In this document: positions 1 to 64,000 of the stretch, one piece after another | How positions within the stretch are numbered: the stretch's first letter is position 1 | How the letters are laid out: each line of letters starts with the position of its first letter | NCBI GenBank assembly: GCA_038997305.1 | Contig: JAWAZZ010000002.1 | Location: forward strand, 8,217-72,216 | Reading direction: 5' to 3' | Length of the DNA: 64,000 nt | From: Candidatus Aenigmatarchaeota archaeon | Lineage (GTDB): Archaea > Aenigmatarchaeota > Aenigmatarchaeia > CG10238-14 > SpSt-28 | The notes under the pieces: model-generated | Seen by the model: the letters and a program-made list of their open reading frames with translations, nothing else | What the model was told of the DNA's origin: nothing | Databases searched by the model: none | Position numbers and translations under genes: made by a program

Positions 1-2
1 TA

Positions 3-425
3 GTAGTTGTTAAAAAAGATGAAATACTTCAAGCAGAAAGAGCAAAAAGAGTTATCTCTTTATTAACTAATGTTAAGAAGATAACATTTACAAAAGAGTT
101 TTTAGCAAACGAAAAATATGAAAAAGTTGAAACAGAAGATTATATAGTATATCTAAACAAAGAAATAACTAAGAAATTAAGAGAAGAAGGAATTATAAGA
201 GAGATTGTAAGAGGTATTCAAGAATTTAGAAAGAGAGAAAAATTGGAAATCCATCAAAAAGTTAAAATTGTTTTAAACATAAAAGACGAAGAAATCAAGA
301 AAATTGTCGAAAAGAATAAGTTGCTAATAGAAAAAGAAACAAACTCAGAAATAGAATTTGGTAATACAGAAAAGAATAAATTAGATGTTGAAATTTCAGA
401 AATTTTTGCGGAAATTCTAAAATAG
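3..425 (+). CDS. 3' end of a gene continuing upstream of the window; K/E-rich helical C-terminus, possibly the C-terminal domain of a class-I aminoacyl-tRNA synthetase (IleRS/ValRS-like)
   Basis: Frame 3 is open from position 3 to the TAA at 423-425. The listed 60-aa ORF (243..425) is only its TTG-initiated tail. Composition resembles IleRS/ValRS C-terminal helical regions, but no diagnostic motif is present. Confidence 0.3.
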   Translation, partial: VVVKKDEILQAERAKRVISLLTNVKKITFTKEFLANEKYEKVETEDYIVYLNKEITKKLREEGIIREIVRGIQEFRKREKLEIHQKVKIVLNIKDEEIKKIVEKNKLLIEKETNSEIEFGNTEKNKLDVEISEIFAEILK

Positions 426-429
426 TTTT

Positions 430-501
430 TGGACCGGGCGGGATTTGAACCCGCGGCCTCCCGCATGCCAAGCGGGCGCTCTTCCACTGAGCTACCGGCC
501 C
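430..501 (-). tRNA. tRNA-Ala (anticodon GGC)
   Basis: The reverse complement folds as a 72-nt cloverleaf. It has a GGGCCGG acceptor stem with a G3:U70 pair (the Ala identity element), TTCAAAT T-loop, anticodon loop TTGGCAT and discriminator A. CCA is not encoded. Confidence 0.85.
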
Positions 502-545
502 TTATAAAATTATTTTCAAGAATTAACTCATAAAATTTTTAATTT

Positions 546-920
546 ATGGATTTTGAAAAGATAGTTCTAATTTTTTCTTCAATATCTTTTGCTCTAGGTT
601 TTTTATTGTTAATATATGTAGCATATTTTTTAAGTTTTCCAGAACTTTCTGTTAGTAATGTTACTTCAGATTTTTTAGGAGAAAGGATTTCTGTAAAAGG
701 AAAAGTTATAAACATAGTAGAAAGAGATAGAGTAAATTATATCATACTTTCAGATGGTCAAAAAAATCTAACTATTGTCATATTTCCAAATGTTTATAAA
801 GAAGTAAAAAACGACATAAAAATAAATCAAAGCGTAAAAGTTGTTGGAATTCTTTCAGAATATAAAGGAAATCTCCAGATAATACTTCAAAACCCAAAAA
901 ATCTTATAATAGAAGAATGA
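546..920 (+). CDS. Hypothetical membrane-anchored protein: N-terminal TM helix plus a predicted OB-fold-like beta domain
   Basis: A hydrophobic N-terminus (IVLIFSSISFALGFLLLIYVAYFL) is followed by a beta-rich segment of OB-fold type (ISVKGKVINIVERDRVNYIILSDGQKNLTIVIF...VKVVGIL). Its stop overlaps the next gene's start at 917. Confidence 0.35.
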   Translation: MDFEKIVLIFSSISFALGFLLLIYVAYFLSFPELSVSNVTSDFLGERISVKGKVINIVERDRVNYIILSDGQKNLTIVIFPNVYKEVKNDIKINQSVKVVGILSEYKGNLQIILQNPKNLIIEE

Positions 921-2131
921 TAGACCAAATAATAATTAGTTCTTTCTTAGGTAGTATTGTTGGATTCTTTTCTGGATTAATACCTGCACTACATCAGAAT
1001 TTATTGATACCAATATTAATTCCAATACTTTCTTTTAACGAAATGTTTTTAATATCTTTTTTAATTTCTTTGGCAATTTCACAAAATTACGGAAATGCAA
1101 TTTCGAGCTATTATTTATCGTCTCCACCAGAAGAACTATCTTTATCAACACTACCTTCTCAAAGACTAGCAAAAGAAGGATTACTACTAGAAGCACTTAA
1201 AATATTTGTATTAGCCGCTTCAATTTCAATTCCTGTTAATGTATTGTTTGTATTTTTATTTCATTCTTATATCTCAAATCTGATAATTTCGCTAGAAAAA
1301 TATATTGGTTTAATACTTATCATCGCTATTTATACGCTTTTCTTTTTCGAAAAAGAAAAAGCAAAAAGTTTTCTAATATTCTTTCTTTCCGGAATAATAG
1401 GAATATATGCTTTTAACATCATAGAATTCAATAAAGCTGTTCTGGCTATTTTTAGTGGATTTTTTGCTTGCTCCCAAATAATTATAAACCTATTTCAAAA
1501 ACAAAATTTTTTAGAAAATCAAAAAGAAGATGTAAAAATTAAATTAAAGAAAAAAGAAATTCTAATAGGTATTTTTCTATCTATTTTTGTAGGAATATTT
1601 TCTGGATTGTTACCTTCTTTAGGTATAACTCAAATGTTGTTATTTTTTCAACCAATACTTAATGATAGATTATTCATATTTTCATCTTCTTCATCATTTT
1701 TTTCTAATGAAATATTTTCAACAACCTCTCTATATACTATTGAAAATCCAAGAAGCGGATTAAGTGTTTATTTAGAAAAGATTTTGGGAAATGTTGACTA
1801 TAAAACCTTTGTCATTATGATTTCTATATTTCTAATCTCATCCTTTTTTGCATCAATTCTGTTTCTTATTTTTTATAAAAATTTTCTATCTTTGTTCAAA
1901 AGAATAAATTTCAAAGTGCTAAACCTTTTAGTTCTATCTCTAATCATTTTCATTGTTTTCGTTTTTAGCGGATTTATAGGTCTATTGCTTCTTTTCATCT
2001 CAACCTCTTTGGGTTTAATTACAATACATATAAATGTTAACAGAAGCTATTTAATGGGAAGCTTGATAATATCAACTGTTCTCATTTATACAAACTACTA
2101 TTTAAAGGTTCTTATATTCTTGGGTATATAA
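917..2131 (+). CDS. Polytopic membrane protein, TctA/DUF112-like (duplicated G-x3-G-L-x-P motifs)
   Basis: At least 10 predicted TM segments. The motif GSIVGFFSGLIPAL recurs as GIFSGLLPSLGITQ, as in tripartite tricarboxylate transporter TctA-family permeases. Confidence 0.4.
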   Translation: MIDQIIISSFLGSIVGFFSGLIPALHQNLLIPILIPILSFNEMFLISFLISLAISQNYGNAISSYYLSSPPEELSLSTLPSQRLAKEGLLLEALKIFVLAASISIPVNVLFVFLFHSYISNLIISLEKYIGLILIIAIYTLFFFEKEKAKSFLIFFLSGIIGIYAFNIIEFNKAVLAIFSGFFACSQIIINLFQKQNFLENQKEDVKIKLKKKEILIGIFLSIFVGIFSGLLPSLGITQMLLFFQPILNDRLFIFSSSSSFFSNEIFSTTSLYTIENPRSGLSVYLEKILGNVDYKTFVIMISIFLISSFFASILFLIFYKNFLSLFKRINFKVLNLLVLSLIIFIVFVFSGFIGLLLLFISTSLGLITIHINVNRSYLMGSLIISTVLIYTNYYLKVLIFLGI

Positions 2132-2169
2132 AAGTATAAATATAAGTAGTAGTTTGTATAAATAATATA

Positions 2170-2871
2170 ATGCATAGACATCATCACGATCACTCAAATC
2201 TATTATCAGAAAAGGAAAAGAAAGAAATAAAGGAAATTCTAAACAAAAAATTAGTAAATAAGGTTAGCTTAGTTGTGCTTCTTGATTATAAAAACAGTGA
2301 AGAGGCTTCAGAAATAACAGAAGCTTTATTGAAAGAAATCTCCAAGCTAAACGAAAACTTAGAAATAGAATTTGTAGACGCTTATTCTAATGAAGGAAAA
2401 GAGCTATTAGAAAAATATAATCTAGTTTTTGACAAAAATCAATTAGGACCAATAATATTTTTCAAATCAAAACCAAATATAGTTTTCTTGGGATTTCCTT
2501 TAGGTATGGAATTTCCAGTATTTTTAGATACATTAGAAATTATATCCAAAAATGAAGTTGCTATTAACAATAACGTAGCTAAAAACATAGCAAAAGTAAA
2601 TTCAAATCTAGATGTGTTTGTCTTTGTTACAGCAACTTGCCCATATTGTCCCTTAATGACACACCCATCAACAAAATTTGCTTTCCTAAACGATAAAATA
2701 AGAAGTATTATAGTAATGAGCGAAATGTTTTCAGACCTAGCACAAAAACATTATGTATATGCTGTACCAAAAACAGTAATAATGAAAAACTCAAAAATTG
2801 TAGAAGAGATTGAAGGCGCGATACCAGAAGCTGCATTTGCAGAAAAAATAAAAGAAAGTAGCGAAAACTAA
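2170..2871 (+). CDS. Thioredoxin-fold protein disulfide oxidoreductase (glutaredoxin-like, CPYC active site)
   Basis: Contains ATCPYCP in a C-terminal thioredoxin-like unit and a His-rich N-terminus (MHRHHHDHS). Architecture resembles archaeal PDO proteins. Confidence 0.6.
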   Translation: MHRHHHDHSNLLSEKEKKEIKEILNKKLVNKVSLVVLLDYKNSEEASEITEALLKEISKLNENLEIEFVDAYSNEGKELLEKYNLVFDKNQLGPIIFFKSKPNIVFLGFPLGMEFPVFLDTLEIISKNEVAINNNVAKNIAKVNSNLDVFVFVTATCPYCPLMTHPSTKFAFLNDKIRSIIVMSEMFSDLAQKHYVYAVPKTVIMKNSKIVEEIEGAIPEAAFAEKIKESSEN

Positions 2872-3191
2872 ATTAATCCCAGCTCTTTTTTCACTTCTTC
2901 ACTAGCCATATCCAAGCTCCAAACTTTATCAAAATCTATTTCAACTTCGCTCTCATATCCAATTTCTTTCAATTTTTCTTCTATCATTTCAACAAGTAGC
3001 GGTAAATATGGACAAAATGGTGTAGTTGGAATCATTTTTATAAAAACTTTTTTATCTTCTATTTTTATTTCCTCTATCAAACCCAAAGATACTATATCAA
3101 AATTTATTTCTGGATCTACAACTTCTTTCAATTTTTCTAATATCTTTTTCTCTTCATTCCCATATTCCATACTTAATGTATTTAAACGCAT
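2868..3191 (-). CDS. DUF59/MIP18-family Fe-S cluster assembly protein (SufT/PaaD-like)
   Basis: Typical DUF59 pattern with VVDPEINFDIVSLGLI and the conserved Cys in TTPFCPY. Length 107 aa. Confidence 0.65.
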   Translation of the reverse strand: MRLNTLSMEYGNEEKKILEKLKEVVDPEINFDIVSLGLIEEIKIEDKKVFIKMIPTTPFCPYLPLLVEMIEEKLKEIGYESEVEIDFDKVWSLDMASEEVKKELGLI

Positions 3192-4125
3192 TATATGCAG
3201 CTATAGAACCTTGAGCTGCGGCAGTTACTATTTGTTTAAATCCAGCACAAGCATTAGTAACATCTCCAGCAGCAAACACACCTTTAATATTAGTTCTCAT
3301 ACCTTCATCAACAATTATTTCCCCCCTTTCATTAGTTTGAACTCCAATCTTTTTGGCTAATTCCGAATTTGGATCTAACCCAATAGCAACAAACAATCCA
3401 TCTAACTTTAAAGTCAAAGTATTTCCAGTTTTAACATCTTCTAAAACAACTTCTTCAACCTTCTTATTACCTCTTATTTCCTTGACAATCTTATTAGTTA
3501 AAATCTCTATTTTTGGATTCTGTTTTGCAGAATTTACTAAAACAGCCTCTGCTCTAAATTCATCTCTTCTATGTATTATATAAACTTTTTTTGCATGTTG
3601 AGCTAAAACTAGCGCATCATGAAATGCAGAATTTCCACCACCAACAACACCAACAACTTTATCCTTAAAGAATAACGCATCGCATTCAGCACAATAACTT
3701 ACTCCATTCAAATTTTCTCCAGGAACACCTAATTTTCTCCTCTTAGAACCTGTTGCAAATATTATTACTTTACCTTTTATTTCGTAACCCCCCAAAGTTT
3801 TAACAACAAAAATTTCATTTTCTTTTTTTACATCAATAACTTCATCTATTAATGTTTTTGCTCCAAACATTTCTGCATGCTCCTTAAATCTTAAACCTAA
3901 TTCAGAACCTTTAATAGAATAAATAGCAGGATAATCTTCAACTATAGAAGCTTCATTCATCATTCCACCAATATCTTTTGTTATAACTAATGTTTTTAAT
4001 CCATATCTAGCAGAATACAAAGCGGCTGAATATCCAGCAGCCCCTCCACCAATTATTATAACATCTACTTCTTTCTCTATTTCTTTCTCTTCTTCCACAT
4101 GCTTTGTAACCAACATTATCTGCAT
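3154..4125 (-). CDS. trxB: Thioredoxin-disulfide reductase
   Basis: FAD motif VIIIGGGAAGYSAALY, redox-active CAEC dithiol, NADPH motif VVGGGNSA and C-terminal FAAGDV motif. Confidence 0.85.
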   Translation of the reverse strand: MQIMLVTKHVEEEKEIEKEVDVIIIGGGAAGYSAALYSARYGLKTLVITKDIGGMMNEASIVEDYPAIYSIKGSELGLRFKEHAEMFGAKTLIDEVIDVKKENEIFVVKTLGGYEIKGKVIIFATGSKRRKLGVPGENLNGVSYCAECDALFFKDKVVGVVGGGNSAFHDALVLAQHAKKVYIIHRRDEFRAEAVLVNSAKQNPKIEILTNKIVKEIRGNKKVEEVVLEDVKTGNTLTLKLDGLFVAIGLDPNSELAKKIGVQTNERGEIIVDEGMRTNIKGVFAAGDVTNACAGFKQIVTAAAQGSIAAYNAFKYIKYGIWE

Positions 4126-4151
4126 AATAATATCTTTTCAATAATTATTTT

Positions 4152-4955
4152 ATGAGTATAGAAGATTTAGAAAAACAGTTAGAAGAGTTAGAAATAAAAA
4201 CAGAAGAGCAGAAAAAGCAATTAAAGGAAATTGTTCTACCAAAAGTTATAAATTATGCAAAAAAACTTATAAACGAATATGGAAATCTAATAAAATCTGT
4301 AAGCATTTTTGGTTCAGCAGCTAAAGGAAAAATGAAAGCAACTAGCGATATAGATGTTTGGGTAATAATAGATGATACCTCTTTAAAGACTTCAGAAGAT
4401 ATCGAAAACGCATCGCTAAAAATAAGAATATTGGGAGAAGAATTTGGTTTACATGTTCAAGTTACCAAAATTACAGATTTTTGGAACTTAATAGCGAAAG
4501 GTAGTCCAGAATTGGTTAATTTCTTAAGATATAGCTTAATAATCTACGATTCCGGTTTTTTAAGACCATCACAAAGAATGCTAAATTTAGGATTAATAAT
4601 GCCTAGTGAAGAAGCAATAGAATTAAAAAAAAGAGCAGCTTTAATAAGGTTTGAAAAAATAAAAGAAGATTTAAAAAGTTTGATCTTCGAACTAAGATAT
4701 TGCGTTACTGATATACTTCAATCTTACATTATGAAAAAATACCAAAAAATTCCCGATCCTAAAACTATTCCAGAATTTTTAGAAAAAATGATAGAAGAAA
4801 AAATAATAGAAAGTGATTATCTAAACGATTATCTAGAGATAAATTCCCTATGGAAAAAAATAGAACACAAGGAAATAAAAGAAATAGACGCTTCTCATAT
4901 AGATAAAGCTTTAAAAATAACTCAAAAATTCATAGAAAAATTTTCTAAATTATGA
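4152..4955 (+). CDS. Pol-beta superfamily nucleotidyltransferase fused to a C-terminal helical HEPN-like domain (paralog 1)
   Basis: NTase signature VSIFGSAAKGKMKATSDIDVWVIIDD, with a third acidic residue in ITDFW. The C-terminal helical domain ends in WKKIEHKEIKEI, an HEPN-like x4-H-x2-E motif whose Arg is replaced by Trp. Overlaps the next gene by 4 nt. Confidence 0.55.
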   Translation: MSIEDLEKQLEELEIKTEEQKKQLKEIVLPKVINYAKKLINEYGNLIKSVSIFGSAAKGKMKATSDIDVWVIIDDTSLKTSEDIENASLKIRILGEEFGLHVQVTKITDFWNLIAKGSPELVNFLRYSLIIYDSGFLRPSQRMLNLGLIMPSEEAIELKKRAALIRFEKIKEDLKSLIFELRYCVTDILQSYIMKKYQKIPDPKTIPEFLEKMIEEKIIESDYLNDYLEINSLWKKIEHKEIKEIDASHIDKALKITQKFIEKFSKL

Positions 4956-6187
4956 CGCTAACAAGAGAAGCCAGAATAGAAATAGCCAGAAAGTTTGGAA
5001 AATTAGCAAAGGAGAAATTTAAAGATTTAGTTAAAAGTGTTGTTGTTTTTGGATCTACAGTAACTGGAGAATTTACAGAAAGAAGCGATATAGACATTTT
5101 AGTAATAGTAGACGATACTATAGTAAAATATTGTGAAAAAGATTTAGAGCATGTAATAGATGTAGAGGATAAAATAAAAACTTGTCCAAGATGTAATGGT
5201 GAGCTAAAAATAGGAATCTTAGATAGTTATCTGAACGAAATAGATAAAGAACTTGAAAAAATTGCAATTTCTATAGAAGAAGCAAGAGTAAAAATAAAAG
5301 ATAAAATTACTGGAGAGGAAAAAATAGTTAACTTAATTTCTTTGCAACCATCTTATAAACTTACAGAGTTTTGGGATTATGTGAGAAACGGAAATCCTAT
5401 AGTATACAATTTCATAAAAAATGGTTTAGCAGTAATAGACGATGGAACATTTAGAACATTTAGATATCTATGGCTTAGTGGAAGAATTCCTAAGACGAGA
5501 GAAGCAATAGAAAAATACATTGAAGATGCACCTAAAAAAATCTTAAGAGCAAAATCTGTAAAATTTTTACAAATTGCCGAAGATTGTTATTATGCTATTG
5601 TAAATTCTGCGCAAGCTGTTTTAATGTTTTTAGATAAAGCACCGCCCTCACCTTCAAAACTTTACGAAGAATTTAAAAGGGAATTAGTAGATAAAAATCT
5701 TATCGAACCAGAATATGCCGAATGGATTAAAGAAATTGTAGAATTAAGAAAGAAAATAGAACATCAAGAGATAAAAGAAATAAAGGGAGAAGAAGTTGAC
5801 TTATGGATAGAAAGAGCTCAAAAATTTGTGGAAAAAATGATATTGTTGCTTAGCATACTAGAAATAAGAAAAATAGAAAGTATTGCTATAAGAACAAGAG
5901 AAGTTTCTAGAGAATTAATGAGAAGAGCTCTGAAAGCTCTAAACATACCTTTTGACGAAAATAATCTTTTAGAAGTATTTAAAGAGAGCTTTATAAAGAA
6001 AGGATACATTTCTAGCATGTATTTAAATGTTTTGAATAGGATAGAAGAAATTCATTCACTAATCTTGGAGGGAAAAATTAACAAAATCGATTTTGATGAA
6101 GTTTATAAGCTAAGAGAAGATGTTAGATTAATGATAAGAGATGTAGGAAAAGTTTTAGAAGAATTGCAAAAAGAAAATAAAACTTAA
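4952..6187 (+). CDS. Pol-beta superfamily nucleotidyltransferase fused to an HEPN-like helical domain, with a Cys-rich insertion and extra C-terminal region (paralog 2)
   Basis: NTase signature VVVFGSTVTGEFTERSDIDILVIVDD, LTEFWDYVRNGNP and an intact HEPN-type R-x4-H motif (ELRKKIEHQEIKEI). Carries an insertion with YCEKD...KTCPRCNG (three Cys). The whole architecture is collinear with the upstream paralog. Confidence 0.55.
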   Translation: MTLTREARIEIARKFGKLAKEKFKDLVKSVVVFGSTVTGEFTERSDIDILVIVDDTIVKYCEKDLEHVIDVEDKIKTCPRCNGELKIGILDSYLNEIDKELEKIAISIEEARVKIKDKITGEEKIVNLISLQPSYKLTEFWDYVRNGNPIVYNFIKNGLAVIDDGTFRTFRYLWLSGRIPKTREAIEKYIEDAPKKILRAKSVKFLQIAEDCYYAIVNSAQAVLMFLDKAPPSPSKLYEEFKRELVDKNLIEPEYAEWIKEIVELRKKIEHQEIKEIKGEEVDLWIERAQKFVEKMILLLSILEIRKIESIAIRTREVSRELMRRALKALNIPFDENNLLEVFKESFIKKGYISSMYLNVLNRIEEIHSLILEGKINKIDFDEVYKLREDVRLMIRDVGKVLEELQKENKT

Positions 6188-6205
6188 ATTTATTATATAA
6201 TAGAT

Positions 6206-6463
6206 ATGGAAGGTGTAATAGTAAACTTCAGATTAAGTAATCATAACAAAAACTGGAATCAAGTAATAGTAGAAGTAGAAGGAATAAATAGTAGAGAAGA
6301 AGCTAAAAAACTTTTAGGAAAAAAAGTTATTCTAGAAATTAATGGCAAAAGAAAAATAGGAAAAGTTATTAGATTGCATGGAAATAAAGGAAGAGTATTA
6401 GTAAGGTTTAGAAAAGGATTAAATGGTTTAGCTCTAATGAAAAAAGTAATAATAGAGGATTAG
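6206..6463 (+). CDS. rpl35ae: 50S ribosomal protein L35Ae
   Basis: GVIVNFRLSNHNKNWNQVIVEVEGINSREEAKKLLGKKV matches the L35Ae consensus (VNFRRG..TQ..NQ.I..IEGV.S.EEA..YLGK.V). Confidence 0.8.
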   Translation: MEGVIVNFRLSNHNKNWNQVIVEVEGINSREEAKKLLGKKVILEINGKRKIGKVIRLHGNKGRVLVRFRKGLNGLALMKKVIIED

Positions 6464-6639
6464 TTATATCTTACAAATCCTAACCTCTTTGCTTCTTCTC
6501 TAAAACATTTTCTGCATAACAATAATCCATACTTTCTTATTACTCCTCTGGTTGTGTTGCACTTCCTACATCTATAGTTTTCTTTTCCACAAGCCCTTTT
6601 CTTTTTCGGTTGAAAACTTGTTCTTAATGCTGGATCCAT
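6460..6639 (-). CDS. rps14: 30S ribosomal protein S14 type Z (uS14, zinc-binding)
   Basis: Hand-translated 59-aa ORF missing from the track because it is under 60 aa: MDPALRTSFQPKKKRACGKENYRCRKCNTTRGVIRKYGLLLCRKCFREEAKRLGFVRYN. It has the CxxC...CxxC zinc motif and the CRKCFRE signature. Confidence 0.8.
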   Translation of the reverse strand: MDPALRTSFQPKKKRACGKENYRCRKCNTTRGVIRKYGLLLCRKCFREEAKRLGFVRYN

Positions 6640-6642
6640 AAT

Positions 6643-6858
6643 TTAATAAGCGATAAGACCAAATATTTTTAAAGCATCTTCTTCATCTATAAAGCCTTTT
6701 TCTATTGCTATACTTATTACATTTGGTAAGTTTTTTGTTATTATATCATAAACTTTTGTGCCTTCGTTTCTTATTTTAAGCATTAAGAAAGCATTTACCA
6801 TTCCTGCTATTTCCTCTTTTATTATTTCTTCTTCAAAGAACATAAATATATTCAACAA
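6643..6858 (-). CDS. Hypothetical 71-aa protein sitting inside the spc-type ribosomal operon between L5 and S14
   Basis: Tightly packed ORF, 3 nt after the S14 start and 18 nt before the L5 stop, on the same strand. No recognisable family. Confidence 0.3.
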   Translation of the reverse strand: MLNIFMFFEEEIIKEEIAGMVNAFLMLKIRNEGTKVYDIITKNLPNVISIAIEKGFIDEEDALKIFGLIAY

Positions 6859-6876
6859 AAAAATTTAAATATTCAA

Positions 6877-7386
6877 TTAAACAACTTCAACTCCAAAATA
6901 TTCTTTAACAAACTTTATTGCCTCTTCTTTTGTAACTCTTTGTTTTCTTGAAATTGTTCCATCTTTTAATCTATAGCCAGGTCTTCTTAAAGAAAAACAA
7001 ACATCCATACCTAATAAACCTATAGTATGATCATATTTATAACCTAAATCTATGTATTTTGCAATACCTAAACTAAAATTTCCATAATCATCAAAAACTC
7101 TCGAAGGAATTTTATAGTTATATGCCTTAAAAACTTTTTTCGCAAACTCTTCTGCTTCCTTACCTCTCAATGTAATCATAACTCCTATTGGTCTTCCTTT
7201 TGGAACACCAAAAGTAGATCTTTTAACAGAATAAGTTATTGCTGGTTTTCTATTGTTAAACATATTTTGCAACAATTTCTTTGCTCTTTCTATCTTTTCT
7301 AAATCTCCACCACAACCTATATTTATCACTACCTTTTCCAGAAATATTTTCTTTCTCATAGGATTTTCTAATTTTTTAGGATTCAT
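6877..7386 (-). CDS. rpl5: 50S ribosomal protein L5 (uL5)
   Basis: MNPKKLENPMRKKIFLEKVVINIGCGG...FGVPKGRPIGVMITLRG is typical of archaeal uL5. Confidence 0.9.
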   Translation of the reverse strand: MNPKKLENPMRKKIFLEKVVINIGCGGDLEKIERAKKLLQNMFNNRKPAITYSVKRSTFGVPKGRPIGVMITLRGKEAEEFAKKVFKAYNYKIPSRVFDDYGNFSLGIAKYIDLGYKYDHTIGLLGMDVCFSLRRPGYRLKDGTISRKQRVTKEEAIKFVKEYFGVEVV

Positions 7387-7397
7387 AATTTTTTATT

Positions 7398-8090
7398 CTA
7401 AACTGTTATTAATGGTTTTTCTTCTCCAACAACAATAACATAATCTCTTATAGTAGTTATTTTTTCGTTCTCTTTCCTTATTCTAACTAAACTCTTTTTG
7501 TTAAATCCAGAAGGTGTTATTTCTTCTATTTCTCCAACATTTCCTTTATTTTCTCCATTAAAAATCAAAGCTATTTTACCTACTTCGAACTTTATATGTT
7601 TTAAAACCTTTAAGGTAGGTAATTCTATTAATAAACTATCGTGTGTTTTAATGGAGTTGTCCTTAGTTAAAATATTCTTTCCATCATGAAAAGTTATCTG
7701 ATATGTATCTGGAGAAATCTTTGTTTTATTTTTTACTCTAACTATTTTCATTTCTGCTTCCTTTTCATCTATTTTTGTTAGAGTCAATCCCTTTTTATTT
7801 ACTGTTATTCTATAATGTTCGTTTATTTCAGGAAAAGAAATTACATCAAACAATCCACAAGGATATCTATAATTTGTTACAACCCTTCCATCAACCAAAA
7901 CTTTTCTTTGTTTGATAATTGTTTTTGCCTCTTTTAAATTTTCTGCATATTTGAGAATATCTCTAATTATTACTGCTAAAGGAATGCAAAAATCTTTTGG
8001 ATGCGGCCCTGGAGAAGGATTAACAGAATATTTATATTTTTTTGGGGGTTGCAACCAAAATTTTGGTGCATTTAAACGCTTTAACCACAT
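7398..8090 (-). CDS. rps4e: 30S ribosomal protein S4e
   Basis: N-terminus MWLKRLNAPKFW...NPSPGPH, followed by S4 and KOW-like regions characteristic of eS4. Confidence 0.9.
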   Translation of the reverse strand: MWLKRLNAPKFWLQPPKKYKYSVNPSPGPHPKDFCIPLAVIIRDILKYAENLKEAKTIIKQRKVLVDGRVVTNYRYPCGLFDVISFPEINEHYRITVNKKGLTLTKIDEKEAEMKIVRVKNKTKISPDTYQITFHDGKNILTKDNSIKTHDSLLIELPTLKVLKHIKFEVGKIALIFNGENKGNVGEIEEITPSGFNKKSLVRIRKENEKITTIRDYVIVVGEEKPLITV

Positions 8091-8110
8091 AAAAATAAAA
8101 AAGAAAAGGA

Positions 8111-9388
8111 TTACTTTGCTTTTATAACCTCTAAAACTATTCCTGCACCTACTGTCATACCCATATCTCTCATTGCAAACCTTCCTAAAGCTGGAAACTC
8201 TGAAAACTTCTCAACAACTACTGGTTTTAATGGTTGAACTCTTATTCTTGCTGCATCTCCTTTCTTTATGAATTGTGGATTCTTTTCTAATTCTTGTCCT
8301 GTTTTTGGATCTATCTTTGCTATTATTTCAACAATCTTTCCTGCAACTGTTGCTGTATGAATATGGAATACAGGAGTATATCCAACCGAAATAGATGTTG
8401 GGTGTTCCAATATTATTACCTGAGCAATAAATTCTTTTGCTACACTTGGTGGGTTTGTTGGATGACCTGCAACATCTCCTCTTCTAATATCTGTTTTTGC
8501 AACACCTCTAACATTAAATCCTATGTTATCTCCAGGTAACGCTTCTTGTAATGGTTGGTAATGCATTTCAATAGATTTTACTTCTCCCTTTACTCCTGCT
8601 GGCTCAAAAACTACAGTATCTCCAACTTTCAATCTTCCACTTTCCACTCTTCCTACTGGTACTGTACCTACACCTGTAATCGAATAAACATCTTGTATTG
8701 GAATTCTTAATGGTTTGTCTACAGGTCTTGGAGGAACTTGTAACATATCTAATGCTTCTACTAAACAAGGTCCTTTGTACCATGGCATTTTTTCGCTTCT
8801 TTTTGTTATATTTTCTCCATATTGTGCGCTTACAGGTATTACTGGAATTTTATCTACAGGAAATCCCAATGGCTTTAACAAAGTGTTTATTACTTCATCC
8901 TTTAATTTGTTATAAACTTTTTCATCATAATTTACTGTATCCATTTTTGTTATTGCAACTATCACTTGGTTAATTCCTAAAACTCTAATTAAATATGCAT
9001 GCTCTTTTGTCTGTGCTTGAATTCCTTCTCCTGGTTTTGCAGATACTACTAATATCGCAGCATCTGCTTGAGAAGCACCAGTAATCATATTCTTGACAAA
9101 ATCTCTATGACCTGGTGCGTCTATTATTGTGAAGAAGTATTTTTGTGTTTCAAATGGTCTATGAGCAATATCTATAGTCATTCCTCTCTTTCTTTCTTCT
9201 ATTTCTCTATCTAGTATGTATGCGAATTCTCCTCCTTCTATCTTGAATTCTTGTGCTAACTCTCTCAATTTCTTTAGTTCATCCTCTCTTATTGCTCCTG
9301 TTTCGTAGAATAGTCTTCCTGCTAAAGTTGATTTTCCTTGATCTACATGTCCTACAATTACTATATTTAAGTGAGGTTTCTGCGGCAT
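8111..9388 (-). CDS. tuf: Translation elongation factor 1-alpha (aEF-1A)
   Basis: G-domain motifs GHVDQGKST, DAPGHRDF and NKMD. Full three-domain length of 425 aa. Confidence 0.95.
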   Translation of the reverse strand: MPQKPHLNIVIVGHVDQGKSTLAGRLFYETGAIREDELKKLRELAQEFKIEGGEFAYILDREIEERKRGMTIDIAHRPFETQKYFFTIIDAPGHRDFVKNMITGASQADAAILVVSAKPGEGIQAQTKEHAYLIRVLGINQVIVAITKMDTVNYDEKVYNKLKDEVINTLLKPLGFPVDKIPVIPVSAQYGENITKRSEKMPWYKGPCLVEALDMLQVPPRPVDKPLRIPIQDVYSITGVGTVPVGRVESGRLKVGDTVVFEPAGVKGEVKSIEMHYQPLQEALPGDNIGFNVRGVAKTDIRRGDVAGHPTNPPSVAKEFIAQVIILEHPTSISVGYTPVFHIHTATVAGKIVEIIAKIDPKTGQELEKNPQFIKKGDAARIRVQPLKPVVVEKFSEFPALGRFAMRDMGMTVGAGIVLEVIKAK

Positions 9389-9440
9389 AAAGTAATATAA
9401 GAAAAGTATTTAAATATTTAAAAAAGTAAAAAAGGTTGGC

Positions 9441-9626
9441 TCATCTCATAGCCACACCTATAGCATAATTCCTAGCTGTCTTAACAATCTTTACTTTTAA
9501 TTTCTCTCCCTTTTTAGCATTTTTAACAAATATAACATAACCTTCTATCTTTGCTACTCCATCTCCTCTTTTACTAATATCTTCTATTTCAAGATCGTAT
9601 ATTTCACCTTCTTTTACCTTAGCCAT
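9441..9626 (-). CDS. TRAM-domain RNA-binding protein
   Basis: The 61-aa sequence GEIYDLEIEDISKRGDGVAKIEGYVIFVKNAKKGEKLKVKIVK matches the small archaeal TRAM fold. Confidence 0.7.
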   Translation of the reverse strand: MAKVKEGEIYDLEIEDISKRGDGVAKIEGYVIFVKNAKKGEKLKVKIVKTARNYAIGVAMR

Positions 9627-9634
9627 ATTAGAGC

Positions 9635-9665
9635 ATCAAGAACTATCATTAATCAAGTTCTTGAT
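9635..9665. promoter_or_regulatory. Perfect 10-bp inverted repeat (ATCAAGAACT-N11-AGTTCTTGAT) in a divergent promoter region
   Basis: Read directly from the sequence. Lies between the divergently oriented TRAM gene and the FNR-like gene, so it is a candidate operator. Confidence 0.3.
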
Positions 9666-9697
9666 AATATAATATATCTTACTAAAATAAATACTAT

Positions 9698-10405
9698 ATG
9701 CAAAGGTTCAAATATTCTTCAAAAATAATAAGTAAAAACATTATAAACGAAAAAATAATAGAAATTTGTCTAGAAAAACCTAAAGATTTTAACTTTAAAG
9801 CGGGTCAATATATCATTCTTAAACTTGTTAATTTACCAGAAAATGTAGAGGGTGGAAACAAAAGAGCTTTTTCTATAGCTTCTTCGCCGCTAGATGAAAA
9901 AATATGCTTAATAACTAATAGAGGTGTATCAGAATATAAAAAATATCTTGAAGAAAAACTAAAGGTTGGAGAAGATGTTGAAATTTTTGGACCTTTTGGA
10001 AATATGACTTTAGAAGAAAATTATAAAATAATTACTTTTTTAGCTGGCGGCGCTGGAATTGCACCTTTTTTAAGTATGATTAGATATGTTTTTCAAAAAA
10101 ATTTAGATATAAAAATGTTCTTATTCTATTCAGAAAAAAAGTTTGATTATTTAGTTTATTTAAGTGAACTAAAAGAATATGAAAAATTAGGTAAACTTAA
10201 TTTAATAATAACACTAACCCAAGAAAAAAGAGAAGGATTTGAGTTTGGAAGAATTAATAAAGAAATGATTAAAAGACATTTGAGTGATTATTTAAATGAA
10301 AGTGCTTTCTATATAGCTGGCTCGCCAGAATTTGTAGAAAGCATGAAAAGTTATTTAAAAGAATTAGAAGTTAATGAAGAAAGGATAAAAACAGAAAAAT
10401 GGTAA
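9698..10405 (+). CDS. FNR-type FAD/NAD(P)-binding oxidoreductase domain protein
   Basis: FAD-binding RAFSIASSP (R-x-Y/F-S type) and NAD-binding GGAGIAPF motifs. Confidence 0.6.
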   Translation: MQRFKYSSKIISKNIINEKIIEICLEKPKDFNFKAGQYIILKLVNLPENVEGGNKRAFSIASSPLDEKICLITNRGVSEYKKYLEEKLKVGEDVEIFGPFGNMTLEENYKIITFLAGGAGIAPFLSMIRYVFQKNLDIKMFLFYSEKKFDYLVYLSELKEYEKLGKLNLIITLTQEKREGFEFGRINKEMIKRHLSDYLNESAFYIAGSPEFVESMKSYLKELEVNEERIKTEKW

Positions 10406-11587
10406 TTATTTTAAATAGTCGAAAATAGATTTTTTCTCTCTTTTAATTCCTTTTTTATAAAATTCTTCAAAATTATCTCTTATGGGTTTATAAACTTTAT
10501 CAAAAAACCTTTGTTGATCCTCCAAATCTTTTATGTCAAAAGTTTTTAAGTATTCTAAAACAAAACTCCAAATATTTTGAAAGTTGTCTATCCTTTCAAA
10601 CTTTCTTGCTATATTTATGTCAAAATCTTTAGGTAATTGTGGTTTGTCTCCCATTATAAAGAATCCAGATTTAGTATCTATAGGTGCTTTTTCATTTCCA
10701 ACTATTTCCCACTTTCTTTCACTCTCTGATTTAATTTCAAAATCTTTTTCTAAATCTTTTAACAAATAACTTTTGCCTTTAAATGAATATTGTGGTCCAT
10801 AATGTTTAGCCCAAGCATAAAAGATTGCTCTATTCAACCCAAAAGATTTAGCTTTTTCTAAATCTCCTTTTAAAAGATAATATCTCGCAGCCTGAAGCAA
10901 CGCCATAACTTCAAATCTTCCAATTTTTCTCGAAATAATCTTTTCTTCTTTTTTCAAATCTTTCAAATCCAAAAAATTCTTGACAAAATCTTCAAAATAT
11001 TCTAAATCGTATTTTATATTACTAGAATACAAAATCGATGTTTGTTTTGGCTCTTTTTTATTATTTATTGTTCCAATAACTCTTATTATTCTTGCTTCAT
11101 CTTTTACTACTTTATCAACATTATATTCATCGAAATTTTGTATAAAAAAGTTCAACAATCCTTGTTGTAATAATTTCCATTTTTCGATTTCTACAAGTTT
11201 ATTCACTTTATAATAAACATGTATTCCATTACCAGAATTTGCAATTAACGATGGTGGAATATTAAAGGAAAACAGCTTATCATAAATCTTCCTATAATCT
11301 TCTATTGCTTTTTCACTATCCAAATCTATTACAAAAACATTTCCAAATTTTACTGCTTCTCTACTTCCAATTTTTTCTACTCTAGGAAGTAAACCTATAT
11401 AGCAATCTTTATCTTTTAGTTTCTCTAAATTTTTCTTAAAGAATGAAAGCACATCTATTTTTCTTTCGAAAAACTCTTGAAGATAAATATTATTTTGATG
11501 TAAAACTCTTAACTCCCAATAAATTTTTTCACCTTCATATCCGCTACACAAAAAGTTAAGAAATTCTTCTATAATCGAAATGTTCAT
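10406..11587 (-). CDS. priS: Archaeo-eukaryotic primase catalytic subunit PriS (compact form, possibly a PriS-PriL-type fusion)
   Basis: AEP motifs VFVIDLD (DxD) and SGNGIHVYY (SG.G.H), plus an N-terminal FY-containing helical region. No separate PriL gene in the window. The C-terminal roughly 150 aa are helical and could be a PriL-like module, as in Nanoarchaeota-type fused primases. Confidence 0.6.
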   Translation of the reverse strand: MNISIIEEFLNFLCSGYEGEKIYWELRVLHQNNIYLQEFFERKIDVLSFFKKNLEKLKDKDCYIGLLPRVEKIGSREAVKFGNVFVIDLDSEKAIEDYRKIYDKLFSFNIPPSLIANSGNGIHVYYKVNKLVEIEKWKLLQQGLLNFFIQNFDEYNVDKVVKDEARIIRVIGTINNKKEPKQTSILYSSNIKYDLEYFEDFVKNFLDLKDLKKEEKIISRKIGRFEVMALLQAARYYLLKGDLEKAKSFGLNRAIFYAWAKHYGPQYSFKGKSYLLKDLEKDFEIKSESERKWEIVGNEKAPIDTKSGFFIMGDKPQLPKDFDINIARKFERIDNFQNIWSFVLEYLKTFDIKDLEDQQRFFDKVYKPIRDNFEEFYKKGIKREKKSIFDYLK

Positions 11588-11616
11588 AAAAATTTAAATA
11601 AAAAAAGAGAATTATT

Positions 11617-12714
11617 ATGACTGTAAAACCTCTAACAGAGAATCAGAAAGATTTGTATAATGCATTAAATAATGAAAGAATTACATACTTAGCTATTTTT
11701 GGTCCTAGTGGAAGCGGAAAAACATATTTTGTTATAGATTATGCATTAAGAGTTCTAAAAAATTCTAAAACAAAAAAATTAATACTCATTAAGCCCTTTA
11801 TAGATCCTGCAACTAAAAGAGAATTCACAATAGCAGAACTAGGAAATCTATATTTTGAAAACGCAAAACAATATTTAAAAGATATTATCGACTCTTTGAA
11901 AGAAGATTGGAACGAAGTAGAAAAATTGATAAACGAAAAAAGAATAATAATTTCTGATTTTTCTTCGCTTTCTGGAAGAAGTTTTGATGATGCAATTGTT
12001 TTTGTTGATGATGTTCAACTAGTAAAGCCAGAGAGAATTATAGAAATCATAATGAGAATAGGAAGCAACTCTCGACTAATAATAGCAGGTGATCCTTTTC
12101 TTCAAGCAGAATATCATAATACAATAAAAATATTAAGAGAGGTTCTCTCAAATCAATCTAATTCATACATTGTTGAATTAGGCTTGAAAGATATTGTAAG
12201 AGAAGGTGCAAAATTGGGATTAAAATTAATGTTAGAAACAAAGTTAAGAAGAAGGGAAATGAGTAAAGAAGAGAAAGAAATATTAAACTTAATACTTGAA
12301 GAAGTGGATAACATAGAAATAATCAATATTTTGGATTTAAGACCTCTAAAAGAGGAAATAGGAATAACATCTAAAACTGTTCCAGACGCTGTTATAATAG
12401 TTAAAGAGGGTCAAGCTGGCAAAATAGTTGGTAAAGGTGGTAAAACAATTCAGTCTTTAGAAGAAAAACTTAACATGAGTATAAGAGTTTTAGAGTTATC
12501 AACAGATTTAAGAGAATATTTCAGAGTTTTTCATCCAGCTGGCAAATTAGCAAAAGAGTTAAAAGATGTAGAAATAAAAGGTCCTTATTTGTATCTTTAT
12601 GTAACAAAAGAACAAAGACCAATAGTTTTAGGAACTAAAGGTGTAAACATTAGATTTTTTGAAGCTTGTCTAAAACAGCTAATGAATGTTGAAGTCAAAG
12701 TAATTTCACAATAA
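11617..12714 (+). CDS. P-loop NTPase (PhoH-like) with a C-terminal KH RNA-binding domain
   Basis: Walker A FGPSGSGKTYF, Walker B IVFVDDVQL, and a KH-type GxxG loop in IVGKGGKTIQSLEEKLNMSIRVLE. Confidence 0.5.
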   Translation: MTVKPLTENQKDLYNALNNERITYLAIFGPSGSGKTYFVIDYALRVLKNSKTKKLILIKPFIDPATKREFTIAELGNLYFENAKQYLKDIIDSLKEDWNEVEKLINEKRIIISDFSSLSGRSFDDAIVFVDDVQLVKPERIIEIIMRIGSNSRLIIAGDPFLQAEYHNTIKILREVLSNQSNSYIVELGLKDIVREGAKLGLKLMLETKLRRREMSKEEKEILNLILEEVDNIEIINILDLRPLKEEIGITSKTVPDAVIIVKEGQAGKIVGKGGKTIQSLEEKLNMSIRVLELSTDLREYFRVFHPAGKLAKELKDVEIKGPYLYLYVTKEQRPIVLGTKGVNIRFFEACLKQLMNVEVKVISQ

Positions 12715-13305
12715 GTTTATAACTTTTATTACATCTTCTTTCACTTCTTCTATGCTTCTATTCGCATCAATTAAATAAACATTTTCTACATCCAACTCCA
12801 AATTTCTATAATTTTCAAGAACTTTTCTTAAAAATTCTCCATTCTCATATAATTCCTTAGCTTTTCCTTCTTTTTCTATTCTTTGCAAAGCTATTTCTAC
12901 ATCAACATCTAAAATTATTATTAAATCGGGAATTTCTATTAATTTCAAAAGCTCGTTGAACAAATTTTCAAATATTTTTCTCTCTTCTTCATTATTTAAT
13001 AAAGCTTTTTGATATGCATATGTTGACAAAAAACATCTATCAGAAATTATATAATCATGTTTTTCCTTTAATCTTCTTATTTCGTTTGTTGTCGAAACTC
13101 TATCTGCAAAAAAGAGAAGTGTAGATACGAAAGGGTTTTTCATGTAATCTTTTTTGTTTTTCAAAGAATTTCTAATAAAATTACCTATTTCAAAATCTGA
13201 TGGCTCTCTAATTATTATGCTATTTTTTAGCTCATTAGATAAAAGCTTGCATATAGTAGTTTTTCCAGCACCATCAATACCTTCTATTGCAACATATTTA
13301 CCCAT
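12706..13305 (-). CDS. tmk: Thymidylate kinase
   Basis: P-loop IEGIDGAGKTT, DR motif YIISDRCFLS and lid region. Confidence 0.85.
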   Translation of the reverse strand: MGKYVAIEGIDGAGKTTICKLLSNELKNSIIIREPSDFEIGNFIRNSLKNKKDYMKNPFVSTLLFFADRVSTTNEIRRLKEKHDYIISDRCFLSTYAYQKALLNNEEERKIFENLFNELLKLIEIPDLIIILDVDVEIALQRIEKEGKAKELYENGEFLRKVLENYRNLELDVENVYLIDANRSIEEVKEDVIKVINLL

Positions 13306-13315
13306 TCTAAATTTT

Positions 13316-13651
13316 TTATTTCAAAAAATAAAAATACATAGAAACAAATCCCACCAAAAAAGAAATAACAAAAAGCAATAACAATAATATTGGAGAAGAA
13401 GATTCAGTAATCTGAAGAATAACAGAAATAACAATTATAAGGAAAAATGTCACTATAGCCACAAACTTGGGGTTTTTACAAACATATTGAATTTCGCTGC
13501 TAGATTTATTTTCAGTAGGTATTTTTTCACAAAGATTTTCTAGAATAATTCTTATTGTTTCTATTTCGCTCTCATTATGACCTTTTAGCAAAAAAGCCAG
13601 CGAACTTCCAAGCAAAAAGGTAGTAATTATTAGAAGAATTTCTTTTATCAT
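13316..13651 (-). CDS. Hypothetical small membrane protein (2-3 TM)
   Basis: Hydrophobic N- and C-terminal segments. Its stop overlaps the Elp3 gene. Confidence 0.3.
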   Translation of the reverse strand: MIKEILLIITTFLLGSSLAFLLKGHNESEIETIRIILENLCEKIPTENKSSSEIQYVCKNPKFVAIVTFFLIIVISVILQITESSSPILLLLLFVISFLVGFVSMYFYFLK

Positions 13652-15213
13652 AATAACTTTATCATATACGGACCTTCTCTTTCATATCCAAGCTTTCTAT
13701 AATAATCTCTAGTACCAACTGCAGAAATTACAACAATTTTATTTCTGTCAAATTCATTTAAAGCAATTTCTTCAGCCTTTTGCATCAAAAATTTTCCAAA
13801 ACCTCTATGTTGAAAATTTAATTCTTTTGGCAAGCTCCCTACAGGTAAATGAAATCCTAAAACCTTTAACTCTCTTATCAGAGCGCTTTTATTAGTAATT
13901 TCTTTTCTATGAGAAGAATCAGGAATTCTTAATCTAAGATAAGCATAAAGTGTTTCGTTCTTATCTTCTATACTTAAAAAAATTTCATTGCCATCATTTG
14001 CTTCATAATCAATTCTTTCTAAATGTATGCTTTTCAAATCTGGTTTAATACCTCTTTTATATCTTATTCCTATTTCTCTGCATCTTATGCACTTACATTC
14101 AATACCAAACTCTTTAGCTTTGTTTTCTACATACTCTCTTAAGTTAGTGTGAGTATATCCAGCATCTATATCATTAGCAGGTAAATCTCTTCCTAACCTT
14201 TGTATTCTAACATACTTTGGTATATATTTTAATGCTTTTGCTAACATTTCTACTAATTCCTCAAACTCGTAAAGTTTAAACTCTCCTTTCTCATACATTT
14301 TCCAAAGCGGTGTATTTCTAAAAAGTTGAAGAGGATAGATTTTTAAATAATCTGGTCTTAAATCCTTATCTTCGAAAAGAATTTTAAACATTTCTAAATC
14401 TCTATCTAAATCGCTTTTTGGCAAATTAGGCATGATATGATAAGTAATTTTTAAAGCTGCATTCCTAGCAATTTTTGTCGCTTTTTTAACATCTTCTATT
14501 GTATGACCTCTTCTTACAAAATCTAAAACATCATTATAAACACTTTGAACACCTATTTCTACTCTCGTAACTCCATAAGAAAGCATTTCATCAACATGTT
14601 CTTCATAACATAAATCAGGTCTTGTTTCTATAGTTAAAGCGACGCATCTATATTTTGCTCTTTCGTTTTTTTGATGTGCTTCTTCTATAGAATTGCTATC
14701 TTCCCCATTTAAAGCATCAAAAATCCTTTTTATAAACCATTCCTTATACTCTTTCTCTAAAGCAAGAAAAGTACCAAGAATTATTATTTCTATCTTTGAA
14801 TTTTCTGAAAGCAATCCCTCTAATTCATAATGAAACAGTCTATTCTTTACTTGCATATATGGGTCATAATCAAATCTTATAGCTCTCTGAATTGCTGGTT
14901 CACTAGGAGTATAACTTTTTGGTATGTCAGAAAATATAGGACAATATATACATGCACCTCCACAAGGTCCTGGTTTTGTCGCTAATGTTATTATTAAAAC
15001 TCCGCTACTTGCTCTTATAGTTTTGCTTTTAACCTTTTCTTCTATGTTAATCTTTAATCTATCTTTTATAATTTTAATTAATTCCATTGTCTTTAATACT
15101 GGAACTTTATATTTTTTCGAAAGAGAAACTTTTAGTTTTTCAAACTCTTGTTTATTTTTTGCACTGACCAATTCTAAAAGATATTCTGTAGGAATTTCTA
15201 TGTTATCTTTCAT
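13648..15213 (-). CDS. elp3: Elp3 homolog (radical-SAM plus GNAT tRNA U34 carboxymethyl-modification enzyme)
   Basis: Radical-SAM cluster motif CGGACIYC and a C-terminal GNAT acetyl-CoA motif QHRGFGKFLM. Length 521 aa, typical of archaeal Elp3. Confidence 0.85.
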   Translation of the reverse strand: MKDNIEIPTEYLLELVSAKNKQEFEKLKVSLSKKYKVPVLKTMELIKIIKDRLKINIEEKVKSKTIRASSGVLIITLATKPGPCGGACIYCPIFSDIPKSYTPSEPAIQRAIRFDYDPYMQVKNRLFHYELEGLLSENSKIEIIILGTFLALEKEYKEWFIKRIFDALNGEDSNSIEEAHQKNERAKYRCVALTIETRPDLCYEEHVDEMLSYGVTRVEIGVQSVYNDVLDFVRRGHTIEDVKKATKIARNAALKITYHIMPNLPKSDLDRDLEMFKILFEDKDLRPDYLKIYPLQLFRNTPLWKMYEKGEFKLYEFEELVEMLAKALKYIPKYVRIQRLGRDLPANDIDAGYTHTNLREYVENKAKEFGIECKCIRCREIGIRYKRGIKPDLKSIHLERIDYEANDGNEIFLSIEDKNETLYAYLRLRIPDSSHRKEITNKSALIRELKVLGFHLPVGSLPKELNFQHRGFGKFLMQKAEEIALNEFDRNKIVVISAVGTRDYYRKLGYEREGPYMIKLL

Positions 15214-15238
15214 AAATAAAAACTTCCTTAAAGAAAAT

Positions 15239-15409
15239 CTATTGAATCTCTCTCAATAAACTTTCCAAATATCTAATTCTTTGTTGTAAAGCTCTAATTT
15301 CTCTTGGAGTTTTTGCAGTTAATAAAGCGCTTTTTGCCCTTTCAATTTCCTTTAAGTACATCCTTTTTAACATTTCGTTTTTAGTATTTAAATTTTTTAA
15401 TCTTTCCAT
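15239..15409 (-). CDS. Small coiled-coil protein (56 aa), unassigned
   Basis: Hand-translated: MERLKNLNTKNEMLKRMYLKEIERAKSALLTAKTPREIRALQQRIRYLESLLREIQ. Below the track's length cut-off. Weak resemblance to uL29-like helical hairpins. Confidence 0.25.
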   Translation of the reverse strand: MERLKNLNTKNEMLKRMYLKEIERAKSALLTAKTPREIRALQQRIRYLESLLREIQ

Positions 15410-15506
15410 AATCTTATTATATTCTTTTCTTAATATATATTTTACTATCTAAAGGTGATAAACATTAAAGTTTAAAGACTATAAAAACAATCGATAGTTT
15501 TCAATT

Positions 15507-16160
15507 ATGAATAGCATAGAAAAAATTTACGTTAAAGATTTTTATGATGTCGCTGCAGATAGCTGGATAAATATTAGACAAAAATTTAAAGTTTTAGAAA
15601 AATTTAAACATATACAAAACAAAAAAATACTTGAAGTTGGTTGCGGAACAGCTACTCAATTACTTGAATTTAAAGAAAACTTTCTTGTTGGTATTGATAT
15701 ATCAAAGAAAATGATTAAATATGCTATTGAAAACGCAAAAAAGAAAAACGTTAAAATATATTTCGTATTAGCAGATGCTAGAAAATTACCATTTAAAGAA
15801 AAAACTTTTGATTTTGTATTAAGCATCGCTACAATACATCACATCTATAGAAGAAAAGATCGAATTAAAGCTCTAATAGAAATGGTAAGAGTTTGTAAAG
15901 ATTCCTGTTTTATTTCAGTTTTGAAAAGATATTCAACTCTAACATTTAAAAAACTCTTTATAGATTTTTTCAGATTCTTTTCATTTGGAAATATATTCTT
16001 AGAATGGAAGTATAGAGGAAAGAAATTGAAAAGATTTTATCATACATATTCACTAAGAGAATTAAAGAGTGATTTGAAAATTGTCGAGAAATTTTTTAAG
16101 ATATCTTATGAAATTTCTCAAGACAAACTAAACTTCTTTGTACTAATAAAAAAATATTAG
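15507..16160 (+). CDS. Class I SAM-dependent methyltransferase
   Basis: Motif I ILEVGCGTATQ, and acidic motif II and post-II residues VLADARKLPF. Confidence 0.6.
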   Translation: MNSIEKIYVKDFYDVAADSWINIRQKFKVLEKFKHIQNKKILEVGCGTATQLLEFKENFLVGIDISKKMIKYAIENAKKKNVKIYFVLADARKLPFKEKTFDFVLSIATIHHIYRRKDRIKALIEMVRVCKDSCFISVLKRYSTLTFKKLFIDFFRFFSFGNIFLEWKYRGKKLKRFYHTYSLRELKSDLKIVEKFFKISYEISQDKLNFFVLIKKY

Positions 16161-16261
16161 CCCCGCCCGGATTCGAACCGGGGTCTCCGGGTTTCTTTCA
16201 TCCTTTATCAAAGCTTTGGATGCCCAAAGCCCGGCATCCTTGGCCACTAGACGACGGGGCT
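16158..16261 (-). tRNA. tRNA-Gln (anticodon TTG) with an anticodon-loop intron of about 31 nt
   Basis: Reverse complement has an AGCCCCG/CGGGGCT acceptor stem with the A1:U72 pair typical of archaeal tRNA-Gln, TTCGAAT T-loop, anticodon stem CCGGG/CCCGG and loop CUUUGG. A roughly 31-nt insert (GCATCCAAAGCTTTGATAAAGGATGAAAGAA) sits at the canonical 37/38 position. Confidence 0.75.
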
Positions 16262-16330
16262 TTCTATCTATAATTATTTTATAGTAGAAATCTCTAAAAA
16301 TTTTTATTTAAATAGCAAACTTATTAATTA

Positions 16331-18652
16331 ATGAAAAAACTCAAATTTAATACATTAGAAAGACACATTTTTAAAATAATAGAAAAAATAAAAATTCCAC
16401 TCATAACCACTTCAATCCTTCTCTTAATAATTTACCTAGCTTTTTTTGTTAGATTAAAAACAGCGTATACAGATATTCCTCTAGATTATGATCCTTGGTG
16501 GTTTTATAGACATGCAAAGGATATAGTAGAAAGATTTGATGAAGAGCATAGATTTGTTTTAAGTGCTTGGGATGTTTTAAGCTATTTCCCTCCAGGTAGA
16601 CCTATATTTTACGACGGATATAGTTATACTATTGCAATTTCCTACATTTTACTAAGAGATTATATTCACTTAAACTTCGAAAAATATACTGTGTATTTTA
16701 TAGCTGTATTTGCTGCTTTAGTTGCTATTCCTGCATTCTTTTTGGCAAAGTTTTTAACAAAAAGTAATTTAGCTGGTTTACTTGCTGCTTTTATAATAAC
16801 TCTTTCACCTGCGTTTCTAACAGTTTCTATGGCTGGTTATGTTGATAGCGACGTGGTATATGTCTTTTACACATATCTTTCTATTCTTTCAACTCTCCTT
16901 CTTTTTGAAAAATTCTTTAATGAAAAAATAGATTTTGTTAGAAGAAAAAATCTAAACAAAATCATAAGGCTAATACCTTACATCTTATTTACGATAGTTT
17001 CCTACTTCTTATTTGCATGGAACTGGAACTCTGCATATTACTTTTTACATTTCTTCGTTGTCTTTTTTGTAATCTACGGAGCTCTTAAGATTATAATACT
17101 TCCGCTATTCAAAATATCTAATTCAAAAGAAGGTTTTATAGAAATTCTTAATCTTGCTATAATCTTTTTAATTCCTATAGTTTTGGTAGAGATTTTAACA
17201 TTCTACATAGAAAATGCATTTAACACTGTATTACCACATCCGATACAGACTTTAATAAATCAATATATTCTTGCAATTAAAGGTGGTTTAACTAGAGCTT
17301 TATTAGTTAACGTATCTGTAGCAGAACTTCAAACCCTAAACCCATTTAGCTTAGAAGGTATAAAGCAAATAGCAAACAGAGTTGGACTAATGTCATTTAT
17401 TTTTTCAATTCTTTTAATTCCACTTTTCCTTTTCAAAATGCTTACAAAAAGATTTGAATGGAAGGAAATTTTCTTAATTTCTTGGCTATTAATTTCTCTA
17501 TATCTCATTTCGCAAGGAGTTAGATTTTCTTTGCTTTTTGCAACGTCTTTAGCAATAATTTCATCATACACTTTGATTTCTTTTTATAATATTGCTTTGA
17601 ATTACATTCAAAAAAACAGAAAAGATTTTGTTATATTCTTTAACACATTTTTCTTTGCTTTTATATTTCTTTTTGCCTTCTATTACTTAGATAATGCGTT
17701 TAAAATCGCTAATGCAATGAAAGGAATGGAAATTAATGAAAATTGGAGAAGTGCTTTAGATTTCATTAAAACTCATGGAGATGAATATACTTTAGTCGCT
17801 ACCTGGTGGGATCCAGGCCATATAATAGCTGGTTATACTGGAATGAAAGTTCACGCAGATGGCGCACATTGTAGCTGGGAAGCTTGCATTCCATATAATC
17901 ATGACATAAGAATCCAAGATATGGGAAGAATATTAACAACATCAAACGAAACTGAAGCATATGAAATTCTTAAAAAATATACAAGAATTTCTCAAGAAGA
18001 TTGTAAAAGAGTTAAAAACGCTTTTCCAGAACTTTTTAACGAGAGTATTTGCAACATAACAATCAAAAAAGTTTACTTTATTGCTAGCCAAGATCTTATA
18101 TTTAAATATTACTGGCCTTATTACTTCTCTTCTTGCTTAAGAAAATACTATCCAGATAATTCAATATGTTATACAAGAAGTGGAATAGAAAACTTTTTCT
18201 TTATAAACAAACAAGCAGAAGGTAAAGTATATTCTTTCTTCATATTAAACATCCAGAAATCTGATATTAATAGAAACATCTTAGTTTATACAAGCCAAGC
18301 AGTTATTAACAATAGAGTAGTAGATGTTGATATAACTATCAAACCAGAAATTTATGAAAATCAAACAATCTTAGTTCCTTATTTAATGAATAGAGACGTA
18401 ATTAAATATTTGGTATATTATCCTGCAGGACAACCAATAGTATTGAATTTAGAAAATTATGGAAAAAAGGCTAATGTAAATGCAATGGTCATATTAGATC
18501 CTTCATTACAATACTTAATTTTTGCTGATTCTGATTTGATGAATTCAATGTTTACTAAAATGTATTTCTTAAATGGAATTGGTTTGGAAAAGTTTAAGTT
18601 AGTATTCAATAATCCAGAAGTTAAAATATATGAAGTTAATTTTGAACAATAA
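16331..18652 (+). CDS. aglB: Archaeal oligosaccharyltransferase AglB (STT3 family)
   Basis: 773-aa polytopic membrane protein with the catalytic WWDxG-type motif (LVATWWDPGHIIAGY) in the periplasmic domain. Plausible BRE/TATA (AAAAATTTTTATTTAAATA) about 25 bp upstream. Confidence 0.85.
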   Translation: MKKLKFNTLERHIFKIIEKIKIPLITTSILLLIIYLAFFVRLKTAYTDIPLDYDPWWFYRHAKDIVERFDEEHRFVLSAWDVLSYFPPGRPIFYDGYSYTIAISYILLRDYIHLNFEKYTVYFIAVFAALVAIPAFFLAKFLTKSNLAGLLAAFIITLSPAFLTVSMAGYVDSDVVYVFYTYLSILSTLLLFEKFFNEKIDFVRRKNLNKIIRLIPYILFTIVSYFLFAWNWNSAYYFLHFFVVFFVIYGALKIIILPLFKISNSKEGFIEILNLAIIFLIPIVLVEILTFYIENAFNTVLPHPIQTLINQYILAIKGGLTRALLVNVSVAELQTLNPFSLEGIKQIANRVGLMSFIFSILLIPLFLFKMLTKRFEWKEIFLISWLLISLYLISQGVRFSLLFATSLAIISSYTLISFYNIALNYIQKNRKDFVIFFNTFFFAFIFLFAFYYLDNAFKIANAMKGMEINENWRSALDFIKTHGDEYTLVATWWDPGHIIAGYTGMKVHADGAHCSWEACIPYNHDIRIQDMGRILTTSNETEAYEILKKYTRISQEDCKRVKNAFPELFNESICNITIKKVYFIASQDLIFKYYWPYYFSSCLRKYYPDNSICYTRSGIENFFFINKQAEGKVYSFFILNIQKSDINRNILVYTSQAVINNRVVDVDITIKPEIYENQTILVPYLMNRDVIKYLVYYPAGQPIVLNLENYGKKANVNAMVILDPSLQYLIFADSDLMNSMFTKMYFLNGIGLEKFKLVFNNPEVKIYEVNFEQ

Positions 18653-18655
18653 TTC

Positions 18656-20095
18656 ATGAGAGAAAAAATAATATACTCAATATTACCACTAATCTTGTTG
18701 CTACTCCTTATTTTAACATCTAATATCTTAACTAAGAAAGAATTTATAATTTCAGAAGCTGAAAATTTAAATTGTGATAATTTAATTTCAATAGGTTCAA
18801 AAATAACTTCTATTAACGATAAATACATAGAATCAAAAAAAGATTTTGATAATGTAATAAATGATTTAAGGGTTAATCAAACTTTCTTTATTGTCGCAGA
18901 TAATAAGATAATAAGATGTTTATGGAAAAACGAAAGTAAATTAGATATAGTAGAAGTAATAAACAAACCTATAGGCTTTGGAATAAACGTAGAAAGATTA
19001 TACCTAGAAAACTCGGAAAAAAACAAAAAGTTTCTAAAATATTTAGGTTATTCAAATTTCATTGAAGATGATAAATACTTAATTTTACCTTATGATAGTA
19101 AATTGTTACTAGCTTTAAGCTCAAAACAAAACATTTCATTCTATATCGAAAGAATTTTAAACGTAGACAATGAATCTGTAATAATAGAAAATAAAAAACT
19201 TGGTCTAGATGAACTAAAAAATCTCTTTGATGAAGTTGTATTCAACGAAAATAACGTAACTGTTAGAAAATTCTTATTTAATCAAAACGATTTAATAGAT
19301 TTTAACTATAAGATTACTCATCTAACATATATTAATGTATACTATGTTACTTTCGAATTTGAAATAGATGAGAATGCTTCAAAAACCCTAAACGAATATC
19401 TTCAAACAATACCAATTAGACTTATAAATTTTGAGAAATATTATGATGCAAAGCTCTTAGTAAAGGTTGATAACAATGTTCTACTAGATTTCTATCTACC
19501 ATACACAACTTTCGAAAGAAAAATAAATATAACCTTAATAAACTTCGAAGATTATAAAAAGGTTGTAGAAACCTTTTCACAATACTTCCTATCAAAATCT
19601 GAGATAAAAGAAGAATTTGGATTCAAGCTCTTCTTTTTCGATATAGTTATAATATTAGTTTCTTCCCTTCTAACACTCTATTTAATAATAAAGAAAAAGA
19701 TAGAAAAAAGCTCTATGATAATTGTTTCTCCTCTAATTTTTTCTTCTCTCTTTTTCTCATCTCTTTTGTTCCTCTCCTTCTTAATACTCTATCTAATATT
19801 TACTTTAAAAAACAGAAAATTAGATCTAACAAGAATGTTAATTGTCATTATCTCATTAATTCCAGTTATTTATTATTTTAACTATGTGTACTTTTCTATT
19901 TTCTTCTTTTTCTTCTCACTTTTAATTTACAATATCTCAGAATTCATAGCGCTAAAATATCATAAACTAAGAGGAATTTTAGAAATTCTTTTAGGAATTG
20001 TGGCTCTTTCGATTTACTTCTTTAATCCGATAATATCTTATTCTTTATTAATCTCAGTATTTGCAAAAGTTTATCGAGAATTTTATAGTTATTAA
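18656..20095 (+). CDS. Hypothetical membrane protein: N-terminal signal/anchor, large extracytoplasmic domain, C-terminal multi-TM region
   Basis: Starts 4 nt after aglB, so probably co-transcribed. No recognisable family. Confidence 0.35.
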   Translation: MREKIIYSILPLILLLLLILTSNILTKKEFIISEAENLNCDNLISIGSKITSINDKYIESKKDFDNVINDLRVNQTFFIVADNKIIRCLWKNESKLDIVEVINKPIGFGINVERLYLENSEKNKKFLKYLGYSNFIEDDKYLILPYDSKLLLALSSKQNISFYIERILNVDNESVIIENKKLGLDELKNLFDEVVFNENNVTVRKFLFNQNDLIDFNYKITHLTYINVYYVTFEFEIDENASKTLNEYLQTIPIRLINFEKYYDAKLLVKVDNNVLLDFYLPYTTFERKINITLINFEDYKKVVETFSQYFLSKSEIKEEFGFKLFFFDIVIILVSSLLTLYLIIKKKIEKSSMIIVSPLIFSSLFFSSLLFLSFLILYLIFTLKNRKLDLTRMLIVIISLIPVIYYFNYVYFSIFFFFFSLLIYNISEFIALKYHKLRGILEILLGIVALSIYFFNPIISYSLLISVFAKVYREFYSY

Positions 20096-20567
20096 ACAGA
20101 TAAAAGAAGAAAACAGCAAGTATAATAGAAAATATTACATCACTCATATAATGAACTCTCAAAACAAGAATAGAAAAAAATTCAAAAATCGAGAATAATA
20201 TTATTGGATATTTAAGATAAGGTACTCTAACAAAATAAATCGAAAACAGTATTAACAATGTAGCGAAATATGAATGAGACGAAGGAAACGAATAATCTAT
20301 CTTTTGAATTATACTACCTTCATATCTTTCTCTCTTAATTGTATATTTCAATATATAGATAGTAGAGAAACCTATTAAAGAAAGCAAAATCAATAAACTC
20401 AAAATACTTTTATTCTGTTCAAAAAAGTAAAAATATAAAGAAAAAACTAAAAATATTAAATAGAAGTAGTAATAAGAAAAAAATGCTAAGAACATTATGC
20501 TAGAAAAATCAAAATTATTGAGAAAGGAAAAAAATAGTCTATCTAAAAACTCTACATATTCAAACAT
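20022..20567 (-). CDS. PAP2-superfamily membrane phosphatase (candidate dolichyl-phosphate/pyrophosphate phosphatase)
   Basis: PAP2 motifs SFPSSHSY (PSGH-like) and RVHYMSDVIFS (SR-x5-H-x3-D) in a polytopic protein. Convergent with the aglB cluster. Confidence 0.55.
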   Translation of the reverse strand: MFEYVEFLDRLFFSFLNNFDFSSIMFLAFFSYYYFYLIFLVFSLYFYFFEQNKSILSLLILLSLIGFSTIYILKYTIKRERYEGSIIQKIDYSFPSSHSYFATLLILFSIYFVRVPYLKYPIILFSIFEFFSILVLRVHYMSDVIFSIILAVFFFYLFNNYKILDKLLQILRLIKNKILSD

Positions 20568-20578
20568 TTTCCTTCAAA

Positions 20579-21001
20579 TCAATCTTTTAGAATCTCTTTT
20601 ATTTTTTCTATTTTTTCTTTAAGCTTTTTGTTTTCTTCTATAATATTTGCTAGTTCTCCTGAAAAAAACAAATTGACTAGCTCGATTTCATTCTTCAATT
20701 CTCCCTTCTTCAAAAGTTCATAAGTTTCTAAAACTAATTTTCCTGCTTTAGATTCTCCTTCTATATGTTTCTTTATAGTTTGTTCAGTTCTCCCAACTTC
20801 TGTAGCAATTTCTCTTAAACTCATTTTGGCTTTTGCTCTTGCTATAGCTGCTGCAGCTACAAATAAACTGTCTACCCACGTTAGTCTTTCTTGTGGATCT
20901 TTTGCAAGCTCCAATACATCTTTTCTAAACAAAGTAGCAAAAAATAAATAATTCTGCAAATCCTCTATCTCTTTTCTTCCTATTGGATTTAATGGTATCA
21001 T
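20579..21001 (-). CDS. HTH DNA-binding regulator (140 aa)
   Basis: Helix-turn-helix segment [21 protein letters not shown]. Overlaps the KaiC-like gene by 4 nt. Confidence 0.45.
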
Positions 21002-21720
21002 AATTTAACAATTCTATCTTTATGAACTATTATTCCTTTATCTGTTATTTCGAATTCGTGTCTTTTCATAGAGTGAGATGTACCTCTCATTTTCCAAATT
21101 ATTAAAGACCTTTTCAACTCTCCATTAATCTCGTCTAAATCTAGCCTTATTATTCCATCTACTCCATGCTCAACTCCAGGACCACCAAACCCTCTTTCTC
21201 CAACACTTATCTGACTTACAAAAATACTTGTAGTTCCTAAACCTGCAAAAACTCTTTTTAATGTTAATACAATCTTTCTAGCAACACTTGGTTTATCTAT
21301 ATATAATGTTGTGACACTATCAATAACAACCCTTTTTGCATTAACATTAGTTACTGCTTCTCTAACTACATCTATAAATTCCCTTAGATCTGTTAAATCT
21401 TGAACTATATATTTTTCATACTCTTTAGCCTTTCCTATTCCGCTACTAAACGCATCTACCAAAGCAAACATATTTTTTTCTTCATATTGCTTTACATTCC
21501 ATCCAAATTGTAACATGTTTTGCCTAACTTGTGCCGGATGTTCCTCTAAAGCAACATATACTCCATTTTCATTCATCTGCAGCCCATTCCATAAGAATTG
21601 TTGAGCAAATATAGTCTTTCCAGTACCTGGTCCTCCGCTTAATAAAACTACGTTTCTCTCTGGAATTCCCCCATTTAATAAATCATCTAAGCCAGGTATT
21701 CCTGTTTTTACTCTTCTCAT
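20998..21720 (-). CDS. KaiC-like single-domain RecA-superfamily ATPase
   Basis: [14 protein letters not shown]...[17 protein letters not shown], then YVALEEHP...FGWN, the KaiC/RadB-type pattern. Length 240 aa. Confidence 0.75.
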
Positions 21721-21741
21721 AAAATTATAGTGTTTGAAAAT

Positions 21742-24474
21742 TTAAAAAGATAAAACTTTTGATTTTGCGCTAGAAGAATAAAAGATTATTTCACCATTAC
21801 AAATAGGACATATACCATTTAACGTAGGTCTTCTATAAACTGTAGAGCAATTATTACAAATAAAACCTATTAATTCTTCATGCTTTATCTTATCTGCAAT
21901 ACCTTTCGAAATCTGCTTATTTTCGCTATTACCATTACCGTTTTTTATCGTATTATTTATTAAAGATAATAGGGAAATCTGCCTACTACCAGTTATAAAC
22001 TGAGAAGATGAAATACCTATTACATTGAATATTCTTTCGAGTGGAGGCAAAAGTTGATGATAGATATAATAATCTGCATCTATCGGTATCTTGTTTTTCT
22101 TTACATATTCTGGTGTTTCTGCCCTTTCAACAATTTTTTGTGGACCTGCAACTATTACATAACTTACTCTATCACCAACACCAGGTATATTTGCCTCTCC
22201 TCTCCTTATCATTTTCTTAACAAGCTCAATGTGTGGTTGCTGACCTTTATATTTATCTAACGGTCTTGATATCGATTTTACTATTGCCAATTTTTCTACA
22301 TCAATTTCATTATTTTTCAATTTCTTAAATATATCTCTTACATACTCAAAAGCTTTTTTCTTGTCGCCTTCTATCAGCAATATTTCTATCACTTTCGACA
22401 AAGTTTCGGTAACTAAATCACACCAATCTCTTCTTACAGTTTCTATACCTTTCATTACTATCTTACCATTATCTTTTAAATCTTCGAATAAATATCCAGC
22501 ATATTTTTTCTTTGTTATAAAAATTATTTTTTTCATTACACCTTCTATCTTCATCTTTATGTATTCTGGAGTTTTTGAATTAACATACTCTTCTATCTTT
22601 TTTCCTACTTCAAAAACTTTTTCAAAGCTATCTACATTATTACCAACTTTTACCATTACAGAATCTGTATCACCATAAACAACTTCATAACCTAGTTCTT
22701 TTTCTACTATTTCTTTAACTCTTGTTATCCAATATCTACCATAAGCTGTTATCGTGTTTGCAATGTCAGAAACAAAAAATCTAGCTCTCAAATATCCGCT
22801 ATATCCATAAAAAGCATTGGCTAAAAGTTTTAATGCTAGTTGTTTTGCATCAAGCAAATTTTTCTTTATAGGATCTTGTTCTTTTTTCATTAAGCTTTTT
22901 ACTTTATCTCTTTCTTCTATTAATCTTTTTAAAACTCTGGGATAAATTCCTTCTTTAACTTTTTTAGAAACAAAATATGTTTTAATGGGTGATTCTATAA
23001 CTTCTAATCCTTCTACTTTATTTTTTAAATAAGTTGTTGGGCAAATATTGTATTGAATTATTAAACTTGGATATAGAGATTTGAAATCTAAGTAAACAAC
23101 ATTTTCATGTAACCCTGCTTTAGGCTCTAAAACTATTGCACCTTTCACTTCTTCCTTTTCTCTTTCTTTCAATTCTCTTTTACTTGGTTTATTAGGTATA
23201 ACAATATCTTCTTTATTAAATTCTCTTAGCAAAAACTGTTCTATTCTTAAAGATTCGCTTCCACTTAATGAATCTTGCAATAATAATCCGCTCAATCTAG
23301 AAATTTCTATATACTGGGAAATAAAATCTCTGCTTAACATAATTTCCAAAACTAATTCTGCATCCGTTTTTGCATATTTTATCAATCTTAACAAATCTTC
23401 ATCACTTCCTTTCCAAAGTTTTATTATTTCACTTCTATCTACATCTTCCTTCGTTTTTCCTATAAGAATTTGAGCAACATCACCCAAACCCAATCTTTTT
23501 GTTTTAAACATTCCTTTTTTAGAAAATTCTTTAAGTATTTCGTAAAAGTCTATTATAACTCTTCCAACAATAGAATTTTTGTATCTTTCCTCACCTATTT
23601 TGGAAGATTTAGCCGATTTTTTAGCTCTTCCTAAATAGGGTTTTATCTTGTTTATTCTGCATCTTTCTACAATATATGGAATATCAAAGTTGTTGATGTT
23701 GTACCCAATTAAAAAATCGGGATCGAACTTTTTCACGATTTCTAAAAACTTTTTTAGCATTTCAGCTTCATTCTCAAAACTTAATATATAATCGTGCTCA
23801 TTACTTAAATTAACTTTTTTTGAAACTAATACCAAACTTTTTTTACCTTCAAATTCTGGATAAAACGATAGAGATATTATTGATATAGGATTCGTTTTAA
23901 CATCAGGAATTCCACTCTCATTTGCAACTTCAATATCAAAAGATAAAATTTTGAAATTAGGTAATTTATTTTCTTCTAATTCTTCAAACTTGCTAGCTTC
24001 GAATTTTAACTCTGTAAAAACTGTTTTTGTATGGTTAACAAATTCGCCTTCTGCTACATACCATTTACAACCAGCTAAATTATTATCTGCCATGAATCTA
24101 TATTTGAAAAGTATGTCTGCTTCGAATGTTTTTTCGACAAAACTTTGGGAATGTAAATCCTCTCTTATTAAAGGAACTTTCGAAGGATTTTTGAGAGTTA
24201 TCTTATATAACTTCGCTTTCTTATCCTGATAACCTATTGGCAAATATTTTTCAACCTTTTCAACTTTTACTATTAAATTCTTATATTTTCTTTCTAAAAA
24301 ATCAAAAAATAAATGTTCGCTGTTTTCTTTTATTTTAACATAAAAGTAAGGAAAGAAATTTCTAACAAAAATTGTTATGGAATTGTTTGTTTCAGTTTTT
24401 CCATATATTCTAATTAGAGGTACATCGTCTACAATATCATAATCTACATCTAACAAGAAAAAACTAACTTTCAT
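21742..24474 (-). CDS. polB: Family-B DNA polymerase (PolB copy 1) with a C-terminal Cys4 zinc-ribbon extension
   Basis: Exo I FDIEV, Exo II YNINNFDIPYI, Exo III YAKTDAEL. Pol A DFKSLYPSLII, Pol B KLLANAFYGYSGY, Pol C YGDTDS. C-terminal roughly 100-aa extension ending CNNCSTVYRRPTLNGICPICNG (C-x2-C-x14-C-x2-C). Confidence 0.95.
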   Translation of the reverse strand: MKVSFFLLDVDYDIVDDVPLIRIYGKTETNNSITIFVRNFFPYFYVKIKENSEHLFFDFLERKYKNLIVKVEKVEKYLPIGYQDKKAKLYKITLKNPSKVPLIREDLHSQSFVEKTFEADILFKYRFMADNNLAGCKWYVAEGEFVNHTKTVFTELKFEASKFEELEENKLPNFKILSFDIEVANESGIPDVKTNPISIISLSFYPEFEGKKSLVLVSKKVNLSNEHDYILSFENEAEMLKKFLEIVKKFDPDFLIGYNINNFDIPYIVERCRINKIKPYLGRAKKSAKSSKIGEERYKNSIVGRVIIDFYEILKEFSKKGMFKTKRLGLGDVAQILIGKTKEDVDRSEIIKLWKGSDEDLLRLIKYAKTDAELVLEIMLSRDFISQYIEISRLSGLLLQDSLSGSESLRIEQFLLREFNKEDIVIPNKPSKRELKEREKEEVKGAIVLEPKAGLHENVVYLDFKSLYPSLIIQYNICPTTYLKNKVEGLEVIESPIKTYFVSKKVKEGIYPRVLKRLIEERDKVKSLMKKEQDPIKKNLLDAKQLALKLLANAFYGYSGYLRARFFVSDIANTITAYGRYWITRVKEIVEKELGYEVVYGDTDSVMVKVGNNVDSFEKVFEVGKKIEEYVNSKTPEYIKMKIEGVMKKIIFITKKKYAGYLFEDLKDNGKIVMKGIETVRRDWCDLVTETLSKVIEILLIEGDKKKAFEYVRDIFKKLKNNEIDVEKLAIVKSISRPLDKYKGQQPHIELVKKMIRRGEANIPGVGDRVSYVIVAGPQKIVERAETPEYVKKNKIPIDADYYIYHQLLPPLERIFNVIGISSSQFITGSRQISLLSLINNTIKNGNGNSENKQISKGIADKIKHEELIGFICNNCSTVYRRPTLNGICPICNGEIIFYSSSAKSKVLSF

Positions 24475-24507
24475 GAAATTTTAAAATATGTATGTGATAT
24501 ATATGAG

Positions 24508-25518
24508 TTACTCTTCTCTATTATATATTTTCTTTTCTTTAAAATCGATTAAACAGTTCTTAAGGTTCTTAGGAATTTCTATCATTAACGGGTTTGTATC
24601 AACAAAATTCGCTCTATCTTTATTAGAATTGTAAACTATAAAAACGTTTGGTAATTGAAGAAGTAGTGCCATATCATCTTTATATTTTACAAACTCTTCG
24701 AACTTAGGTGTTATTAATCTAGTCTTTAAGAAAAAATCTAAATCAAAACCTATCTTATTCGAATCAATAGCAACAAAGAAGAAATCCTCTATAAAAAACC
24801 TATGTATAGGGATTTTCCTATCCAAATAAATAGTATTTTCTTCTACTTTATTTTCATCGGCTAAAAAAATATTTACATCTCCTTTATCTTCACTTTCTAT
24901 TTTTTCAGTAAAAAATCCTATTTTTAAATCTAAATTCGAGTTTTGTTTGGAAACTTTCTCAAAATCTTTTTGTTTAAATTCTGGAAAGAATATCTCTTCA
25001 AAAACTATTTGAGAATCTTCGAAAAAACATTTAGCACCTATTACTATATCTTCCCTTAAGTATTTCAAATAACTCTTAGCCTTTTCTGATAATTTGACTT
25101 CCACTCTAGAAGATAAATCCTCTATTACTATTTTTTCATCTCTAACCGAGTATAAAATTCCTATTATCGAAAATGTTTTAAACCTCTTAGAAATTTTATT
25201 AATAGAAATTGGATTTAAAAATAATACATCGTTCTTTATTATCTCAGAAAGTTTTTCGTATCTTCTTTTTATAATTTCTATATACTCTATTATTTTTATC
25301 TCGGTATGTAGTGTTGGAAATATCATCGAGATTTTATATATTTTTTTCTTAGCTTCCCTTAATATCTTTTCTATTTCATTTTTTTCTAGAACTTTTGGTT
25401 CTTGAGATTTTGGTAAACTATTCAATAATAACTTAAATTCGTCATCACTCAGCGATAGTATATATTTAGAATCCCTAACTAAATATCCTTTTTTTAAAAG
25501 TTCTATTATTCTATCCAT
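24508..25518 (-). CDS. Hypothetical protein; tentative PolD-DP1/eukaryotic B-subunit-like accessory protein with a degenerate phosphoesterase domain
   Basis: The N-terminus LLKKGYLVRDSKYILSLSDDEFKLLL resembles the DP1 N-terminal helical domain (LLENGYLITPSAYYLL...). It is followed by an OB-like segment (FSIIGILYSVRDEKIVIEDLSSRVEVKL...IVIGAKC). No intact calcineurin-type GDxHG or GNHE motifs. Ends 34 nt upstream of PolB on the same strand. Confidence 0.35.
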   Translation of the reverse strand: MDRIIELLKKGYLVRDSKYILSLSDDEFKLLLNSLPKSQEPKVLEKNEIEKILREAKKKIYKISMIFPTLHTEIKIIEYIEIIKRRYEKLSEIIKNDVLFLNPISINKISKRFKTFSIIGILYSVRDEKIVIEDLSSRVEVKLSEKAKSYLKYLREDIVIGAKCFFEDSQIVFEEIFFPEFKQKDFEKVSKQNSNLDLKIGFFTEKIESEDKGDVNIFLADENKVEENTIYLDRKIPIHRFFIEDFFFVAIDSNKIGFDLDFFLKTRLITPKFEEFVKYKDDMALLLQLPNVFIVYNSNKDRANFVDTNPLMIEIPKNLKNCLIDFKEKKIYNREE

Positions 25519-25527
25519 TTCATATTA

Positions 25528-25791
25528 TTATTTTTTAACTTCTAAATAGTAAAGTGTTAAGCCTTTTTCGTTTGGTTTTTTTGAATGTGGTGTTTCCATC
25601 TTTTTTACTCTATCTAGTTTTACCAATTCTTCTAAATATTTTCTGACTGTGTTCCAACTAACATTTTTTTTCAATCTTTCTGAAATAAATGCTGTTATTT
25701 TTCTCACGTTAGATGGATATGGATGTAATGAAAAATACTCTTCTATTAAAGAATAGATTTCAAATCTTATCGACGGTCTACCCCTCTTCAT
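25528..25791 (-). CDS. Small winged-helix DNA-binding protein (87 aa)
   Basis: Basic wHTH-like pattern (NVSWNTVRKYLEELVKLDRVKKMET...GLTLYYL). Borders the iteron-containing gap. Confidence 0.45.
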   Translation of the reverse strand: MKRGRPSIRFEIYSLIEEYFSLHPYPSNVRKITAFISERLKKNVSWNTVRKYLEELVKLDRVKKMETPHSKKPNEKGLTLYYLEVKK

Positions 25792-26058
25792 AATATTTTT
25801 TATGAACTTTCATATTATAATTTGTGCAATCCATATATATATTTACTTGATTTCTGTTTCTTAATAACATTGTAGTAAATAAAACAATCCTAAGTTTTTA
25901 ATACTAAAACAAAATTAATTAAAATTATAACGTTGTTATATTTGATATTGATCAATAAGTTATTAAAAATGTAACGTTATTAAAAATTGGACAAAATTTA
26001 AATAAAGATTAAATTCATTCTTTATTAAATTTGTTACACAAATATTTTTTCGAATATT

Positions 26059-26194
26059 TTCAGAAAAATTCTGAAACTTTTCAAAAATTCTTAGAAACTT
26101 CATAAAAATTGGTAGAATTTTCATAAAAAATGTTTGAAAGTTCATAGAAATTTTCTGAATATTTTCAAAAAATCTCTGAAAGTTCATAAAAATT
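26059..26194. repeat. Array of about seven imperfect 21-bp direct repeats (iterons), consensus about TCTGAAAGTTCATAAAAATTC
   Basis: Cores TTCAGAAAAATT, TTCAAAAATTC, TTCATAAAAATT, TTCATAAAAAAT, TTCATAGAAATT, TTCAAAAAATC and TTCATAAAAATT begin at about 26059, 26080, 26099, 26120, 26141, 26164 and 26183. Periodicity is 19-23 bp, about two helical turns. The array lies in the 452-bp non-coding gap 25792..26243. Confidence 0.6.
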
Positions 26195-26243
26195 CTCAGA
26201 AAATAACAAGAACAATATAGGAATAATCTTCACTTCTGAGAAG

Positions 26244-26516
26244 TTAGTAAAACTCTCTTATGAAATCTTTGATGAATTCAATTAATTTCTCACCCTTTTT
26301 GGTAAGTCTTATTACTTTACTTCTTCCTGTTTTTTCGAATTCTATTATATCCATTTCGTAGAGCATTTTTAACATGTTTAATGTATGGGAATATGTTGTT
26401 TGAGTTTTTCTGTAAATTTGTGTTATATTCTTTTCTTTTAGATCAGAAAGTACTAAAAGCAATTTGAATGGCTTTTCCTTAAATAAGAAATTTATAATGG
26501 ATTTTTTAGTTGACAT
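26244..26516 (-). CDS. Small wHTH transcriptional regulator (90 aa)
   Basis: ArsR/TrmB-like wHTH features (ITQIYRKTQTTYSHTLNMLKMLYEMDIIEFEKTGRSKVIRLTKKG). The 5' portion overlaps the Bud32 gene by 11 nt. Confidence 0.5.
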   Translation of the reverse strand: MSTKKSIINFLFKEKPFKLLLVLSDLKEKNITQIYRKTQTTYSHTLNMLKMLYEMDIIEFEKTGRSKVIRLTKKGEKLIEFIKDFIREFY

Positions 26517-27111
26517 CTCTAATTACATATCTACCTCTTTGTAGTATTTTTTTCATTCTCTCCATAACTTTTTCTCCATCTTCATAAACCCTTTTATAAG
26601 AATCAAAAAACGTTTTGATAAACACCTCCGTTAGCTGTGGATAAGAAGATTTGATAGAGTAGAGAAGAGTTAATAGATCTTCCGCTTTTTTCTCCAACGA
26701 AGTAGTAAATTCTCCTAAGCCAAAATCTATTAACCAAATTCTGTTTTCATCATCTACAAGTAAGTTCGAAAGAGTCAAATCCCCATGAACAATATTATTT
26801 TTATGCAACAAACCAATAATTTTTCCTAATTCAGTAGAAAAAAATTCATAATTGTTTTCATTCAAAACATCTTTTAACTTTCTACCATCGATATATTCCA
26901 TCGAAAACCAGAAATCACTTTCTTCTATAACTTTTGGAACGTTTATTCCTATTCTTCTAACTTCTTTTAATAATTTAATTTCTTTCTTATTTCTATCTTT
27001 TCTAATCTTTTCATCTAACTCTTTAATTCTATATTTTTTTTCAACCCTTCTTTTAATTATTATTTCATCAATTCTTTCAATTATTGCTTCAGCACCTTGA
27101 TATATTATCAT
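26506..27111 (-). CDS. bud32: Bud32/Kae1-associated RIO-type kinase (KEOPS subunit)
   Basis: Catalytic loop HGDLTLSNLLV and IDFGLG metal-binding motif. Short length of 201 aa, typical of archaeal Bud32. Confidence 0.7.
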   Translation of the reverse strand: MIIYQGAEAIIERIDEIIIKRRVEKKYRIKELDEKIRKDRNKKEIKLLKEVRRIGINVPKVIEESDFWFSMEYIDGRKLKDVLNENNYEFFSTELGKIIGLLHKNNIVHGDLTLSNLLVDDENRIWLIDFGLGEFTTSLEKKAEDLLTLLYSIKSSYPQLTEVFIKTFFDSYKRVYEDGEKVMERMKKILQRGRYVIRDVN

Positions 27112-28061
27112 TATTTTTCTTCGTGATCTTCAATTCCTTTTTCAGTAATTTTAAAAACAACTTCTCTTTCAGGTAAATTTGGTGCATCAATCAATCTAGC
27201 AATTCTCAAATTTCCTTTAGATTTTCTAAGATAAATTCTATAAAAGCTTATATGAGCTAACACATGCCCACCAACAGGTTGAGTGGGATCTCCAAATATT
27301 ACATCAGGTCTCGCCATAACTTGATTAGTAATATATACAGCAAGATTGAACGCATCTGCTAATCTTTGAAGTTGATGCAGGTGTTTATTTAATTTTTGTT
27401 GTCTTTCTGCCAATTCTCCTCTACCTATATAATCAACTCTAAAATGTGAAGTTATAGAATCAACAACTATTAATCCAATATTTTTTTCTTTTATTAAATC
27501 TACAGCTTTTTCAACTAAGAGAATTTGATGATCGCTATTATACGCTCTTGCTACATAAATGTTTTTTAATATTTTATCTGCATCTAATCCTCTATTTTTT
27601 GCTATTTCAGCTATTCTTTCTGGGCTAAACGTCCCTTCACTATCTATAAACAAACAACTTCTACCTAGACCACCTTGATCTTCTGGCAATTGTACATTAA
27701 TAGCTAATTGAAATGCTAGTTGTGTTTTTCCGCTTCCAAACATTCCAAAAGCTTCTGTTATTGCTTGTGTAGGTATTCCTCCACCTAACAATTCATCCAA
27801 AGCTTTTGAACCAGTGGTAATTTTTTTCATTTTCATTCTTCTTTCGAGAACTTTGTCAGCGGTTTCAACTTTTATTCCTAACGCATCTCTAACATTTTCA
27901 ATAATTTTTCTTGCCTGATCCTCTCCAATTTCGAGCAAAGCAGCTAATTCAGTAGGATTGCTAGTAGCTATAATCATAGGATCTTTAATTCCTAATTCTT
28001 CTAACTTTTTAAGAGTTTTTGGGCCGATACCTTTAATATCTTTTAAACTTATCTCTTCCAT
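27111..28061 (-). CDS. radA: DNA repair and recombination protein RadA
   Basis: N-terminal HhH domain ([20 protein letters not shown]), Walker [13 protein letters not shown] and RecA-fold core. Length 316 aa. Confidence 0.9.
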
Positions 28062-28077
28062 AATACTAATAACTTCA

Positions 28078-29079
28078 CTATGTTTTTATTTTTTCGATTA
28101 ATCTATCTATTTCTTCATTTAACTCTACATTTTCAACCTCATTTATTACTAATTCAATTGCGTTTAAAAATTTGTTTTTTCTTGCTCTACCTTTTATTAG
28201 TAAGAGTTTTCCGACAAGCATTTGGTTAAGATAATCTTTTACATTGTCTAACTTTTCTAGAACATCTACTTTGCTTTCTATAATTTTTTCTGCGACATCT
28301 CTAAAGGCCACAGCCAAAAAATTATGAGAAAATGTGTTTATCTCCAATCTTAAATATAAGGAGTTTTTGGGTTCTATTTCGCCGTGAATGTCGCATATAA
28401 ATTTTTCTTCTTTCTTTCTAACTCTGTTAGAACATATTGGACAAACTTTAAAGAAAAAATTTTTTCCAAAAACTCTAGTTATAATTCCTATAGTTTCGTA
28501 ATACCCGAGAGAGTTTAAAGGTCCTTCTAATCTTCTGTATTTCTCTTTTGAAAAAAGTTCCATTAAAGAATCTATAGGAGGCAAGTCATCCTTTTCATCA
28601 AATTCTATTGTAGTGTTTTTATCAGCGATGATATCTATTTCACCAAATATATTTTCTCTTGTTCTTGCATTATAAATTTTTAATATATCACCTTCTTTTA
28701 TTTTCATTTCTTCAGCTTCTTGTGCGTATTCATTCCAAAAAACTAGTCTTGCATAATCCGTATTATCAGCAACAAGAAGAACTTTTAAAAAACCTTTTTC
28801 TCCATCTTTTCTCTCAAATTCTTTTAAAGGAAAAGTTTTAAAAACTTTAACTCTTACGTTAACATTTCTCATTCCGCTAACCAATTCACTAAGTGGCGTA
28901 AATGTTTTAATATTTCTTATATCTAATCCATAATCTCTTGCGACTAAAATTGCAGCACCTTCCTCACTTATCAATCCACTAAATTCAAACAGTTTTTGTT
29001 TAATCTCTTCCCTTATTTTTTCTTCTGGTACTTTAAATTTCTCTTTTATAATTTTAATAATTTCTTCAACCTTTCCCAT
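28078..29079 (-). CDS. rpa: Replication protein A (RPA)-like ssDNA-binding protein with a zinc ribbon
   Basis: N-terminal helical region ([16 protein letters not shown]), then an OB fold with the RPA-typical segment [25 protein letters not shown]...GDILKI. A second OB region carries C-x2-C-x12-C-x2-H ([20 protein letters not shown]). Confidence 0.65.
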
Positions 29080-30118
29080 AATTAAAGAGCAATTTATATA
29101 ATTTTAGATACTCTTTAGCTGCATTATTCCAATCAAATTTTGACAACTCTTTTTTCTTCTCTTCTAGCAAGTCTTTATAAAGCTTTTTGTTTTTCCAAAT
29201 CTCTAAAATTTTAGTGATTGCATCGTTTAGATTTTCACATTCTACACTAAGCGCTTTAATTTCTTTTGGTATGTCAGAAAATTTAAATGTTATCGCAAGT
29301 GTATTACAACTTAATGCTTCTAATATTGGTAGACCAAACCCCTCTACTATAGAAGGAAAAATTAAAAAATGAGATTTGGAATATATTTCTATCAATTTTT
29401 TATCGTCGACTTTATCTAAGATTACTATATCCTTCTCACCCCTTAAATTACTTAAATCGAAGTTAGTATAATAGACAGATTTTAACTTACCACCAACAAT
29501 AAAAAGTTTGCATTTAGTTTTCTTTTTTAATTCTCTATATAATTTTATTGCTAAATCAACTCTTTTTCTAAAAGAATAATTGCCAACAAAACACAAAGTA
29601 AGATTTTTTTCTTTTTTGACTATTTGTTTAAATTTTTTTCTATCTATTCCTTCTAGTATAATTTTTGCATCATATCTTTTAAAAACCTTTTCAATTTGTT
29701 GCTTTGTTAACGAGCTATTGGCTACTATAATTTTTGCTCTCGAAGCAAGCTTCCAGATAATATATGAAAGTAGATATACAAGAAAACCAGCCTTAAATTT
29801 TAGTTTTTTCCAATAAAGTATTGGGAACAAGTCATGAAAAGTAACTATAGTTTTATTTTTATAAAAAATACTTGCCAAGAAACCAAGTTCTGGAGAAACA
29901 GCATGTATGACATCTACTTTTTTACCTTTAATCAAAGTTAAAAAGTTAGAATAAAATAAACTGTATATAAATCCTAAAAATCCTTTGTGAAATTTTTTTC
30001 TGAAGACCAAATCTATTTCAACATCGTTTTTTAATCTTGAATAAAGCTCATATGCGTATCTTGCTAAACCTTTGGTTTCTTTTATAGAGAATTCTGGGGA
30101 TATCAACAAGACTTTCAT
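29066..30118 (-). CDS. GT4-family glycosyltransferase
   Basis: C-terminal EX7E-type region SIVEGFGLPILEALSCNTLAI. Rossmann-like GT-B layout. Confidence 0.7.
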   Translation of the reverse strand: MKVLLISPEFSIKETKGLARYAYELYSRLKNDVEIDLVFRKKFHKGFLGFIYSLFYSNFLTLIKGKKVDVIHAVSPELGFLASIFYKNKTIVTFHDLFPILYWKKLKFKAGFLVYLLSYIIWKLASRAKIIVANSSLTKQQIEKVFKRYDAKIILEGIDRKKFKQIVKKEKNLTLCFVGNYSFRKRVDLAIKLYRELKKKTKCKLFIVGGKLKSVYYTNFDLSNLRGEKDIVILDKVDDKKLIEIYSKSHFLIFPSIVEGFGLPILEALSCNTLAITFKFSDIPKEIKALSVECENLNDAITKILEIWKNKKLYKDLLEEKKKELSKFDWNNAAKEYLKLYKLLFNYGKG

Positions 30119-30333
30119 TCTAGATTTAGTTTTTTGATAGCGAGTTTTATATCTTCTTTGAATATAGTGTTTCTTTTGGCGTGTTTAGCAATTTCGTTCG
30201 CAACTTTTAGTATATTGCTAACTTTTTCTTGTAAGATTTCAGATAGTTCTTTAGCAGCTTCATAAGAAATTCTTTCTATTCCTAATTCTTTTGAAACTTT
30301 TTTGAAGTAGTTTATACTGAATATTTTTTTCAT
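30115..30333 (-). CDS. Archaeal histone (histone-fold protein, HMf-like)
   Basis: GIERISYEAAKELSEILQEKVSNILKVANEIAKHAKRNTIFKEDIKLAIKKL aligns with the HMfB consensus (ERVSDDARIALAKVLEE...AKHAGRKTIKAEDIELA). Length 72 aa. Confidence 0.75.
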   Translation of the reverse strand: MKKIFSINYFKKVSKELGIERISYEAAKELSEILQEKVSNILKVANEIAKHAKRNTIFKEDIKLAIKKLNLE

Positions 30334-30394
30334 AATATCTACAGTTTTTTGAAGAAATTTATAAATATGAAAATAGACAAAAGCAATTTGTATT

Positions 30395-30973
30395 ATGGCA
30401 AATATAAGTGAGTTATTAGTTTTAATAGTTTTGAGTTCTTTAACTATTTTGCCCTTAATGTTTTCTTCTAAAAATTATCAGCTTGTTGGAGACTTTCAGA
30501 AAATAGGAGCTTTGCCAGAGATTACTTCTTCATCTAGTGATGAATTTTCTAAAGTCTCTAGAAATCTTTCACCAGAAATTTGTAAAGAAAGAGTATCTAA
30601 TGCTGGTGCTACTATAGAGATTTCTGTCAACAATTTAGAAAATAATATTGTCGCTGAAATAACTCGTGTAACATCTAATAATAAGGTTTATGCAAGGATT
30701 TCTTCCAAGGAAAGTGTTTATTCTGTTGTAACTAATAATATAACTTGCGAACTAATTTCGGGCAACGAAAAAGAAATATTGTCTTTAACTTCTTCTAAAG
30801 GAAGATTAACCATGGGATATGTTAATGGAAGTTACTTTGAAGAAACATATGGAATGGCTAGTAAGTTAGATTACTTAGTAAGATATTGTAGGAAGGAATT
30901 AAATAACACAAAGGAGCTCATAATCTCAATAATTAATACCTCTAGCTGTTTGAGTGGTAAGTTTAATATCTAA
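30395..30973 (+). CDS. Hypothetical secreted or membrane-anchored protein (N-terminal hydrophobic segment, Ser/Thr-rich)
   Basis: Hydrophobic N-terminus LLVLIVLSSLTILPLMF. No recognisable domain. Confidence 0.3.
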   Translation: MANISELLVLIVLSSLTILPLMFSSKNYQLVGDFQKIGALPEITSSSSDEFSKVSRNLSPEICKERVSNAGATIEISVNNLENNIVAEITRVTSNNKVYARISSKESVYSVVTNNITCELISGNEKEILSLTSSKGRLTMGYVNGSYFEETYGMASKLDYLVRYCRKELNNTKELIISIINTSSCLSGKFNI

Positions 30974-31010
30974 AAAATAAATTTATATATTTTGGTTGAA
31001 TTATAATTCT

Positions 31011-31388
31011 ATGGCACCAAAATATGTAAAATTTGACGTACCAGAAGAAATACAGGAAAAAGTACTGAGATTAGTAGAGACAGCAAGAACTACAGGAAAA
31101 ATTAAAAAAGGAACCAATGAAGTTACAAAAGCTGTAGAAAGAGGTCAGGCCAAACTTGTAATAATAGCTATGAATGTAGATCCAGAAGAAATCGTAATGC
31201 ATTTACCACTATTATGCGAAGAGAAAAAAGTACCATACATATATGTAAAGAACAAAGAAGATTTGGGTAAAGCTGCAGGCATACAAGTATCTGCAGCAAG
31301 TGCATGTATAATTGAAGTTGGTGAGGGAAAGAAATTATTTGATGAAATTATAAATTGGATTAAGAACAATACACCACAGAAATTTTAA
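31011..31388 (+). CDS. rpl7ae: 50S ribosomal protein L7Ae (K-turn binding)
   Basis: [46 protein letters not shown] is an L7Ae signature. Start set at the ATG at 31011 ([11 protein letters not shown]) rather than the TTG at 30996. A-rich TATA-like box at about 30974-30992. Confidence 0.85.
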
Positions 31389-31400
31389 TTAACATAAAAC

Positions 31401-31607
31401 ATGGCTGAATTACATCCTGCAGAAGTAATAGAAATAATTGGAAGGGCAAGCTCTAAGGGAGTTACTCAAGTAAAATGTAGAGTATTAGAAGGAAAGGAAA
31501 AGGGTTCTATAGTTATAAGAAATGTTAGCGGACCTGTAAGAGTTGGAGACATATTACTTCTAAAGGAAGTTGAAATGGAAAGTGAAGAGAAAATTGAAGA
31601 AAGATGA
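31401..31607 (+). CDS. rps28e: 30S ribosomal protein S28e
   Basis: [48 protein letters not shown] matches the eS28 consensus. Confidence 0.85.
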
Positions 31608-31780
31608 TTTGTAACTATTGCAATAGGGAAATTAAAAAAGGAACTGGAAAAATGTATGTAACATCAGTGGGAAAAGTCTATTTATTTTGCTCTTCTAAAT
31701 GTGAAAAATATTTTCTGATGGGAAGAAAATTAAAATCTCATAAATGGTTAAAAGATGAAATTAAAGCTAGAAGTAGATAG
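31604..31780 (+). CDS. rpl24e: 50S ribosomal protein L24e
   Basis: Hand-translated 58-aa ORF missing from the track: [58 protein letters not shown]. Has the CxxC...FCSSKC zinc motif. Its start overlaps the S28e stop (ATGA). Confidence 0.8.
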
Positions 31781-32777
31781 AAGAACAATAGAAAGAAGCG
31801 TTGAGATAATAGATTTTATAGGTAAAAAGAGCATAGATAATTTACTTTTTGAGTTTCTGACTAATAAAATCTATATAACAGATATATTGTTCCTAGCTTT
31901 GGATAAGTTAAATAGAGACGATAAAATAATTTCTAAAGTAGATGAGATAGAGAAGAATGATTTTTTAGATGAAAACTATAAAAACGAATTAATAAAGTAT
32001 TTAGAGAAGAAAATCTCTGAGTTAGGAAACAAACCATTTTTTACTTCTTTAGAAATTTCTAAATTTTACCAATGTCAAAGAAGATTCTTTTTAGAAAAAG
32101 TTGTTCATTCTAAACAGAAAAAATCTGAAAAAAGCTATAAAGGAGAAGTATTTCATAAATCCATTAGCAATTTTATTAGAAACTATAATAAGTATGTAGA
32201 TAATATAGAAGTTTTAGCTTCGATGGTTACGGAGGATGTTATGAAAGAATATGAGAGAAAAGTAAAAGTAGACAAATCAGAAGTATTAAAATATCTTTAT
32301 CAGATAGACTCCTTTATAAGAAAGCAAAACTTCAAGTATATAATTTCTGAACCAATACTAATTTCAATAAAATATGGAATAGTTGGCACACCAGATATAA
32401 TAGGAATAACAAGAGATAATGAAATTATTCCTTTTGAGATAAAAACAAAAACTAACAGAATTAAAGAAGGATTAAAAATTCAGATAGTTGGAGAAGCGTT
32501 TGTAACTGAGGTTTGTTTTAGAAAAGAAGTTAATAAATCATTTCTTTTAAGTCTTCAGAACGAAAAAACATTTGAAATAAATATTACAGAATCTGACAAA
32601 AAGCAGATACAAAACTTATTGAATATGATGAAAAAAGTTTTGCTAAGTATGAGAATTCCGCCTATGAGCAATTTACCTAACTTCAGAAAAACAGTATGCC
32701 CATATTGTCATGTAAAGGAAACTTGTGATTTTATAGAGGAACTAAAAAGAGGTTTACTAAAGCAGAAAGGTTCTTAA
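31755..32777 (+). CDS. Cas4-like/RecB-family PD-(D/E)xK nuclease with Fe-S cluster cysteines (standalone)
   Basis: N-terminal Cys motif SLEISKFYQCQRRFFLEK (compare Cas4 Y..CPRRFYL). Core GTPDIIG...IPFEIKT (D...ExK). C-terminal TVCPYCHVKETCDF (C-x2-C-x5-C), giving the four-Cys Cas4/AddB-type cluster. Extra roughly 90-aa N-terminal domain. Overlaps the L24e end by 26 nt. Confidence 0.6.
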   Translation: MKLKLEVDRRTIERSVEIIDFIGKKSIDNLLFEFLTNKIYITDILFLALDKLNRDDKIISKVDEIEKNDFLDENYKNELIKYLEKKISELGNKPFFTSLEISKFYQCQRRFFLEKVVHSKQKKSEKSYKGEVFHKSISNFIRNYNKYVDNIEVLASMVTEDVMKEYERKVKVDKSEVLKYLYQIDSFIRKQNFKYIISEPILISIKYGIVGTPDIIGITRDNEIIPFEIKTKTNRIKEGLKIQIVGEAFVTEVCFRKEVNKSFLLSLQNEKTFEINITESDKKQIQNLLNMMKKVLLSMRIPPMSNLPNFRKTVCPYCHVKETCDFIEELKRGLLKQKGS

Positions 32778-32795
32778 AATCGAATATTAAACTAA

Positions 32796-32881
32796 TGCGG
32801 GGGGTGGGATTTGAACCCACGACGGCACTAAGCCACTGGGACCTCAACCCAGCGCCCTTGTCCAGGCTAGGCGACCCCCGC
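32796..32881 (-). tRNA. tRNA-Leu (anticodon GAG), class II with long variable arm
   Basis: Reverse complement has a GCGGGGG/CCCCCGC acceptor stem, anticodon loop TTGAGGT, variable arm TGGCTTAGTGCCGTC, TTCAAAT T-loop and discriminator A. Confidence 0.8.
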
Positions 32882-32913
32882 ATAAACTATATAAAGAAAT
32901 TTAACTAATTTTT

Positions 32914-34032
32914 ATGACGATAGAATATATACTAACATTCGCGATAATATTGATAATATCAATATTTTTGTATCTAGATCGAAAAAATTTAGAAATTAGA
33001 GGAATAATTATCTTGAGAAGAACGAAAAAGTTCAATAAATTTTTTGATTCTATTTCTAATAAATACAGGAAATTACTTGATTATTTGGGTTATATATCTA
33101 TAGCTTCTGCTTTTATATCAGTCGGAATATTTTTCTATTACACCATCACAGAATTATTTAAGCCACCAAAAAACATAGCTCCCATACAAGTGGTTTTGCC
33201 TTCTGTGCCAGGTTTGTGTTCTAGCGGTTTTGTTCTTTGTGTACCCCCATACTTTTGGTTTTTGATTATACCTCTAATAGCAATTTTTCACGAAGCTATG
33301 CATGCCATTTATGCAAGACTATCTAATCTTAAAATAAAGTCAGTGGGTTACGCGTTTTTATTAGTTTTGCCAGCTTTTTTTGTAGAGATAGATGAGAAAA
33401 AACTCAAAAGAGTAAAAACATTAGATAAATTAAAGATTTTTTCTGCCGGTTCTTTTGGAAACTTTATATTAGCTTTTATAGGTTTTATATTTTTGTTCGT
33501 TGTTTCTAGAGCTTTCGATTTAATGTACGAGCCAAGCGGTTTAATTTTCGATGTGATAAATAACTCACCTGCATATTATGCAAATCTTTCTGGTATTTTG
33601 ATTGGTATAAACGATAATGAAATAAAAACTATATCAGATTTAGAAAAAATAAAGAAAGATCTTCAACCAAATCAAACAATAAAGGTAATAACTACAGAAG
33701 GAATTTATAATATTACGCTAACAGAAAACAAAACCATAGGAATAATTATAAAAGAAGTTTATTATAAGGGTAAAAACCAGTTTTTTGAATCTAATAAGGA
33801 AACAATTTTGCTTATATTTTCTTTAGTAAGAGAATTTTTATTCTGGCTAATACTCTTGAATTTTGGTATAGGAATGTTTAATCTTTTACCAATAAAACCT
33901 CTTGATGGTGGTTTGTTTTTTGAAGAAATATTCAGTAAACTAAAACATGGAGATAAATTATATGCAACACTTTCAATACTAACTATAGTTCTTATTATAC
34001 TTTTGTTCCTGAAAACATTTATAAGATTTTAG
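32914..34032 (+). CDS. M50-family site-2 protease (RseP/S2P-like intramembrane metalloprotease) with an internal PDZ-like region
   Basis: HExxH in a TM segment (IAIFHEAMHAIYA) and the downstream NLLPIKPLDGG motif. Multiple TM helices. Confidence 0.6.
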   Translation: MTIEYILTFAIILIISIFLYLDRKNLEIRGIIILRRTKKFNKFFDSISNKYRKLLDYLGYISIASAFISVGIFFYYTITELFKPPKNIAPIQVVLPSVPGLCSSGFVLCVPPYFWFLIIPLIAIFHEAMHAIYARLSNLKIKSVGYAFLLVLPAFFVEIDEKKLKRVKTLDKLKIFSAGSFGNFILAFIGFIFLFVVSRAFDLMYEPSGLIFDVINNSPAYYANLSGILIGINDNEIKTISDLEKIKKDLQPNQTIKVITTEGIYNITLTENKTIGIIIKEVYYKGKNQFFESNKETILLIFSLVREFLFWLILLNFGIGMFNLLPIKPLDGGLFFEEIFSKLKHGDKLYATLSILTIVLIILLFLKTFIRF

Positions 34033-34592
34033 GAAGCTATTTTATCTTTTCTCTCTATTTTTATAATTTCAAAGAATTTGGGTATCGCAATTTTTTTGAC
34101 TTCTTTTTCTATTTTCTTTAGAACATTGTTTTTAAGTATCATATCTTCTATAATTTCTTTTAGTGTCATCTGAGATAAAAGCTTTATCGTATTTTCTTCA
34201 ACAATTTTTCTGATGGTTTTCTCTTGCTTTCCTCTGAGTCTTCTAAAAGTAAGTATATATTTTACTCTTAATAGTGCATTATCTTTTGTTTTTACGTTTA
34301 CATACACGTTCATCCTCTTTATTCCTACATATACATGGCTTTGAATGTATTCTCTTAAACTCTCTATTCCATCAAATCTACTATGAGCTATTCCATTGTC
34401 TACTTTAGTAATTCTAAACCAGACTTTATAATGATATTTGTTAGATTGAGTTACTTCTGTTAGATTTAAACAAAACCTTCTGTTAACTAAATAGGAATAA
34501 TCGCTACAAAAGGTATCTGATATCTCTTTGTTTCCAAATTCTTCACTTGCTAACAACTTGACTCTGAATAATTGTTTTTTTGTCTTAGCCAT
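34029..34592 (-). CDS. rps3ae: 30S ribosomal protein S3Ae (eS1)
   Basis: LLRVKYILTFRRLRGKQEKTIRKIVEE parallels the S3Ae segment [27 protein letters not shown]. Size and basic N-terminus fit. Confidence 0.75.
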   Translation of the reverse strand: MAKTKKQLFRVKLLASEEFGNKEISDTFCSDYSYLVNRRFCLNLTEVTQSNKYHYKVWFRITKVDNGIAHSRFDGIESLREYIQSHVYVGIKRMNVYVNVKTKDNALLRVKYILTFRRLRGKQEKTIRKIVEENTIKLLSQMTLKEIIEDMILKNNVLKKIEKEVKKIAIPKFFEIIKIERKDKIAS

Positions 34593-35002
34593 TATTTAGA
34601 GTATTTTTGTACTAATATTTTAGCTTCTTCAGGATCGTATTTCCAATCAGCAGGTAACTTTCCAACTCTCTTATAGTAACTTTCCAACCTTTTTATTCTA
34701 GATTCTATTAGAATTAAACCTCTTCTCGAATGTTCATCTTTCCTATGAATTTCTAAGTGCTTTCTCAATCTTACCGCTCTTTTAAGTAAGTTTAACAAAT
34801 CTTCGGGTATTTCATATCTTATTCCATTTTCTTCTAAAATTTTTAATATTGGTTTTCCTGTTATTTCTTTTACGCTAGGTATTCCATATGAGTCTCTTAA
34901 AATTAATCCGATCATAGATGGCATGTAACCTTCTTTAGCTAATTTGACAACTAAATTTTCCACTTCTTTTTTTGAATATTTGACCTTTACTTTCATAATC
35001 AC
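34592..35002 (-). CDS. rps15: 30S ribosomal protein S15 (uS15; S13e type)
   Basis: C-terminal S15 fold with [29 protein letters not shown]. Length 136 aa, typical of the archaeal form. Confidence 0.85.
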
Positions 35003-35025
35003 AATTATTTAATATTATAAAGTAT

Positions 35026-35229
35026 TTATTTTTTTGAAATTTCCCTTAAAAATATAGTTAAAATTAGTATGAATATAGAAAAGAAAATAACAGCAGAATT
35101 AATAGATATTAACCAAAAAGAAATAGATTTAGAAAAAGGCGAAATTAGTATTCCTAGTACTATCAATAGTGCTGAGAATATTATTACATAGGTTGTGATT
35201 CTTTCTAGTAATGTTAATTTTTCTTTCAT
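35026..35229 (-). CDS. Hypothetical 67-aa two-TM membrane peptide
   Basis: Two hydrophobic helices and nothing else. Could be spurious. Confidence 0.25.
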   Translation of the reverse strand: MKEKLTLLERITTYVIIFSALLIVLGILISPFSKSISFWLISINSAVIFFSIFILILTIFLREISKK

Positions 35230-35415
35230 AAATTTTAAATAGGAAAACCATAAATTATAATATTATGGGAAAGAAAAAGAAAGAATGATAAGAAATATCA
35301 CAACAAAGCAAATTTTCATGTTTTTAAGAGAATGAAAAGAAAAAAATTTTTGCTCCTTTTTCTTTCATTTTTTAATGTTCCTTATAATTATATTTGCTAT
35401 ACTTGAAACTTTTAT

Positions 35416-35505
35416 CGCCCCGGCCGGGATTCGAACCCGGGTCTGCGGCGTTCTGTTGGATTAACATTGACAGGCCGCCATCCTAGACCACTAGACGACC
35501 GGGGC
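35416..35505 (-). tRNA. tRNA-Asp (anticodon GTC) with an intron of about 17 nt at a non-canonical position near 38/39
   Basis: Reverse complement has a GCCCCGG/CCGGGGC acceptor stem, anticodon stem GCGGC/GCCGC and loop CTGTCAA, a 17-nt insert TGTTAATCCAACAGAAC before the 3' half of the stem, TTCGAAT T-loop and discriminator G. Confidence 0.65.
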
Positions 35506-35558
35506 ACGGCACAATTATAAATATTATATATTTTCGATAAGCTATAAAAAATAAAAAT

Positions 35559-35960
35559 ATGAGAGGCTCATATATTCTAATTTTAAGATTAGAGAAAGAC
35601 GAAAAAATAGCGGTAGGTAAGTTAGGAGAGATTGAATTTAAAAAAGGATATTATTGCTATGTTGGCAGTGCTAATGGAAAAAATTTAGAAATCGAAGATA
35701 GAATAAGAAGATATTTTAAACTTAATTTAGAAAAGAAGGGCAATCTGAAGTGGCACATAGATTACCTTCTTGTAAATCCTAATGTTAAAATAATAGATAT
35801 TATAAAGACAAAACTAGAAGAGTGCAAATTAGCTAGAAAAGTTGAGAATGCATGTATCGAAAGTATACCAGGTTTTGGAAATAGTGATTGTGATTGTGAA
35901 TCTCATTTATTTTTTCACTATATAAATCCAAAAATAAAGCTTCTAAAAATTTTGAAGTAA
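35559..35960 (+). CDS. DUF123-like archaeal protein (GIY-YIG-like fold predicted), Cys-rich C-terminus
   Basis: Pattern YILILRL...VGKLGEIEFKKGYYCYVGSANG...WHIDYLL resembles the DUF123 family. C-terminal CxC...C cluster (NSDCDCESH). Confidence 0.35.
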   Translation: MRGSYILILRLEKDEKIAVGKLGEIEFKKGYYCYVGSANGKNLEIEDRIRRYFKLNLEKKGNLKWHIDYLLVNPNVKIIDIIKTKLEECKLARKVENACIESIPGFGNSDCDCESHLFFHYINPKIKLLKILK

Positions 35961-36089
35961 TTGTGGGTGGCGACGCACTCCCTTTCCCGCCACATGCGTG
36001 GCAGTACTCGGGAGTACGCTGGCCGGTTTCACTTCCGTGTTCGGTATGGGTACGGGTGGTTCCCGGCCGCTTTGGTCGCCACCCACAAT
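35961..36089 (-). rRNA. rrf: 5S ribosomal RNA (standalone)
   Basis: GC-rich 129-nt island in AT-rich DNA. The reverse complement carries the universal 5S core ...CCCATACCGAACACGGAAGTGAAAC...GAGTACTGCCAC..., which matches E. coli 5S CCCATGCCGAACTCAGAAGTGAAAC. The terminal helix I is TTGTGGGTGGCGAC/GTCGCCACCCACAA. Confidence 0.85.
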
Positions 36090-36113
36090 AATAAAAAGAA
36101 AAAATAAATATTT

Positions 36114-37406
36114 ATGTTAGGGTTTCTATCAAAGAAGATTGAAAATTTAGCAAAGAAAATTTATTCCTCTAAATTGGATGAAAAAACCATAAACGAAATA
36201 CTAGAGGAATTTAAAATAATTTTGTTAGAAAGCGATGTTGATATGAGTATTGTTAACAAAATAATTTCAAATATAAAAACTGAAATTAAAAAATCTAAAA
36301 TTCCCGCCGGATTAACATATAGAGAATTCTTGATAAAACTTTTGTATGATAGTTTAGTAGAAATACTAGGAAAAGAAAAAGCAAGTTTAATAGGCAGAAA
36401 AAAGATAATGCTTGTTGGTTTGTTTGGTAGCGGAAAAACAACAACAGCAGCAAAGCTTGCAAGATATTTTCAAAAAAGAGGATTAAAACCTTTATTAGTT
36501 GCTTTGGATTTTCATAGACCAGCGGCAATAGATCAATTAAGACAACTTGCAGAAGAAATTAATGTAAATTTTTTTGTTGACAAAGATCCTTATGAAACGG
36601 CTAAAAAAAGTTTGGAATTTCTTAATAAATACGATACCATAATATACGATACAGCAGGAAGAGATGCTCTAGATAAAGAGTTAGCAAAAGAATTAAAAAA
36701 ATTGGCAGAAATTATTAGGCCAGATGAAATTCTCTTAGTAATACCAGCAGAAATAGGAAAAATTGCAAAAAAACAAGCGGAAGAATTTCATAAGTTAGTT
36801 GGAATAACAGGAATAATAGTAACTAAAGTCGATAGTACAGCAAAAGCTGGAGGCGCTTTAAACGCTTGTAGCGTTACTAATGCTAAGGTAAAATTCATAA
36901 CTTTTGGAGAGAAGGTAGATGCAATAGAAGAATATGATCCAAAATCTTTTGTTTCGAGGATGTTGGGTTTAGGAGATTTAAACTCTTTGCTTCAAAAAAT
37001 AAAGCTAGAAATAAAGGACAAAGTAGATATAGAGGAATTTAACTTTGAAGAATTTTTAAAGCAAATACAAACTATTCAAAACTTAGGTTCCTTAGCTAGC
37101 ATTGCAAAACATTTACCATTTATAGGAATTTCTTTACCTGAAGAGCTTTTAGAAATACAAGAACAAAAAATGCAAAAGTGGAAATATATAATTCAAAGTA
37201 TGACAAAGGAAGAAAGAAAGAATCCAGATATTTTAAACGAAAGCAGAATAAAGAGAATTGCAAAAGGTAGTGGAACTAGTGAACAAGAAGTTAGAGAACT
37301 TATATCTACCTATAAAAAGATTCAAAAACTAATGAAAAACTATGGAAAATTAATGCAAAATAAACAATTTGCTTCTTTATTAAAAAGATTTGGTCTAAAC
37401 TTCTAA
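36114..37406 (+). CDS. srp54: Signal recognition particle protein SRP54
   Basis: N and G domains with GLFGSGKTTTAAKLA and DTAGR, plus an M domain. Length 430 aa. Confidence 0.95.
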   Translation: MLGFLSKKIENLAKKIYSSKLDEKTINEILEEFKIILLESDVDMSIVNKIISNIKTEIKKSKIPAGLTYREFLIKLLYDSLVEILGKEKASLIGRKKIMLVGLFGSGKTTTAAKLARYFQKRGLKPLLVALDFHRPAAIDQLRQLAEEINVNFFVDKDPYETAKKSLEFLNKYDTIIYDTAGRDALDKELAKELKKLAEIIRPDEILLVIPAEIGKIAKKQAEEFHKLVGITGIIVTKVDSTAKAGGALNACSVTNAKVKFITFGEKVDAIEEYDPKSFVSRMLGLGDLNSLLQKIKLEIKDKVDIEEFNFEEFLKQIQTIQNLGSLASIAKHLPFIGISLPEELLEIQEQKMQKWKYIIQSMTKEERKNPDILNESRIKRIAKGSGTSEQEVRELISTYKKIQKLMKNYGKLMQNKQFASLLKRFGLNF

Positions 37407-38333
37407 CAGATTTTTTATGAACTTTTCTTTTTCAAACTTTTCTAAATCATTTTCTTTTTGACCAACACCAATATAAGCTATAGGGACTTTAAATTCATAT
37501 TCTATAGATAATATATTTCCACCTTTTTCGTTTACATCAACTTTTGTAAATATAACAAAATCTATATTGGAGATTTGTTGAAAGAATTTAAACTGGTTAA
37601 CAATATCGCTACCTGTTAGGGAATCTAAAACCAATATTTTAATATCAGGATTGTTAACTCTAACTATTTTTGCTAATTCATCCATAAGATTTTTATTTGT
37701 ATGACTTCTTCCTGCAGTGTCTGCAAGTATTATCTCATAACCATTTTTAATCGCATACTGTTTTGCTTCATATATAACTGCTGCAGGATCATATCCATAA
37801 TCTTTCTTAAAAATATCTAGACTCAACTTCTTTGCCCACTCTTCTAATTGTTCTATCGCAGCCGCTCTGAAAGTATCTGCAGCTACCAACAAAACTTTAT
37901 ATTTTTTGGACAACCTTTTAGCAATTTTTGCTATTGTGGTAGTTTTGCCGCTGCCATTAAATCCAAAAAACAATACTAATATGGGTTTTTTCATTTTTTC
38001 AATTTCTTTTTCAAAATCTTTACTTTCGGCATAAGAAAGAATCTCTTCAATACTTTTTCTTATAGAATTCATTATTTCTTCTTTAAACTTTTTTCTTTCT
38101 ATTTTTTTACCTATTAAATTCTTCTTTATATCCTCTATTATTTTCTTTGTTACATTATAACCACAATCAGCTTCTATTAAATTAACCTCCAATTCTTCTA
38201 AGAATTCTTTTAAATCTTCCTCTTTAACCTCCTTTTTTGTAATTCTTTCTTTAGTTTTTTCAACTTCCTCTTTAACCTTTTTTGTAACTTTTTCTACAAA
38301 TTCCTTTATCTTTTTCTTAAAAAAAGAAAACAT
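37395..38333 (-). CDS. ftsY: SRP receptor FtsY
   Basis: NG domain with FFGFNGSGKTTTIAKIA and DTAGR. K/E-rich N-terminal region. Confidence 0.9.
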   Translation of the reverse strand: MFSFFKKKIKEFVEKVTKKVKEEVEKTKERITKKEVKEEDLKEFLEELEVNLIEADCGYNVTKKIIEDIKKNLIGKKIERKKFKEEIMNSIRKSIEEILSYAESKDFEKEIEKMKKPILVLFFGFNGSGKTTTIAKIAKRLSKKYKVLLVAADTFRAAAIEQLEEWAKKLSLDIFKKDYGYDPAAVIYEAKQYAIKNGYEIILADTAGRSHTNKNLMDELAKIVRVNNPDIKILVLDSLTGSDIVNQFKFFQQISNIDFVIFTKVDVNEKGGNILSIEYEFKVPIAYIGVGQKENDLEKFEKEKFIKNLLEV

Positions 38334-38339
38334 AAAGGA

Positions 38340-39158
38340 TTAGGCAAATTCTTTAGAAAAGTTATTCCATGCAATCTCTAATATTGGCTTAATTAGGTTT
38401 TTGGCTACATTCTCGCTTCTTGTCCATAGAGCTAGTGCTTGATTTGGTGCAACATTTCTAATGTCTGTTAAACTCATTATTACATTTTCATCATCAACAA
38501 CTATCACATTTCCTTCTATAGGTAACTTATCTTTTTCTATTGTTCTTAATTCACCAAAAACTTTTAGTGATTTAAGTACATCAACCTCTTTTAAATCTGT
38601 GGCTAAAAATCTTATGTCAATATTTCTTTCTTTAGCTTTTACTAATAATCCAGCAAACCTTTCATAAATTTCTTTTAGGACTTCACTACCAGCTACTATA
38701 TGAATAGAACTTTTTGCATTTTTCAATGCATATTCTATTTCATCGAAGAAAGATTTTAACCCTCTTATTGTTCCGGTCAACTCTTCTGGTTGTATTTTCT
38801 GAATTCTTTTTTCGAATATTTCTTTTAGTTCTTTCATTATTTCGCTATTTTTAATTTCTTCGATTCTTCTTTTCATTTCGTTAATCTTTTCTTCAAATCT
38901 CTTTTTGTATCTCTCTAGAGCTTCTTCAGGATCTATTGCAATATATCTTACAGGTCTTGTTTGTTGGATTATTACAAAACCTTTATCTGCCAAACTTTCT
39001 AGGGTATCATAAGTTCTTGATCTAGGAACTTGTGCAAGCTCTGCTAACTCGCCAGCAGTTGCACTACCTCTAGCTAGTAACGCTACATATAGTTTTCTTT
39101 CATATAGGTTTAGACCTATTGTTTTTAGTGCATCTAAAACTTTTTGGCTAGCTATCAT
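38340..39158 (-). CDS. TrmB-family transcriptional regulator
   Basis: N-terminal wHTH LNLYERKLYVALLARGSATAGELAELAQVPRSRTYDTLESLADKGFV, plus a C-terminal sensor-like domain. Confidence 0.7.
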   Translation of the reverse strand: MIASQKVLDALKTIGLNLYERKLYVALLARGSATAGELAELAQVPRSRTYDTLESLADKGFVIIQQTRPVRYIAIDPEEALERYKKRFEEKINEMKRRIEEIKNSEIMKELKEIFEKRIQKIQPEELTGTIRGLKSFFDEIEYALKNAKSSIHIVAGSEVLKEIYERFAGLLVKAKERNIDIRFLATDLKEVDVLKSLKVFGELRTIEKDKLPIEGNVIVVDDENVIMSLTDIRNVAPNQALALWTRSENVAKNLIKPILEIAWNNFSKEFA

Positions 39159-39288
39159 AGAAAGATTAAAAACTTAAAAAATTTATTTTTTAAAATCAAG
39201 TGAAAAATCCTTATCTAATCTAATGGGAGTATGTGTCCAGTAAAGGATGAGTACTTTATAACTTAAAAACTTAACAAATAAATTTCTA

Positions 39289-39640
39289 CTAAAAAATCAA
39301 AGAAAAAATTATTACAAAAATTATACTGCTCTTATCAATAAGGACAACGTTTATTGAAGAACCTTTTTGTAAAGCCAGAAAGTATAAAATCCAGGGAGCA
39401 GTTCCTGCTAATCCGCTTAGAATTATAAACAAGACTTCTTTATTAATTAGTTCTTTAACTAGGGCACCTTTATTTAAGATTAAAACTAAAGAAACGGCAA
39501 AAAATCATTATTATTATAGATCTTAAAGCTGTTGCAAGAATGGAATCTACTTTTTGCAAGCCAATTTTTGATAATATAGTCGCTAAAGCAGCAAATATAG
39601 CACTTCCTAAGGCAAGAACAAACTTTTGATTTAATATTTT
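39289..39640 (-). pseudogene. EamA/DMT-like small transporter remnant: no canonical start codon, and a frameshift within an A6/T6 homopolymer (39499-39504)
   Basis: Hand translation of the minus strand gives an EamA-like N-half (...VLALGSAIFAALATILSKIGLQKVDSILATALRSIIIMIF) ending at a stop. A -1 shift in the T6 run restores a continuous C-half (...LVLILNKGALVKELINKEVLFIILSGLAGTAPWILYFLALQKGSSINVVLID...). No in-frame ATG/GTG/TTG near the 5' end, which abuts tRNA-Ala. Confidence 0.45.
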
Positions 39641-39712
39641 TGGACCGGGCGGGATTTGAACCCGCGGCCTCCTGCTTGCGAAGCAGGCGCTCTTCCGCTG
39701 AGCTACCGGCCC
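39641..39712 (-). tRNA. tRNA-Ala (anticodon CGC)
   Basis: Near-identical to the tRNA-Ala at 430-501 (same acceptor, D and T arms, G3:U70). It differs only in the anticodon arm (CCTGC TTCGCAA GCAGG), with compensatory stem changes. Confidence 0.85.
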
Positions 39713-39760
39713 ATGCTATAATTTATTTCTTTTTTCATTTATCAAAAGTGTTAAAATCTT

Positions 39761-40189
39761 ATGGAGAAGGTTCAAAAAAATTTGAAGTTTTTCATAACTA
39801 TAGAAAAATTGAAAAAAGCTAGGGAAAAAGAAAGAGTGAGCGAGAAAGAAGTTATGAAAGTTCTTATTGATAGTTATAATCAAAGGATTAATTTTAATTC
39901 GTTGAGCATTTTAATTAACTATTTAAAATCTAAATTTCCTGATAAAATATTACCTAAAAAAGAAATAATAAGAAGAATAGCAATAAGAGCTGGTTATAAG
40001 GTAAAATATGTTTGTAAAAAAGTGGAAAAACCTCTCGAAAAATGTCCTATATGTGGATTACCTTTATTCGAAAAATTTTCATATAATTTGAAGGGGGAAA
40101 AAGTTGTGGATTACTACTATTGTAAATTTTGTGGCTATAAAAGTAGAGATAGGAAGGATTTGCCAATAAAATTTAAGTTTATTCTGTAG
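39761..40189 (+). CDS. Hypothetical protein with a C-terminal zinc ribbon (CPICG...CKFCG)
   Basis: C-x2-C-x22-C-x2-C near the C-terminus. Basic N-terminal half. Confidence 0.3.
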   Translation: MEKVQKNLKFFITIEKLKKAREKERVSEKEVMKVLIDSYNQRINFNSLSILINYLKSKFPDKILPKKEIIRRIAIRAGYKVKYVCKKVEKPLEKCPICGLPLFEKFSYNLKGEKVVDYYYCKFCGYKSRDRKDLPIKFKFIL

Positions 40190-40931
40190 CTCTTGGTGCA
40201 ACTACAAAATCTAATATTAGTCTATCTGTTTCTTTGAATGTTAACTTTACTGGATAATCTGTTGCCCATTGAATTATTACAGTATCTGCAACTTTAGAAA
40301 CTTTACTCATAGCAACTAAATAATCTATAGGATATCTTGCCTTACTATTTTCTTCTGCTTGTAGATCGAATAAAATATCTTGGCCCCTTTCTATTTCTAT
40401 ATCTAAAGAGCTTAGTTCGCCTATTGCATAGAATCTAATTTTATTGCCATCTGTGGATATTTCAATTTCATCGGCTATTTGTTTTGCATCATCTAAAATC
40501 TTTTTAAACCCATCAGCACTTAATTCTGCTTTGGCTTTAAATGTTAATGTATCTATGTTTGGTAATTCTTCTTCTGTTAGAGTTAATATTGGCATTGTAA
40601 ATTTTCTTTTTGCTGTATTTTCGAAAAGAATTACTAATTTTCCTGCTTCGTCATACATTGTTAGTTTATCTTTCTTTGTACCTCTTTTCAATATAGTTTT
40701 TAATTCATCTAAATTAACCCCAACACTTTCGACATCCTTATCTAATTCGAATTCCTCAAAAGCTGTTGGCAATATATTTAATCTTATTACTGATATTAGA
40801 GCTTTATCAGCAGCTGTAAATATTAGTCCTTTATTTTTTTCTAGTTTTATTACACCTTCTTCAACAAGCTTTGCTATACTATCAAAAACATCTTTTAGCA
40901 TTGTTGTTTCATATGTAGATATCCTGAACAT
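40179..40931 (-). CDS. pcn: DNA polymerase sliding clamp PCNA
   Basis: MF..............LKDVFDSIAKLVEEGVIKLEKNKGLIFTAADKALISVIRLNIL...FEEFEL is the canonical PCNA N-terminus. Length 250 aa. Confidence 0.85.
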   Translation of the reverse strand: MFRISTYETTMLKDVFDSIAKLVEEGVIKLEKNKGLIFTAADKALISVIRLNILPTAFEEFELDKDVESVGVNLDELKTILKRGTKKDKLTMYDEAGKLVILFENTAKRKFTMPILTLTEEELPNIDTLTFKAKAELSADGFKKILDDAKQIADEIEISTDGNKIRFYAIGELSSLDIEIERGQDILFDLQAEENSKARYPIDYLVAMSKVSKVADTVIIQWATDYPVKLTFKETDRLILDFVVAPRATE

Positions 40932-40946
40932 AAAAATATACAGAAC

Positions 40947-41228
40947 TTAAATATAAAGATTTTTAAACTTTTCGTAAACTTCTAAAACTTCTCCGAATTT
41001 TTCATAATCTACCTTTTGTAAAATATCAACTATAAAATCTTCTTTGTCTTTTGTGAAGAAAACTCTTACAAAATCGTTTTTGTTAGTTTTGAAAATAGAC
41101 AGGAATTTAATATCTGAACCATCTAATTTAAAACCTTCTTCATCGGTTTCTTTAACCTTTCCATAGGTAAAATATTTTCCATCTTTCATTTCTTTTGTTA
41201 TTTCTTTAATCTTTACGAATTTGTACAT
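40947..41228 (-). CDS. Hypothetical 93-aa protein between TFS and PCNA
   Basis: No recognisable motif. Beta-rich and acidic. Apparently co-transcribed with TFS and PCNA. Confidence 0.3.
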   Translation of the reverse strand: MYKFVKIKEITKEMKDGKYFTYGKVKETDEEGFKLDGSDIKFLSIFKTNKNDFVRVFFTKDKEDFIVDILQKVDYEKFGEVLEVYEKFKNLYI

Positions 41229-41245
41229 AAAATTAATAATACAAC

Positions 41246-41572
41246 TTATTCAAAACTTCTCCAAGAATAATTGCACTTAGTGCAAATATAAAATACTGTC
41301 GGAGGTTCATCAGCTGCTCTTGTCTGTTGCACATAATAATAAGCTTCGTTGTGCCCACATTTTGGGCATATAACATTGGTTTTAGGCAATTTTTTTTCTT
41401 GCTCTGATTTACCGACAACAGTTGCTTCCTCTTTGTTTTCTTTGAATTTACTTCCAATTTTTATGTCTTCATCAAATTTATAAACCTTATCACACTTTTT
41501 ACAATAGAAAACTACTTTATTTTTTTCCTTTTTTGGTATTAATATACTTCCACATTTTGGACACGTTTTCAT
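41246..41572 (-). CDS. tfs: Transcription factor S (TFS; TFIIS/RpoM-like)
   Basis: N-terminal Zn ribbon CPKCGS...CKKC, and C-terminal TFIIS-type ribbon CPKCGHNEAYYYVQQTRAADEPPTVFYICTKCNYSWR with the acidic QTRAADE hairpin. Confidence 0.85.
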   Translation of the reverse strand: MKTCPKCGSILIPKKEKNKVVFYCKKCDKVYKFDEDIKIGSKFKENKEEATVVGKSEQEKKLPKTNVICPKCGHNEAYYYVQQTRAADEPPTVFYICTKCNYSWRSFE

Positions 41573-41751
41573 TTTATAATATATTGTATAAACTCCTTAA
41601 ATATTTTTCTTTGAAAAGTTCTAAGAAAAATTTCTAGGATAGGCTTATTGGAATAAATTTTATTACGAGTTTTTAGCGTTTTTCATAAATAACTTCGATT
41701 GGAAAAAGATTGAATTAACAATATTAAAGACTTTATTAACAAAATATATTT

Positions 41752-42186
41752 ATGAAGGCAATATCACCATTAATCGCCACAATAATTCTTATAGCATTAA
41801 CAATAGCTATTGCAGGTATATTAGGTTTGTGGGCTGCTAATTATGTTACCACAAAAACTCAAGAAATAAATAAGACAGGAGAGACAGTTAACTGTGCTTT
41901 AATAGATTTTGATGTAAAATCTTGTAGAATAGATTCTTCTAATAGAAAAGTAAGATTAATACTCTTCAATAATAGACCAGTCGATATTAATGGATTTTCT
42001 ATATCTTTCTTTGATTTGGGTAATAATGGGACGATAGAAAATATTACTACAACTCAAATAAACGAAATTTTAAAAAGGAGTGAATATAAAATTGTGGACA
42101 TAGATTTGCCGCTCCCAAATTTTGATAAATTAGAGATTAGAAGTTTAGAATGTCCAGATAAATTTAAGGAGGTTATTTGTGTTTAA
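41752..42186 (+). CDS. Archaeal type IV pilin-like protein (class III signal peptide, DUF361-like N-terminus)
   Basis: MKAISPLIATIILIALTIAIAGILG matches the archaeal prepilin consensus (K/R-G/A then I-SPVIAT-hydrophobic). Followed by a beta-rich domain with two Cys. Confidence 0.6.
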   Translation: MKAISPLIATIILIALTIAIAGILGLWAANYVTTKTQEINKTGETVNCALIDFDVKSCRIDSSNRKVRLILFNNRPVDINGFSISFFDLGNNGTIENITTTQINEILKRSEYKIVDIDLPLPNFDKLEIRSLECPDKFKEVICV

Positions 42187-42995
42187 AATATTGCTAAAAA
42201 GGAAAACACTATATATCCAATAATCATTAATATTATAGAATATCTAAGGCCAGAAAAAACATTCCCCTCACTAATTTTACCAATTAACAATCCATTAAAG
42301 AAACTTTGAATTAACACCAAATGAAGTAAAATGTTGTTTATTTCTTTTAAATCAATTTTTATTTGTTGAGATGAATTTAGTGAAGGTAGTAAGAATCTCA
42401 TAATTATTATCATTATTAACAGAAACATAAAATAAATCATAAAACCTTGAATTTTTGTAGGATCAGCGATCATTTCTCTTTCTTTTCTAACTTTTTCTAC
42501 TTCAATATAATTTCTTATTATTGCTTCTATTATAGCTGCAACATCTCCACCAGCTTTAATTCCTTCTCCAATAGTTAAAGATAATTTTCTTATTAATTTT
42601 GACTTACTTCTTTTAGCCAAATTTTCTAATGCTTTTTCGAAAGGTATTCCCAATTTAACTTCATTATACATCTTTTTAATAAGAGGAGATAAAGATTTAT
42701 AATCGTTATCTTTAAGAGTTTCAAGAATTTTTACAATACTTCTTCCGCTTCTCAAATTCTCTGCTAAATCTCTTAAAAATGATGAAAAATAATATTCTAT
42801 TTCCTTGGTTCTTTTACTTTTTTGAGAAAATATAAGGAAAACAATTACTAAGGGTAAAAAAATTCCAATGAGATTCAGTGTGAAATTCAAAATAAAAAGG
42901 TTCAATATTCTAGATAAAATAAGATTATTAAGTATTAATAGGAATACTGAAAAAACAAAGATAATAGCTATTGATAGTATTTCCTCTTTTTTCAT
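42183..42995 (-). CDS. Type IV pilus / Tad-like platform protein, T2SSF-domain half (TadC-like)
   Basis: Membrane protein with a cytoplasmic T2SSF-type helical domain. Overlaps the next platform gene by 4 nt. Confidence 0.55.
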   Translation of the reverse strand: MKKEEILSIAIIFVFSVFLLILNNLILSRILNLFILNFTLNLIGIFLPLVIVFLIFSQKSKRTKEIEYYFSSFLRDLAENLRSGRSIVKILETLKDNDYKSLSPLIKKMYNEVKLGIPFEKALENLAKRSKSKLIRKLSLTIGEGIKAGGDVAAIIEAIIRNYIEVEKVRKEREMIADPTKIQGFMIYFMFLLIMIIIMRFLLPSLNSSQQIKIDLKEINNILLHLVLIQSFFNGLLIGKISEGNVFSGLRYSIILMIIGYIVFSFLAIF

Positions 42996-43846
42996 ATCTC
43001 TACCTCAACACCTTTTATTATGAATAAGAATAGAACATTTAAAAAGGGTAAAACTATATAACTTAGTATCTTCAACAAATCTATCAAAGAAATAAAGCCA
43101 ATATTAGTTTGTATGGCTGCCATGACAACAATCATAGAGATTATGAAAAGGGGAGAAGATATTACCAAACCAACATATATTTCGCTTATAGTGCTCAATC
43201 TCTGTAAAAATTCTTCCCTTTTTATTTTCCAATCAAACATTAGATAATCATAAGTTATCTTTAGATAATTTTTCAAATCTCCGCCAGTTTCTATTATAGA
43301 AGCTATATTATTCAAAATTTTTTGAAAGAGTGGGGAGCAATTTGTTTTAGCAATATTTTTTAATGCACTTAAAAAATCTTCGCCATAATTTTCTACTCTT
43401 TTTACTAACTCTTTCATTTCTTTAGAAATTGCTTCATATTCATCGAACTTAGAGATTATTTTAAACATCAAATAGGGTTGAATATTACTTTCTGCTAGAG
43501 AAGTTAAATGTAGAACAAAATTTAGGAGATTGTTTTCAATACTTCTTCTATATTCTAATTCTTTTTGAAGTGGTAAAGTATATAATATTAGAAATGTTGT
43601 TGCTGGAAAAATTATAGGGAACAAATATTTCAGTTGTGAAATATTTTTAGGAAGATTTATAGGCAATAAAAGCAGTGTTAACCCCAAAAGGAAAGATATG
43701 AAAGTTAGAAAAAACATTCTAGCAATATATAATGTGTATAGTTCTTTGCTTCTAATAGATATTAAAGATTTTTTAATTCTTAGAAAGAAAACATTATTTT
43801 TAACTCTATCTACTAACCAATAAAACAATCTATATTCAAAGCTCAT
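42992..43846 (-). CDS. Type IV pilus / Tad-like platform protein, T2SSF-domain half (TadB-like)
   Basis: Second T2SSF-like polytopic protein. With the adjacent gene it is equivalent to a split FlaJ/PilC. Confidence 0.55.
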   Translation of the reverse strand: MSFEYRLFYWLVDRVKNNVFFLRIKKSLISIRSKELYTLYIARMFFLTFISFLLGLTLLLLPINLPKNISQLKYLFPIIFPATTFLILYTLPLQKELEYRRSIENNLLNFVLHLTSLAESNIQPYLMFKIISKFDEYEAISKEMKELVKRVENYGEDFLSALKNIAKTNCSPLFQKILNNIASIIETGGDLKNYLKITYDYLMFDWKIKREEFLQRLSTISEIYVGLVISSPLFIISMIVVMAAIQTNIGFISLIDLLKILSYIVLPFLNVLFLFIIKGVEVEI

Positions 43847-43856
43847 AAATATATTT

Positions 43857-45461
43857 CTAACCTTCTATAACAAAAATATAGCCAAGTTTTTTTGCAGCTA
43901 CGTTTTCTTCTAATTTTAATACCAACTCTCTTGCTTTTTCAAACTCAATTAAACCTTCTATAGTTCTCATCAAAGTTTCTTTATCTTTGTAATACATTTT
44001 TATTATTTCTATAACTTCTTCATAACTCTTCTTCCCATTCTTTAACATCCATTCTAAAACTTTTTTTCGATCTTCAATTTCCTTTTTTGCATATTCTAAA
44101 CTTAATCCATATGCTTCACAAATCTTTGGAATTAGAATGCTATCGTTAACTTTTTCATGAATATCTTCGAAAGCATTCCATCTATATGTAACATTTTGCA
44201 TTACTTCTCCCTTTTCATCTATTCCGGCAATTTCTATTATCTCAGATATTCTTCTTGCAAACTCTCCCCTTTCTTTAGCCCTTCTCATTACAATAACCAA
44301 ATCTAATGATTCTATTAAACTTATTGGTAGTTCTATTGGTGGCGAAATTAATCTTTTTACTAGTGATTTTAAATCTTCTGCGTGAAATGTAGATGCACCC
44401 GCATGACCCGATGCCATTCCCTGAAACATAACGTAAACTTCTTTTCCTCTTGTTTCTCCTACTATAACATAGTCGGGGTTCATTCTGAAACTTTCTCTTA
44501 ACAAATCAAACAAATTTACTTCACCATATTTCGATCCGGTAGGTAAGGGAATTCCAAAACCAACTCTAGTTACTAAAGGTACCCAATTTTCTTGATAAAA
44601 TCTCAATTCTCGTGTATCTTCTATACTCACTATTTTTGCTTCCGGTCTGATAAAAACTCCTAAACTATTTAATAGACTTGTTTTTCCAGATCCTACTCCA
44701 CCGATTATCAAAAAAGAAATTTTGTGCTCTATTAGAAACCATAAATATGCAAAGATTTCTGGATTTGCTGTTCTTAATTCTATTAGTTCTATTGGAGAGA
44801 AAGGTTTTTCTGTAAACTTTCTTATAGTAAAAGACGGACCTCTTTGGGAAACCTCTTCGCTAAATGTCGCACTAACTCTAGAACCATCTGGCAAACTTCC
44901 TTCTAATAGAGGCTCTGCATAAGATACATGCTTTCCACATCTTAATGCAAGCTTTATTATAAAATCTTTTAACTTTTCTACATCGTTGAAGACTATGTTT
45001 GTTTTTACGTTTCCAAAATATCTATGGGTAACAAAGATAGGTATATTAACTCCATTACAGTTAATATCTTCAACATAAGGATCATTAATTAGAGGTTCAA
45101 TTTCATTCAAACCAATAAAATCTCTGTGTATATAATAACTTATTTTTAAAAAAGATTCGCTATCCATTTTGATCTTTAATATTTTTAAAATTTTTTGTAA
45201 GATATCTTTGAGAATTTCTAGTTGCTTCTCTCTATCTTTAATACTTGATAAATCTACATCCAAGTATTCTAGTATAAGTTCTTTTATTTTTTCTAATAAC
45301 TTTTTTTCCGAATCGTTTAATTTTGGCTCTATAACTTCGTAAAATATTATTTTTTCCTCTTTATTGTAAAAGATATGCGCATAGGCAAAGGGTTTTATTA
45401 ACTCGTAAGTTATGTTTAAATCTTCTATTTTTTCAGGAATCCTAATTTCGGAAATTTTCAT
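43857..45461 (-). CDS. Type IV pilus assembly ATPase (VirB11/TadA/FlaI-like secretion NTPase)
   Basis: Walker A IIGGVGSGKTSLLNSL, Asp box, Walker B VIVGETRGKEV and His box ASTFHAE. Length 534 aa. Confidence 0.85.
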   Translation of the reverse strand: MKISEIRIPEKIEDLNITYELIKPFAYAHIFYNKEEKIIFYEVIEPKLNDSEKKLLEKIKELILEYLDVDLSSIKDREKQLEILKDILQKILKILKIKMDSESFLKISYYIHRDFIGLNEIEPLINDPYVEDINCNGVNIPIFVTHRYFGNVKTNIVFNDVEKLKDFIIKLALRCGKHVSYAEPLLEGSLPDGSRVSATFSEEVSQRGPSFTIRKFTEKPFSPIELIELRTANPEIFAYLWFLIEHKISFLIIGGVGSGKTSLLNSLGVFIRPEAKIVSIEDTRELRFYQENWVPLVTRVGFGIPLPTGSKYGEVNLFDLLRESFRMNPDYVIVGETRGKEVYVMFQGMASGHAGASTFHAEDLKSLVKRLISPPIELPISLIESLDLVIVMRRAKERGEFARRISEIIEIAGIDEKGEVMQNVTYRWNAFEDIHEKVNDSILIPKICEAYGLSLEYAKKEIEDRKKVLEWMLKNGKKSYEEVIEIIKMYYKDKETLMRTIEGLIEFEKARELVLKLEENVAAKKLGYIFVIEG

Positions 45462-45473
45462 AAAATATTAATT

Positions 45474-45755
45474 TTATTGTTTCAATTTCTTTCTTACCGC
45501 TTTTCCAGGTTGTACTACCCCTAAAAATCTTGCACATTTTGGGCAGACTCTTAATTTTACGCTGCCCAAGCTTATTAAATTTGGATTTACACTACTTAAT
45601 ATTAGAGAATCTTTTATCATGTATTTCTTATATATGGGAAAAGTTTTATATCTAGGGTATAATCCACCACATAGATCGCAATGTATATGATACTCATTAC
45701 CTCTAGCCTTTGTATGTTCGTAAGTTCTTTTATAGGGAGCTTTACTTATTGGCAT
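45474..45755 (-). CDS. rps26e: 30S ribosomal protein S26e (probable)
   Basis: KARGNEYHIHCDLCG and CPKCARFLGVVQPGKAVRKK parallel eS26 KGRGHVQPIRCTNCA and [20 protein letters not shown]. The two CxxC pairs are spaced about 45 aa apart, as in eS26. Confidence 0.55.
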   Translation of the reverse strand: MPISKAPYKRTYEHTKARGNEYHIHCDLCGGLYPRYKTFPIYKKYMIKDSLILSSVNPNLISLGSVKLRVCPKCARFLGVVQPGKAVRKKLKQ

Positions 45756-45787
45756 ACAAAAGATAGATAAAAAATTAAATATATATT

Positions 45788-46207
45788 TTATTTCTCTGTG
45801 TTGTCAAAATCATAAAACTTTACCAAATTTCTTATAAAACCCTTCAATTCTTTATTTTCAACAACATTACTAATTGCTTCTATCAGATCCCATCTGCAAA
45901 TAGGATAATTTGACAATCTTTCTATACTTTTAAGTTCTCTATGGTTTGCTCCCTTTTTTCTAAGAAAAGTTAAAATCTTCTTTATAAATTGTTGATGGAG
46001 TTTTTTAGAAGGCGGCGTTAGGAATAATGCCTCTTTACAAATTACACAATCAACTTTTTCTGAAACAATACTTTTATCCTCTTCATAATACTCACTTTCT
46101 TCCTCTTCTTCATAGAAAATTTCAAAAAGTTGGGAGTTTAACTTAGAAATTTCTCTATTTATAAAATCTTTCAGCCGAGTTGAGGGAATTTTTCCCCCTC
46201 GGCTTTT
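45788..46207 (-). other. 139-codon open reading frame lacking any canonical start codon: possible pseudogene, non-canonical start or short 42-aa peptide
   Basis: Hand-checked triplet by triplet. Open from the stop at 46208-46210 to the stop at 45788-45790. The only in-frame ATG/GTG/TTG codons are TTGs in the last 43 codons. Product ...EEEEESEYYEEDKSIVSEKVDCVICKEALFLTPPSKKLHQQFIKKILTFLRKKGANHRELKSIERLSNYPICRWDLIEAISNVVENKELKGFIRNLVKFYDFDNTEK is protein-like. Confidence 0.25.
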
Positions 46208-46209
46208 TT
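46172..46209 (+). terminator. GC-rich hairpin followed by a T6 run (intrinsic-terminator-like structure)
   Basis: GCCGAG(tt)GaGGG-AATTTTT-CCCC-CTCGGC then TTTTTT, read directly. It is the only GC-rich stem in this AT-rich gap and lies inside the 5' part of the start-less frame on the opposite strand. Confidence 0.3.
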
Positions 46210-46338
46210 ATATTGTAGAGAAGTATATATCTTCATATTTAAACTTTCTATACATATAAAGTTGGTTGTAGTTTTCAATTCTTTCTCCATATTTAATATT
46301 AAATATTAGAGGTAAAAATATTTATTCTTTTCTATAAT

Positions 46339-47133
46339 TTGGTTTATATGAAAAAAGATTTGTTGCTGCACTTTTTGAAAATTAAAAACGAATTAAAAAA
46401 CAAGATAGAAGATTTAAAACAAAAAAACAAAATATTTTTAGAGAATTATTGGAATAATTTTCTTCCAAACAAGAAGGAATTTGATGTTGTTGCAATTGAT
46501 GGAAGTTACAATTATTTGAAATATAGATCACTAATCTTTTATGTTATTAACATCTCTTCAGTTACTTATCAGAAAAAGCAGATAACTAAGAGAAGTTTCC
46601 CTTATTTTGATGTAATAGAAAATTTCATTTTCTTCGAAGACTTTTTAAGAACAGAGATGCTTAAAAGAGAGTTGAAATTAGCTTCAGAAAATATGGAAAA
46701 CTTTAATATAATGTTAGATGGCTCATTAATTTCTTTTTTAAACTACGTACCAGAAGATATAAGAAAGATTTTTTTAGAGAAGGTTGAAATAACCGAAAAT
46801 CTTGTTTTCTCAATATCAAAAACACCAATAAAGAGTTTTTCAGAGACAAACAGCGAAGGTTTTTCGAAAATAATTTCAGAAGACAAAAAATATAACATTG
46901 TTTCTTTTTATTTTAAGTTAAGAAAGAATTCTCTTATTTTCAGAGTCGAAACTTTTAAGAAGTTTGAAGAAAGAATAGAAGACATAATTTCTCTAATAAG
47001 ATTCTTTGATTTTAGAGGATATCCTTACTTATTGAAAAGAGCTCACGAAGAAGCAAAAATTAGTAATAAAGACATGCGAAATTTTGTTAAACTTTTAGGA
47101 ATAAGAGAAAAAACTGGAAGAGAAATATTATGA
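46339..47133 (+). CDS. nurA: NurA 5'-3' nuclease
   Basis: NurA-type catalytic region EFDVVAIDGSYNY (conserved D-G-S). Operonic with and overlapping herA. Length 264 aa. Confidence 0.6.
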   Translation: MVYMKKDLLLHFLKIKNELKNKIEDLKQKNKIFLENYWNNFLPNKKEFDVVAIDGSYNYLKYRSLIFYVINISSVTYQKKQITKRSFPYFDVIENFIFFEDFLRTEMLKRELKLASENMENFNIMLDGSLISFLNYVPEDIRKIFLEKVEITENLVFSISKTPIKSFSETNSEGFSKIISEDKKYNIVSFYFKLRKNSLIFRVETFKKFEERIEDIISLIRFFDFRGYPYLLKRAHEEAKISNKDMRNFVKLLGIREKTGREIL

Positions 47134-48593
47134 GTGAGGAAATAATTGGAAGATGTATAGGAGAAGCAAAAATTAATGAGGTAACTTTCCTTTCTACTAA
47201 ATTACCAGAAGTTGGAAAATATGTTATTCTAGAATATGATAATAAGAAGGTTTTAGGAATGATAGAAAGTCTAACAAGATTTCACCCAGCACTCCTAGAA
47301 GATGTTTATAATGAAGAAGAGGTAGATTCTATCAAAGAGTTTGAAGAAGATATGCAAATAATAAAAGGAAAAATTAAAATATTAGGCGAAGTAGAAACAT
47401 TAAAACTTCCAAAAATTCCTCCGGCACCAGGAACAGTAGTGAAAGTTGCTGATAAAGAAACTTTGGAAAAAATCTTTGGAAAAAGTGAAAAATCGATAAG
47501 TATCGGAAAATTATTAAGTAATGAAGATGTTGAAGTTTTTGTTGATGTTAATAGAATGGTTTCAAGACATTTGGCAATTCTATCTATTACTGGTGCAGGA
47601 AAATCAAATACCGTAAGTGTTATTGCTGAAGGTATTTCTAAATTAGGTGGGACAGTTTTAATTTTTGATATGCATAGCGAATATGTTGATGCGGGATTTT
47701 CCAAGAAAAAAATATTAGACACTAAAATAAATCCTCTATTCTTACATCCTAAGGAAGCAGCTAGATTAATTAACATAGAAGAGAATGCATACATACAATA
47801 CATGTTTTTTAGAAAAGTTTTTGAAAAAGTTAGAGGCGAGATAATTAGGCAAAACATAAAAATAGATACCAACAATTTTTTTGAAGCTATGATAAAAGAG
47901 TTAGAAAGAGAAGCAAAAAAAGAAGCTAGTTCTTCAGAATCCATTTATAAAGTAATAATGAAAATAGAAGATTTTAAAGAAAAATTCGGAGAAATTTTAG
48001 ATTTAAGATATGATGAAATAACCAATATAATAGAAAAGGGCAAAGTAAACATTGCAGATTTAGGTAGCGTGGATGAAGAAGTTGCTGACGTTTTTGTAAG
48101 TCACACATTAAGAAAATTGCTTGAAGAAAGAAAAAGATATAAATCTATAGGCAAGGGTTTGAGTTTTCCTGTTTTCGTTGTTATAGAAGAAGCTCATATT
48201 TTAATCCCGAAAGATTTTGATACATTTTCAAAATATTGGGCCTCGAGAATTGCAAGAGAAGGCAGAAAATTTGGAATTGGTTTATGTTTAGTAAGTCAAA
48301 GACCAAAAGCATTAGATGCTAATGTATTAAGTCAGGCAAATAATATGATAATATTAAAGTTAATGGAACCAAACGATCAAAAATATGTACAAGCAGCAAG
48401 CGAAATGCTTACAGATGAATTATTGGTTCAATTATCTTCTCTTAATGTCGGGGAAGCGATAGTTTTTGGTCCTATGATAAGAATTCCAGCAATAGTAAAG
48501 ATTCACGAATTTAAGGGTAAAATTAGTGGAAAAGATGTAGATTTTATAGAAGAGAGTAGAAAAGAAGAAAATTTAAGAGAAGACTTAATATAA
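47130..48593 (+). CDS. herA: HerA DNA helicase/translocase (FtsK-HerA superfamily)
   Basis: N-terminal HAS barrel, Walker A HLAILSITGAGKSNTVSVIAEG, Walker B VFVVIEEAH and arginine finger region. Length 487 aa. Confidence 0.8.
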   Translation: MSEEIIGRCIGEAKINEVTFLSTKLPEVGKYVILEYDNKKVLGMIESLTRFHPALLEDVYNEEEVDSIKEFEEDMQIIKGKIKILGEVETLKLPKIPPAPGTVVKVADKETLEKIFGKSEKSISIGKLLSNEDVEVFVDVNRMVSRHLAILSITGAGKSNTVSVIAEGISKLGGTVLIFDMHSEYVDAGFSKKKILDTKINPLFLHPKEAARLINIEENAYIQYMFFRKVFEKVRGEIIRQNIKIDTNNFFEAMIKELEREAKKEASSSESIYKVIMKIEDFKEKFGEILDLRYDEITNIIEKGKVNIADLGSVDEEVADVFVSHTLRKLLEERKRYKSIGKGLSFPVFVVIEEAHILIPKDFDTFSKYWASRIAREGRKFGIGLCLVSQRPKALDANVLSQANNMIILKLMEPNDQKYVQAASEMLTDELLVQLSSLNVGEAIVFGPMIRIPAIVKIHEFKGKISGKDVDFIEESRKEENLREDLI

Positions 48594-48608
48594 AATTATT
48601 TATGAAAG

Positions 48609-48959
48609 ATGAGGGTAGTAGCAAAGCACGTATTTGGAAGTTTATACGATTGCGATGAAGAAGTTTTAAAAAACGAAGAAAAATTGGTTAATACAATTAA
48701 AAAATCAGCAGAGATTGCAAATTCTAAATTAATATCTGTATATTCTTATAAATTTGGTGGTTTTGGAGGAGTAAGTGCAATTGCAATAGTTGCTGAGTCT
48801 CATATTTCTATACACACATATCCAGAATATAGATATGCTCTAGTCGATGTTTTTACTTGTGGAGCTTATACAGAACCAGAGAAGGCATTCGATTATATTG
48901 CAAAAGAATTAAAGGCAAAAAACGTTATTAAAAAAATTGAAAATAGAAGTTTAGAATAA
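48609..48959 (+). CDS. speH: S-adenosylmethionine decarboxylase proenzyme (pyruvoyl-dependent, archaeal SpeH type)
   Basis: Self-cleavage site context VAESHISIHTYPE (ES cleavage). Small 116-aa class 1 AdoMetDC. Confidence 0.7.
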   Translation: MRVVAKHVFGSLYDCDEEVLKNEEKLVNTIKKSAEIANSKLISVYSYKFGGFGGVSAIAIVAESHISIHTYPEYRYALVDVFTCGAYTEPEKAFDYIAKELKAKNVIKKIENRSLE

Positions 48960-49304
48960 TTAATAATTTATTTGGAAGTATTTTTTTGTTTTTACTATTC
49001 TCCTTTTAATTTGTTTAGATAATTCTTTATCTTCTGTAGCTACAATATATTCATCTTTATATTTCAAAATAAGTTCATCTACTTTTCCTTTGATTTTAAT
49101 AACTTCGATTTTTCCATTTTTTATTAATAACTTTACTTCTTTCAAAACATTTTTACTAATATTTCCTATCTCAGCTAACGTTGCTTCAAAAATATAGATT
49201 TTGTAATTCCCTAAATTTTGATTTAGAAAATCTTCAAATAACTGAAACTTTTTTTCTTTGATTAGATATACTAAAAAATTTGTATCCAACAAGACTTTTT
49301 CCAT
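48960..49304 (-). CDS. PIN-domain protein (VapC/Fcf1-like ribonuclease fold)
   Basis: N-terminal VLLDTNFLVYL (first acidic residue) and C-terminal IVATEDKEL (last acidic residues). Confidence 0.5.
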   Translation of the reverse strand: MEKVLLDTNFLVYLIKEKKFQLFEDFLNQNLGNYKIYIFEATLAEIGNISKNVLKEVKLLIKNGKIEVIKIKGKVDELILKYKDEYIVATEDKELSKQIKRRIVKTKKYFQINY

Positions 49305-50227
49305 ATATTTTTATGGAAATATATCCAATATCTTTTGATTCGTTAGGAGTAAGAAGCATGGCAACTTTTGTAAAGACGAATATTAATATTTTTATAGATC
49401 CTTATGCTGCATTAGCCCCAAAAAGATATGGATTAATTCCACATGAAATAGAATTTAACATGCTAAAATTTTATTTGAATATAATTTATAAGCTTGGAAA
49501 AATTAGTGAATACGTTATTATTACTCATTATCATTACGACCATCATCCGAGACCAAATGATAGTATTTTTTTCGAAAACTTTAAAAGAGCTAAGTTTTTA
49601 ATCAAAGATTTTAGTAAAGAACATAGAAGTGCAAGAGTAAGAGGTAATATCTTTGTTAAAAATTTAGAAAAACATGAAATAGAATATGAATACGTAGATG
49701 GAGAAGAAATAAAAATAGGTAGCACAAAATTAATATTTTCTGAACCAGTATGGCACGGAGAAATTAATTCTAAAGTGGGCAGAGTAATCACTGTTTTAAT
49801 AAAATATAAAAAGAAAAAGTTGTTTTTTGGTAGCGATGCACAATTTTTAATAGACGAAAATGCGTTAAATTTTGTTTTAGATAATAAACCAATTTTTTTA
49901 ATAGTAGACGGATTTCCAACAATATTAGAAGGTTATAAAGTTAGCTCGGAAAGCTTTAAAATAGGATTAAAACACATGAAAACTATTATAGATGAAGTAG
50001 AATTCGAAAAAATGATTGTTGATCATCATTTAGTTAGAGATAAAAACTTCAAAGAGAAGTTTCCATATTATTCAGAAAAAATAATAACAGCTGCCGAATT
50101 TTATGGTTTACAAAATTTACAATTAGAAGCTTATAGAAAAGAACTTTATAATGGATATGAATTCGATTTGGAAATCTATAAAAATCAAATTTTAAAAGTA
50201 GCGGAAAAAATTATTAATGGTATATGA
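49280..50227 (+). CDS. Metallo-beta-lactamase-fold hydrolase
   Basis: HxHxDH motif in VIITHYHYDHH, plus downstream His/Asp residues. Length 315 aa. Confidence 0.6.
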   Translation: MYPTRLFPYIFMEIYPISFDSLGVRSMATFVKTNINIFIDPYAALAPKRYGLIPHEIEFNMLKFYLNIIYKLGKISEYVIITHYHYDHHPRPNDSIFFENFKRAKFLIKDFSKEHRSARVRGNIFVKNLEKHEIEYEYVDGEEIKIGSTKLIFSEPVWHGEINSKVGRVITVLIKYKKKKLFFGSDAQFLIDENALNFVLDNKPIFLIVDGFPTILEGYKVSSESFKIGLKHMKTIIDEVEFEKMIVDHHLVRDKNFKEKFPYYSEKIITAAEFYGLQNLQLEAYRKELYNGYEFDLEIYKNQILKVAEKIINGI

Positions 50228-50828
50228 AATTTTTCAAGAAAGAAAAAAAGCTGCTATTAAAAAATTGTTCGAAGCAATAGAAAGGAATGAGGTTGATCTT
50301 CCAATTAAAGATGTTCTAATAGAATTAAATAAGTTTGATCTAGTTTATTCTACCTCTAGCTGCGCTGGAAGAATTGCATTATTGGTAGATAAAGGTAGCA
50401 AGAAAGATTCCTATTTTATAGCTAAATGGCACGATGTTGTAAACTTTCAGGATGTTATAAAAGAATTAAAAAGAGATATGAATCATGAATTAATTTGGTT
50501 TAAGCAAGAACCATTTATAATTCATTTAGTTTTTCCTAAAATAAAATATGCAATAGATGTTGTAAGAATTGCTAGAGATGTTGGATTTAAACATAGCGGT
50601 ATAATAAGTGCTAAAAAAGAAAAGATTGTTGTTGAAATTACAGGATTAGATAGAATAGATTTTCCTATTATCATAAACTCTGAGCTAACAATTTCCTTAG
50701 AAAGTTTCTCAAAAATAGTTGATTTAGCTAATTCTAAACTAATTAGAAACAAAATGTTAAGAAATAGATTTTTTGAGAAACTATTCGAATATTTTAAATC
50801 TGCGGAATTCAAGAAATCAGAATATTAA
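50217..50828 (+). CDS. taw3: TYW3/Taw3-family tRNA wyosine-derivative methyltransferase (probable)
   Basis: Conserved (S/T)xSSCxGR motif YSTSSCAGRI. Length about 200 aa, typical of archaeal Taw3. Confidence 0.5.
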   Translation: MVYEIFQERKKAAIKKLFEAIERNEVDLPIKDVLIELNKFDLVYSTSSCAGRIALLVDKGSKKDSYFIAKWHDVVNFQDVIKELKRDMNHELIWFKQEPFIIHLVFPKIKYAIDVVRIARDVGFKHSGIISAKKEKIVVEITGLDRIDFPIIINSELTISLESFSKIVDLANSKLIRNKMLRNRFFEKLFEYFKSAEFKKSEY

Positions 50829-51916
50829 ACATCTATTTCTAATATTGCGGCAGTTAAACTTCTATAATCCACAAAATATTCTGATTTAATATTTGCGAAT
50901 TTTTTTGCAATTTTCCATTTGGCTGTTATTATTAAAAACTTTTTAACATTGGAATTTAGAACTCTGTTTATAAAATTTTTATATAAATTTTCTAAATTTT
51001 CGTATCTTTTTCTCACTCCATATGGCAAATCTGTAATAACAAAGTCATAATTTGAATAATCTATTTCTAGTGCATTTTTTACGGAAAATTCTATGTTTGC
51101 ATTTGCTTCTTTAGAATTTTCTTTAGCACAATTTATATAATTTTCATTTATGTCGCTTCCATATATCTTTAGTTTTTCGTTTTTTCCCTTGTACTTTAGA
51201 ATTTCTAGCCACTTATTTCTGTCTAAGAAATAGAATTTTTCAAATTCAAAACTTCTATTTAAATTTGGAACTTCATTGACTAAATGGTACGCTTCTATAG
51301 GTATAGTTCCTATGCCGCAAAAAGGATCTATTAGAGAATAATCTTTCTTATAATCGCTTATTAGTATCATAGAAGCTGCTACTGTAGGTTTTAAAGGGGA
51401 TATGTGAGAACATTTTCTATACCATCTTGTATGCAAAGACTTTCCTGTAGTGTCTAGCGCAACAAAAAACTTATCCTTCATAACATCTACCAAAATTGAA
51501 ATGTGAGGATTATCTAAATTTACCTTTAATCTTATCCCTTTACTTTCTAAATAGCTATCTATAACTGCTTGACCAGCAACTCTAGCAACATCTAAACTAG
51601 TAAAATTATGATTTCCACTTCTATTTGCAACTATAGCAAAGGTTTGCGTATGATAGATGTATTGTGAAAAGTCTATATTTTTTATTTTTTGGTATATTTC
51701 ATCTAAAGAAGAAAAAGAATCTTCTAACAACAAATAATATATTTTGTGTAAAGTTTTTGAAAAATAGTTTAGAATGAAGATATCATCTAATTTTCCTTCA
51801 AATTTTATCATACCTCCTCTAATTTTTTCTGTTTTTTGATTAATTAATTTTGAGATTTCTAGCGATGCAATTTCTTCCAAACCTTTATTACAAGTGGCTA
51901 TAAATTTACTCTTCAC
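50825..51916 (-). CDS. THUMP-domain tRNA guanine-N2 methyltransferase (Trm11/Trm14 family)
   Basis: N-terminal ferredoxin-like/THUMP region, then MTase motif I LIDPFCGIGTIPIE and motif IV ITDLPYG. Confidence 0.6.
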   Translation of the reverse strand: MKSKFIATCNKGLEEIASLEISKLINQKTEKIRGGMIKFEGKLDDIFILNYFSKTLHKIYYLLLEDSFSSLDEIYQKIKNIDFSQYIYHTQTFAIVANRSGNHNFTSLDVARVAGQAVIDSYLESKGIRLKVNLDNPHISILVDVMKDKFFVALDTTGKSLHTRWYRKCSHISPLKPTVAASMILISDYKKDYSLIDPFCGIGTIPIEAYHLVNEVPNLNRSFEFEKFYFLDRNKWLEILKYKGKNEKLKIYGSDINENYINCAKENSKEANANIEFSVKNALEIDYSNYDFVITDLPYGVRKRYENLENLYKNFINRVLNSNVKKFLIITAKWKIAKKFANIKSEYFVDYRSLTAAILEIDV

Positions 51917-52454
51917 TTATTATTTCTGCTTCAAATTCATAAATTTCTACATCATTTTCCAGCCAACAATCTTTATTTAGACCTGCTTTCAAGCAAAGAT
52001 TTTCTATAAAATCTTTTTTGTTTGGTAAAACTTTCCAAACTTGAGGCAAAAAAAGACCAACATTAAATCCCTTAACTATAACATATCCCTTATTTTTATC
52101 TAATAGGTTAAGAATCTCTTTGCGATTTTTTACTTTGTTATCTATTCTTTTTAGCTCGCTTAAAATACTCACTTCTATTTTAATTTTACCTAATTCGTCT
52201 TTTTTTAAAGGTTCAAATCTAGGATCTCTACAAGCTTCTTTCGCAGCCTTAATAATTGCAATTGCTAATGGATAAATAGGATAAGGGTATCCAATACAAC
52301 CTCTTAATTCGTTATCTTTGTAAATAGAAACAAAAACTCCCTTTAATTCTCTGAATTCTTTTGGCAAACTTTCTAGATCAATTTCATATTCTTTTCCGAA
52401 CTTAACAAAACTTTCTATAGATTTTCTCGCCAACTCTAATATCTTATCTTTCAT
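51906..52454 (-). CDS. AMMECR1-domain protein
   Basis: Signature LRGCIGYPYP and a conserved C-terminal region. Confidence 0.8.
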   Translation of the reverse strand: MKDKILELARKSIESFVKFGKEYEIDLESLPKEFRELKGVFVSIYKDNELRGCIGYPYPIYPLAIAIIKAAKEACRDPRFEPLKKDELGKIKIEVSILSELKRIDNKVKNRKEILNLLDKNKGYVIVKGFNVGLFLPQVWKVLPNKKDFIENLCLKAGLNKDCWLENDVEIYEFEAEIISEE

Positions 52455-53178
52455 AAATAAGCTTTAAGAAATACATAAAGACTATACCAACAATAAAGAT
52501 TATTATCATTAAGAACCTCTTTTTAATTTTTGATTCCTTATTTATATTTGGTAAAATGTCAACAGTAGATAAATACAAAAATCCGCCGCCGACTAAAGCT
52601 AAAAGTATATAGACGAATTCCTTAGTTAAAAAAACATACCCTATTACTCCTCCTAAAATTGCAGATAATTGCGACAAAAAAGTTAATAATATAGCTTTTT
52701 CTCTTTTGAAATTACTAGCTAATAAAAGAGAGAAATTACCAAGTTCTTGTGGGATTTCGTGTAAAATTATCGCTAATGTAGTAAAAATTCCTAGATAAAC
52801 ATTAATAGAGTAGGTTATTCCTATACTTATTCCATCCAAGAAATTGTGTATAACATCAGCTATTATAACTAAATATCCAAAAGAGTGTATAGTGCATTTA
52901 TATTCATGACAATGATGCCAATGAAAAACAAATTCTAAGAAAAGAAAAAACAAAAATCCAATTATTAATATTAGAAGTGCGTTTTCTTTTTCTAAATTCT
53001 CTAATGCTTCCGGTAAGATATGCAAAAATGAATTAGAAAGTAATACACCTGCTGAAAAAGGAACTATAAATTCGATAATTCTTCTAATTTTTCTTTCCTT
53101 CATCAAAAGCGAGAAAATTCCAACTAATCCAGTCAAACTTACAAATAAGGTTGATAGAAGAACATAAATCAAGTTCAT
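52444..53178 (-). CDS. ZIP-family divalent metal (Zn/Fe) transporter
   Basis: HNFLDGISIG and HEIPQELGNF metal-binding TM motifs. Eight predicted TM segments. Confidence 0.8.
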   Translation of the reverse strand: MNLIYVLLSTLFVSLTGLVGIFSLLMKERKIRRIIEFIVPFSAGVLLSNSFLHILPEALENLEKENALLILIIGFLFFLFLEFVFHWHHCHEYKCTIHSFGYLVIIADVIHNFLDGISIGITYSINVYLGIFTTLAIILHEIPQELGNFSLLLASNFKREKAILLTFLSQLSAILGGVIGYVFLTKEFVYILLALVGGGFLYLSTVDILPNINKESKIKKRFLMIIIFIVGIVFMYFLKLIYER

Positions 53179-53462
53179 AATAATATAAATTTAGCTATTC
53201 TATAATTTTCGAAATTTTCTGGTTCGAATATTTTCTTAACTTCACACTTTACATTTAAATCTTCAAATATATATTTTAAATCATATACATATTCGTTAAC
53301 TCCGCAAGTTTCGCAAAAAACGCCTTCAAATTTTATTATTACCTCTATTTTATTATCCAGTTCTTTTATTTTCAACAAATTTGCAGTAGCTTCGGGACTT
53401 CTAAATTTGTTGTACTTATCTAAAGCTTGCATTATCTTTTTGATATATACTTTTTTGTTCAT
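53175..53462 (-). CDS. Hypothetical 95-aa protein with a CETCG motif
   Basis: No recognisable family. Apparently co-transcribed with the ZIP transporter (4-nt overlap). Confidence 0.3.
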   Translation of the reverse strand: MNKKVYIKKIMQALDKYNKFRSPEATANLLKIKELDNKIEVIIKFEGVFCETCGVNEYVYDLKYIFEDLNVKCEVKKIFEPENFENYRIAKFILL

Positions 53463-53502
53463 ACTTCTTTAAAAGATTTTAAATATTTTATACTATAAAT
53501 TT

Positions 53503-53892
53503 ATGGTAAAGTACCATGACGAAATAAAAGGAAGAACACCTACAGGAGCAAAATTTATTCCTCATTATAAGGTTAAAAAGAAATGTCATATAGGAGGATA
53601 TGATATAAACCCAGAATTATCTGAAACAGAAAAAAGGATTATCGAAAGAACAAAAGGCGGTGGAAAAAAAGTAAAATTAAAGTTCGTAACTTATGCGAAT
53701 GTTTTTGATGGAAAAAAATACAGAAAGGTAAGAATATTAGATGTTGTTGAGAATAAAGCACATCCTCTTTTCGAAAGAAAGAAGGTAATAACAAGAGGCG
53801 CAATAATTAAAACTGAAATAGGATTAGCAAAAGTGACCTCTAGACCTTCGCAGCATGGAGTAGTAAACGCAATCCTAATAGAATCTAAATAG
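53503..53892 (+). CDS. rps8e: 30S ribosomal protein S8e
   Basis: N-terminal KGRTPTGAKF, and C-terminal ITRGAIIKTEIGLAKVTSRPSQHGVVNAILIE matching eS8. Confidence 0.85.
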   Translation: MVKYHDEIKGRTPTGAKFIPHYKVKKKCHIGGYDINPELSETEKRIIERTKGGGKKVKLKFVTYANVFDGKKYRKVRILDVVENKAHPLFERKKVITRGAIIKTEIGLAKVTSRPSQHGVVNAILIESK

Positions 53893-54586
53893 TTTTTATT
53901 AGTTCGTCTTCACTCAAATATCTAGAAAAAAAGTTGTTAATATTTTCCAAGTCTTTTTGAAAATGGATATCAAAAATTTGAGAATCTTTTCTTACCCCAT
54001 GGCTAAAATCAATAAAATACGCTTTTTCATTTCCAACCATTATGTTATGCTCACTTAAATCTCCGTGAGAAATTCCGACTTTTTTTAATTTTTTTAGATC
54101 TTCTATTATCTGAGAATATAATTTTTTGGCTAAGTCGTAATTCAATTCAACATCCTTTAACAAAGGATATGGAATTCCGTTTTCTCCTAAGAATTCCATT
54201 ACTAAAATATTTTGATATGAAGTTATAGGCTTTGGGCAATTGATTTTTGCTTTTTCATAAGCTATTTTTAAATTTCTGTATTCCCTATTGCACCACGCAA
54301 AAACAACATTTCTTTTTTCTCTTTTAACTCTTTCATATCTGCTATCTAAACTCAAAAGATTTCTCATGTGCTTAAAATCTATGTGGTATATTCTATAAAT
54401 TTTAATAGCTATATCATTTTTTTCAAAATCTTTTCCTAAAAATATTACACTTTCTTTTCCTTCTTTTATTATACCAACAATACCAAAAATTATCATTTTA
54501 TTTCTTAGTTCTACTAATGCCTTTATGGTTAAATTATCTAAAACTTTCGAATAAACCTTTAACTCTTCTTTAAAATCTAAGCTCAT
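53885..54586 (-). CDS. rio1: RIO-type serine/threonine protein kinase (Rio1-like)
   Basis: Flexible-loop ATP site, catalytic loop HGDLSEHNIMV and metal-binding IDFSHGV. Confidence 0.8.
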   Translation of the reverse strand: MSLDFKEELKVYSKVLDNLTIKALVELRNKMIIFGIVGIIKEGKESVIFLGKDFEKNDIAIKIYRIYHIDFKHMRNLLSLDSRYERVKREKRNVVFAWCNREYRNLKIAYEKAKINCPKPITSYQNILVMEFLGENGIPYPLLKDVELNYDLAKKLYSQIIEDLKKLKKVGISHGDLSEHNIMVGNEKAYFIDFSHGVRKDSQIFDIHFQKDLENINNFFSRYLSEDELIKTI

Positions 54587-54875
54587 TTGGTAAGTTCTTT
54601 ATATACCCATTTTTTCTTAACCAATTTACTTCGCTTTGTGTATATACATGGATAATATCTCCTTTATCATCTGTAAATGGCCATTTTTTTAATATAACTA
54701 CATCACCAACCTTTATCCAAACCTTTCTTGCAATTTTTCCAGCTATTCTTCCCATTCTTTCTTTTCCGTCTTCGCAAATAACTTTTACTCTATCGCCAGC
54801 GTAAAACATCTCTACCATACCATAAACTTCTCCATTTTTTTCGTCTGCTAGTCTAATTTTTACTTCTTCGCTCAT
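54570..54875 (-). CDS. eif1a: Translation initiation factor 1A (aIF-1A)
   Basis: OB fold with GRIAGKIARKVWIKVGDVVIL...DIIHVY. Confidence 0.9.
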   Translation of the reverse strand: MSEEVKIRLADEKNGEVYGMVEMFYAGDRVKVICEDGKERMGRIAGKIARKVWIKVGDVVILKKWPFTDDKGDIIHVYTQSEVNWLRKNGYIKNLPNELRF

Positions 54876-55534
54876 ATTTTTCTTATTAGTATAGTATCTA
54901 AATATAATCTTTTTCCCTCTTTTACACCAACTAAAGTTCTTGTTACTTTATATTCTATTTGGAATTTTCTTGAAATGAGCTTTAATATCTCATATGCAAC
55001 TTTTTTTGAACCAATATATAAATCTATGCCATCCTTTTTTCTCTCTATTTTGGAAATAAAGCTTAAAAAATCTGTTTGGTTTCTATTATTCACATAGTTT
55101 TCTATTTCTTGCAAAAGCTCATCGCTCACGTCAAATCTCAATTGTAAAATTGCTTGTTTATATCCGCTATTTTTCATTGCACAGAACTTACATGTAAAAG
55201 GTTTTTCCTTTATTTTTATGTTCTTTTCTAAAATAAGCAGATTATCTTTATAAAACTTCAAAAACAATTCTGGATAATTCAGTTCATAATTTATATCCGC
55301 ATTTACCTTCAAATGTTCAGAATGTTTTACATAATGATCTATTGCTTCTTCTATTGTATTAAATAGAAATTTTTTCGAAAAAGAATATTTTCCGCAATAC
55401 TTACAAACGTATATTGTCTGAACTTCTGGAATTTTTAAACTTTTTTCAAACTCCTTTCTAAAACAGTCTATACAAAACTTCTCTATGAACAAATCTGTTT
55501 CTCTCCCACACTTTGGACAAATTTTTCTCAACAT
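54872..55534 (-). CDS. NMD3-family protein (short archaeal homolog) with N-terminal double zinc ribbon
   Basis: Cys pairs CPKCG...CIDC and CKYCG, plus FTCKFCA, in the NMD3 N-terminal arrangement. Confidence 0.45.
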   Translation of the reverse strand: MLRKICPKCGRETDLFIEKFCIDCFRKEFEKSLKIPEVQTIYVCKYCGKYSFSKKFLFNTIEEAIDHYVKHSEHLKVNADINYELNYPELFLKFYKDNLLILEKNIKIKEKPFTCKFCAMKNSGYKQAILQLRFDVSDELLQEIENYVNNRNQTDFLSFISKIERKKDGIDLYIGSKKVAYEILKLISRKFQIEYKVTRTLVGVKEGKRLYLDTILIRKI

Positions 55535-55568
55535 TAAAAATAAATACTTTAACTTTACAAAAAGATTA

Positions 55569-56159
55569 ATGAAATATACATTTTACTTACTTTCGACAAT
55601 CTTTGTAGTTTTTTTGTTTCAAATTATCATAGATAATTTTACTTCGATATTTTCTTTAATTCCTAAAAAAGTTTTTGAAGGAGAATTATGGAGAATCGTT
55701 ACATCTATTTTTTTACATGCAGATTTTTTCCATCTGTTTTTCAATTCATTTGCTTTATTGATGTTTGGACCAATTTTGGAAAATACTATAGGCAATAAGA
55801 GATTCTTAATAGTATTTTTTATAAGCGGAATTTTAGGAAATTTTGCATATCTATTAACGAGTTTTGTTGTAAATGATCTAGGTACACCAGCTTTAGGCGC
55901 TAGTGGTGCAATATATGGAGTAATAGGGACTTTAGCTATATTAAAACCTACCACAATAGTTTTTGTCTATTTTATTCCAGTACCTCTCTTATTTTTGGCC
56001 ATATTTTGGATATTTACAGAATCTTTAGGAACAATATTACAATTATTCGGTGCAAAAACATCTATAGCATATCAAGCACATTTGGCTGGTTTACTATTCG
56101 GAATTTTTTATGGATATAGATTAAAAGAAAGTGGAATTAAAATTAGATATTATTACTGA
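55569..56159 (+). CDS. Rhomboid intramembrane serine protease
   Basis: Catalytic GASGAIYG (GxSG) and AHLAGLLFG (His). Six TM segments. ATG at 55569 chosen over the upstream alternative start at 55485, which would overlap the divergent NMD3 gene by 50 nt. Confidence 0.8.
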   Translation: MKYTFYLLSTIFVVFLFQIIIDNFTSIFSLIPKKVFEGELWRIVTSIFLHADFFHLFFNSFALLMFGPILENTIGNKRFLIVFFISGILGNFAYLLTSFVVNDLGTPALGASGAIYGVIGTLAILKPTTIVFVYFIPVPLLFLAIFWIFTESLGTILQLFGAKTSIAYQAHLAGLLFGIFYGYRLKESGIKIRYYY

Positions 56160-58596
56160 AAAATTTGGATAAAGAAGTTTGCTTTGTTCCTTTGATTATG
56201 TCACTTTCAGTAATGTTTAAAACAGAGAGAACTCTTAATGCAGCAGGTAATATTTGATTTGAAATATAATATTCAACATCCACATCTTCTTTTTTTACAA
56301 AAAGAGCATATTCTGCTTTTTCAGATATAGAATTTCCATACTTCGTTATTACAAAAGGTATTATACTTCCTTCAGATATTTTTATTCCTCTTTGCATAGC
56401 TTTTTTAGCTGCAATTACATGAGGACTTATTTGTTTATATTCGCTAATGTTTTTTGTTAATTGCTCGTATATTGTAACATCTTCTAATTTAAAGTCGAAA
56501 TTTCTTAATTTTTGAATTACATTTCTTACATATTCTATTGCCTTTTTTGTATCATTTTCTTTTAATATTATTTCTAGAACATTTCTTTGAACTAACTTAG
56601 CTAATTTACACCAATCTCTTCTAACTGTTTCAAAACCTCTAATTTCTAAAGATCCATCTTCACTTAATAATGCATATCTCTTTTTGGCACCAGCTTCCTT
56701 TTCTCTTTTTTTGACGAAAATTCCTCTAACATAAAATCCTCTAAATTCTAACTCCATTTTACTTTTTAAAGAAGAATTAACTAAGTTCAAAAAGTTTTGA
56801 GCAGCTTTTATAAAATCTTCTTTATTGAGTTTTGAAGTTATCATAAGGGAATCTGTATCTCCATATATTATTTCAAAGTTGAAGCTTTTAGCCAATTCAG
56901 CAACTTTTTTAATATAGCTTCTTTCAAAGGCAGTAACACTTTCCGCGCATTCTCTTTTATACCATCTCGCACCAACATAACCTAAATATCCATATGTTGC
57001 GTTTGCAAGAATTTTAAGAGAGTATTGTAGCGCGTCTAGTAATTTATACTCTTCACTATTTTTATCTATATTTTTCATTAACTTCTTTATTCTCGCTCGT
57101 TCATCGATTAAAAATTCTAAGTGTTTAGGTATAAAACCTTTTCTTAAAGTGCAAAAATGATAATTTAGTTCAGGAACTTTGTTTTCTGATTTACAGATTT
57201 CATGTTCACAATTAAAAGTGTCTATCGAAATATTATGAGCAACGATTATTGTTGGATATAAAGATTTGAAATCTAACACAATTATATTTTCGTGTATACC
57301 TGTTTTTGGCTCAAAAACAAAAGCACCTTTATAAGGAGCCTTTAATCTTCTTATTTTTAATTCTTCGTGTTTAGGTCTGTTGGGTGCTATTTGATTATCC
57401 TTATATGAATTTTTTAAAAGATAAGCTTCTACAAGCTGAGAATATGTGTTTCTGCAAACATCAAATAAACTTAAAGAAGTTATTTTAGATAGTGCAATCA
57501 TCTGTGGTAAAAATATATCTAAAAGTTTTAGAACTAGTTCGCAATCCCAAACATTATATTCTATCGCTTTTTTTATATCTATTCCTTGTTTGAATATTAA
57601 TTGCATTTCTTCAAAGGTTAGCTCTTTCTTTCCATAACCTAAAAACTCTTTTGCAACAGCATCTAAAGTTAAAACTTCTGTTTTTATGTTTGGAGATAGA
57701 ATATGGTCAACAAAAACATATAAATCTAGATAAACTCTTCCAGGAATTTTAAAAGACTTTACCCATCCTCTTTTTACAGTTTTTATTTTAGAATTTTCTT
57801 TTCCTATGTTTAGTTCTAATCCATACTTTTCTGCTTTTTCTTTTAGCAAAGGAAAATCAAAACCATCTGTATTATATCCAACTAAAATATCTGGATCTTT
57901 CTCTTTTATTATTTCTATAAATCTTTTTATTAGCTCTTTCTCAGTTTTAAAAATTTCTACATTTTCAGTTTTTTCTCCAAAATCCAAACTTAAAGTTATT
58001 TTAAATCCATCATTCCCAACTATCGATATTAATGCAATTTTTTCAGCATCTTTTTCTTCAAATATTTCTATATCAAATGCATATATTTTAAGTTTTGGTA
58101 ATTTGTTAATTTCAATATTTTCTATTTTTTCTGCTAAAATTTTCTCGTCTTTTTTTATTCCATAAACTTTCAACCAGCCAGATGGTAATATATTATTGTC
58201 TATCAGAAATCTTCTATAGAACGGAATATCATATTCGAATGTTTCTAAAACTTCATTAAAATTATCTTTTATAAATTTTCTTACTTTTGGAATTTTTCTC
58301 GGATTGTTAATAGTTATTTTTACAATTTTTACTTCTTTACCTAAAAACTCTTTTTTTAATATTTCTATATTTTCTATTTTTGCTTCAGGAATTCTTGTCT
58401 TTTTCAATTTTTCTAAAAACTCTGGAATTAAATCTTCTTTAACCAAAACGTAAAAATATGGTAAAAATCCCTTATAATAAATGACTAAATTATTTCCTTC
58501 CAAATCTTTACAGAACATTCTTATTACTGGTTTAAATTCCTTAGTAAGAACATAGTCAATATCTAATAAAAAAACCTCCTTTTCTACTTTTTCCAT
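56143..58596 (-). CDS. polB: Family-B DNA polymerase (PolB copy 2)
   Basis: Exo I FDIEIF, Exo II YNTDGFDFPLL, Exo III YNVWDCELV. Pol A DFKSLYPTIIVAHNIS, Pol B KILANATYGYLGY, Pol C YGDTDS. Length 817 aa, no Cys-rich tail. Confidence 0.95.
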   Translation of the reverse strand: MEKVEKEVFLLDIDYVLTKEFKPVIRMFCKDLEGNNLVIYYKGFLPYFYVLVKEDLIPEFLEKLKKTRIPEAKIENIEILKKEFLGKEVKIVKITINNPRKIPKVRKFIKDNFNEVLETFEYDIPFYRRFLIDNNILPSGWLKVYGIKKDEKILAEKIENIEINKLPKLKIYAFDIEIFEEKDAEKIALISIVGNDGFKITLSLDFGEKTENVEIFKTEKELIKRFIEIIKEKDPDILVGYNTDGFDFPLLKEKAEKYGLELNIGKENSKIKTVKRGWVKSFKIPGRVYLDLYVFVDHILSPNIKTEVLTLDAVAKEFLGYGKKELTFEEMQLIFKQGIDIKKAIEYNVWDCELVLKLLDIFLPQMIALSKITSLSLFDVCRNTYSQLVEAYLLKNSYKDNQIAPNRPKHEELKIRRLKAPYKGAFVFEPKTGIHENIIVLDFKSLYPTIIVAHNISIDTFNCEHEICKSENKVPELNYHFCTLRKGFIPKHLEFLIDERARIKKLMKNIDKNSEEYKLLDALQYSLKILANATYGYLGYVGARWYKRECAESVTAFERSYIKKVAELAKSFNFEIIYGDTDSLMITSKLNKEDFIKAAQNFLNLVNSSLKSKMELEFRGFYVRGIFVKKREKEAGAKKRYALLSEDGSLEIRGFETVRRDWCKLAKLVQRNVLEIILKENDTKKAIEYVRNVIQKLRNFDFKLEDVTIYEQLTKNISEYKQISPHVIAAKKAMQRGIKISEGSIIPFVITKYGNSISEKAEYALFVKKEDVDVEYYISNQILPAALRVLSVLNITESDIIKGTKQTSLSKFFSNNI

Positions 58597-58613
58597 AATT
58601 ATTTAATGTTTTT

Positions 58614-59294
58614 ATGGAAATAGCAATTTTCTTTACTGGAGGAAAAGATTCTACTTATACTGTATATAAAGCTAAAGAAGAAGGTTTTATAATAAAAAGA
58701 TTGATAACAATTAGACCAAAAAGAGAAGATTCCTATATGTTTCATACTCCTTCATTAGAATTCGCTAAAATTCAAGCAGAATTAATGAATATAGAGCATG
58801 TATATATAGATGTTAGCGGAGAAAAAGAAATAGAGGTATTAGAAACTATAGATAAGATTAAAGATTTTGTAAAAGATGTTAAATTTTTAGGAATAGGAGG
58901 AATTAGAAGTAAATATCAATTAGAGAGGTTTAAAAAAGTTGCAGAACATTTTAACTTAAAGCTTTATACACCTCTTTTAAATATAGACTGCATTCAGCAC
59001 TGGAAAAATCTTTTATCTAAGAAATTCAAGATAATAATAACTAGTGTTAATGCGTATGGATTGAGTGAGAATTTTCTAGCAAAAATAATAGATGAAAATA
59101 TGTTAAGTGAATTGATAGAAAGATCAAAAACTTATGGTTTTGATTTATGTTTCGAGGGAGGAGAAGCAGAAACATTAGTTTTGGATTGTCCTTTATTTTC
59201 TAAGGAAATAGTTATTGAGGATTATGAAATAATAAAAGAAAATCTTTCTGCAAAAATTTTAATAAAGAAATATAAACTTAAAGAAAAAATTTAA
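58614..59294 (+). CDS. dph6: PP-loop ATP pyrophosphatase of the MJ0570/Dph6 family (diphthine-ammonia ligase, probable)
   Basis: PP-loop IAIFFTGGKDS and conserved EGGEAETLVLDCP region. Confidence 0.55.
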   Translation: MEIAIFFTGGKDSTYTVYKAKEEGFIIKRLITIRPKREDSYMFHTPSLEFAKIQAELMNIEHVYIDVSGEKEIEVLETIDKIKDFVKDVKFLGIGGIRSKYQLERFKKVAEHFNLKLYTPLLNIDCIQHWKNLLSKKFKIIITSVNAYGLSENFLAKIIDENMLSELIERSKTYGFDLCFEGGEAETLVLDCPLFSKEIVIEDYEIIKENLSAKILIKKYKLKEKI

Positions 59295-59605
59295 ACCAAC
59301 TTTATATTTACTTGAATTTCTTTTCCAAAATCTATTCTCATTATTTGTTTTAATGCCCTTTCATCAGGTTGCAAATATATTAATCTTTTGTGAATTCTCA
59401 TTTCCCAAACTTCCCATGTTGCGTTTCCATGTCCTGTACCATCTTTAATGTTGGCCATTGTATAAACTTTTAATTTCTTTGTTGGCAACGGAATAGGCCC
59501 TTTATACATTATTCCATATTTCTTTGCAATGCTAATTATTTCATCGCAAACTCTTTTTAATTCGTTCAAATCTCTGCTTGCAAGTTTTATTATTATCTTA
59601 TCCAT
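59291..59605 (-). CDS. rps10: 30S ribosomal protein S10 (uS10)
   Basis: KGPIPLPTKK...HKRLIYL match uS10 hallmarks (GPIPLPT, HKRLI). Confidence 0.85.
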   Translation of the reverse strand: MDKIIIKLASRDLNELKRVCDEIISIAKKYGIMYKGPIPLPTKKLKVYTMANIKDGTGHGNATWEVWEMRIHKRLIYLQPDERALKQIMRIDFGKEIQVNIKLV

Positions 59606-59751
59606 AAAATATTTCTAAAATATATTTCAAAAATAAATTAAAATATTTTTTCTTTGAATAAATATATAAAAAAGTAGAGAAATCTATATATATGGGTAAC
59701 GCTAAATAAATAAATGTTTATACCAATGTAGACTCACCAATTGGTAATAAC

Positions 59752-60861
59752 ATGGAGATAGCAAAATTAAAATGTAAAGTTTGTGGAAGTGAAAATATAA
59801 TTCAAGATCCAGATACTGGTGAATATGTTTGTAATAATTGTGGTGCTGTCGTTGAAGAAAATGTTATTGATTTAAGTCAAGAATGGAGAGCATTTAGTAG
59901 CGAACAATTGGAAAGAAGAGCAAGAACAGGAAGTCCGTTATCTGTTGTTAAACATGATAAGGGTTTATCAACTCAAATTGGTAAAGGTTCTGCAGAATTA
60001 TACAAAGTTCCAACAGAAAAAAGATTTCAATATTATAGATTAACTCAGTTGAGTAAAAGATTAAGTAGCTCTAAAGATAGGAATTTGAGCTATGCAATAT
60101 CAGAATTACAAAGAATAGTTTCTTCATTACAATTACCTAAAAATGTTTTAGAAAGAGCAGCATTGTATCACGAACAATTAATAAGTAGAGGGGCTATAAG
60201 AGGAAGAAGTATAGAAAGCATTGTTGCAGCGTTGGTTTATTATGCGGCAAAAGAATTGCACACTCCAAGAACTTTTGATGAAATTGCCGAAGTTGTTGGG
60301 ATAGATAAAAGAGAGTTAGGAAGAGCCTATAGATTTGTTGCAAGAGAACTTGGATTAAGAATTTTGCCTGCAGACGCTAGCGATTACATTCCAAGATTTT
60401 GTAGTTTAATTGGAGTAAGTGAAAAGGTCCAAAAAAGAGCTTTTGAAATTCTAGAACAAGCAAGAAAAGCTGGAATTGTTAGTGGTAAAGGACCTACTGG
60501 AGTAGCCGCGGCTGTAATATTTATAGCAAGCTTATTAGAAGGGGAAAGAAAATCCCAAAGAGAAATAGCCGAAAAGTGCAAATTAACAGAAGTGACAATA
60601 AGAAACAGATACAAGGAAATTATTGAAAGACTTGGTTTAGAAAATATAATAAAAGAGAAAGAAAAAGAATTGGAAGAAATGGAAAAGGCTAAAGCTGAAG
60701 AAATTAAGAAAGAAGAAAAGTCAGTAATTCCTTTATTAGCAAAGAAGGAAGAAGAAGAAAAAAAGGAGGGGGAAAAGAAAAAGAAAGCGAAAAAAGAATC
60801 GAAAAAGCAACAAAAAAAGAGTAAAACTAAAAAATCTAAATCGACTAAAAAGAAAAAGTAA
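59752..60861 (+). CDS. tfb: Transcription initiation factor TFB (TFIIB) with a lysine-rich C-terminal extension
   Basis: N-terminal Zn ribbon CKVCGS...CNNCG, B-reader/linker and two cyclin repeats. About 70 extra C-terminal residues are K/E-rich (...KKEEEEKKEGEKKKKAKKESKKQQKKSKTKKSKSTKKKK). Confidence 0.9.
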   Translation: MEIAKLKCKVCGSENIIQDPDTGEYVCNNCGAVVEENVIDLSQEWRAFSSEQLERRARTGSPLSVVKHDKGLSTQIGKGSAELYKVPTEKRFQYYRLTQLSKRLSSSKDRNLSYAISELQRIVSSLQLPKNVLERAALYHEQLISRGAIRGRSIESIVAALVYYAAKELHTPRTFDEIAEVVGIDKRELGRAYRFVARELGLRILPADASDYIPRFCSLIGVSEKVQKRAFEILEQARKAGIVSGKGPTGVAAAVIFIASLLEGERKSQREIAEKCKLTEVTIRNRYKEIIERLGLENIIKEKEKELEEMEKAKAEEIKKEEKSVIPLLAKKEEEEKKEGEKKKKAKKESKKQQKKSKTKKSKSTKKKK

Positions 60862-60867
60862 AATTTA

Positions 60868-61410
60868 ATGACTTTTAGATGTCCATATTGTAATGAAGAG
60901 TTAAAAACCGTTTTTGAAGAGAGAAAAATAAAATATTTTGGAAGAGTTTTATTCTATACAATATATTGCGAAAAATGTGGCTTTAAATTTTCTGACGAAT
61001 TTACTTTAGATGTTAAAGAACCAAAAGCATATTATCTCAAAGTTGAAAACGAAGAAGATTTGTTTGCAAAAATAGTTAGAGGAAGTAATGGATATGTAGA
61101 GATTAAGGAATTGGGAATAAAACTAATTCCTGGGGCGTTTTCAAAATCTTTTATAAAGAATGTTGAAGGGTTTCTAAACGATGTTGAAGATTTAATAAAA
61201 TCTCAAATAAAAAACCTTAGCGGTAAAAGATTAGAAAAAGCAAAAAAGATATTAGAAGAAATAGAAAAAATGAAAAAACTAGAAAGAAAATTTACCATAA
61301 TAGTTAAGGATGCTACAGGCATTTCAAAGATTATCTCTAAAAAAGCAAAAGTAAGAAGATTAAGTGAAAAAGAAATAAAAAAGTTAAAGACATCGATAAC
61401 ATATTTATGA
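60868..61410 (+). CDS. ZPR1-type zinc-finger protein (archaeal single-module form)
   Basis: CPYC...C.KCG zinc ribbon followed by a beta-rich A-domain-like region. Length 180 aa. Confidence 0.5.
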   Translation: MTFRCPYCNEELKTVFEERKIKYFGRVLFYTIYCEKCGFKFSDEFTLDVKEPKAYYLKVENEEDLFAKIVRGSNGYVEIKELGIKLIPGAFSKSFIKNVEGFLNDVEDLIKSQIKNLSGKRLEKAKKILEEIEKMKKLERKFTIIVKDATGISKIISKKAKVRRLSEKEIKKLKTSITYL

Positions 61411-63062
61411 AATATCTAGTAACAGCAGCATTACCATATACTAATAACCTACCTCATTTAGGAAATATTGCAGGTTCTCATTTACCTGCAGATATTTATC
61501 AAAAACTTTTAAGATTATTAGGTTATGATGTTGTTTTTATAGGCGGCACTGATGAACATGGTAGTCCAATAGAAATTGCTGCATTAAAAGAAAAAGTTTC
61601 TCCAAAAGAATTGTGCGATAAATATTATGTTTTACATAAAAAAATTTACGATTGGTTAAGGATAGATTACGACAATTTTGGAAGGACTTCCAGTCAAATA
61701 AACCACGAAATGACTCAATACATTTTTAATAAACTATATCAAAATGGATACATTTTTGAAAATACTATAGTATTACCATATTGTGAATTTGATAAAAAAT
61801 TTTTACCAGATAGATATGTTATTGGCATATGTCCCTATTGCAAATATGAAAAAGCTAGAGGCGACCAATGTGAAAATTGCGGCAAACTATTAGATCCGAA
61901 AGATTTAATAAATCCGAAATGTGCTATATGTGGAAATTCTCCTACATTCAAAGAATCAAAGCACTTATTTTTTGATTTGCCAAAATTCGAGAAAAAATTA
62001 CTAAAGTGGATCCAGAAAAACAAGCATTGGAAAGAGAACGTAAAAAATTTTGCTTTGAGTTGGTTAAAAGAAGGATTAAAACCAAGAAGCATTTCAAGAG
62101 ATTTATCTTGGGGTATAAAAATTCCTTTACAAGGTTATGAAGATAAAGTGTTTTATGTTTGGTTTGACGCACCAATAGGATATATTTCTTCAACTATAGA
62201 ATATTTTGAAAAAATTGGGAAAAAGGACGAATGGAAAAATTATTGGTTAAAAGGTTCTAAAGCTAGAATAATCCATTTTTTAGGTAAGGATAATATACCT
62301 TTTCATACTATTTTTTGGCCAGCTATGTTGATGGGAACAAAGGAATTTAACTTACCATTTTATGTTTTTGGGTTAGAATATTTAAATTTTGAAGGAAGGA
62401 AAATTTCTAAAAGTCAAAATTGGGGAGTATTTTTAGAGATAGAAGACGAAAAAATTAAACTAAGAATTTTAGCTGAAAACCAAGATAAAAGGTTCGAAGT
62501 CGAACCAGATTACATAAGATTCTATTTATCTTCAATTTTACCAGAGAATAGAGATTCTAGTTTTTCTGTTAAGGAGTTTGTAGAAAAAATAAATAAAGAG
62601 CTTATAGGTAATTTTGGCAATTTCGTCTATAGAGTTTTAAGTTTTATAGAAAAGTATTATAATCTAGAAGTTCCAAAAGCAAAAGCAAGCAAAGAAATCT
62701 TAAAAGTTTTTAGAGAGTCTAAAAAAGAAATAAAGAATCTGATAAAGAATTTTGAAATCAAAAAGGTTTTAACAAAAATATTGGAATTATCTTCTCTTTC
62801 TAACAAATACTTTCAAGAAAATGAGCCATGGAAAAATGAAGAAAAGAGAGACGAGATTATTTTAACCTCTATTAACTTAGTTAAAGATTTATCTATACTC
62901 TTTTGGCCCTATATAACAAATTCATCTGAAAAAATTTTCAAGATGATAAATTACGAATTCAATCCTAAAGGAGCTATAAAAAAGATCGGAAAAATAGAAT
63001 TAAAAGCAACAAAAATTAACAAGCCAGAAATTCTTTTTAGACCAATAGAAATAAATATTTAA
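61407..63062 (+). CDS. metG: Methionyl-tRNA synthetase
   Basis: Class I HIGH-type motif PYTNNLPHLGN, zinc knuckles CPYC...CENCG...CAICG and KMSKS-type KISKS. Length 551 aa. Confidence 0.9.
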   Translation: MKYLVTAALPYTNNLPHLGNIAGSHLPADIYQKLLRLLGYDVVFIGGTDEHGSPIEIAALKEKVSPKELCDKYYVLHKKIYDWLRIDYDNFGRTSSQINHEMTQYIFNKLYQNGYIFENTIVLPYCEFDKKFLPDRYVIGICPYCKYEKARGDQCENCGKLLDPKDLINPKCAICGNSPTFKESKHLFFDLPKFEKKLLKWIQKNKHWKENVKNFALSWLKEGLKPRSISRDLSWGIKIPLQGYEDKVFYVWFDAPIGYISSTIEYFEKIGKKDEWKNYWLKGSKARIIHFLGKDNIPFHTIFWPAMLMGTKEFNLPFYVFGLEYLNFEGRKISKSQNWGVFLEIEDEKIKLRILAENQDKRFEVEPDYIRFYLSSILPENRDSSFSVKEFVEKINKELIGNFGNFVYRVLSFIEKYYNLEVPKAKASKEILKVFRESKKEIKNLIKNFEIKKVLTKILELSSLSNKYFQENEPWKNEEKRDEIILTSINLVKDLSILFWPYITNSSEKIFKMINYEFNPKGAIKKIGKIELKATKINKPEILFRPIEINI

Positions 63063-63775
63063 TCTTTTTTGTATTTAGGAATATTTCTTAAAGCATCAAA
63101 CATTGCTTGAATTAAATTCATATGTTGCTTAGTTCTTCCGAATGTTTTGCTCCAAACATCTCTAATTCCTGCTAATCTAAATAGTTTTTTGCTTTCATCA
63201 TCAACTACCAATCCAGTACCTCTTGGAGCAGGCATTAATTCTACTTTTACACTCCCACTTTTTCCATAAGTTTTCCAAGGAATAGAGTGTTCCCCATTAC
63301 ATGCACATTCCCAGCTTCCACAACCTCTATAAACTTTTATAATATTTAATTTTGCCTTTCTTAATGCTTTTATGTATGCACTTCTTCCATCTTTTCCCTT
63401 TCCTCTTCCAATACCCACATGACCATTCTCATCTCCTACGATTACCATTACACTATATCTAACTCTTCTTCCGCTGGCAGTAACTTTTTGACTTCTTTTT
63501 ATTGGTATTCTTTTTCCTGCGCCACCTTTTGTACCACCTTTACCTATTAACACAAATTCTACTTTTAAGTTCGGCAGTAAATAATCAACAATCTCTGGTT
63601 CTAGAATTTTCATATTTTTTTCCAGTATTTCATCTATGGATTTTATTTTTCCTTCCAAAACCATTTTTCCTAGTTTTGTTTTTGGCTTCCAATTAGCTAA
63701 ACTTTCTGGTAAAGGAAGCTTAATTTCCTCTTGCTGTTCTTGAACTTCTTCTTTTTGTTCAATGACCTCAACCAT
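63059..63775 (-). CDS. rps5: 30S ribosomal protein S5 (uS5)
   Basis: dsRBD-like N-domain plus [17 protein letters not shown]...[28 protein letters not shown], typical of uS5. Confidence 0.9.
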
Positions 63776-64000
63776 AATCTTTTAAAATTTGTTCTTTAAC
63801 TTTATAAAAATCTTGCACTATATTCTTAAACTTCTCTAAATAACTCGCTATATGTCTTCCTTCTATTCTGTCTTGAGAAGGCAATATTTCTTCGCTATGA
63901 GGAATTTTTAAGCCAGCATCCAACGCACCTTTTAATACAGCATATATTCTATTACCTTTGGTACTTCTATTTAATCCAATATCTAATATCGCTTCTTTTA
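63768..64000 (-). CDS. rpl18: 50S ribosomal protein L18 (uL18), C-terminal part; gene continues beyond the window end
   Basis: Hand translation ...[39 protein letters not shown]... matches uL18 (GL.R...G.R..A.LKGA.DGGL.IPHS). Its TGA overlaps the S5 ATG (ATGGTTGA). Confidence 0.6.

Follow-up and report, generated by a model that had tools for sequence, protein, structure and literature searches.

A tandem pair of nucleotidyltransferase and HEPN-like fusion paralogs is a vertically inherited core gene pair of Aenigmatarchaeota

The window analyzed here, a stretch of 64,000 nucleotides from an Aenigmatarchaeota genome, contains two adjacent open reading frames on the forward strand. The first, gene A (4152..4955, +), encodes a 267-aa fusion of a nucleotidyltransferase (NTase) and a HEPN-like domain with the motif W-x4-H, and the second, gene B (4952..6187, +), encodes a 411-aa NTase-HEPN-HEPN-like fusion with the motif R-x4-H; both present Pfam matches. 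The stop codon of A and the start codon of B overlap by 4 nt (ATGA, 4952..4955, +), so that the two genes would be translationally coupled. BLASTP aligned the two proteins as collinear paralogs with 31% identity (E=7e-28), and this collinearity is interrupted by a B-specific insert of ~60 aa in the NTase domain and by a C-terminus that is ~115 residues longer in B. The overlap, the collinearity of the tandem paralogs and the lack of an effector near the pair had all been described in the original prediction, and our analysis supports each of them; no effector is conserved beside A and B in related loci. Upstream, an A+T-rich divergent spacer of 26 nt (4126..4151) separates gene A from a thioredoxin reductase (TrxR) gene on the minus strand. 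Downstream, the gene of ribosomal protein L35Ae (6206..6463, +; PF01247; E=3.5e-14) starts 18 nt past B and is possibly co-transcribed with A and B. In 12 related loci, with identities as low as ~40%, L35Ae likewise immediately follows B. The genes flanking the pair in the window encode TrxR, an FeS-assembly protein, L35Ae, L5, S4e and EF-1alpha, and no RNA family was detected by Rfam inside 4152-6187.

Both proteins possess a Pol-beta-type NTase core, as predicted from the motifs. A and B score 32.9 and 36.4 bits against PF01909 (NTP_transf_2) and 32.1 and 41.2 bits against PF18765 (Polbeta), where the Pfam gathering thresholds are 26.9 and 21, respectively. The NTase domain of A (4263..4556, +) contains G54-S55 (4311-4316), D66-I-D68 (4347-4355), DDT (4371-4379) and (D/E)109-F-W. 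The NTase domain of B (4952..5476, +), whose motif columns are invariant, contains G34-S35 (5051-5056), D46-I-D48 (5087-5095), DDT and E139-F-W-D (5366-5377). The signature GSx10DxD is present in 121/121 members of the A family and of the B family alike, and GS, DxD and D74 are unchanged in all 121 A members. The NTase domain of B further contains an insertion (5123..5209, +) that was initially described as Cys-rich (C...CPRC). We confirmed its presence (C61-x5-H67 ... C78-P-R-C81) and redefine it as a clade-specific Zn-ribbon, found in 21 of the 121 members: it takes the form CxxC...CxxC in relatives at 60-65% identity, and the clade of the window shows a modified first knuckle.

The remainder of each protein is helical. 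In the predicted HEPN domain of A (4599..4952, +), W234-KKIE-H239 (4851-4868) is located where predicted helix 221-238 ends, and in the first HEPN domain of B (5489..5851, +), R266-KKIE-H271 (5747-5764) is located where predicted helix 253-270 ends. The Trp that replaces Arg in the first paralog, opposite the canonical R-x4-H of the second, had been pointed out before. Since this Trp is fixed across the A family (W234, K235 and H239 are each found in 121/121 members), it does not represent a local substitution. In the B family, R266 is equally invariant (121/121), and H271 and E273 (position H+2) are each present in 119/121 members. The mean column identity of the family alignments is 57% for A (alignment A1) and 59% for B (alignment A2). 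The HEPN regions of A and B match each other with a probability of 98% (hhalign), and many B homologs carry the JGI label UPF0332. PF05168 was matched by 33 of 59 A members (best E 9e-5) and by B of the window (E=0.03; residues 209-295), and PF01934 (HepT-like) by 19 of 61 B members (best E 7e-5), with every match of either family below its gathering threshold. In the AF2 models of both proteins (pLDDT 89 for A and 88 for B), the R/W-x4-H motif, with R in B only, occupies the end of helix 3, the position that the HEPN fold requires (PMC3710099). The top structural matches of these models are KNTase, AAD(9), AadA, LinB, HalB and GlnE (Foldseek), with low TM-scores of 0.3-0.6. These proteins are two-domain transferases that are oligomeric in action. 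The C-terminal domains of KNTase, LinB and AadA have been classed as HEPN (PMC3710099). The recurrent sub-threshold Pfam matches, the helix-3 position of the motif and the structural matches suggest that the helical domains of A and B are probably HEPN domains.

The additional C-terminal residues of B (5849..6184, +) had been noted as well, although their number was estimated at ~130 instead of ~115. This extension is all-helical in the AF2 model and aligns to the first HEPN domain of B (probability 95%; E=2.5e-8; 76 columns; hhalign), and it represents a degenerate second HEPN-like repeat in which the catalytic motif is not conserved. When PDB sequences were searched with A and B, the NTase motif was matched and nothing further; matches of the B extension to haemagglutinin HA2 in this search were discarded as coiled-coil noise.

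We further analyzed the phylogenetic distribution of the pair, a check that had been proposed with the original prediction. Gene A lies directly upstream of gene B on the same strand in 73 of the 80 species-representative loci of Aenigmatarchaeota, across the phylum, and the pair is essentially single-copy (80 loci from 78 assemblies); intergenic distances were taken from a first-start ORF caller and are unreliable as exact gaps. B was found without an adjacent A at L028, L043, L050, L067, L071 and L001-L003, which indicates that the pairing is not absolute. Both genes are under strong purifying selection, at the level of ribosomal protein L5, with dN/dS values of 0.032 (A) and 0.036 (B) relative to 0.027 for L5, 0.073 for L35Ae and 0.097 for TrxR. 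The divergence of A and that of B are correlated (r=0.90; 67 loci), and both proteins vary in identity from locus to locus in step with L35Ae and L5. No relatives of the pair were found in the collections of viral contigs, phages and plasmids that we searched. A and B are thus a vertically inherited, slowly evolving, single-copy core gene pair of Aenigmatarchaeota that resides in housekeeping contexts. This inheritance, similar to that of core housekeeping genes, suggests a domesticated module with a probably important function rather than a defence system.

Two conserved genes, Y and X, precede the pair in most relatives, and the gene order Y->X->A->B is recurrent (X in 59/84 loci). X belongs to the xylose-isomerase/EndoIV-type TIM-barrel superfamily, with a PF01261 match in just 5 of 23 members, and neither X nor Y matched PDB, NCBIfam or PADLOC entries. 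A further TIM-barrel gene, c6, is found downstream of B; its matches, none of which reached the cut-off, are to sugar-phosphate epimerases, CbiR and Nfo. The c6 gene is often near a cobalamin adenosyltransferase gene, and its linkage to B may therefore represent plain synteny inside one subclade. No homolog of X, Y or c6 was detected in the 64-kb window by tblastn and six-frame hmmsearch.

The named homologs of the family come from Aenigmatarchaeota, Woesearchaeota, Nanoarchaeota/Nanoarchaeia and one 'DPANN group' MAG. The relatives in Woesearchaeota and Nanoarchaeota are encoded by a single gene, also in housekeeping contexts, and consist of a degenerate NTase followed by a presumably active NTase and by a HEPN domain with RKD[IL]EH. 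In rare Rosetta-stone fusions (P0256, P0300, P0331 and P0345), a B-like module is joined to an A-like module within a single chain, where the second module presents W/Y-x4-H and has lost the NTase motif. Makarova, Wolf and Koonin (2019) defined a DPANN-specific cluster, cls.004259 (prototype NEQ050), as an 'MNT fused to HEPN' in a house-keeping context (PMC6393860). Compared by description, the A/B family fits this cluster: both are MNT-HEPN fusions, restricted to DPANN and widely conserved there, in housekeeping contexts and not in islands. In contrast, the published description is that of one gene (PMC6393860), whereas we observed a tandem pair with a fixed R-versus-W difference, and the second HEPN repeat and the linkage to Y and X are absent from that description. 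The sequence of NEQ050 is not in the supplement of PMC6393860, and literature matches to 'neq050' were journal DOIs.

The original prediction offered a cis-acting toxin-antitoxin (TA) or defence-like module as one reading of the pair, and our results argue against it. The pair would then be a fixed chromosomal, self-neutralising type VII-like TA system, namely a duplicated, fused FhepTA-like module in which the HEPN domain of B is an RNase toxin, silenced in cis or in trans by NTase nucleotidylation or blocked dimerisation and freed under stress or infection. A/B share their domains with type VII HepT/MntA and FhepTA: they combine a GSx10DxD NTase with an Rx4H HEPN in a single chain, with MNT N-terminal and HEPN C-terminal as in FhepTA, and the Arg and His that B retains are what a toxin would keep. 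The NTase-domain models PDC-S09 and PDC-M05A of PADLOC match the pair (a literature search for PDC-M70 found nothing), and the DPANN cluster was described as 'most probably' a TA module (PMC6393860). However, type VII HepT/MntA AMPylates the Tyr of R(phi)xxxHxY (PMC13000451), and this acceptor is missing here: Glu occupies position H+2 in 119/121 B members, and Ile, Val or Glu does so in the A family. Moreover, FhepTA and HepT/MntA are located on prophages and islands (PMC13000451). Instead of the patchy, mobile-element-linked distribution of type VII systems, the pair is phylum-wide, single-copy, vertically inherited and strongly constrained (dN/dS 0.03), it occurs in housekeeping contexts, and searches of viral, phage and plasmid records did not detect it. 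It also differs by its two paralogs and its extra HEPN-like repeat. We therefore consider a TA function unlikely.

The other proposal, a nucleotide or oligonucleotide signal synthase comparable to Hailong HalB or to CBASS, in which A or B would be the sensor, appears very improbable. HalB, an oligodeoxyadenylate synthase, shares the fold of an NTase with a helical domain and was matched by Foldseek (9dbj and 9dbh; E ~3e-5), but the NCBIfam HalB matches are weak (15.2 bits for A of the window and 20.8 bits for a B homolog of a related locus; cut-off 190). A and B have no HalA channel partner and do not form a defence operon: in related loci, the neighborhood of the pair contains neither a conserved HalA-like transmembrane protein nor a conserved effector of another kind, and the pair has the distribution of a core gene. 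A heterodimeric KNTase/GlnE-like NTase that modifies a small molecule or a protein, with HEPN only binding the substrate or the nucleotide, is better placed, yet we still view it as rather unlikely. The closest structures are aminoglycoside and lincosamide nucleotidyltransferases and GlnE; ANT(4'), AAD(9), AadA and LinB share the two-domain architecture of an NTase with a HEPN-superfamily helical domain. An NTase-fused HEPN is usually a substrate-binding domain in small-molecule or protein nucleotidylation, for which RNA is not needed, and such a route of domestication has been described for fused MNT-HEPN proteins (PMC3710099). The recurrent order Y->X->A->B is also in line with this reading, as the pair might share a pathway with the TIM-barrel protein X and with Y in most Aenigmatarchaeota, but X and Y are missing from the window. 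Rx4H is normally lost in fused substrate-binding HEPN domains (PMC3710099), and yet R is found in 121/121 and H in 119/121 members of B. Sequence similarity to these resistance enzymes is confined to the NTase motif, and they are themselves dimers without Rx4H, encoded by bacterial resistance genes. The NCBIfam models of ANT(4'), ANT(9) and ANT(3'') gave 12-33 bits against cut-offs of 193-560, which indicates fold-level similarity only. Finally, A and B could be a divergent pair of tRNA 3'-end NTases, adding CCA or splitting CC- and A-addition. There are two paralogous NTases, the tRNA genes of the window do not encode CCA, so that a CCA-adding activity is needed, and a canonical cca gene was not found within the window; the window is only a fraction of the genome, however, and the gene may lie elsewhere. 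A and B lack the head-neck-body-tail architecture of these enzymes, and TIGR03671 (cca_archaeal) reached 17.5 bits against a cut-off of 281.3, at the NTase motif only (residues 17-79). Placement in a characterised housekeeping NTase family such as this one had been named as what would refute the original prediction, and it was not observed; a CCA-adding role is the most improbable of all in our estimation.

We consider it probable that A and B constitute a domesticated, non-defence and obligately paired enzyme. With moderate confidence, we interpret the pair as representing, in Aenigmatarchaeota, a vertically inherited, 'domesticated' MNT-HEPN family that extends across DPANN, and as acting in the form of an asymmetric, RNA-directed hetero-oligomer. 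Helical domains of two subunits pair in KNTase-type enzymes and HEPN RNases, each completing the active site of the partner. We propose that A and B are produced jointly and form an asymmetric hetero-oligomer in which, by analogy, their helical domains would pair likewise and each would complete the active site of the other. Both NTase sites look catalytically competent, and B alone would supply the full Arg-His HEPN dyad because Trp is fixed at the Arg position in A. RNA is the most probable target of this activity: a metal-independent HEPN site, for cleavage or RNA binding, could be coupled to template-independent 3' nucleotidyl transfer, in a role in RNA processing, repair or quality control. 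From these features we infer that a heteromer forms, that either site is active, that RNA is the substrate and that the pair has a housekeeping role, and RNA cleavage followed by tailing is a tentative, somewhat doubtful proposal for the specific mechanism. It is more speculative, and in our view unlikely, that A/B and the single-chain DPANN equivalents form an essential, lineage-defining RNA-processing or RNA-repair enzyme derived from a domesticated TA module. In that case, a specific cellular RNA would be cleaved at the asymmetric HEPN site, which combines an Arg-His dyad with a Trp-His half-site, and the product would be re-tailed or marked by the attached NTases. In most Aenigmatarchaeota, the enzyme would work with Y and with the co-transcribed EndoIV-like X, the latter in a role of 2',3'-cyclic-phosphate or 3'-end healing.

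The family was already named as a priority 'dark matter' target. The degenerate second HEPN repeat of B, the clade-specific Zn-ribbon and the upstream Y and X genes of most relatives are new here. The heteromer hypothesis, the diagnostic R266/H271 versus W234/H239, the natural fused variants and the candidate partners X and Y provide handles on this family. TA-type parts that act as a core gene of genome-reduced DPANN, under a constraint similar to that of ribosomal proteins and with an RNase-type motif retained, would constitute a clear case of domestication from TA to housekeeping. Automated tools flag MNT-HEPN modules, considered the most abundant TA type, as defence genes, and PADLOC indeed assigned A and B to such models. 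Defence censuses in DPANN may therefore be inflated by the A/B family.

In the window, an archaeal segment with a GC-content of about 28%, the two genes occupy positions 4152–4955 (A, 267 aa) and 4952–6187 (B, 411 aa) of the forward strand and share an ATGA at 4952–4955. The proteins are collinear (31% identity, E = 7e-28; BLASTP), and B carries an insert of ~60 aa in its nucleotidyltransferase (NTase) domain and ~115 additional C-terminal residues. Both exceed the Pfam gathering thresholds for NTP_transf_2 and Polbeta. The ORFs, their overlap, their collinearity and every motif listed for them confirm the tandem paralogous NTase-HEPN pair of the original prediction. Their closest relatives are encoded by Candidatus Aenigmatarchaeota MAGs (P0001 and P0121; 94% and 93% identity to the two proteins), and one related locus, L005, is syntenic with the window. 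The pair is flanked by genes for thioredoxin reductase (TrxR), an FeS-assembly protein, a thioredoxin-like protein, L35Ae (18 nt 3' of B, same strand), L5, S4e and EF-1alpha. Elsewhere in the window, a 393-aa ORF (10406–11587, reverse strand) without Pfam match at E ≤ 0.001 adjoins a PhoH-KH fusion gene (11617–12714), and a 5S rRNA gene (35965–36083, reverse strand; Rfam, 79 bits) lies apart from any 16S/23S operon.

We analyzed motif conservation in alignments of 120 homologs per protein. The NTase motif GSx10DxD is invariant in both families. In the B family, R266 and H271 were found in 121/121 and 119/121 members, respectively, and the motif RKKIEH is nearly invariant. In the A family, W234, K235 and H239 are each present in all 121 members, and the Trp at the Arg position is therefore a fixed family character and not decay. 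AF2 models were confident for each domain (mean pLDDT of 88 and 89), with uncertain inter-domain geometry (pTM 0.54–0.60). In both models, R/W-x4-H spans the junction where a helix ends and the following loop begins, with an inserted helix ahead of it, which is the motif position of the HEPN fold (PMC3710099). The helical domain is HEPN-like, as had been proposed. PF05168 and PF01934 (HepT-like) matched 33/59 A members and 19/61 B members, respectively, all below threshold, and B homologs are labelled "UPF0332" by JGI. The top PDB matches of Foldseek were KNTase/ANT(4'), AAD(9), AadA, LinB, GlnE, Hailong HalB and MNT/HepT complexes (E ~1e-5, with low TM-scores); KNTase and LinB have C-terminal domains classed in the HEPN superfamily (PMC3710099). 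Two features noted in B stand but take on a different meaning. Aligned by hhalign with the HEPN domain of B itself, the C-terminal extension proves to be a degenerate second HEPN-like repeat (probability 95%, E = 2.5e-8). The Cys-rich insertion is a Zn-ribbon present in only 21/121 members, reading CxxC...CxxC in relatives at 60–65% identity and C-x5-H...CPRC in the clade of the window.

We scanned GTDB species representatives by pattern and obtained 80 loci in 78 assemblies, nearly all labelled Aenigmatarchaeota. An A-type gene lies immediately upstream of a B-type gene on the same strand in 73 of them. Across loci, A and B identities follow those of the neighboring ribosomal proteins L35Ae and L5, and the pairwise identities of A are correlated with those of B (r = 0.90; 67 loci). 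Relative to the closest genome, A and B have dN/dS ratios of 0.032 and 0.036, respectively (L5, 0.027; L35Ae, 0.073; TrxR, 0.097). Searches of IMG/VR viral contigs, GenBank phages and PLSDB plasmids yielded no relatives. Together with the flanking genes, these results point to a core, vertically inherited gene pair, whose signature is unlike that of a toxin-antitoxin (TA) or defence module. The TA, defence or signalling role first suggested is not supported by this core-gene distribution, strong constraint and lack of mobile-element relatives. A lone B-type protein (383 aa, RKKIEH; L001:4811–5962, also L002 and L003) occurs without an A gene on contigs labelled Thermoprotei/Desulfurococcales by NCBI, beside genes (393 and 798 aa) without Pfam match; this could reflect mis-binning, horizontal transfer or an unrecognised element.

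The B profile, used in an exhaustive HMMER search, retrieved 449 cluster representatives at E ≤ 1e-10, of which 192 reached E ≤ 1e-30, with named members from Woesearchaeota, Nanoarchaeota/Nanoarchaeia and one "DPANN group" MAG. The Woesearchaeota-type proteins (600–670 aa; several thousand similar database matches) are encoded by single genes in ordinary contexts (e.g., ThrRS, FeoAB, eIF-2B) and begin with a degenerate NTase-like domain that lacks GS/DxD, followed by a complete NTase, then by a HEPN domain with RKD[IL]EHG and the helical extension. Three others (P0349, P0358 and P0380; 1,100–1,340 aa) carry N-terminal TPR arrays before the NTase-HEPN module. Four proteins (P0256, P0300, P0331 and P0345) combine a B-like and an A-like module in one chain, the second with W/Y-x4-H and a lost NTase motif. 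These fusions provide Rosetta-stone evidence that A and B may interact physically, and two unequal NTase(-HEPN) modules apparently acting together are a recurrent theme.

The family agrees in each tested respect with the description, the sole basis of comparison, of the DPANN-specific cluster cls.004259 (NEQ050), a priority "dark matter" target (Makarova, Wolf & Koonin 2019; PMC6393860). A/B is probably a lineage-specific two-gene variant of this recognised, uncharacterised DPANN housekeeping MNT-HEPN family. NTase-fused HEPN domains typically lose Rx4-6H (PMC3710099); B is an exception and A conforms only partly. The defining features of type VII systems (HepT/MntA and fused FhepTA) are GSx10DxD, R(phi)xxxHxY, whose Tyr is the oligo-AMPylation acceptor, and residence on prophages or islands (PMC13000451). 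Type VII membership was rejected on two of these features: A/B genes are not mobile, and the Tyr at H+2 is replaced by Glu in 119/121 B members and by Ile/Val/Glu in A.

We consider A/B to be probably a domesticated, non-defence, obligately paired enzyme. A and B would be co-translated and assemble into an asymmetric heteromer with two predicted competent NTase sites, one full HEPN Arg-His dyad (B) being paired with a Trp-His half-site (A). Its substrate would most probably be RNA, which it would cleave or bind in a step coupled to 3' nucleotidyl transfer; the specifics of cleavage plus tailing are proposed tentatively. A fixed, self-neutralising TA is rather unlikely, and we give the same modest weight to a KNTase/GlnE-like nucleotidyltransferase of a small molecule or protein, in line with KNTase and GlnE among the Foldseek matches. 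A Hailong-like signal synthase is very improbable: Hailong requires a HalA channel adjoining HalB, and no conserved HalA channel lies beside A/B.

A tRNA 3'-end enzyme appears slightly less probable still. The tRNA genes of the window do not encode CCA, and the window contains neither a canonical cca gene nor any other ORF with an NTase motif. Both tRNA-Ala genes (430–501 and 39640–39713, reverse strand) end in ...GGTCC-A followed by AAAA, so their 3' CCA is not part of the gene and has to be supplied by a CCA-adding activity. However, the archaeal CCA-adding enzyme model scored 17.5 bits against A/B (cut-off, 281), which argues against a characterised housekeeping NTase of the tRNA nucleotidyltransferase kind, the outcome named as contrary to the original prediction. 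Two Rfam tRNAs not reported by ARAGORN (16158–16261, 104 nt; 35416–35505, 90 nt; both reverse strand) probably contain introns.

Outside the window's clade, most Aenigmatarchaeota loci (most of L009–L084) present a same-strand array Y-X-A-B, exemplified by L004:1496–7143 (Y, 1496–3283; X, 3277–5100; A, 5153–5995; B, 6001–7143). Neither X nor Y was found in the window or in the A/B neighborhood of its clade. Y (~590 aa; 63% mean column identity among eight sequences) had no match in Pfam, PDB, NCBIfam or PADLOC. X (~605 aa; 59/84 loci) is a TIM barrel of diverged xylose-isomerase/EndoIV type that carries a large insert and has many invariant His/Asp/Glu residues. Speculatively, if X were an EndoIV-like 3'-end phosphodiesterase, Y-X-A-B would form a coherent set in which HEPN cuts, leaving a 2',3'-cyclic phosphate, X heals and the NTase tails. 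A distinct AP_endonuc_2 TIM-barrel gene (265 aa) lies 1–34 nt after B, or after the ORF that stands in for B, in the same orientation at L029:5174–5971 and in 12 other loci (L020, L042, L044, L051, L055, L057, L060, L067, L068, L072, L075 and L079). Its matches to sugar-phosphate epimerases, CbiR and Nfo all fall below the cut-offs. Its linkage to B may be cobamide-related synteny, since a gene for a PduO-type cobalamin adenosyltransferase frequently lies close by. Its weak PADLOC match is to PDC-M70B, and the NTase region of B weakly matches PDC-M70A.

The PADLOC models PDC-S09 and PDC-M05A also match the NTase domains of A and B (E from 1e-6 to 5e-11), and DPANN have been described as enriched in "multiple PDCs" (PMC12988326). 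These matches suggest that automated defence censuses could list this core family of DPANN among candidate defence systems.

Follow-up and report, generated by a model that had tools for sequence, protein, structure and literature searches.

The closest described systems come from the same phylum. Kazlauskas et al. (2020, NAR 48:10142; PMC7544198) reported a PolB, 'B6-aenigma1', together with an inactive Aenigma DP1 and no DP2, and proposed that PolB had replaced DP2 and that the exonuclease of PolB itself had made the DP1 nuclease dispensable. A later study (Nat Ecol Evol 2025; PMC12680538) found by Y2H and AF3 that aenigmatarchaeal DP1 binds PolB-DP2CTD and does not bind CTD-less PolBs; the aenigmatarchaeal CTD was called 'degenerate', with a predicted structure unlike those of DP2 and of the eukaryotic CTDs. 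The combination of PolB with an inactive DP1 is thus a known system, described for the phylum in 2020 and tested by Y2H in 2025, and the locus presented here is therefore another example of it and not a discovery. The original prediction had proposed a PolB plus B-subunit pair as an unusual, eukaryote-like architecture for an archaeon; the pair is real, but it had already been published for Aenigmarchaeota (PMC7544198).

The window, a 64-kb stretch visible from a Candidatus Aenigmatarchaeota MAG (a DPANN archaeon), carries both genes on the minus strand at the coordinates first given for them: a catalytic subunit of 910 aa, PolB-1 (21742..24474), recognized by Pfam, motifs and PDB matches, and a 336-aa ORF (24508..25518), identified by NCBIfam, PDB profiles, fold search and hhalign as an inactivated homolog of DP1 and the B-subunits. 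The N-terminal sequence quoted for the 336-aa product was correct, and its gene lies directly upstream of PolB-1 on the same strand, as described, although 33 nt were counted between the two instead of 34. The locus very probably encodes the typical aenigmatarchaeal replicative polymerase, a heterodimer of PolB-1 and inactive DP1 in which PolB-1 replaces DP2.

The catalytic part of PolB-1 gave strong matches to the Pfam models DNA_pol_B (E=1.8e-115) and exo1 (E=1.9e-39), and to PolB (E=1e-125) and Pol delta (E=4e-109) structures in the PDB. The exonuclease motifs ExoI FDIE (179), ExoII NINNFD (259) and ExoIII YAKTDAEL (367), as well as the polymerase motifs A DFKSLYP (463), B KLLANAFYG (549) and C YGDTDS (600), are all intact, as had been claimed, so that the full set expected of an active family-B DNA polymerase is present; both domains look active, and the enzyme is probably proofreading-competent. 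A regex scan located a PIP-like motif, QISLLSLI (aa 832-839; 21958..21981, minus strand), where the thumb ends, the point at which PolBs lacking a CTD stop. The second polymerase implied by the designation 'PolB copy 1' was found at 56143..58596 (minus strand): PolB-2, of 817 aa, is 35% identical to PolB-1, lacks the Cys tail and ends in a canonical PIP box, QTSLSKFF, in a place equivalent to QISLLSLI of PolB-1. The PolB-1 motif may mediate binding to PCNA.

PolB-1 continues beyond the part covered by Pfam and by alignment to PDB PolBs into a C-terminal extension (aa ~841-910; 21745..21954, minus strand) made of a low-complexity linker and a zinc ribbon. The extension is real, but about 70-90 aa long instead of the ~100 aa proposed, because the Pfam polymerase domain stops at 819 and the PDB PolB alignments by about 840. 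It contains the only four cysteines in the last 225 residues (873, 876, 889 and 892), which form a Cys4 module, CNNC-x12-CPIC (aa 873-892; 21799..21858, minus strand); the expected module is thus there, with the spacing C-x2-C-x12-C-x2-C and not C-x2-C-x14-C-x2-C. In phmmer searches, the module matched residues 1120-1151 of Pyrococcus abyssi DP2 (E=2.6e-6) and T. kodakarensis DP2 (E=4.5e-4), which identifies it as homologous to the Zn-III finger of DP2, and all four cysteines are invariant across nine related loci. The Pfam Pol-epsilon zinc-finger model, zf-DPOE, did not match the PolB-1 tail, while the same model does match a DPANN DP2. The two metal modules flanking a helical bundle that define the CTDs of eukaryotic Pol alpha, delta and epsilon were not found in PolB-1. 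Of the eukaryote-like zinc module originally proposed, the Cys4 tail stands; its most direct counterpart is DP2 Zn-III, as a single module and not as CysA plus CysB. These comparisons show DP2 Zn-III to be the source of the PolB-1 zinc module.

The resemblance of the 336-aa protein to DP1 and the B-subunits, whose absence from profile and structure comparisons had been named as grounds for giving up the prediction, was found on every count. The NCBIfam DP1 model NF003118 matched the protein with E=1e-13 and a DPANN DP1 HMM with E=1.7e-17; a profile of the protein retrieved the PDB DP1 chains 6knb, 5ihe and 6t8h (E=1.8e-9 to 6.5e-7), and hhalign against 65 canonical DPANN DP1s gave a probability of 100% (E=5.8e-71), the alignment running collinearly through the N-terminal, OB and PDE domains. 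Pfam found no domain in it. In the Foldseek check that had been suggested, run with the AF2 model (pLDDT 84.5), the top 36 matches were all DP1, POLE2, POLD2/Pol31, Dpb2 or POLA2/Pol12, the full-length matches reaching a TMq of ~0.5. The three domains of the superfamily are present. The AF2 secondary structure and the hhalign alignment to the canonical DP1 N-terminus delimit a small, DP1-like helical domain (aa 1-57; 25348..25518, minus strand); in Thermococcus, the corresponding DP1 domain binds GINS. What had been noted as an OB-like segment is a DP1-homologous OB-fold domain (aa ~100-180; 24979..25221, minus strand) with the signature NPISINKIS, the best-conserved region relative to the PDB DP1 profile and one with invariant columns. 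C-terminal to it lies a calcineurin-like phosphodiesterase fold (aa 197-336; 24511..24930, minus strand), which hhalign and the histidine count showed to be shortened and catalytically dead.

The architecture is identical to that of eukaryotes, the best fold matches include eukaryotic B-subunits, and Kazlauskas et al. (PMC7544198) had raised the possibility of a relationship; the pair could accordingly be taken for the direct ancestor, or the closest archaeal relative, of the CTD and B-subunit of Pol alpha, delta and epsilon, instead of an independent, parallel replacement of DP2 by PolB. We consider such a descent unlikely. PolB-1 has one Cys4 module, which matches DP2 best and is missed by the Pol-epsilon model, and PMC12680538 placed Baldrarchaeia PolB3, with its full DP2 CTD, closer to eukaryotes, regarded the aenigmatarchaeal CTD as degenerate and reinterpreted the 'B6-aenigma2' sequences, which have two fingers, as Asgard contamination.

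The DP1-like gene is preceded, on the same strand, by a gene for an 87-aa winged-helix protein (25528..25791), the first of the operon; the place of this first gene is conserved, and the winged-helix, DP1-like and PolB genes probably form a single transcription unit. Loci of relatives were collected in a genome scan with an 8-sequence alignment, and the gene order was kept in all the aenigmatarchaeal loci examined, which comprised metagenome contigs as well as 8/8 GTDB species representatives; each of the seven complete PolBs among them had the Cys4 tail. Downstream of PolB-1, as described in the original prediction, are tightly packed genes for a KaiC-type ATPase (20998-21720, minus strand; TIGR03877, E=2.5e-131) and its HTH partner (20579-21001, minus strand; TIGR03879, E=2.8e-21). 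Their synteny extends to closer relatives only (L001, L002 and L004), other genes occupying their place in more distant loci, and they are treated here as neighbours of the polymerase genes. Other DPANN loci carry Orc1, DP1 and DP2 in the same relative positions as the winged-helix, DP1-like and PolB genes here, and such a same-position replacement with respect to sister DPANN lineages fits in-place recombination.

The slot after DP1, which holds DP2 in a canonical PolD locus, is thus taken by PolB, and a six-frame translation of the 64-kb window yielded no DP2. The DP1-like protein might still pair with a DP2 encoded elsewhere, given that the MAG is incomplete and 64 kb of it are visible; the zinc ribbon of PolB could then serve some other role, such as binding DNA or PCNA, zinc ribbons being versatile. 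This is very unlikely, however, as DP2 directly follows DP1 in other DPANN, where PolB fills the slot here, none lies in the window, DP2 has been reported absent from Aenigmatarchaeota (PMC7544198, PMC12680538), and the PolB ribbon is specifically the Zn-III finger through which DP2 contacts DP1.

The DP1-like protein lacks the five metal-binding phosphodiesterase motifs of an active DP1 exonuclease: in the hhalign alignment, the canonical DxH, GDxxD, GNHD/E, H and GHxH (motifs I-V) are replaced by TEKIES, LADEN, LDRKI, IDS and NSNK, and only two histidines remain in the whole protein. The loss of intact motifs had been noted before, and the reading of the protein as an inactivated B-subunit is upheld by its homology to DP1 together with the destruction of every motif. 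The decay is graded within the phylum, versions of 389-394 aa retaining the relics DFHMD, LGDISS and SGHFH and a weak Metallophos match; at 336 aa, against 370-394 aa elsewhere, the protein in the window is among the most reduced. At least two PDE motifs were found in just one of 154 representatives of the DP1-like family. A word-index homolog search had returned eight relatives only, while an exhaustive search revealed a much larger family (128 cluster representatives at E<=1e-30); since the family has this size and the four cysteines are invariant in nine loci, the Cys4 and DP1-like features are not due to chance. That the gene is a decaying, functionless relic of a lost PolD, adjacent to PolB merely by history, would agree with the missing catalytic motifs, the shortened PDE domain and the silence of Pfam, but is scarcely credible for an ORF that is intact in every locus, with relatives down to about 20% identity and those 128 clusters, invariant OB-domain columns, a confident AF2 fold, strictly conserved operon-like spacing and published Y2H binding (PMC12680538).

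Under the preferred reading, a heterodimer of PolB-1 and inactive DP1, the proofreading-competent PolB-1 would have taken over from the PolD catalytic subunit DP2, of which the last zinc finger, Zn-III, alone would survive, carried on the flexible C-terminal tail of PolB-1 and docking onto the retained small subunit. DP1, now missing the Mre11-like exonuclease site and a portion of the PDE domain, would be a structural or adaptor B-subunit; its N-terminal and OB domains would presumably connect the polymerase to other parts of the replisome, as those of DP1 and of eukaryotic B-subunits do. Binding of the PolB-1 tail to the DP1-like protein is predicted for the pair in the window by analogy, the Y2H and AF3 results coming from other aenigmatarchaeal proteins. 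We infer that the complex is the main replicase and that DP1 serves it as an adaptor.

In every aenigmatarchaeal locus examined, the gene of the winged-helix protein immediately precedes the DP1-like gene; the protein measures 85-88 aa across these loci and follows the pattern MKRGRP...SWNTVxKYLEEL...PHSK. Its AF2 model (pLDDT 86.9) has a fold like that of PadR/MarR-type wHTH regulators; the fold search retrieved regulators of the general wHTH type and did not single out Pol32N, Rpa2-WH or any other accessory domain of polymerases. When its profile was searched against PDB sequences, the output was noise only. A derivation from the C-terminal winged helix of Orc1/Cdc6 was rejected (hhalign probability 0.4%, E=0.15). 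A BRE/TATA-like promoter-proximal box, TGAAAGTTCATAAAAA (25797..25812), lies 6-21 nt upstream of the winged-helix ATG and is kept in at least eight of ten related loci. It is a perfect inverted copy of a unit of a tandem array located further upstream (26049..26222; about 7-8 copies of a 21-nt unit, TTTTTATGAACTTTCAGAAAA-like), the top-scoring tandem repeat of the window (TRF 128). The array has kept both its position and its sequence in L001/L003/L007, L008, L020, L037, L042 and L043, and its period alone in L005 and L006. Both exact copies of the 14-nt repeat core fall in the single intergenic region of the array, and the core is not enriched across the window (8 matches with <=2 mismatches, against 4.8 expected). 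The promoter box of the three-gene unit thus recurs in the array, to which the winged-helix protein may bind, and the two may control expression of the replicase.

A broader interpretation is that the array, the winged-helix protein, the dead DP1 and the zinc-bearing PolB constitute a replication module that lies near an origin or was once mobile, more than an autoregulated operon; an iteron-like array and a dedicated DNA-binding protein would then stand where oriC and Orc1 adjoin DP1-DP2 in other DPANN, and the exchange of DP2 for PolB would be tied to a changed control of replication or of replicase expression. We regard this as improbable. Orc1/Cdc6 was not found among the large ORFs of the window, GC skew gave no origin signal near 26 kb, and a scan of viral contigs yielded no relatives of the DP1-like family, and hence no support for a present-day mobile-element carrier.

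Compared with canonical PolD (P. abyssi 6t8h / 8ppt), the system retains a small subunit built of the N-terminal, OB and PDE folds; its PolB-1 tail conserves Zn-III from the large subunit, and its gene positions match the DPANN order Orc1-DP1-DP2. It differs in that a family-B polymerase stands in place of the double-psi beta-barrel of DP2, and in that the DP1 exonuclease site is destroyed in a protein about 180 aa shorter than the 510-550-aa DP1s of DPANN. With eukaryotic Pol delta, alpha and epsilon and their partners POLD2/Pol31, POLA2/Pol12 and POLE2/Dpb2, it shares a family-B subunit with a Cys-rich C-terminal tail, an inactivated phosphodiesterase/OB protein and, as in Pol delta, proofreading by the PolB exonuclease domain. 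The eukaryotic CTDs, in contrast, join CysA and CysB (an Fe-S cluster in Pol delta) by a helical bundle, where the window has one module, and there is no sign in the window system of homologues of the third and fourth subunits Pol32 and p12. PolB with inactive DP1 thus illustrates that the eukaryotic catalytic/B-subunit architecture can emerge within archaea by a swap of the DP2 core for PolB with the docking finger kept, an argument already put forward in 2020 and put to experimental test in 2025.

Among PolB-DP2CTD systems with DP1 (PMC12680538), those of Aenigmatarchaeota and Baldrarchaeia resemble the locus in having kept DP1 and lost DP2; in Baldrarchaeial PolB3 the DP2 CTD is full-length (>150 aa), whereas the aenigmatarchaeal tail, that of the window included, is a zinc ribbon of about 30 aa plus linker. 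From the B6-aenigma1 system (PMC7544198) nothing essential differs: the phylum, the single-Zn CTD closest to DP2 zfIII, the motif-less DP1 and the absence of DP2 are shared, and the MAG, assigned by CTD and taxon, is a further instance, with a DP1 that is among the most reduced. The main text of that paper reports co-occurrence in genomes; the operon, the winged-helix gene upstream and the repeat array do not figure in it. The operon with its winged-helix gene, the 21-nt array upstream and the positional match to Orc1-DP1-DP2 are apparently new, and the modest added value of the locus lies in this operon structure, the same-position replacement, and the conserved winged-helix protein and array.

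The 336-aa product of the gene at 24508-25518 (minus strand), predicted to be a degenerate relative of DP1, the small subunit of archaeal PolD, and of eukaryotic B-subunits, yielded nothing in a Pfam search. The NCBIfam DP1 model NF003118 matched its residues 24-195 (E = 1e-13), and an eight-member family profile matched solved DP1 chains across the OB region (E = 1.8e-9 to 2e-6), with a weak second match, order preserved, in their C-terminal phosphodiesterase (PDE) region. Alignment with hhalign to 65 canonical DP1s from DPANN genomes was full length (probability 100%, E = 5.8e-71). An AF2 model (pLDDT 84.5, pTM 0.74) was compared with the PDB using Foldseek; DP1 and eukaryotic B-subunits (POLE2, POLD2/Pol31, Dpb2 and POLA2/Pol12) accounted for all of the top 36 matches, each aligned over the full length (E = 6e-11 to 3e-4). 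All four lines of evidence agreed, confirming a DP1/B-subunit homolog.

The predicted absence of intact PDE motifs was borne out by the hhalign alignment, where the five canonical metal-binding motifs (DlHxGS, VGDxV, PGNHD, YHG and GHxH) were all replaced, in the same order, by TEKIES, LADEN, LDRKI, IDS and NSNK. The whole protein has only two histidines, and its nuclease site is lost. It is about 180 aa shorter than DPANN DP1s (510-550 aa). Longer aenigmatarchaeal versions (389-394 aa; related loci L020, L037 and L042) still show traces of the motifs (DFHMD, LGDISS, SGHFH) and match Metallophos faintly (E = 3e-4), with GNHD missing; compared with them, the window version has lost every motif and about 55 further residues. 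Judged from these sequences, PDE decay forms a gradient within the phylum, the window version being among the most reduced.

The adjacent ORF, separated by 33 nt (21742-24474, minus strand), encodes the 910-aa family-B polymerase PolB-1, and both ORFs were recovered at these positions. The complete set of exonuclease and polymerase motifs was present in PolB-1, as was the C-terminal extension, although its length is ~70-90 aa instead of the ~100 aa originally proposed, because the Pfam polymerase domain extends only to residue 819 and solved PolBs align no further than about 840. The Cys4 motif of this tail was also found, but the x14 spacing had been miscounted (C873-x2-C876-x12-C889-x2-C892). 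Where PolBs lacking a C-terminal domain (CTD) end, PolB-1 has QISLLSLI (aa 832-839; 21958-21981, minus strand), a degenerate PIP-like motif followed directly by a low-complexity linker and then by the Cys4 zinc ribbon. A second polymerase, PolB-2 (817 aa; 56143-58596, minus strand), 35% identical to PolB-1 and without the Zn tail, carries a canonical PIP box, QTSLSKFF, at its C-terminus. The placement of the PIP-like motif fits a Zn tail appended downstream of the original, predicted PCNA-binding motif.

The PolB-1 tail GFICNNCSTVYRRPTLNGICPICNGEIIFYSS aligned to residues 1120-1151 (32 aa) of P. abyssi DP2, the large PolD subunit (E = 2.6e-6), and to T. kodakarensis DP2 (E = 4.5e-4); its four Cys and an RRxPLxG core were invariant in nine loci. 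On these alignments, the tail is identified as Zn-III, the last zinc finger of DP2. It contains a single Cys4 module and was not matched by the Pfam Pol-epsilon zinc-finger model, although the same model does match a DPANN DP2, so that the label eukaryote-like holds for the architecture, whereas the module itself is DP2-derived.

An exhaustive profile search with the DP1-like family retrieved 880 cluster representatives (128 at E<=1e-30), most of 300-410 aa. Gene order was compared between loci L009-L086 and loci L007, L008, L013, L020, L021, L037, L042 and L043, and GTDB species representatives divided cleanly into two arrangements. In all the Aenigmatarchaeota loci (8/8), a winged-helix gene encoding 85-88 aa was accompanied by a short DP1-like gene, with a product of 324-394 aa and 0-1 PDE motifs, and by a PolB gene encoding 895-912 aa; the Cys4 tail was present on 7/7 complete PolBs. 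Woese-, Pace- and Nanoarchaeota loci had Orc1/Cdc6, then canonical DP1 (2-4 PDE motifs) and then, in many, DP2. The slot held by DP2 in these sister lineages is that of PolB in Aenigmatarchaeota, in the same relative order, suggesting that PolB took over from DP2 in place and that the last finger of DP2 was kept. No DP2 was found in any frame of the 64-kb window.

The first gene of the operon (25528-25791, minus strand), 9 nt upstream of the DP1-like gene, encodes an 87-aa winged-helix protein with an MKRGRP N-terminus, belonging to a family of 85-88 aa with invariant SWNT..KYLEEL and PHSK (MKRGRP...SWNTVxKYLEEL...PHSK). All the aenigmatarchaeal loci compared have it in front of the DP1-like gene (L001-L008, L013, L020, L021, L037, L042 and L043), and its named matches were from Aenigmatarchaeota only. 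The distant relative L005 carries two tandem paralogs at this place (3444-3722 and 3725-3982). The model was confident and the fold a generic PadR/MarR-like wHTH; no relation to the Orc1/Cdc6 winged helix was detectable. The protein may regulate the operon or act as an additional polymerase-associated subunit.

Upstream of this gene lies a tandem array in which a 21-nt unit (TTTTTATGAACTTTCAGAAAA-like) recurs ~7-8 times (26049-26222), with the top TRF score in the window, and a BRE/TATA-like box, GAAAGTTCATAAAAA (25797-25812), 6-21 nt before the ATG, is a perfect 16-nt inverted copy of the unit. Array and box are kept in position and sequence where DP1-like proteins share only about 20-37% identity; in L005 and L006 the 21-nt period is preserved with a diverged unit, and in L013 the array is absent. 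The simplest interpretation is a candidate operator for the winged-helix protein, overlapping the core promoter. For a role as iterons or in connection with an origin there is no direct support: no Orc1 was found near the array or operon within the window, its GC skew gave no origin signal at the array, and no relatives turned up on the viral contigs searched.

Downstream, the genes for a KaiC-type ATPase (TIGR03877) and for its HTH partner, near_KaiC (TIGR03879; 20579-21720, minus strand), might share a transcript with the polymerase genes, because only 21 nt separate the pair from PolB-1 and the two genes overlap by 4 nt; this synteny is kept in closer relatives only (L001, L002 and L004). 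The window has a G+C content of ~27%, and the genes around the locus are ordinary archaeal housekeeping genes (RadA, an RPA-like protein, a RIO/Bud32-type kinase, EF-1alpha, SRP54/FtsY, TFB, MetRS, HerA, STT3, 5S rRNA and tRNAs). Two tRNAs found by Rfam and absent from the ARAGORN output (16158-16261 and 35416-35505, both minus strand) exceed the standard length (104 and 90 nt), consistent with intron-containing archaeal tRNAs. At the thresholds applied, Pfam matched neither of two sizeable ORFs, one of 393 aa (10406-11587, minus strand) and one of 315 aa (49280-50227, plus strand). The DP1-like ORF is 100% identical to the hypothetical protein QW197_00875, encoded on an 83.5-kb contig of a Candidatus Aenigmatarchaeota MAG.

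Very probably, PolB-1 would polymerise and proofread, its Zn-III ribbon would dock, on a flexible tail, on the dead DP1, and the latter would serve as an adaptor of B-subunit type. Homology, motif loss, module origin and operon conservation were observed here, and physical PolB-DP1 binding and phylum-wide DP2 loss are literature results (PMC7544198, PMC12680538); we infer that the complex acts as the main replicase, and likewise the nature of the adaptor role. In 2020, Kazlauskas et al. (PMC7544198) defined a PolB group, 'B6-aenigma1', that bears a single Zn motif resembling DP2 zfIII, along with an 'Aenigma' group of inactive DP1s; they noted the absence of DP2 and proposed its replacement by PolB. 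A 2025 study (Nat Ecol Evol, PMC12680538) found DP2 missing but DP1 kept solely in Aenigmatarchaeota and Baldrarchaeia, used AlphaFold3 and yeast two-hybrid to show binding of DP1 to the CTD-bearing PolB but not to CTD-less PolBs, termed the aenigmatarchaeal CTD degenerate, and attributed the 'B6-aenigma2' sequences, which have two fingers, to contamination from Asgard archaea. The winged-helix first gene, the repeat array and the promoter box are unmentioned in the main text of both papers. Given these two reports, the pairing of a PolB with an inactive DP1 is correct yet already established: the observation is confirmed and its interpretation supported, for a system that was already known.

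Follow-up and report, generated by a model that had tools for sequence, protein, structure and literature searches.

A conserved array of helically phased repeats upstream of the PolB–DP1 operon of an Aenigmatarchaeota archaeon, a candidate assembly region for DNA-binding proteins

In Aenigmatarchaeota the catalytic subunit of PolD has been replaced by a PolB with a DP2-like tail, which binds an inactivated DP1, and this PolB–DP1 arrangement is discussed as a model of how the eukaryotic replicative polymerases arose (PMC7544198, PMC12680538). The 64-kb stretch of DNA analysed here (the window) comes from a Candidatus Aenigmatarchaeota MAG and contains a non-coding gap of about 450 bases between two winged-helix genes, next to the main DNA-polymerase genes. 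What is this gap for? On one side lies the gene for an 87-residue winged-helix protein (wHTH87; 25528–25791, minus strand), the first of an operon that also encodes an inactivated DP1-like B-subunit of 336 residues (24508–25518, minus strand) and a 910-residue PolB (21742–24474, minus strand). PolB carries a C-terminal CxxC...CxxC tail and corresponds to the Aenigmarchaeota 'B6' PolB with its DP2-like C-terminal domain (PMC7544198), while the DP1-like assignment draws on the literature (PMC7544198, PMC12680538) and on a match to the NCBIfam PolD small subunit (E = 1e-13, below the cut-off). On the other side lies the gene for wHTH90, a 90-residue winged-helix protein with a C-terminal helix that resembles MarR, AF1382, AspA and Sso10a (26244–26516, minus strand). 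A prior inspection of the letters alone (the sequence-only reading) had placed winged-helix genes on both sides of the gap and a PolB/DP1-like/KaiC cluster beside it. Both assignments hold: wHTH90 passes the Pfam cut-offs for HTH_45 and DUF6293_C, an AlphaFold model of wHTH87 (pLDDT 86.9) has canonical winged-helix topology, and the cluster is recovered by Pfam for the window proteins and NCBIfam for the DP1-like protein. The same reading had called the gap the largest intergenic region, which is incorrect, as two ORF-free stretches of the window are longer (45756–46338, 583 bp; 39159–39639, 481 bp, with a tRNA at its end); neither of these two contains ORB-like repeats. The gap is the sole strongly structured non-coding region adjoining the replicative polymerase operon, and it is conserved across the sampled relatives.

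Eight 21-nt units, read on the gene (minus) strand, form an array at 26041–26208; six of them are strong (26062–26187) and the two terminal ones weak, as defined by Tandem Repeats Finder, unit parsing, a 62-unit logo, lag-21 statistics and A/T-tract helical periodicity. Parsing places the units in an exact 21-nt register with no indels, and the logo gives the gene-strand consensus RTGAAnnTTC-nAnAn-TTTTTT, in which position C10 holds 2.4 bits of information and G3 1.5 bits. Each 21-bp unit is composed of a short dyad, GAAnnTTC, and an adjoining run of six A/T pairs. Tandem Repeats Finder reports a period of 21 at 26059–26202 (7.0 copies, 72% matches) as well as a period of 42 (2.9 copies), the latter with a score of 128 that is the best of any tandem repeat in the window. 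Self-identity of the array at lag 21 is 0.64–0.65, whereas the window as a whole averages 0.333 (sd 0.045); the array value tops every lag from 6 to 60 across the 64 kb and is reached in 0 of 2000 Markov-1 simulations, the simulated maximum being 0.548. Thus the claim of about seven imperfect 21-bp direct repeats is upheld by repeat finding, register parsing and simulation alike. The 10–11 bp periodicity of A/T tracts in the array ranks first of 6384 windows scored, the tracts being in helical phase. As 21 nt corresponds to two helical turns, this register together with the phased tracts would put all sites on one face of intrinsically curved DNA, an arrangement that would suit cooperative binding along that face.

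Within the 64-kb window, exact copies of GAAnnTTCATAAAAA are confined to the gap. A check for the motif elsewhere had been proposed with the original observation, and its outcome, in the window and in the metagenome search that follows, leads us to reject a dispersed low-complexity motif. When a two-unit pattern was searched for metagenome-wide, 43 matches were obtained, four of which are real arrays, and all four lie between wHTH90 and wHTH87 homologues; the other 39, and a single viral match, are chance or unrelated short repeats. At the borders of the array, the wHTH90 stop codon precedes the weak first unit by 35 nt and the first strong unit by 56 nt, and the last unit is directly followed by TGTGTA (26035–26040, minus strand), which recurs in the related gaps L002, L039 and L043 and as the variant TGTATA in L056 and L065.

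A further copy of the unit, absent from the sequence-only reading, lies in inverted orientation at the other end of the gap. This 16-nt copy, TGAAAGTTCATAAAAA (25797–25812, minus strand), is perfect, being complementary at 16/16 positions to 26177–26192, and lies 5 nt before the ATG of the wHTH87 gene. Directly upstream of it is a TATA-like sequence, TTATAATA (25813–25820, minus strand; −29 to −22 from the wHTH87 ATG), a putative promoter element of this gene, so placed that the inverted unit sits between TATA-like box and start codon. The TATA-like boxes upstream of other genes in the window end about 17–20 nt before the ATG. In the related gap L060 the sequence CAAAAGGAA stands where a TATA box is expected, and the box is weak in some lineages. 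The G of the inverted unit is 20 nt from the ATG in the window and 17–24 nt away in 10 of 13 related gaps, with the proximal units of L009, L064 and L039 standing 35–54 nt off.

Between array and inverted unit lies a palindrome, ATAAC-N3-GTTAT (25927–25939), which has its sole exact copy in the window here. It is kept as ATAAC-N3-GTWAT in 13/13 related gaps, 71–117 bp after the array and 90–158 bp before the inverted unit. The two TAACGTT copies described earlier are present (25928–25934 and 25972–25978), the second as part of a local 42-nt duplication (25897–25938 and 25941–25982) found in this lineage only. The surrounding AT-rich spacer (25832–26031) has the lowest duplex stability of any 200 bp of the window in a nearest-neighbour scan, and the least stable 400-bp stretch also falls at the gap. 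In all lineages the spacer has a GC content of 14–21% and is flanked by the array and the inverted unit.

The comparison set of 13 related gaps spans about ten lineages in which the DP1-like proteins have diverged to 37–45% identity. In these gaps the order of elements is kept: wHTH90, array, palindrome, AT-rich spacer, inverted unit, wHTH87, inactivated DP1 and PolB. In one distant lineage wHTH90 is replaced by an unrelated gene of 124 aa, and the order also persists where the upstream neighbours differ (L054 and L058–L061). Across lineages blastn aligns nothing in the gap but the array, the palindrome and the inverted unit, the spacer being otherwise unconserved in sequence. Array size varies from 3 to 8 units, with zero indels in 69 units, and even the near-identical strains L058 and L059 differ by two units; a non-coding region of 300–520 bp is retained in every lineage sampled. 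This layout, kept just upstream of the relatives' main polymerase genes, is therefore very probably a protein docking site controlling those genes, and replication might start there as well. A search of viral contigs and plasmids yielded no relatives of the module, which leaves a mobile-element origin unsupported. One distant wHTH90-like protein adjoins an integrase.

Both families of flanking proteins are small and stand-alone, and their named members are all from Aenigmatarchaeota. The wHTH87 N-terminus reads MK(R/K)GRP, with G, R and P invariant in 14/14 homologues; it is AT-hook-like and contains the RGRP core, and an RGRP-like arm (RGRP, HGRP or RGRK) is present in most of 14 distant members inspected. 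Residues of helix 3 and the wing are likewise invariant among homologues. A profile search of 1.84 billion representatives returned 62 family representatives, nearly all stand-alone proteins of 57–136 aa, and AAA+ fusions are absent from the family. Fold matches are generic (PadR, MarR, TFIIIC, Hop2 and Cdc6, E = 1e-3 to 1e-2) and a PDB sequence search gave non-significant matches only. Together with the stand-alone family these results leave the idea that wHTH87 is an Orc1/Cdc6 fragment unsupported. The second protein, wHTH90, superposes on the centromere-binding protein AspA of pNOB8 (TM 0.78–0.83, rmsd 1.1–1.3 Å), with Sso10a-2 also close; MarR-type regulators fit its structure equally well, and its match to the NCBIfam Sso10a model is weak (E = 1.2e-4, below the cut-off).

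Our favoured reading, to which we assign a probability of roughly 45%, is that the gap acts in cis as a conserved region where DNA-binding proteins assemble, and so controls the wHTH87–DP1–PolB operon. It is observed that the repeats exist, are phased, bear a curvature signature, are conserved and are strictly linked to this set of genes; the pairing of proteins with elements, repression upon binding and loop formation are proposed from sequence as follows. The invariant recognition helix of wHTH87 would read the dyad in the major groove while its N-terminal KRGRP arm, in the manner of an AT-hook, would read the adjoining A-tract in the minor groove. Bound to the proximal unit, wHTH87 may block transcription initiation of its own operon and so repress itself. 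The upstream array could take up several copies of the protein cooperatively and serve as a loop partner or as a reservoir that sharpens the feedback, and a dimer-type wHTH90 might bind the central ATAAC-N3-GTWAT palindrome. The near-constant distance of the proximal unit from the ATG in 10/13 gaps would be unneeded in a site that merely flanks an origin. On the other side, an origin would account at least as well as an operator for how large the region is, for its low duplex stability and for the skew breakpoint close by (below), and an array of 5–8 sites placed 250–400 bp upstream of a promoter is, to our knowledge, unusual among archaeal regulators. Moreover, wHTH87 could instead be a polymerase accessory subunit, as the N-terminal winged helix of the eukaryotic Pol delta p66 binds the B-subunit, in which case another protein would bind the array. 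If the gap is a control region, it opens a first way into the regulation of this polymerase's expression and defines a candidate pair of recognition partners, with the RGRP arm and winged helix on the protein side and GAAnnTTC and the A-tract on the DNA side.

The repeat produces a 74-aa ORF annotated by PGAP in this MAG as the hypothetical protein QW197_00885 (25963–26187, minus strand), and its frame is open through the array in most lineages; that it is a genuine small heptad-repeat protein we nevertheless consider hardly credible. QW197_00885 forms a singleton cluster with zero homologues and lacks a Pfam match, and in nine related records the annotation places no gene in the equivalent gap. 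Across relatives the frame yields products of 16–86 aa with unrelated C-termini, in L054 a stop falls within the array, and the unit can be read through without a stop in a second frame of this strand too. Conservation by codon position (0.96, 0.60 and 0.83 bits) is lowest at position 2, and variable positions lead to radical changes, such as Q/L/P/R. The coding reading is rejected on the unconserved frame, the non-coding codon pattern and the singleton cluster, in line with the view that the ORF mirrors the DNA repeats, and the annotation is best treated as spurious. Oligo-T tracts terminate archaeal transcription, and T5–6 stands on the sense strand in every unit, directly after the upstream stop codon. 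The T6 tracts might form a multi-terminator or insulator, or RNA from the array might pair with the proximal unit, to which the array is complementary at 14–16/16 positions, and mask the wHTH87 start. We hold such a role to be very improbable: termination would need neither the GAAnnTTC core nor a strict 21-nt register, and Rfam gave zero matches at the gathering threshold and two chance-level ones at E = 0.1–0.6. Complementarity is 14.73 of 16 within lineages against 14.55 between them, without lineage-specific covariation; RNA or cruciform pairing is thus unsupported, and a value no higher within lineages suits one fixed protein-recognition consensus. An architectural or segregation site, at which a dimeric wHTH90 would first bind the palindrome or the repeats and spread from there, as at a centromere or chromatin boundary, or at which the A-tracts position archaeal histones, appears improbable to us, if less so. 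Type II plasmid centromeres typically have phased direct repeats ahead of an operon, the A/T periodicity of the array is the strongest in the window, a histone gene (Pfam Histone) lies 4 kb away, and wHTH90 has the likeness to AspA and to the chromatin protein Sso10a-2 described above, along with its weak Sso10a match. Yet MarR-type regulators match it equally well, consistent linkage to a partition NTPase is missing (only some of the lineages have the KaiC-like gene), and the high information at C10 and G3 points to sequence-specific recognition rather than mere bendability.

A chromosomal replication origin, with opposed units flanking an AT-rich unwinding element, is possible but in our estimate doubtful. 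The initiator would then be a divergent Orc1/Cdc6 encoded elsewhere or the adjoining small winged-helix proteins, and autoregulation of the neighbouring gene would come as a side effect, with precedents in iteron plasmids, lambda ori and the bacterial oriC-dnaA pair. The spacer, as the least stable DNA of the window, would suit such a role, as would the retention of the region in every sampled lineage. Orientation-corrected GC3 skew has a breakpoint at 20–28 kb that is matched in 0/2000 permutations and has the polarity of an origin, and the change runs in the same direction in eight related loci. The strong helical A-tract phasing of the array can be likened to that which occurs at lambda ori and iteron origins. 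In Pyrococcus cdc6 is followed by the PolD genes. The oriC of Pyrococcus lies upstream of cdc6 and the gap directly upstream of the gene preceding DP1. Archaeal origins in general have an AT-rich stretch between repeats of opposite orientation (PMC4010727, a review), as does the gap. Against this, an Orc1/Cdc6 gene is missing from the 64-kb window (Pfam, 30 proteins) and, by precomputed Pfam annotation, from 9 kb past its right end and from 8–10 kb in nine related records, and the flanking proteins are single winged helices of 87–90 aa devoid of an ATPase, in a family that lacks AAA+ fusions. GC3 skew shifts on one side only, from about −0.28 left of the breakpoint to about 0 right of it, without sign reversal; TA3 skew is unchanged at the same breakpoint, and the likelihood peaks at 21.7 kb in a profile that is flat over 20–28 kb and to which membrane-protein genes contribute. 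The two-unit difference between L058 and L059 also speaks against an origin, and the unit shows no evident resemblance to ORB and mini-ORB sequences. ORB sequences are reported to be diverse (PMC4010727). A specific form of the origin reading, unlikely in our judgement, would make the gap a (perhaps one of several) chromosomal origin of iteron-like type in Aenigmatarchaeota, its phased and opposed sites flanking the unwinding region and being read by an AT-hook-plus-winged-helix protein. Unlikely as well, and to be taken jointly with it, is the extension by which the wHTH87 gene holds the place of orc1/cdc6 upstream of DP1, so that a non-Orc1/Cdc6 replicator–initiator pair would head the eukaryote-like PolB–DP1 operon. 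An origin here would represent an archaeal type without an adjacent Orc1/Cdc6 gene. The sequence-only reading had left a replication origin, a plasmid-type iteron control region and a multi-site operator side by side; the part of this that stands is the general idea of a phased array for protein binding beside DNA-binding proteins, as nothing but array, palindrome and inverted unit can be aligned between the gaps of about ten lineages, and among the functions it named the operator is the one we favour.

How does the candidate operator compare with known systems? The small archaeal winged-helix repressor Stf76 of pSSVx is autoregulated and binds two sites in its own promoter (PMC4027180). As in Stf76, a small winged-helix gene here directly follows its putative operator, which has a TATA-like box on one side and the start of the gene on the other; unlike in Stf76, there is a phased array of 5–8 units 250–400 bp upstream and a separate conserved palindrome, and the operon encodes a replicative polymerase. 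Repeat arrays upstream of the operon double as autoregulatory sites in type II parC/ParR centromeres, and the AspA of the pNOB8 centromere is superposed by wHTH90. In contrast to these centromeres, the array is downstream of the wHTH90 gene and a linked partition ATPase or ParB is absent. The heat-shock element nGAAnnTTCn has the identical core dyad, GAAnnTTC, and its factor HSF belongs to the winged-helix class of binders; the sole sequence link is non-significant (E = 0.67–1) and homology is not claimed. The HSF parallel is a lead on how two winged helices might share an 8-bp dyad.

Three kinds of replication region provide architectural parallels. Lambda ori holds four O-bound iterons, each with an internal dyad, and phased A-tracts that curve the DNA, with an AT-rich stretch alongside. 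Direct repeats with dyads, phased A-tracts and an AT-rich neighbour are all found in the gap; the likeness is one of architecture only, as lambda ori lies inside the O gene and the O protein is unrelated to wHTH87 and wHTH90. Archaeal oriC with ORB or mini-ORB elements and Orc1/Cdc6, such as that of Pyrococcus, shares with the gap an AT-rich region between opposed repeats (PMC4010727), a position in a replication-gene cluster, directly upstream of the gene preceding DP1, and low duplex stability, here the lowest of the window. It differs in that no gene for an Orc1/Cdc6- or WhiP-type initiator adjoins the gap, in the head-to-tail units every 21 bp and in the one-sided skew change. The iteron plasmids pPS10, R6K, P1, F and RK2 differ from the locus, which lies on the chromosome of a DPANN archaeon, is known from sequence, lacks DnaA boxes and has no relatives in the plasmid and viral collections searched; its candidate binders are single winged helices of 87–90 aa, whereas Rep proteins have two. 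What they share with it are tandem direct repeats in helical phase, of about 21–22 bp within the 17–22 bp usual for iteron replicons, and an AT-rich region and winged-helix gene alongside. In these plasmids cooperative binding depends on the phasing of the repeats (PMC4980987). A further likeness is that one copy of the repeat stands inverted where the adjacent gene begins, near what is here a putative promoter, as in 10/13 gaps. In plasmid iterons this inverted copy at the start of the rep gene mediates autorepression. With such a copy at the start of the wHTH87 gene, the resemblance to iterons is, by analogy, stronger than the sequence-only reading could know.

The gap (25792–26243), in a Candidatus Aenigmatarchaeota MAG of ~28% GC, is flanked by two minus-strand genes, the 90-aa wHTH90 gene upstream (26244–26516, ending at 26244) and the 87-aa wHTH87 gene downstream (25528–25791, starting at 25791). 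Tandem Repeats Finder resolved 26059–26202 into 7.0 copies of a 21-bp unit, and a 42-bp period with a score of 128 was the top tandem repeat of the window. Read on the gene strand, the array spans 26041–26208 and comprises six strong units with a weak one at either end, of the form RTGAAnnTTC-nAnAn-TTTTTT, in perfect 21-nt register with zero indels. Its lag-21 self-identity of 0.65 (window mean 0.333, sd 0.045) tops all lags from 6 to 60 across the 64 kb and was reached in none of 2000 Markov-1 simulations. The approximately seven direct repeats described in the sequence-only reading are real and far beyond chance and the gap is the only place in the window where the unit core, and likewise the palindrome in the adjoining AT-rich spacer, occurs as an exact copy. 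By contrast, the claim that the gap is the largest intergenic region of the window did not hold, as ORF-free stretches of 583 bp (45756–46338, upstream of NurA/HerA) and 481 bp (39159–39639, adjoining tRNA-Ala) are longer; neither contains an Rfam match at the gathering threshold or ORB-like repeats. Elsewhere in the window, Rfam identified two tRNAs of 90 and 104 nt (35416–35505 and 16158–16261 (−)) that were missed by ARAGORN and probably contain introns.

A perfect 16-nt inverted copy of the unit, TGAAAGTTCATAAAAA (25797–25812), which was initially overlooked, lies 5 nt from the wHTH87 ATG and is immediately preceded by a TATA-like sequence, TTATAATA. TATA-like boxes of other genes in this genome end ~17–20 nt before the ATG, and the proximal unit would thus fall downstream of the TATA box but ahead of the transcription start, which is the usual position of archaeal repressor sites.

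To compare the element across lineages, we collected the gap in 13 versions that represent about ten lineages and were reached through homologues of three neighboring proteins; the DP1-like proteins of this set share 70% to 37% identity with that of the window. The order of elements is identical in all 13: an array of 3–8 units beginning 0–65 nt past the stop of the upstream gene, then an ATAAC-N3-GTWAT palindrome 71–117 bp beyond the array, and an inverted unit, GAAnnTTCATAAAAA, 90–158 bp past the palindrome. The G of the inverted unit lies 17–24 nt from the ATG in 10 of the 13 gaps and 35–54 nt in the other three, and this constant 17–24 nt distance speaks for an involvement in how the wHTH87-DP1-PolB operon is expressed. 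Upstream of wHTH90 the gene content changes in the more distant lineages, with ribosomal protein genes replacing RPA, RadA, and Bud32, and the wHTH90-gap-wHTH87-DP1-like-PolB module is nonetheless kept; in one locus (L054) an unrelated 124-aa gene occupies the place of wHTH90. When gaps were aligned with one another by blastn, only the array, palindrome, and proximal unit could be aligned. Metagenome contigs, searched independently for a DNA pattern of two units, gave 43 matches, four of them real arrays, and all four are flanked by homologues of both wHTH genes. The element is under strong purifying selection as DNA. Its copy number is polymorphic, since a clean 42-bp deletion, equal to two units, separates two near-identical strains (L058 7698–8003, L059 7741–8003); the 42-bp super-period of the window array has the same length. 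The spacer of the window also carries a local 42-nt duplication (25897–25982, 71% identity), found in this lineage only, that generates a second TAACGTT copy.

GenBank annotates a 74-aa ORF across part of the array (25963–26187, minus strand; hypothetical protein QW197_00885, MEM5828047.1). This protein forms a singleton cluster without homologues, and no gene is called in the matching gap of nine related records. The possible product ranges from 16 to 86 aa across lineages with unrelated tails, and in L054 a stop codon within the array interrupts the frame. Among 62 unique units, the information at the three codon positions is 0.96, 0.60, and 0.83 bits, so that position 2 is the least conserved, the reverse of a coding pattern, and the conserved bases instead fall in contiguous DNA blocks (G3, A4, T9, C10, A13, T17–21). 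QW197_00885 was rejected as a real gene and is very probably a spurious call that mirrors the DNA repeats, as had been proposed; that it encodes a protein is barely credible.

Winged-helix genes do border the gap on both sides. wHTH90 clears the Pfam HTH_45 and DUF6293_C cut-offs, and its model is a winged helix extended by a long helix at the C-terminus, the best structural matches being AF1382 (33% identity), MarR regulators, the pNOB8 centromere-binding AspA, and Sso10a-2. A distant wHTH90-like protein (33% identity) is encoded directly upstream of a tyrosine integrase gene in a groundwater contig (L062 6001–6288, L063 5111–5398), with an OrfB/TnpB-like gene ~3 kb upstream, the sole hint of a mobile-element link for this family. 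wHTH87 has no significant family match, and its confident model (pLDDT 86.9), comprising a flexible N-terminal arm, helices 1–3, and a wing, matches generic winged helices. The MKRGRP arm, helix 3 (SWNTxKKYLEEL), and the wing residues H/S/K/G vary little or not at all among 14 homologues, and the RGRP arm is kept in distant members of the family, whose 62 representatives are nearly all stand-alone proteins of 57–136 aa. An RGRP sequence with basic residues around it is the core of the AT-hook. The wHTH87 profile also matches 14 separate stretches of a 1038-aa protein (P0086), suggesting that the latter may be a tandem array of winged helices.

The assignment of a PolB/DP1-like/KaiC cluster beside the gap was likewise borne out. 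The 336-aa DP1-like protein, which is encoded near the gap on its wHTH87 side and is 100% identical to QW197_00875, matches the small subunit of PolD in the latter's N-terminal and OB part (E 1e-13, a score below cut-off), and the PolB C-terminal tail carries a CxxC...CxxC pattern. Aenigmarchaeota have a "B6" PolB with a DP2-like tail and an inactivated DP1, lack DP2, and show a PolB-DP1 interaction by yeast two-hybrid (PMC7544198; PMC12680538); the pair in the window (21742–25518, minus strand) is this arrangement. PolB is followed by two genes, one with a KaiC domain (TIGR03877, above cut-off) and one with a "near_KaiC" regulatory domain (TIGR03879), at 20579–21720 (minus strand), which also follow PolB in three related loci (L001, L002, L007) and are missing there in three others (L056, L060, L064). 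A second, tail-less PolB lies at 56143–58596.

The A/T tracts of the array recur every 10–11 bp, with a spectral power of 2.98 that is the maximum of 6384 windows (mean 0.32, sd 0.22), from which intrinsic curvature of the array is predicted, all of its units facing the same side. The spacer (25832–26031) is the least stable 200-bp stretch of the window and 25790–26189 the least stable 400-bp stretch; at the 60–100 bp scale, other intergenic regions are equally or more unstable.

The best-supported reading, at a probability of roughly 0.45, is that wHTH87, via its RGRP-arm winged helix, would occupy the phased multi-site array and the proximal operator and autoregulate the replicative polymerase operon, while a dimer-type wHTH90 would sit on the central palindrome; which protein sits on which site, and in which direction regulation runs, are inferred. 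A replication origin, the more novel alternative, is less likely. In a skew model that separates gene orientation from position, plus-strand GC3 skew is ~−0.28 left of the breakpoint and ~0 right of it (1–64000). The fit is by far the best for breakpoints at 20–28 kb and was equalled by 0 of 2000 permutations (log-likelihood gain 30–36, peaking at 21.7 kb, 33.3 at the gap). As to the skew switch that the sequence-only reading proposed to look for at the gap, the polarity fits an origin, but within the window the change is one-sided with no sign reversal, TA3 skew is flat, and the profile does not pin the breakpoint to the gap itself. The direction is shared by eight related loci, a signal carried there by only two opposite-strand genes, both for membrane proteins. 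Besides an origin, the boundary of a rearrangement or effects of gene class could have produced the breakpoint. No Orc1/Cdc6 gene was found in the 64 kb, over a further 9 kb to the right, or close to the gap in any of the relatives. Archaeal origins are usually defined in part by adjacency to an initiator gene (PMC4010727). An architectural or centromere-like role seems improbable, and a terminator or RNA-level role more improbable still.

No account of this element turned up in the body of literature searched. The origin and operator roles are compatible: iteron plasmids combine the two (PMC4980987). Bacterial oriC-dnaA regions also combine them. The element would be a new form of the known control regions that pair repeats with winged-helix proteins, and its location is of biological interest.
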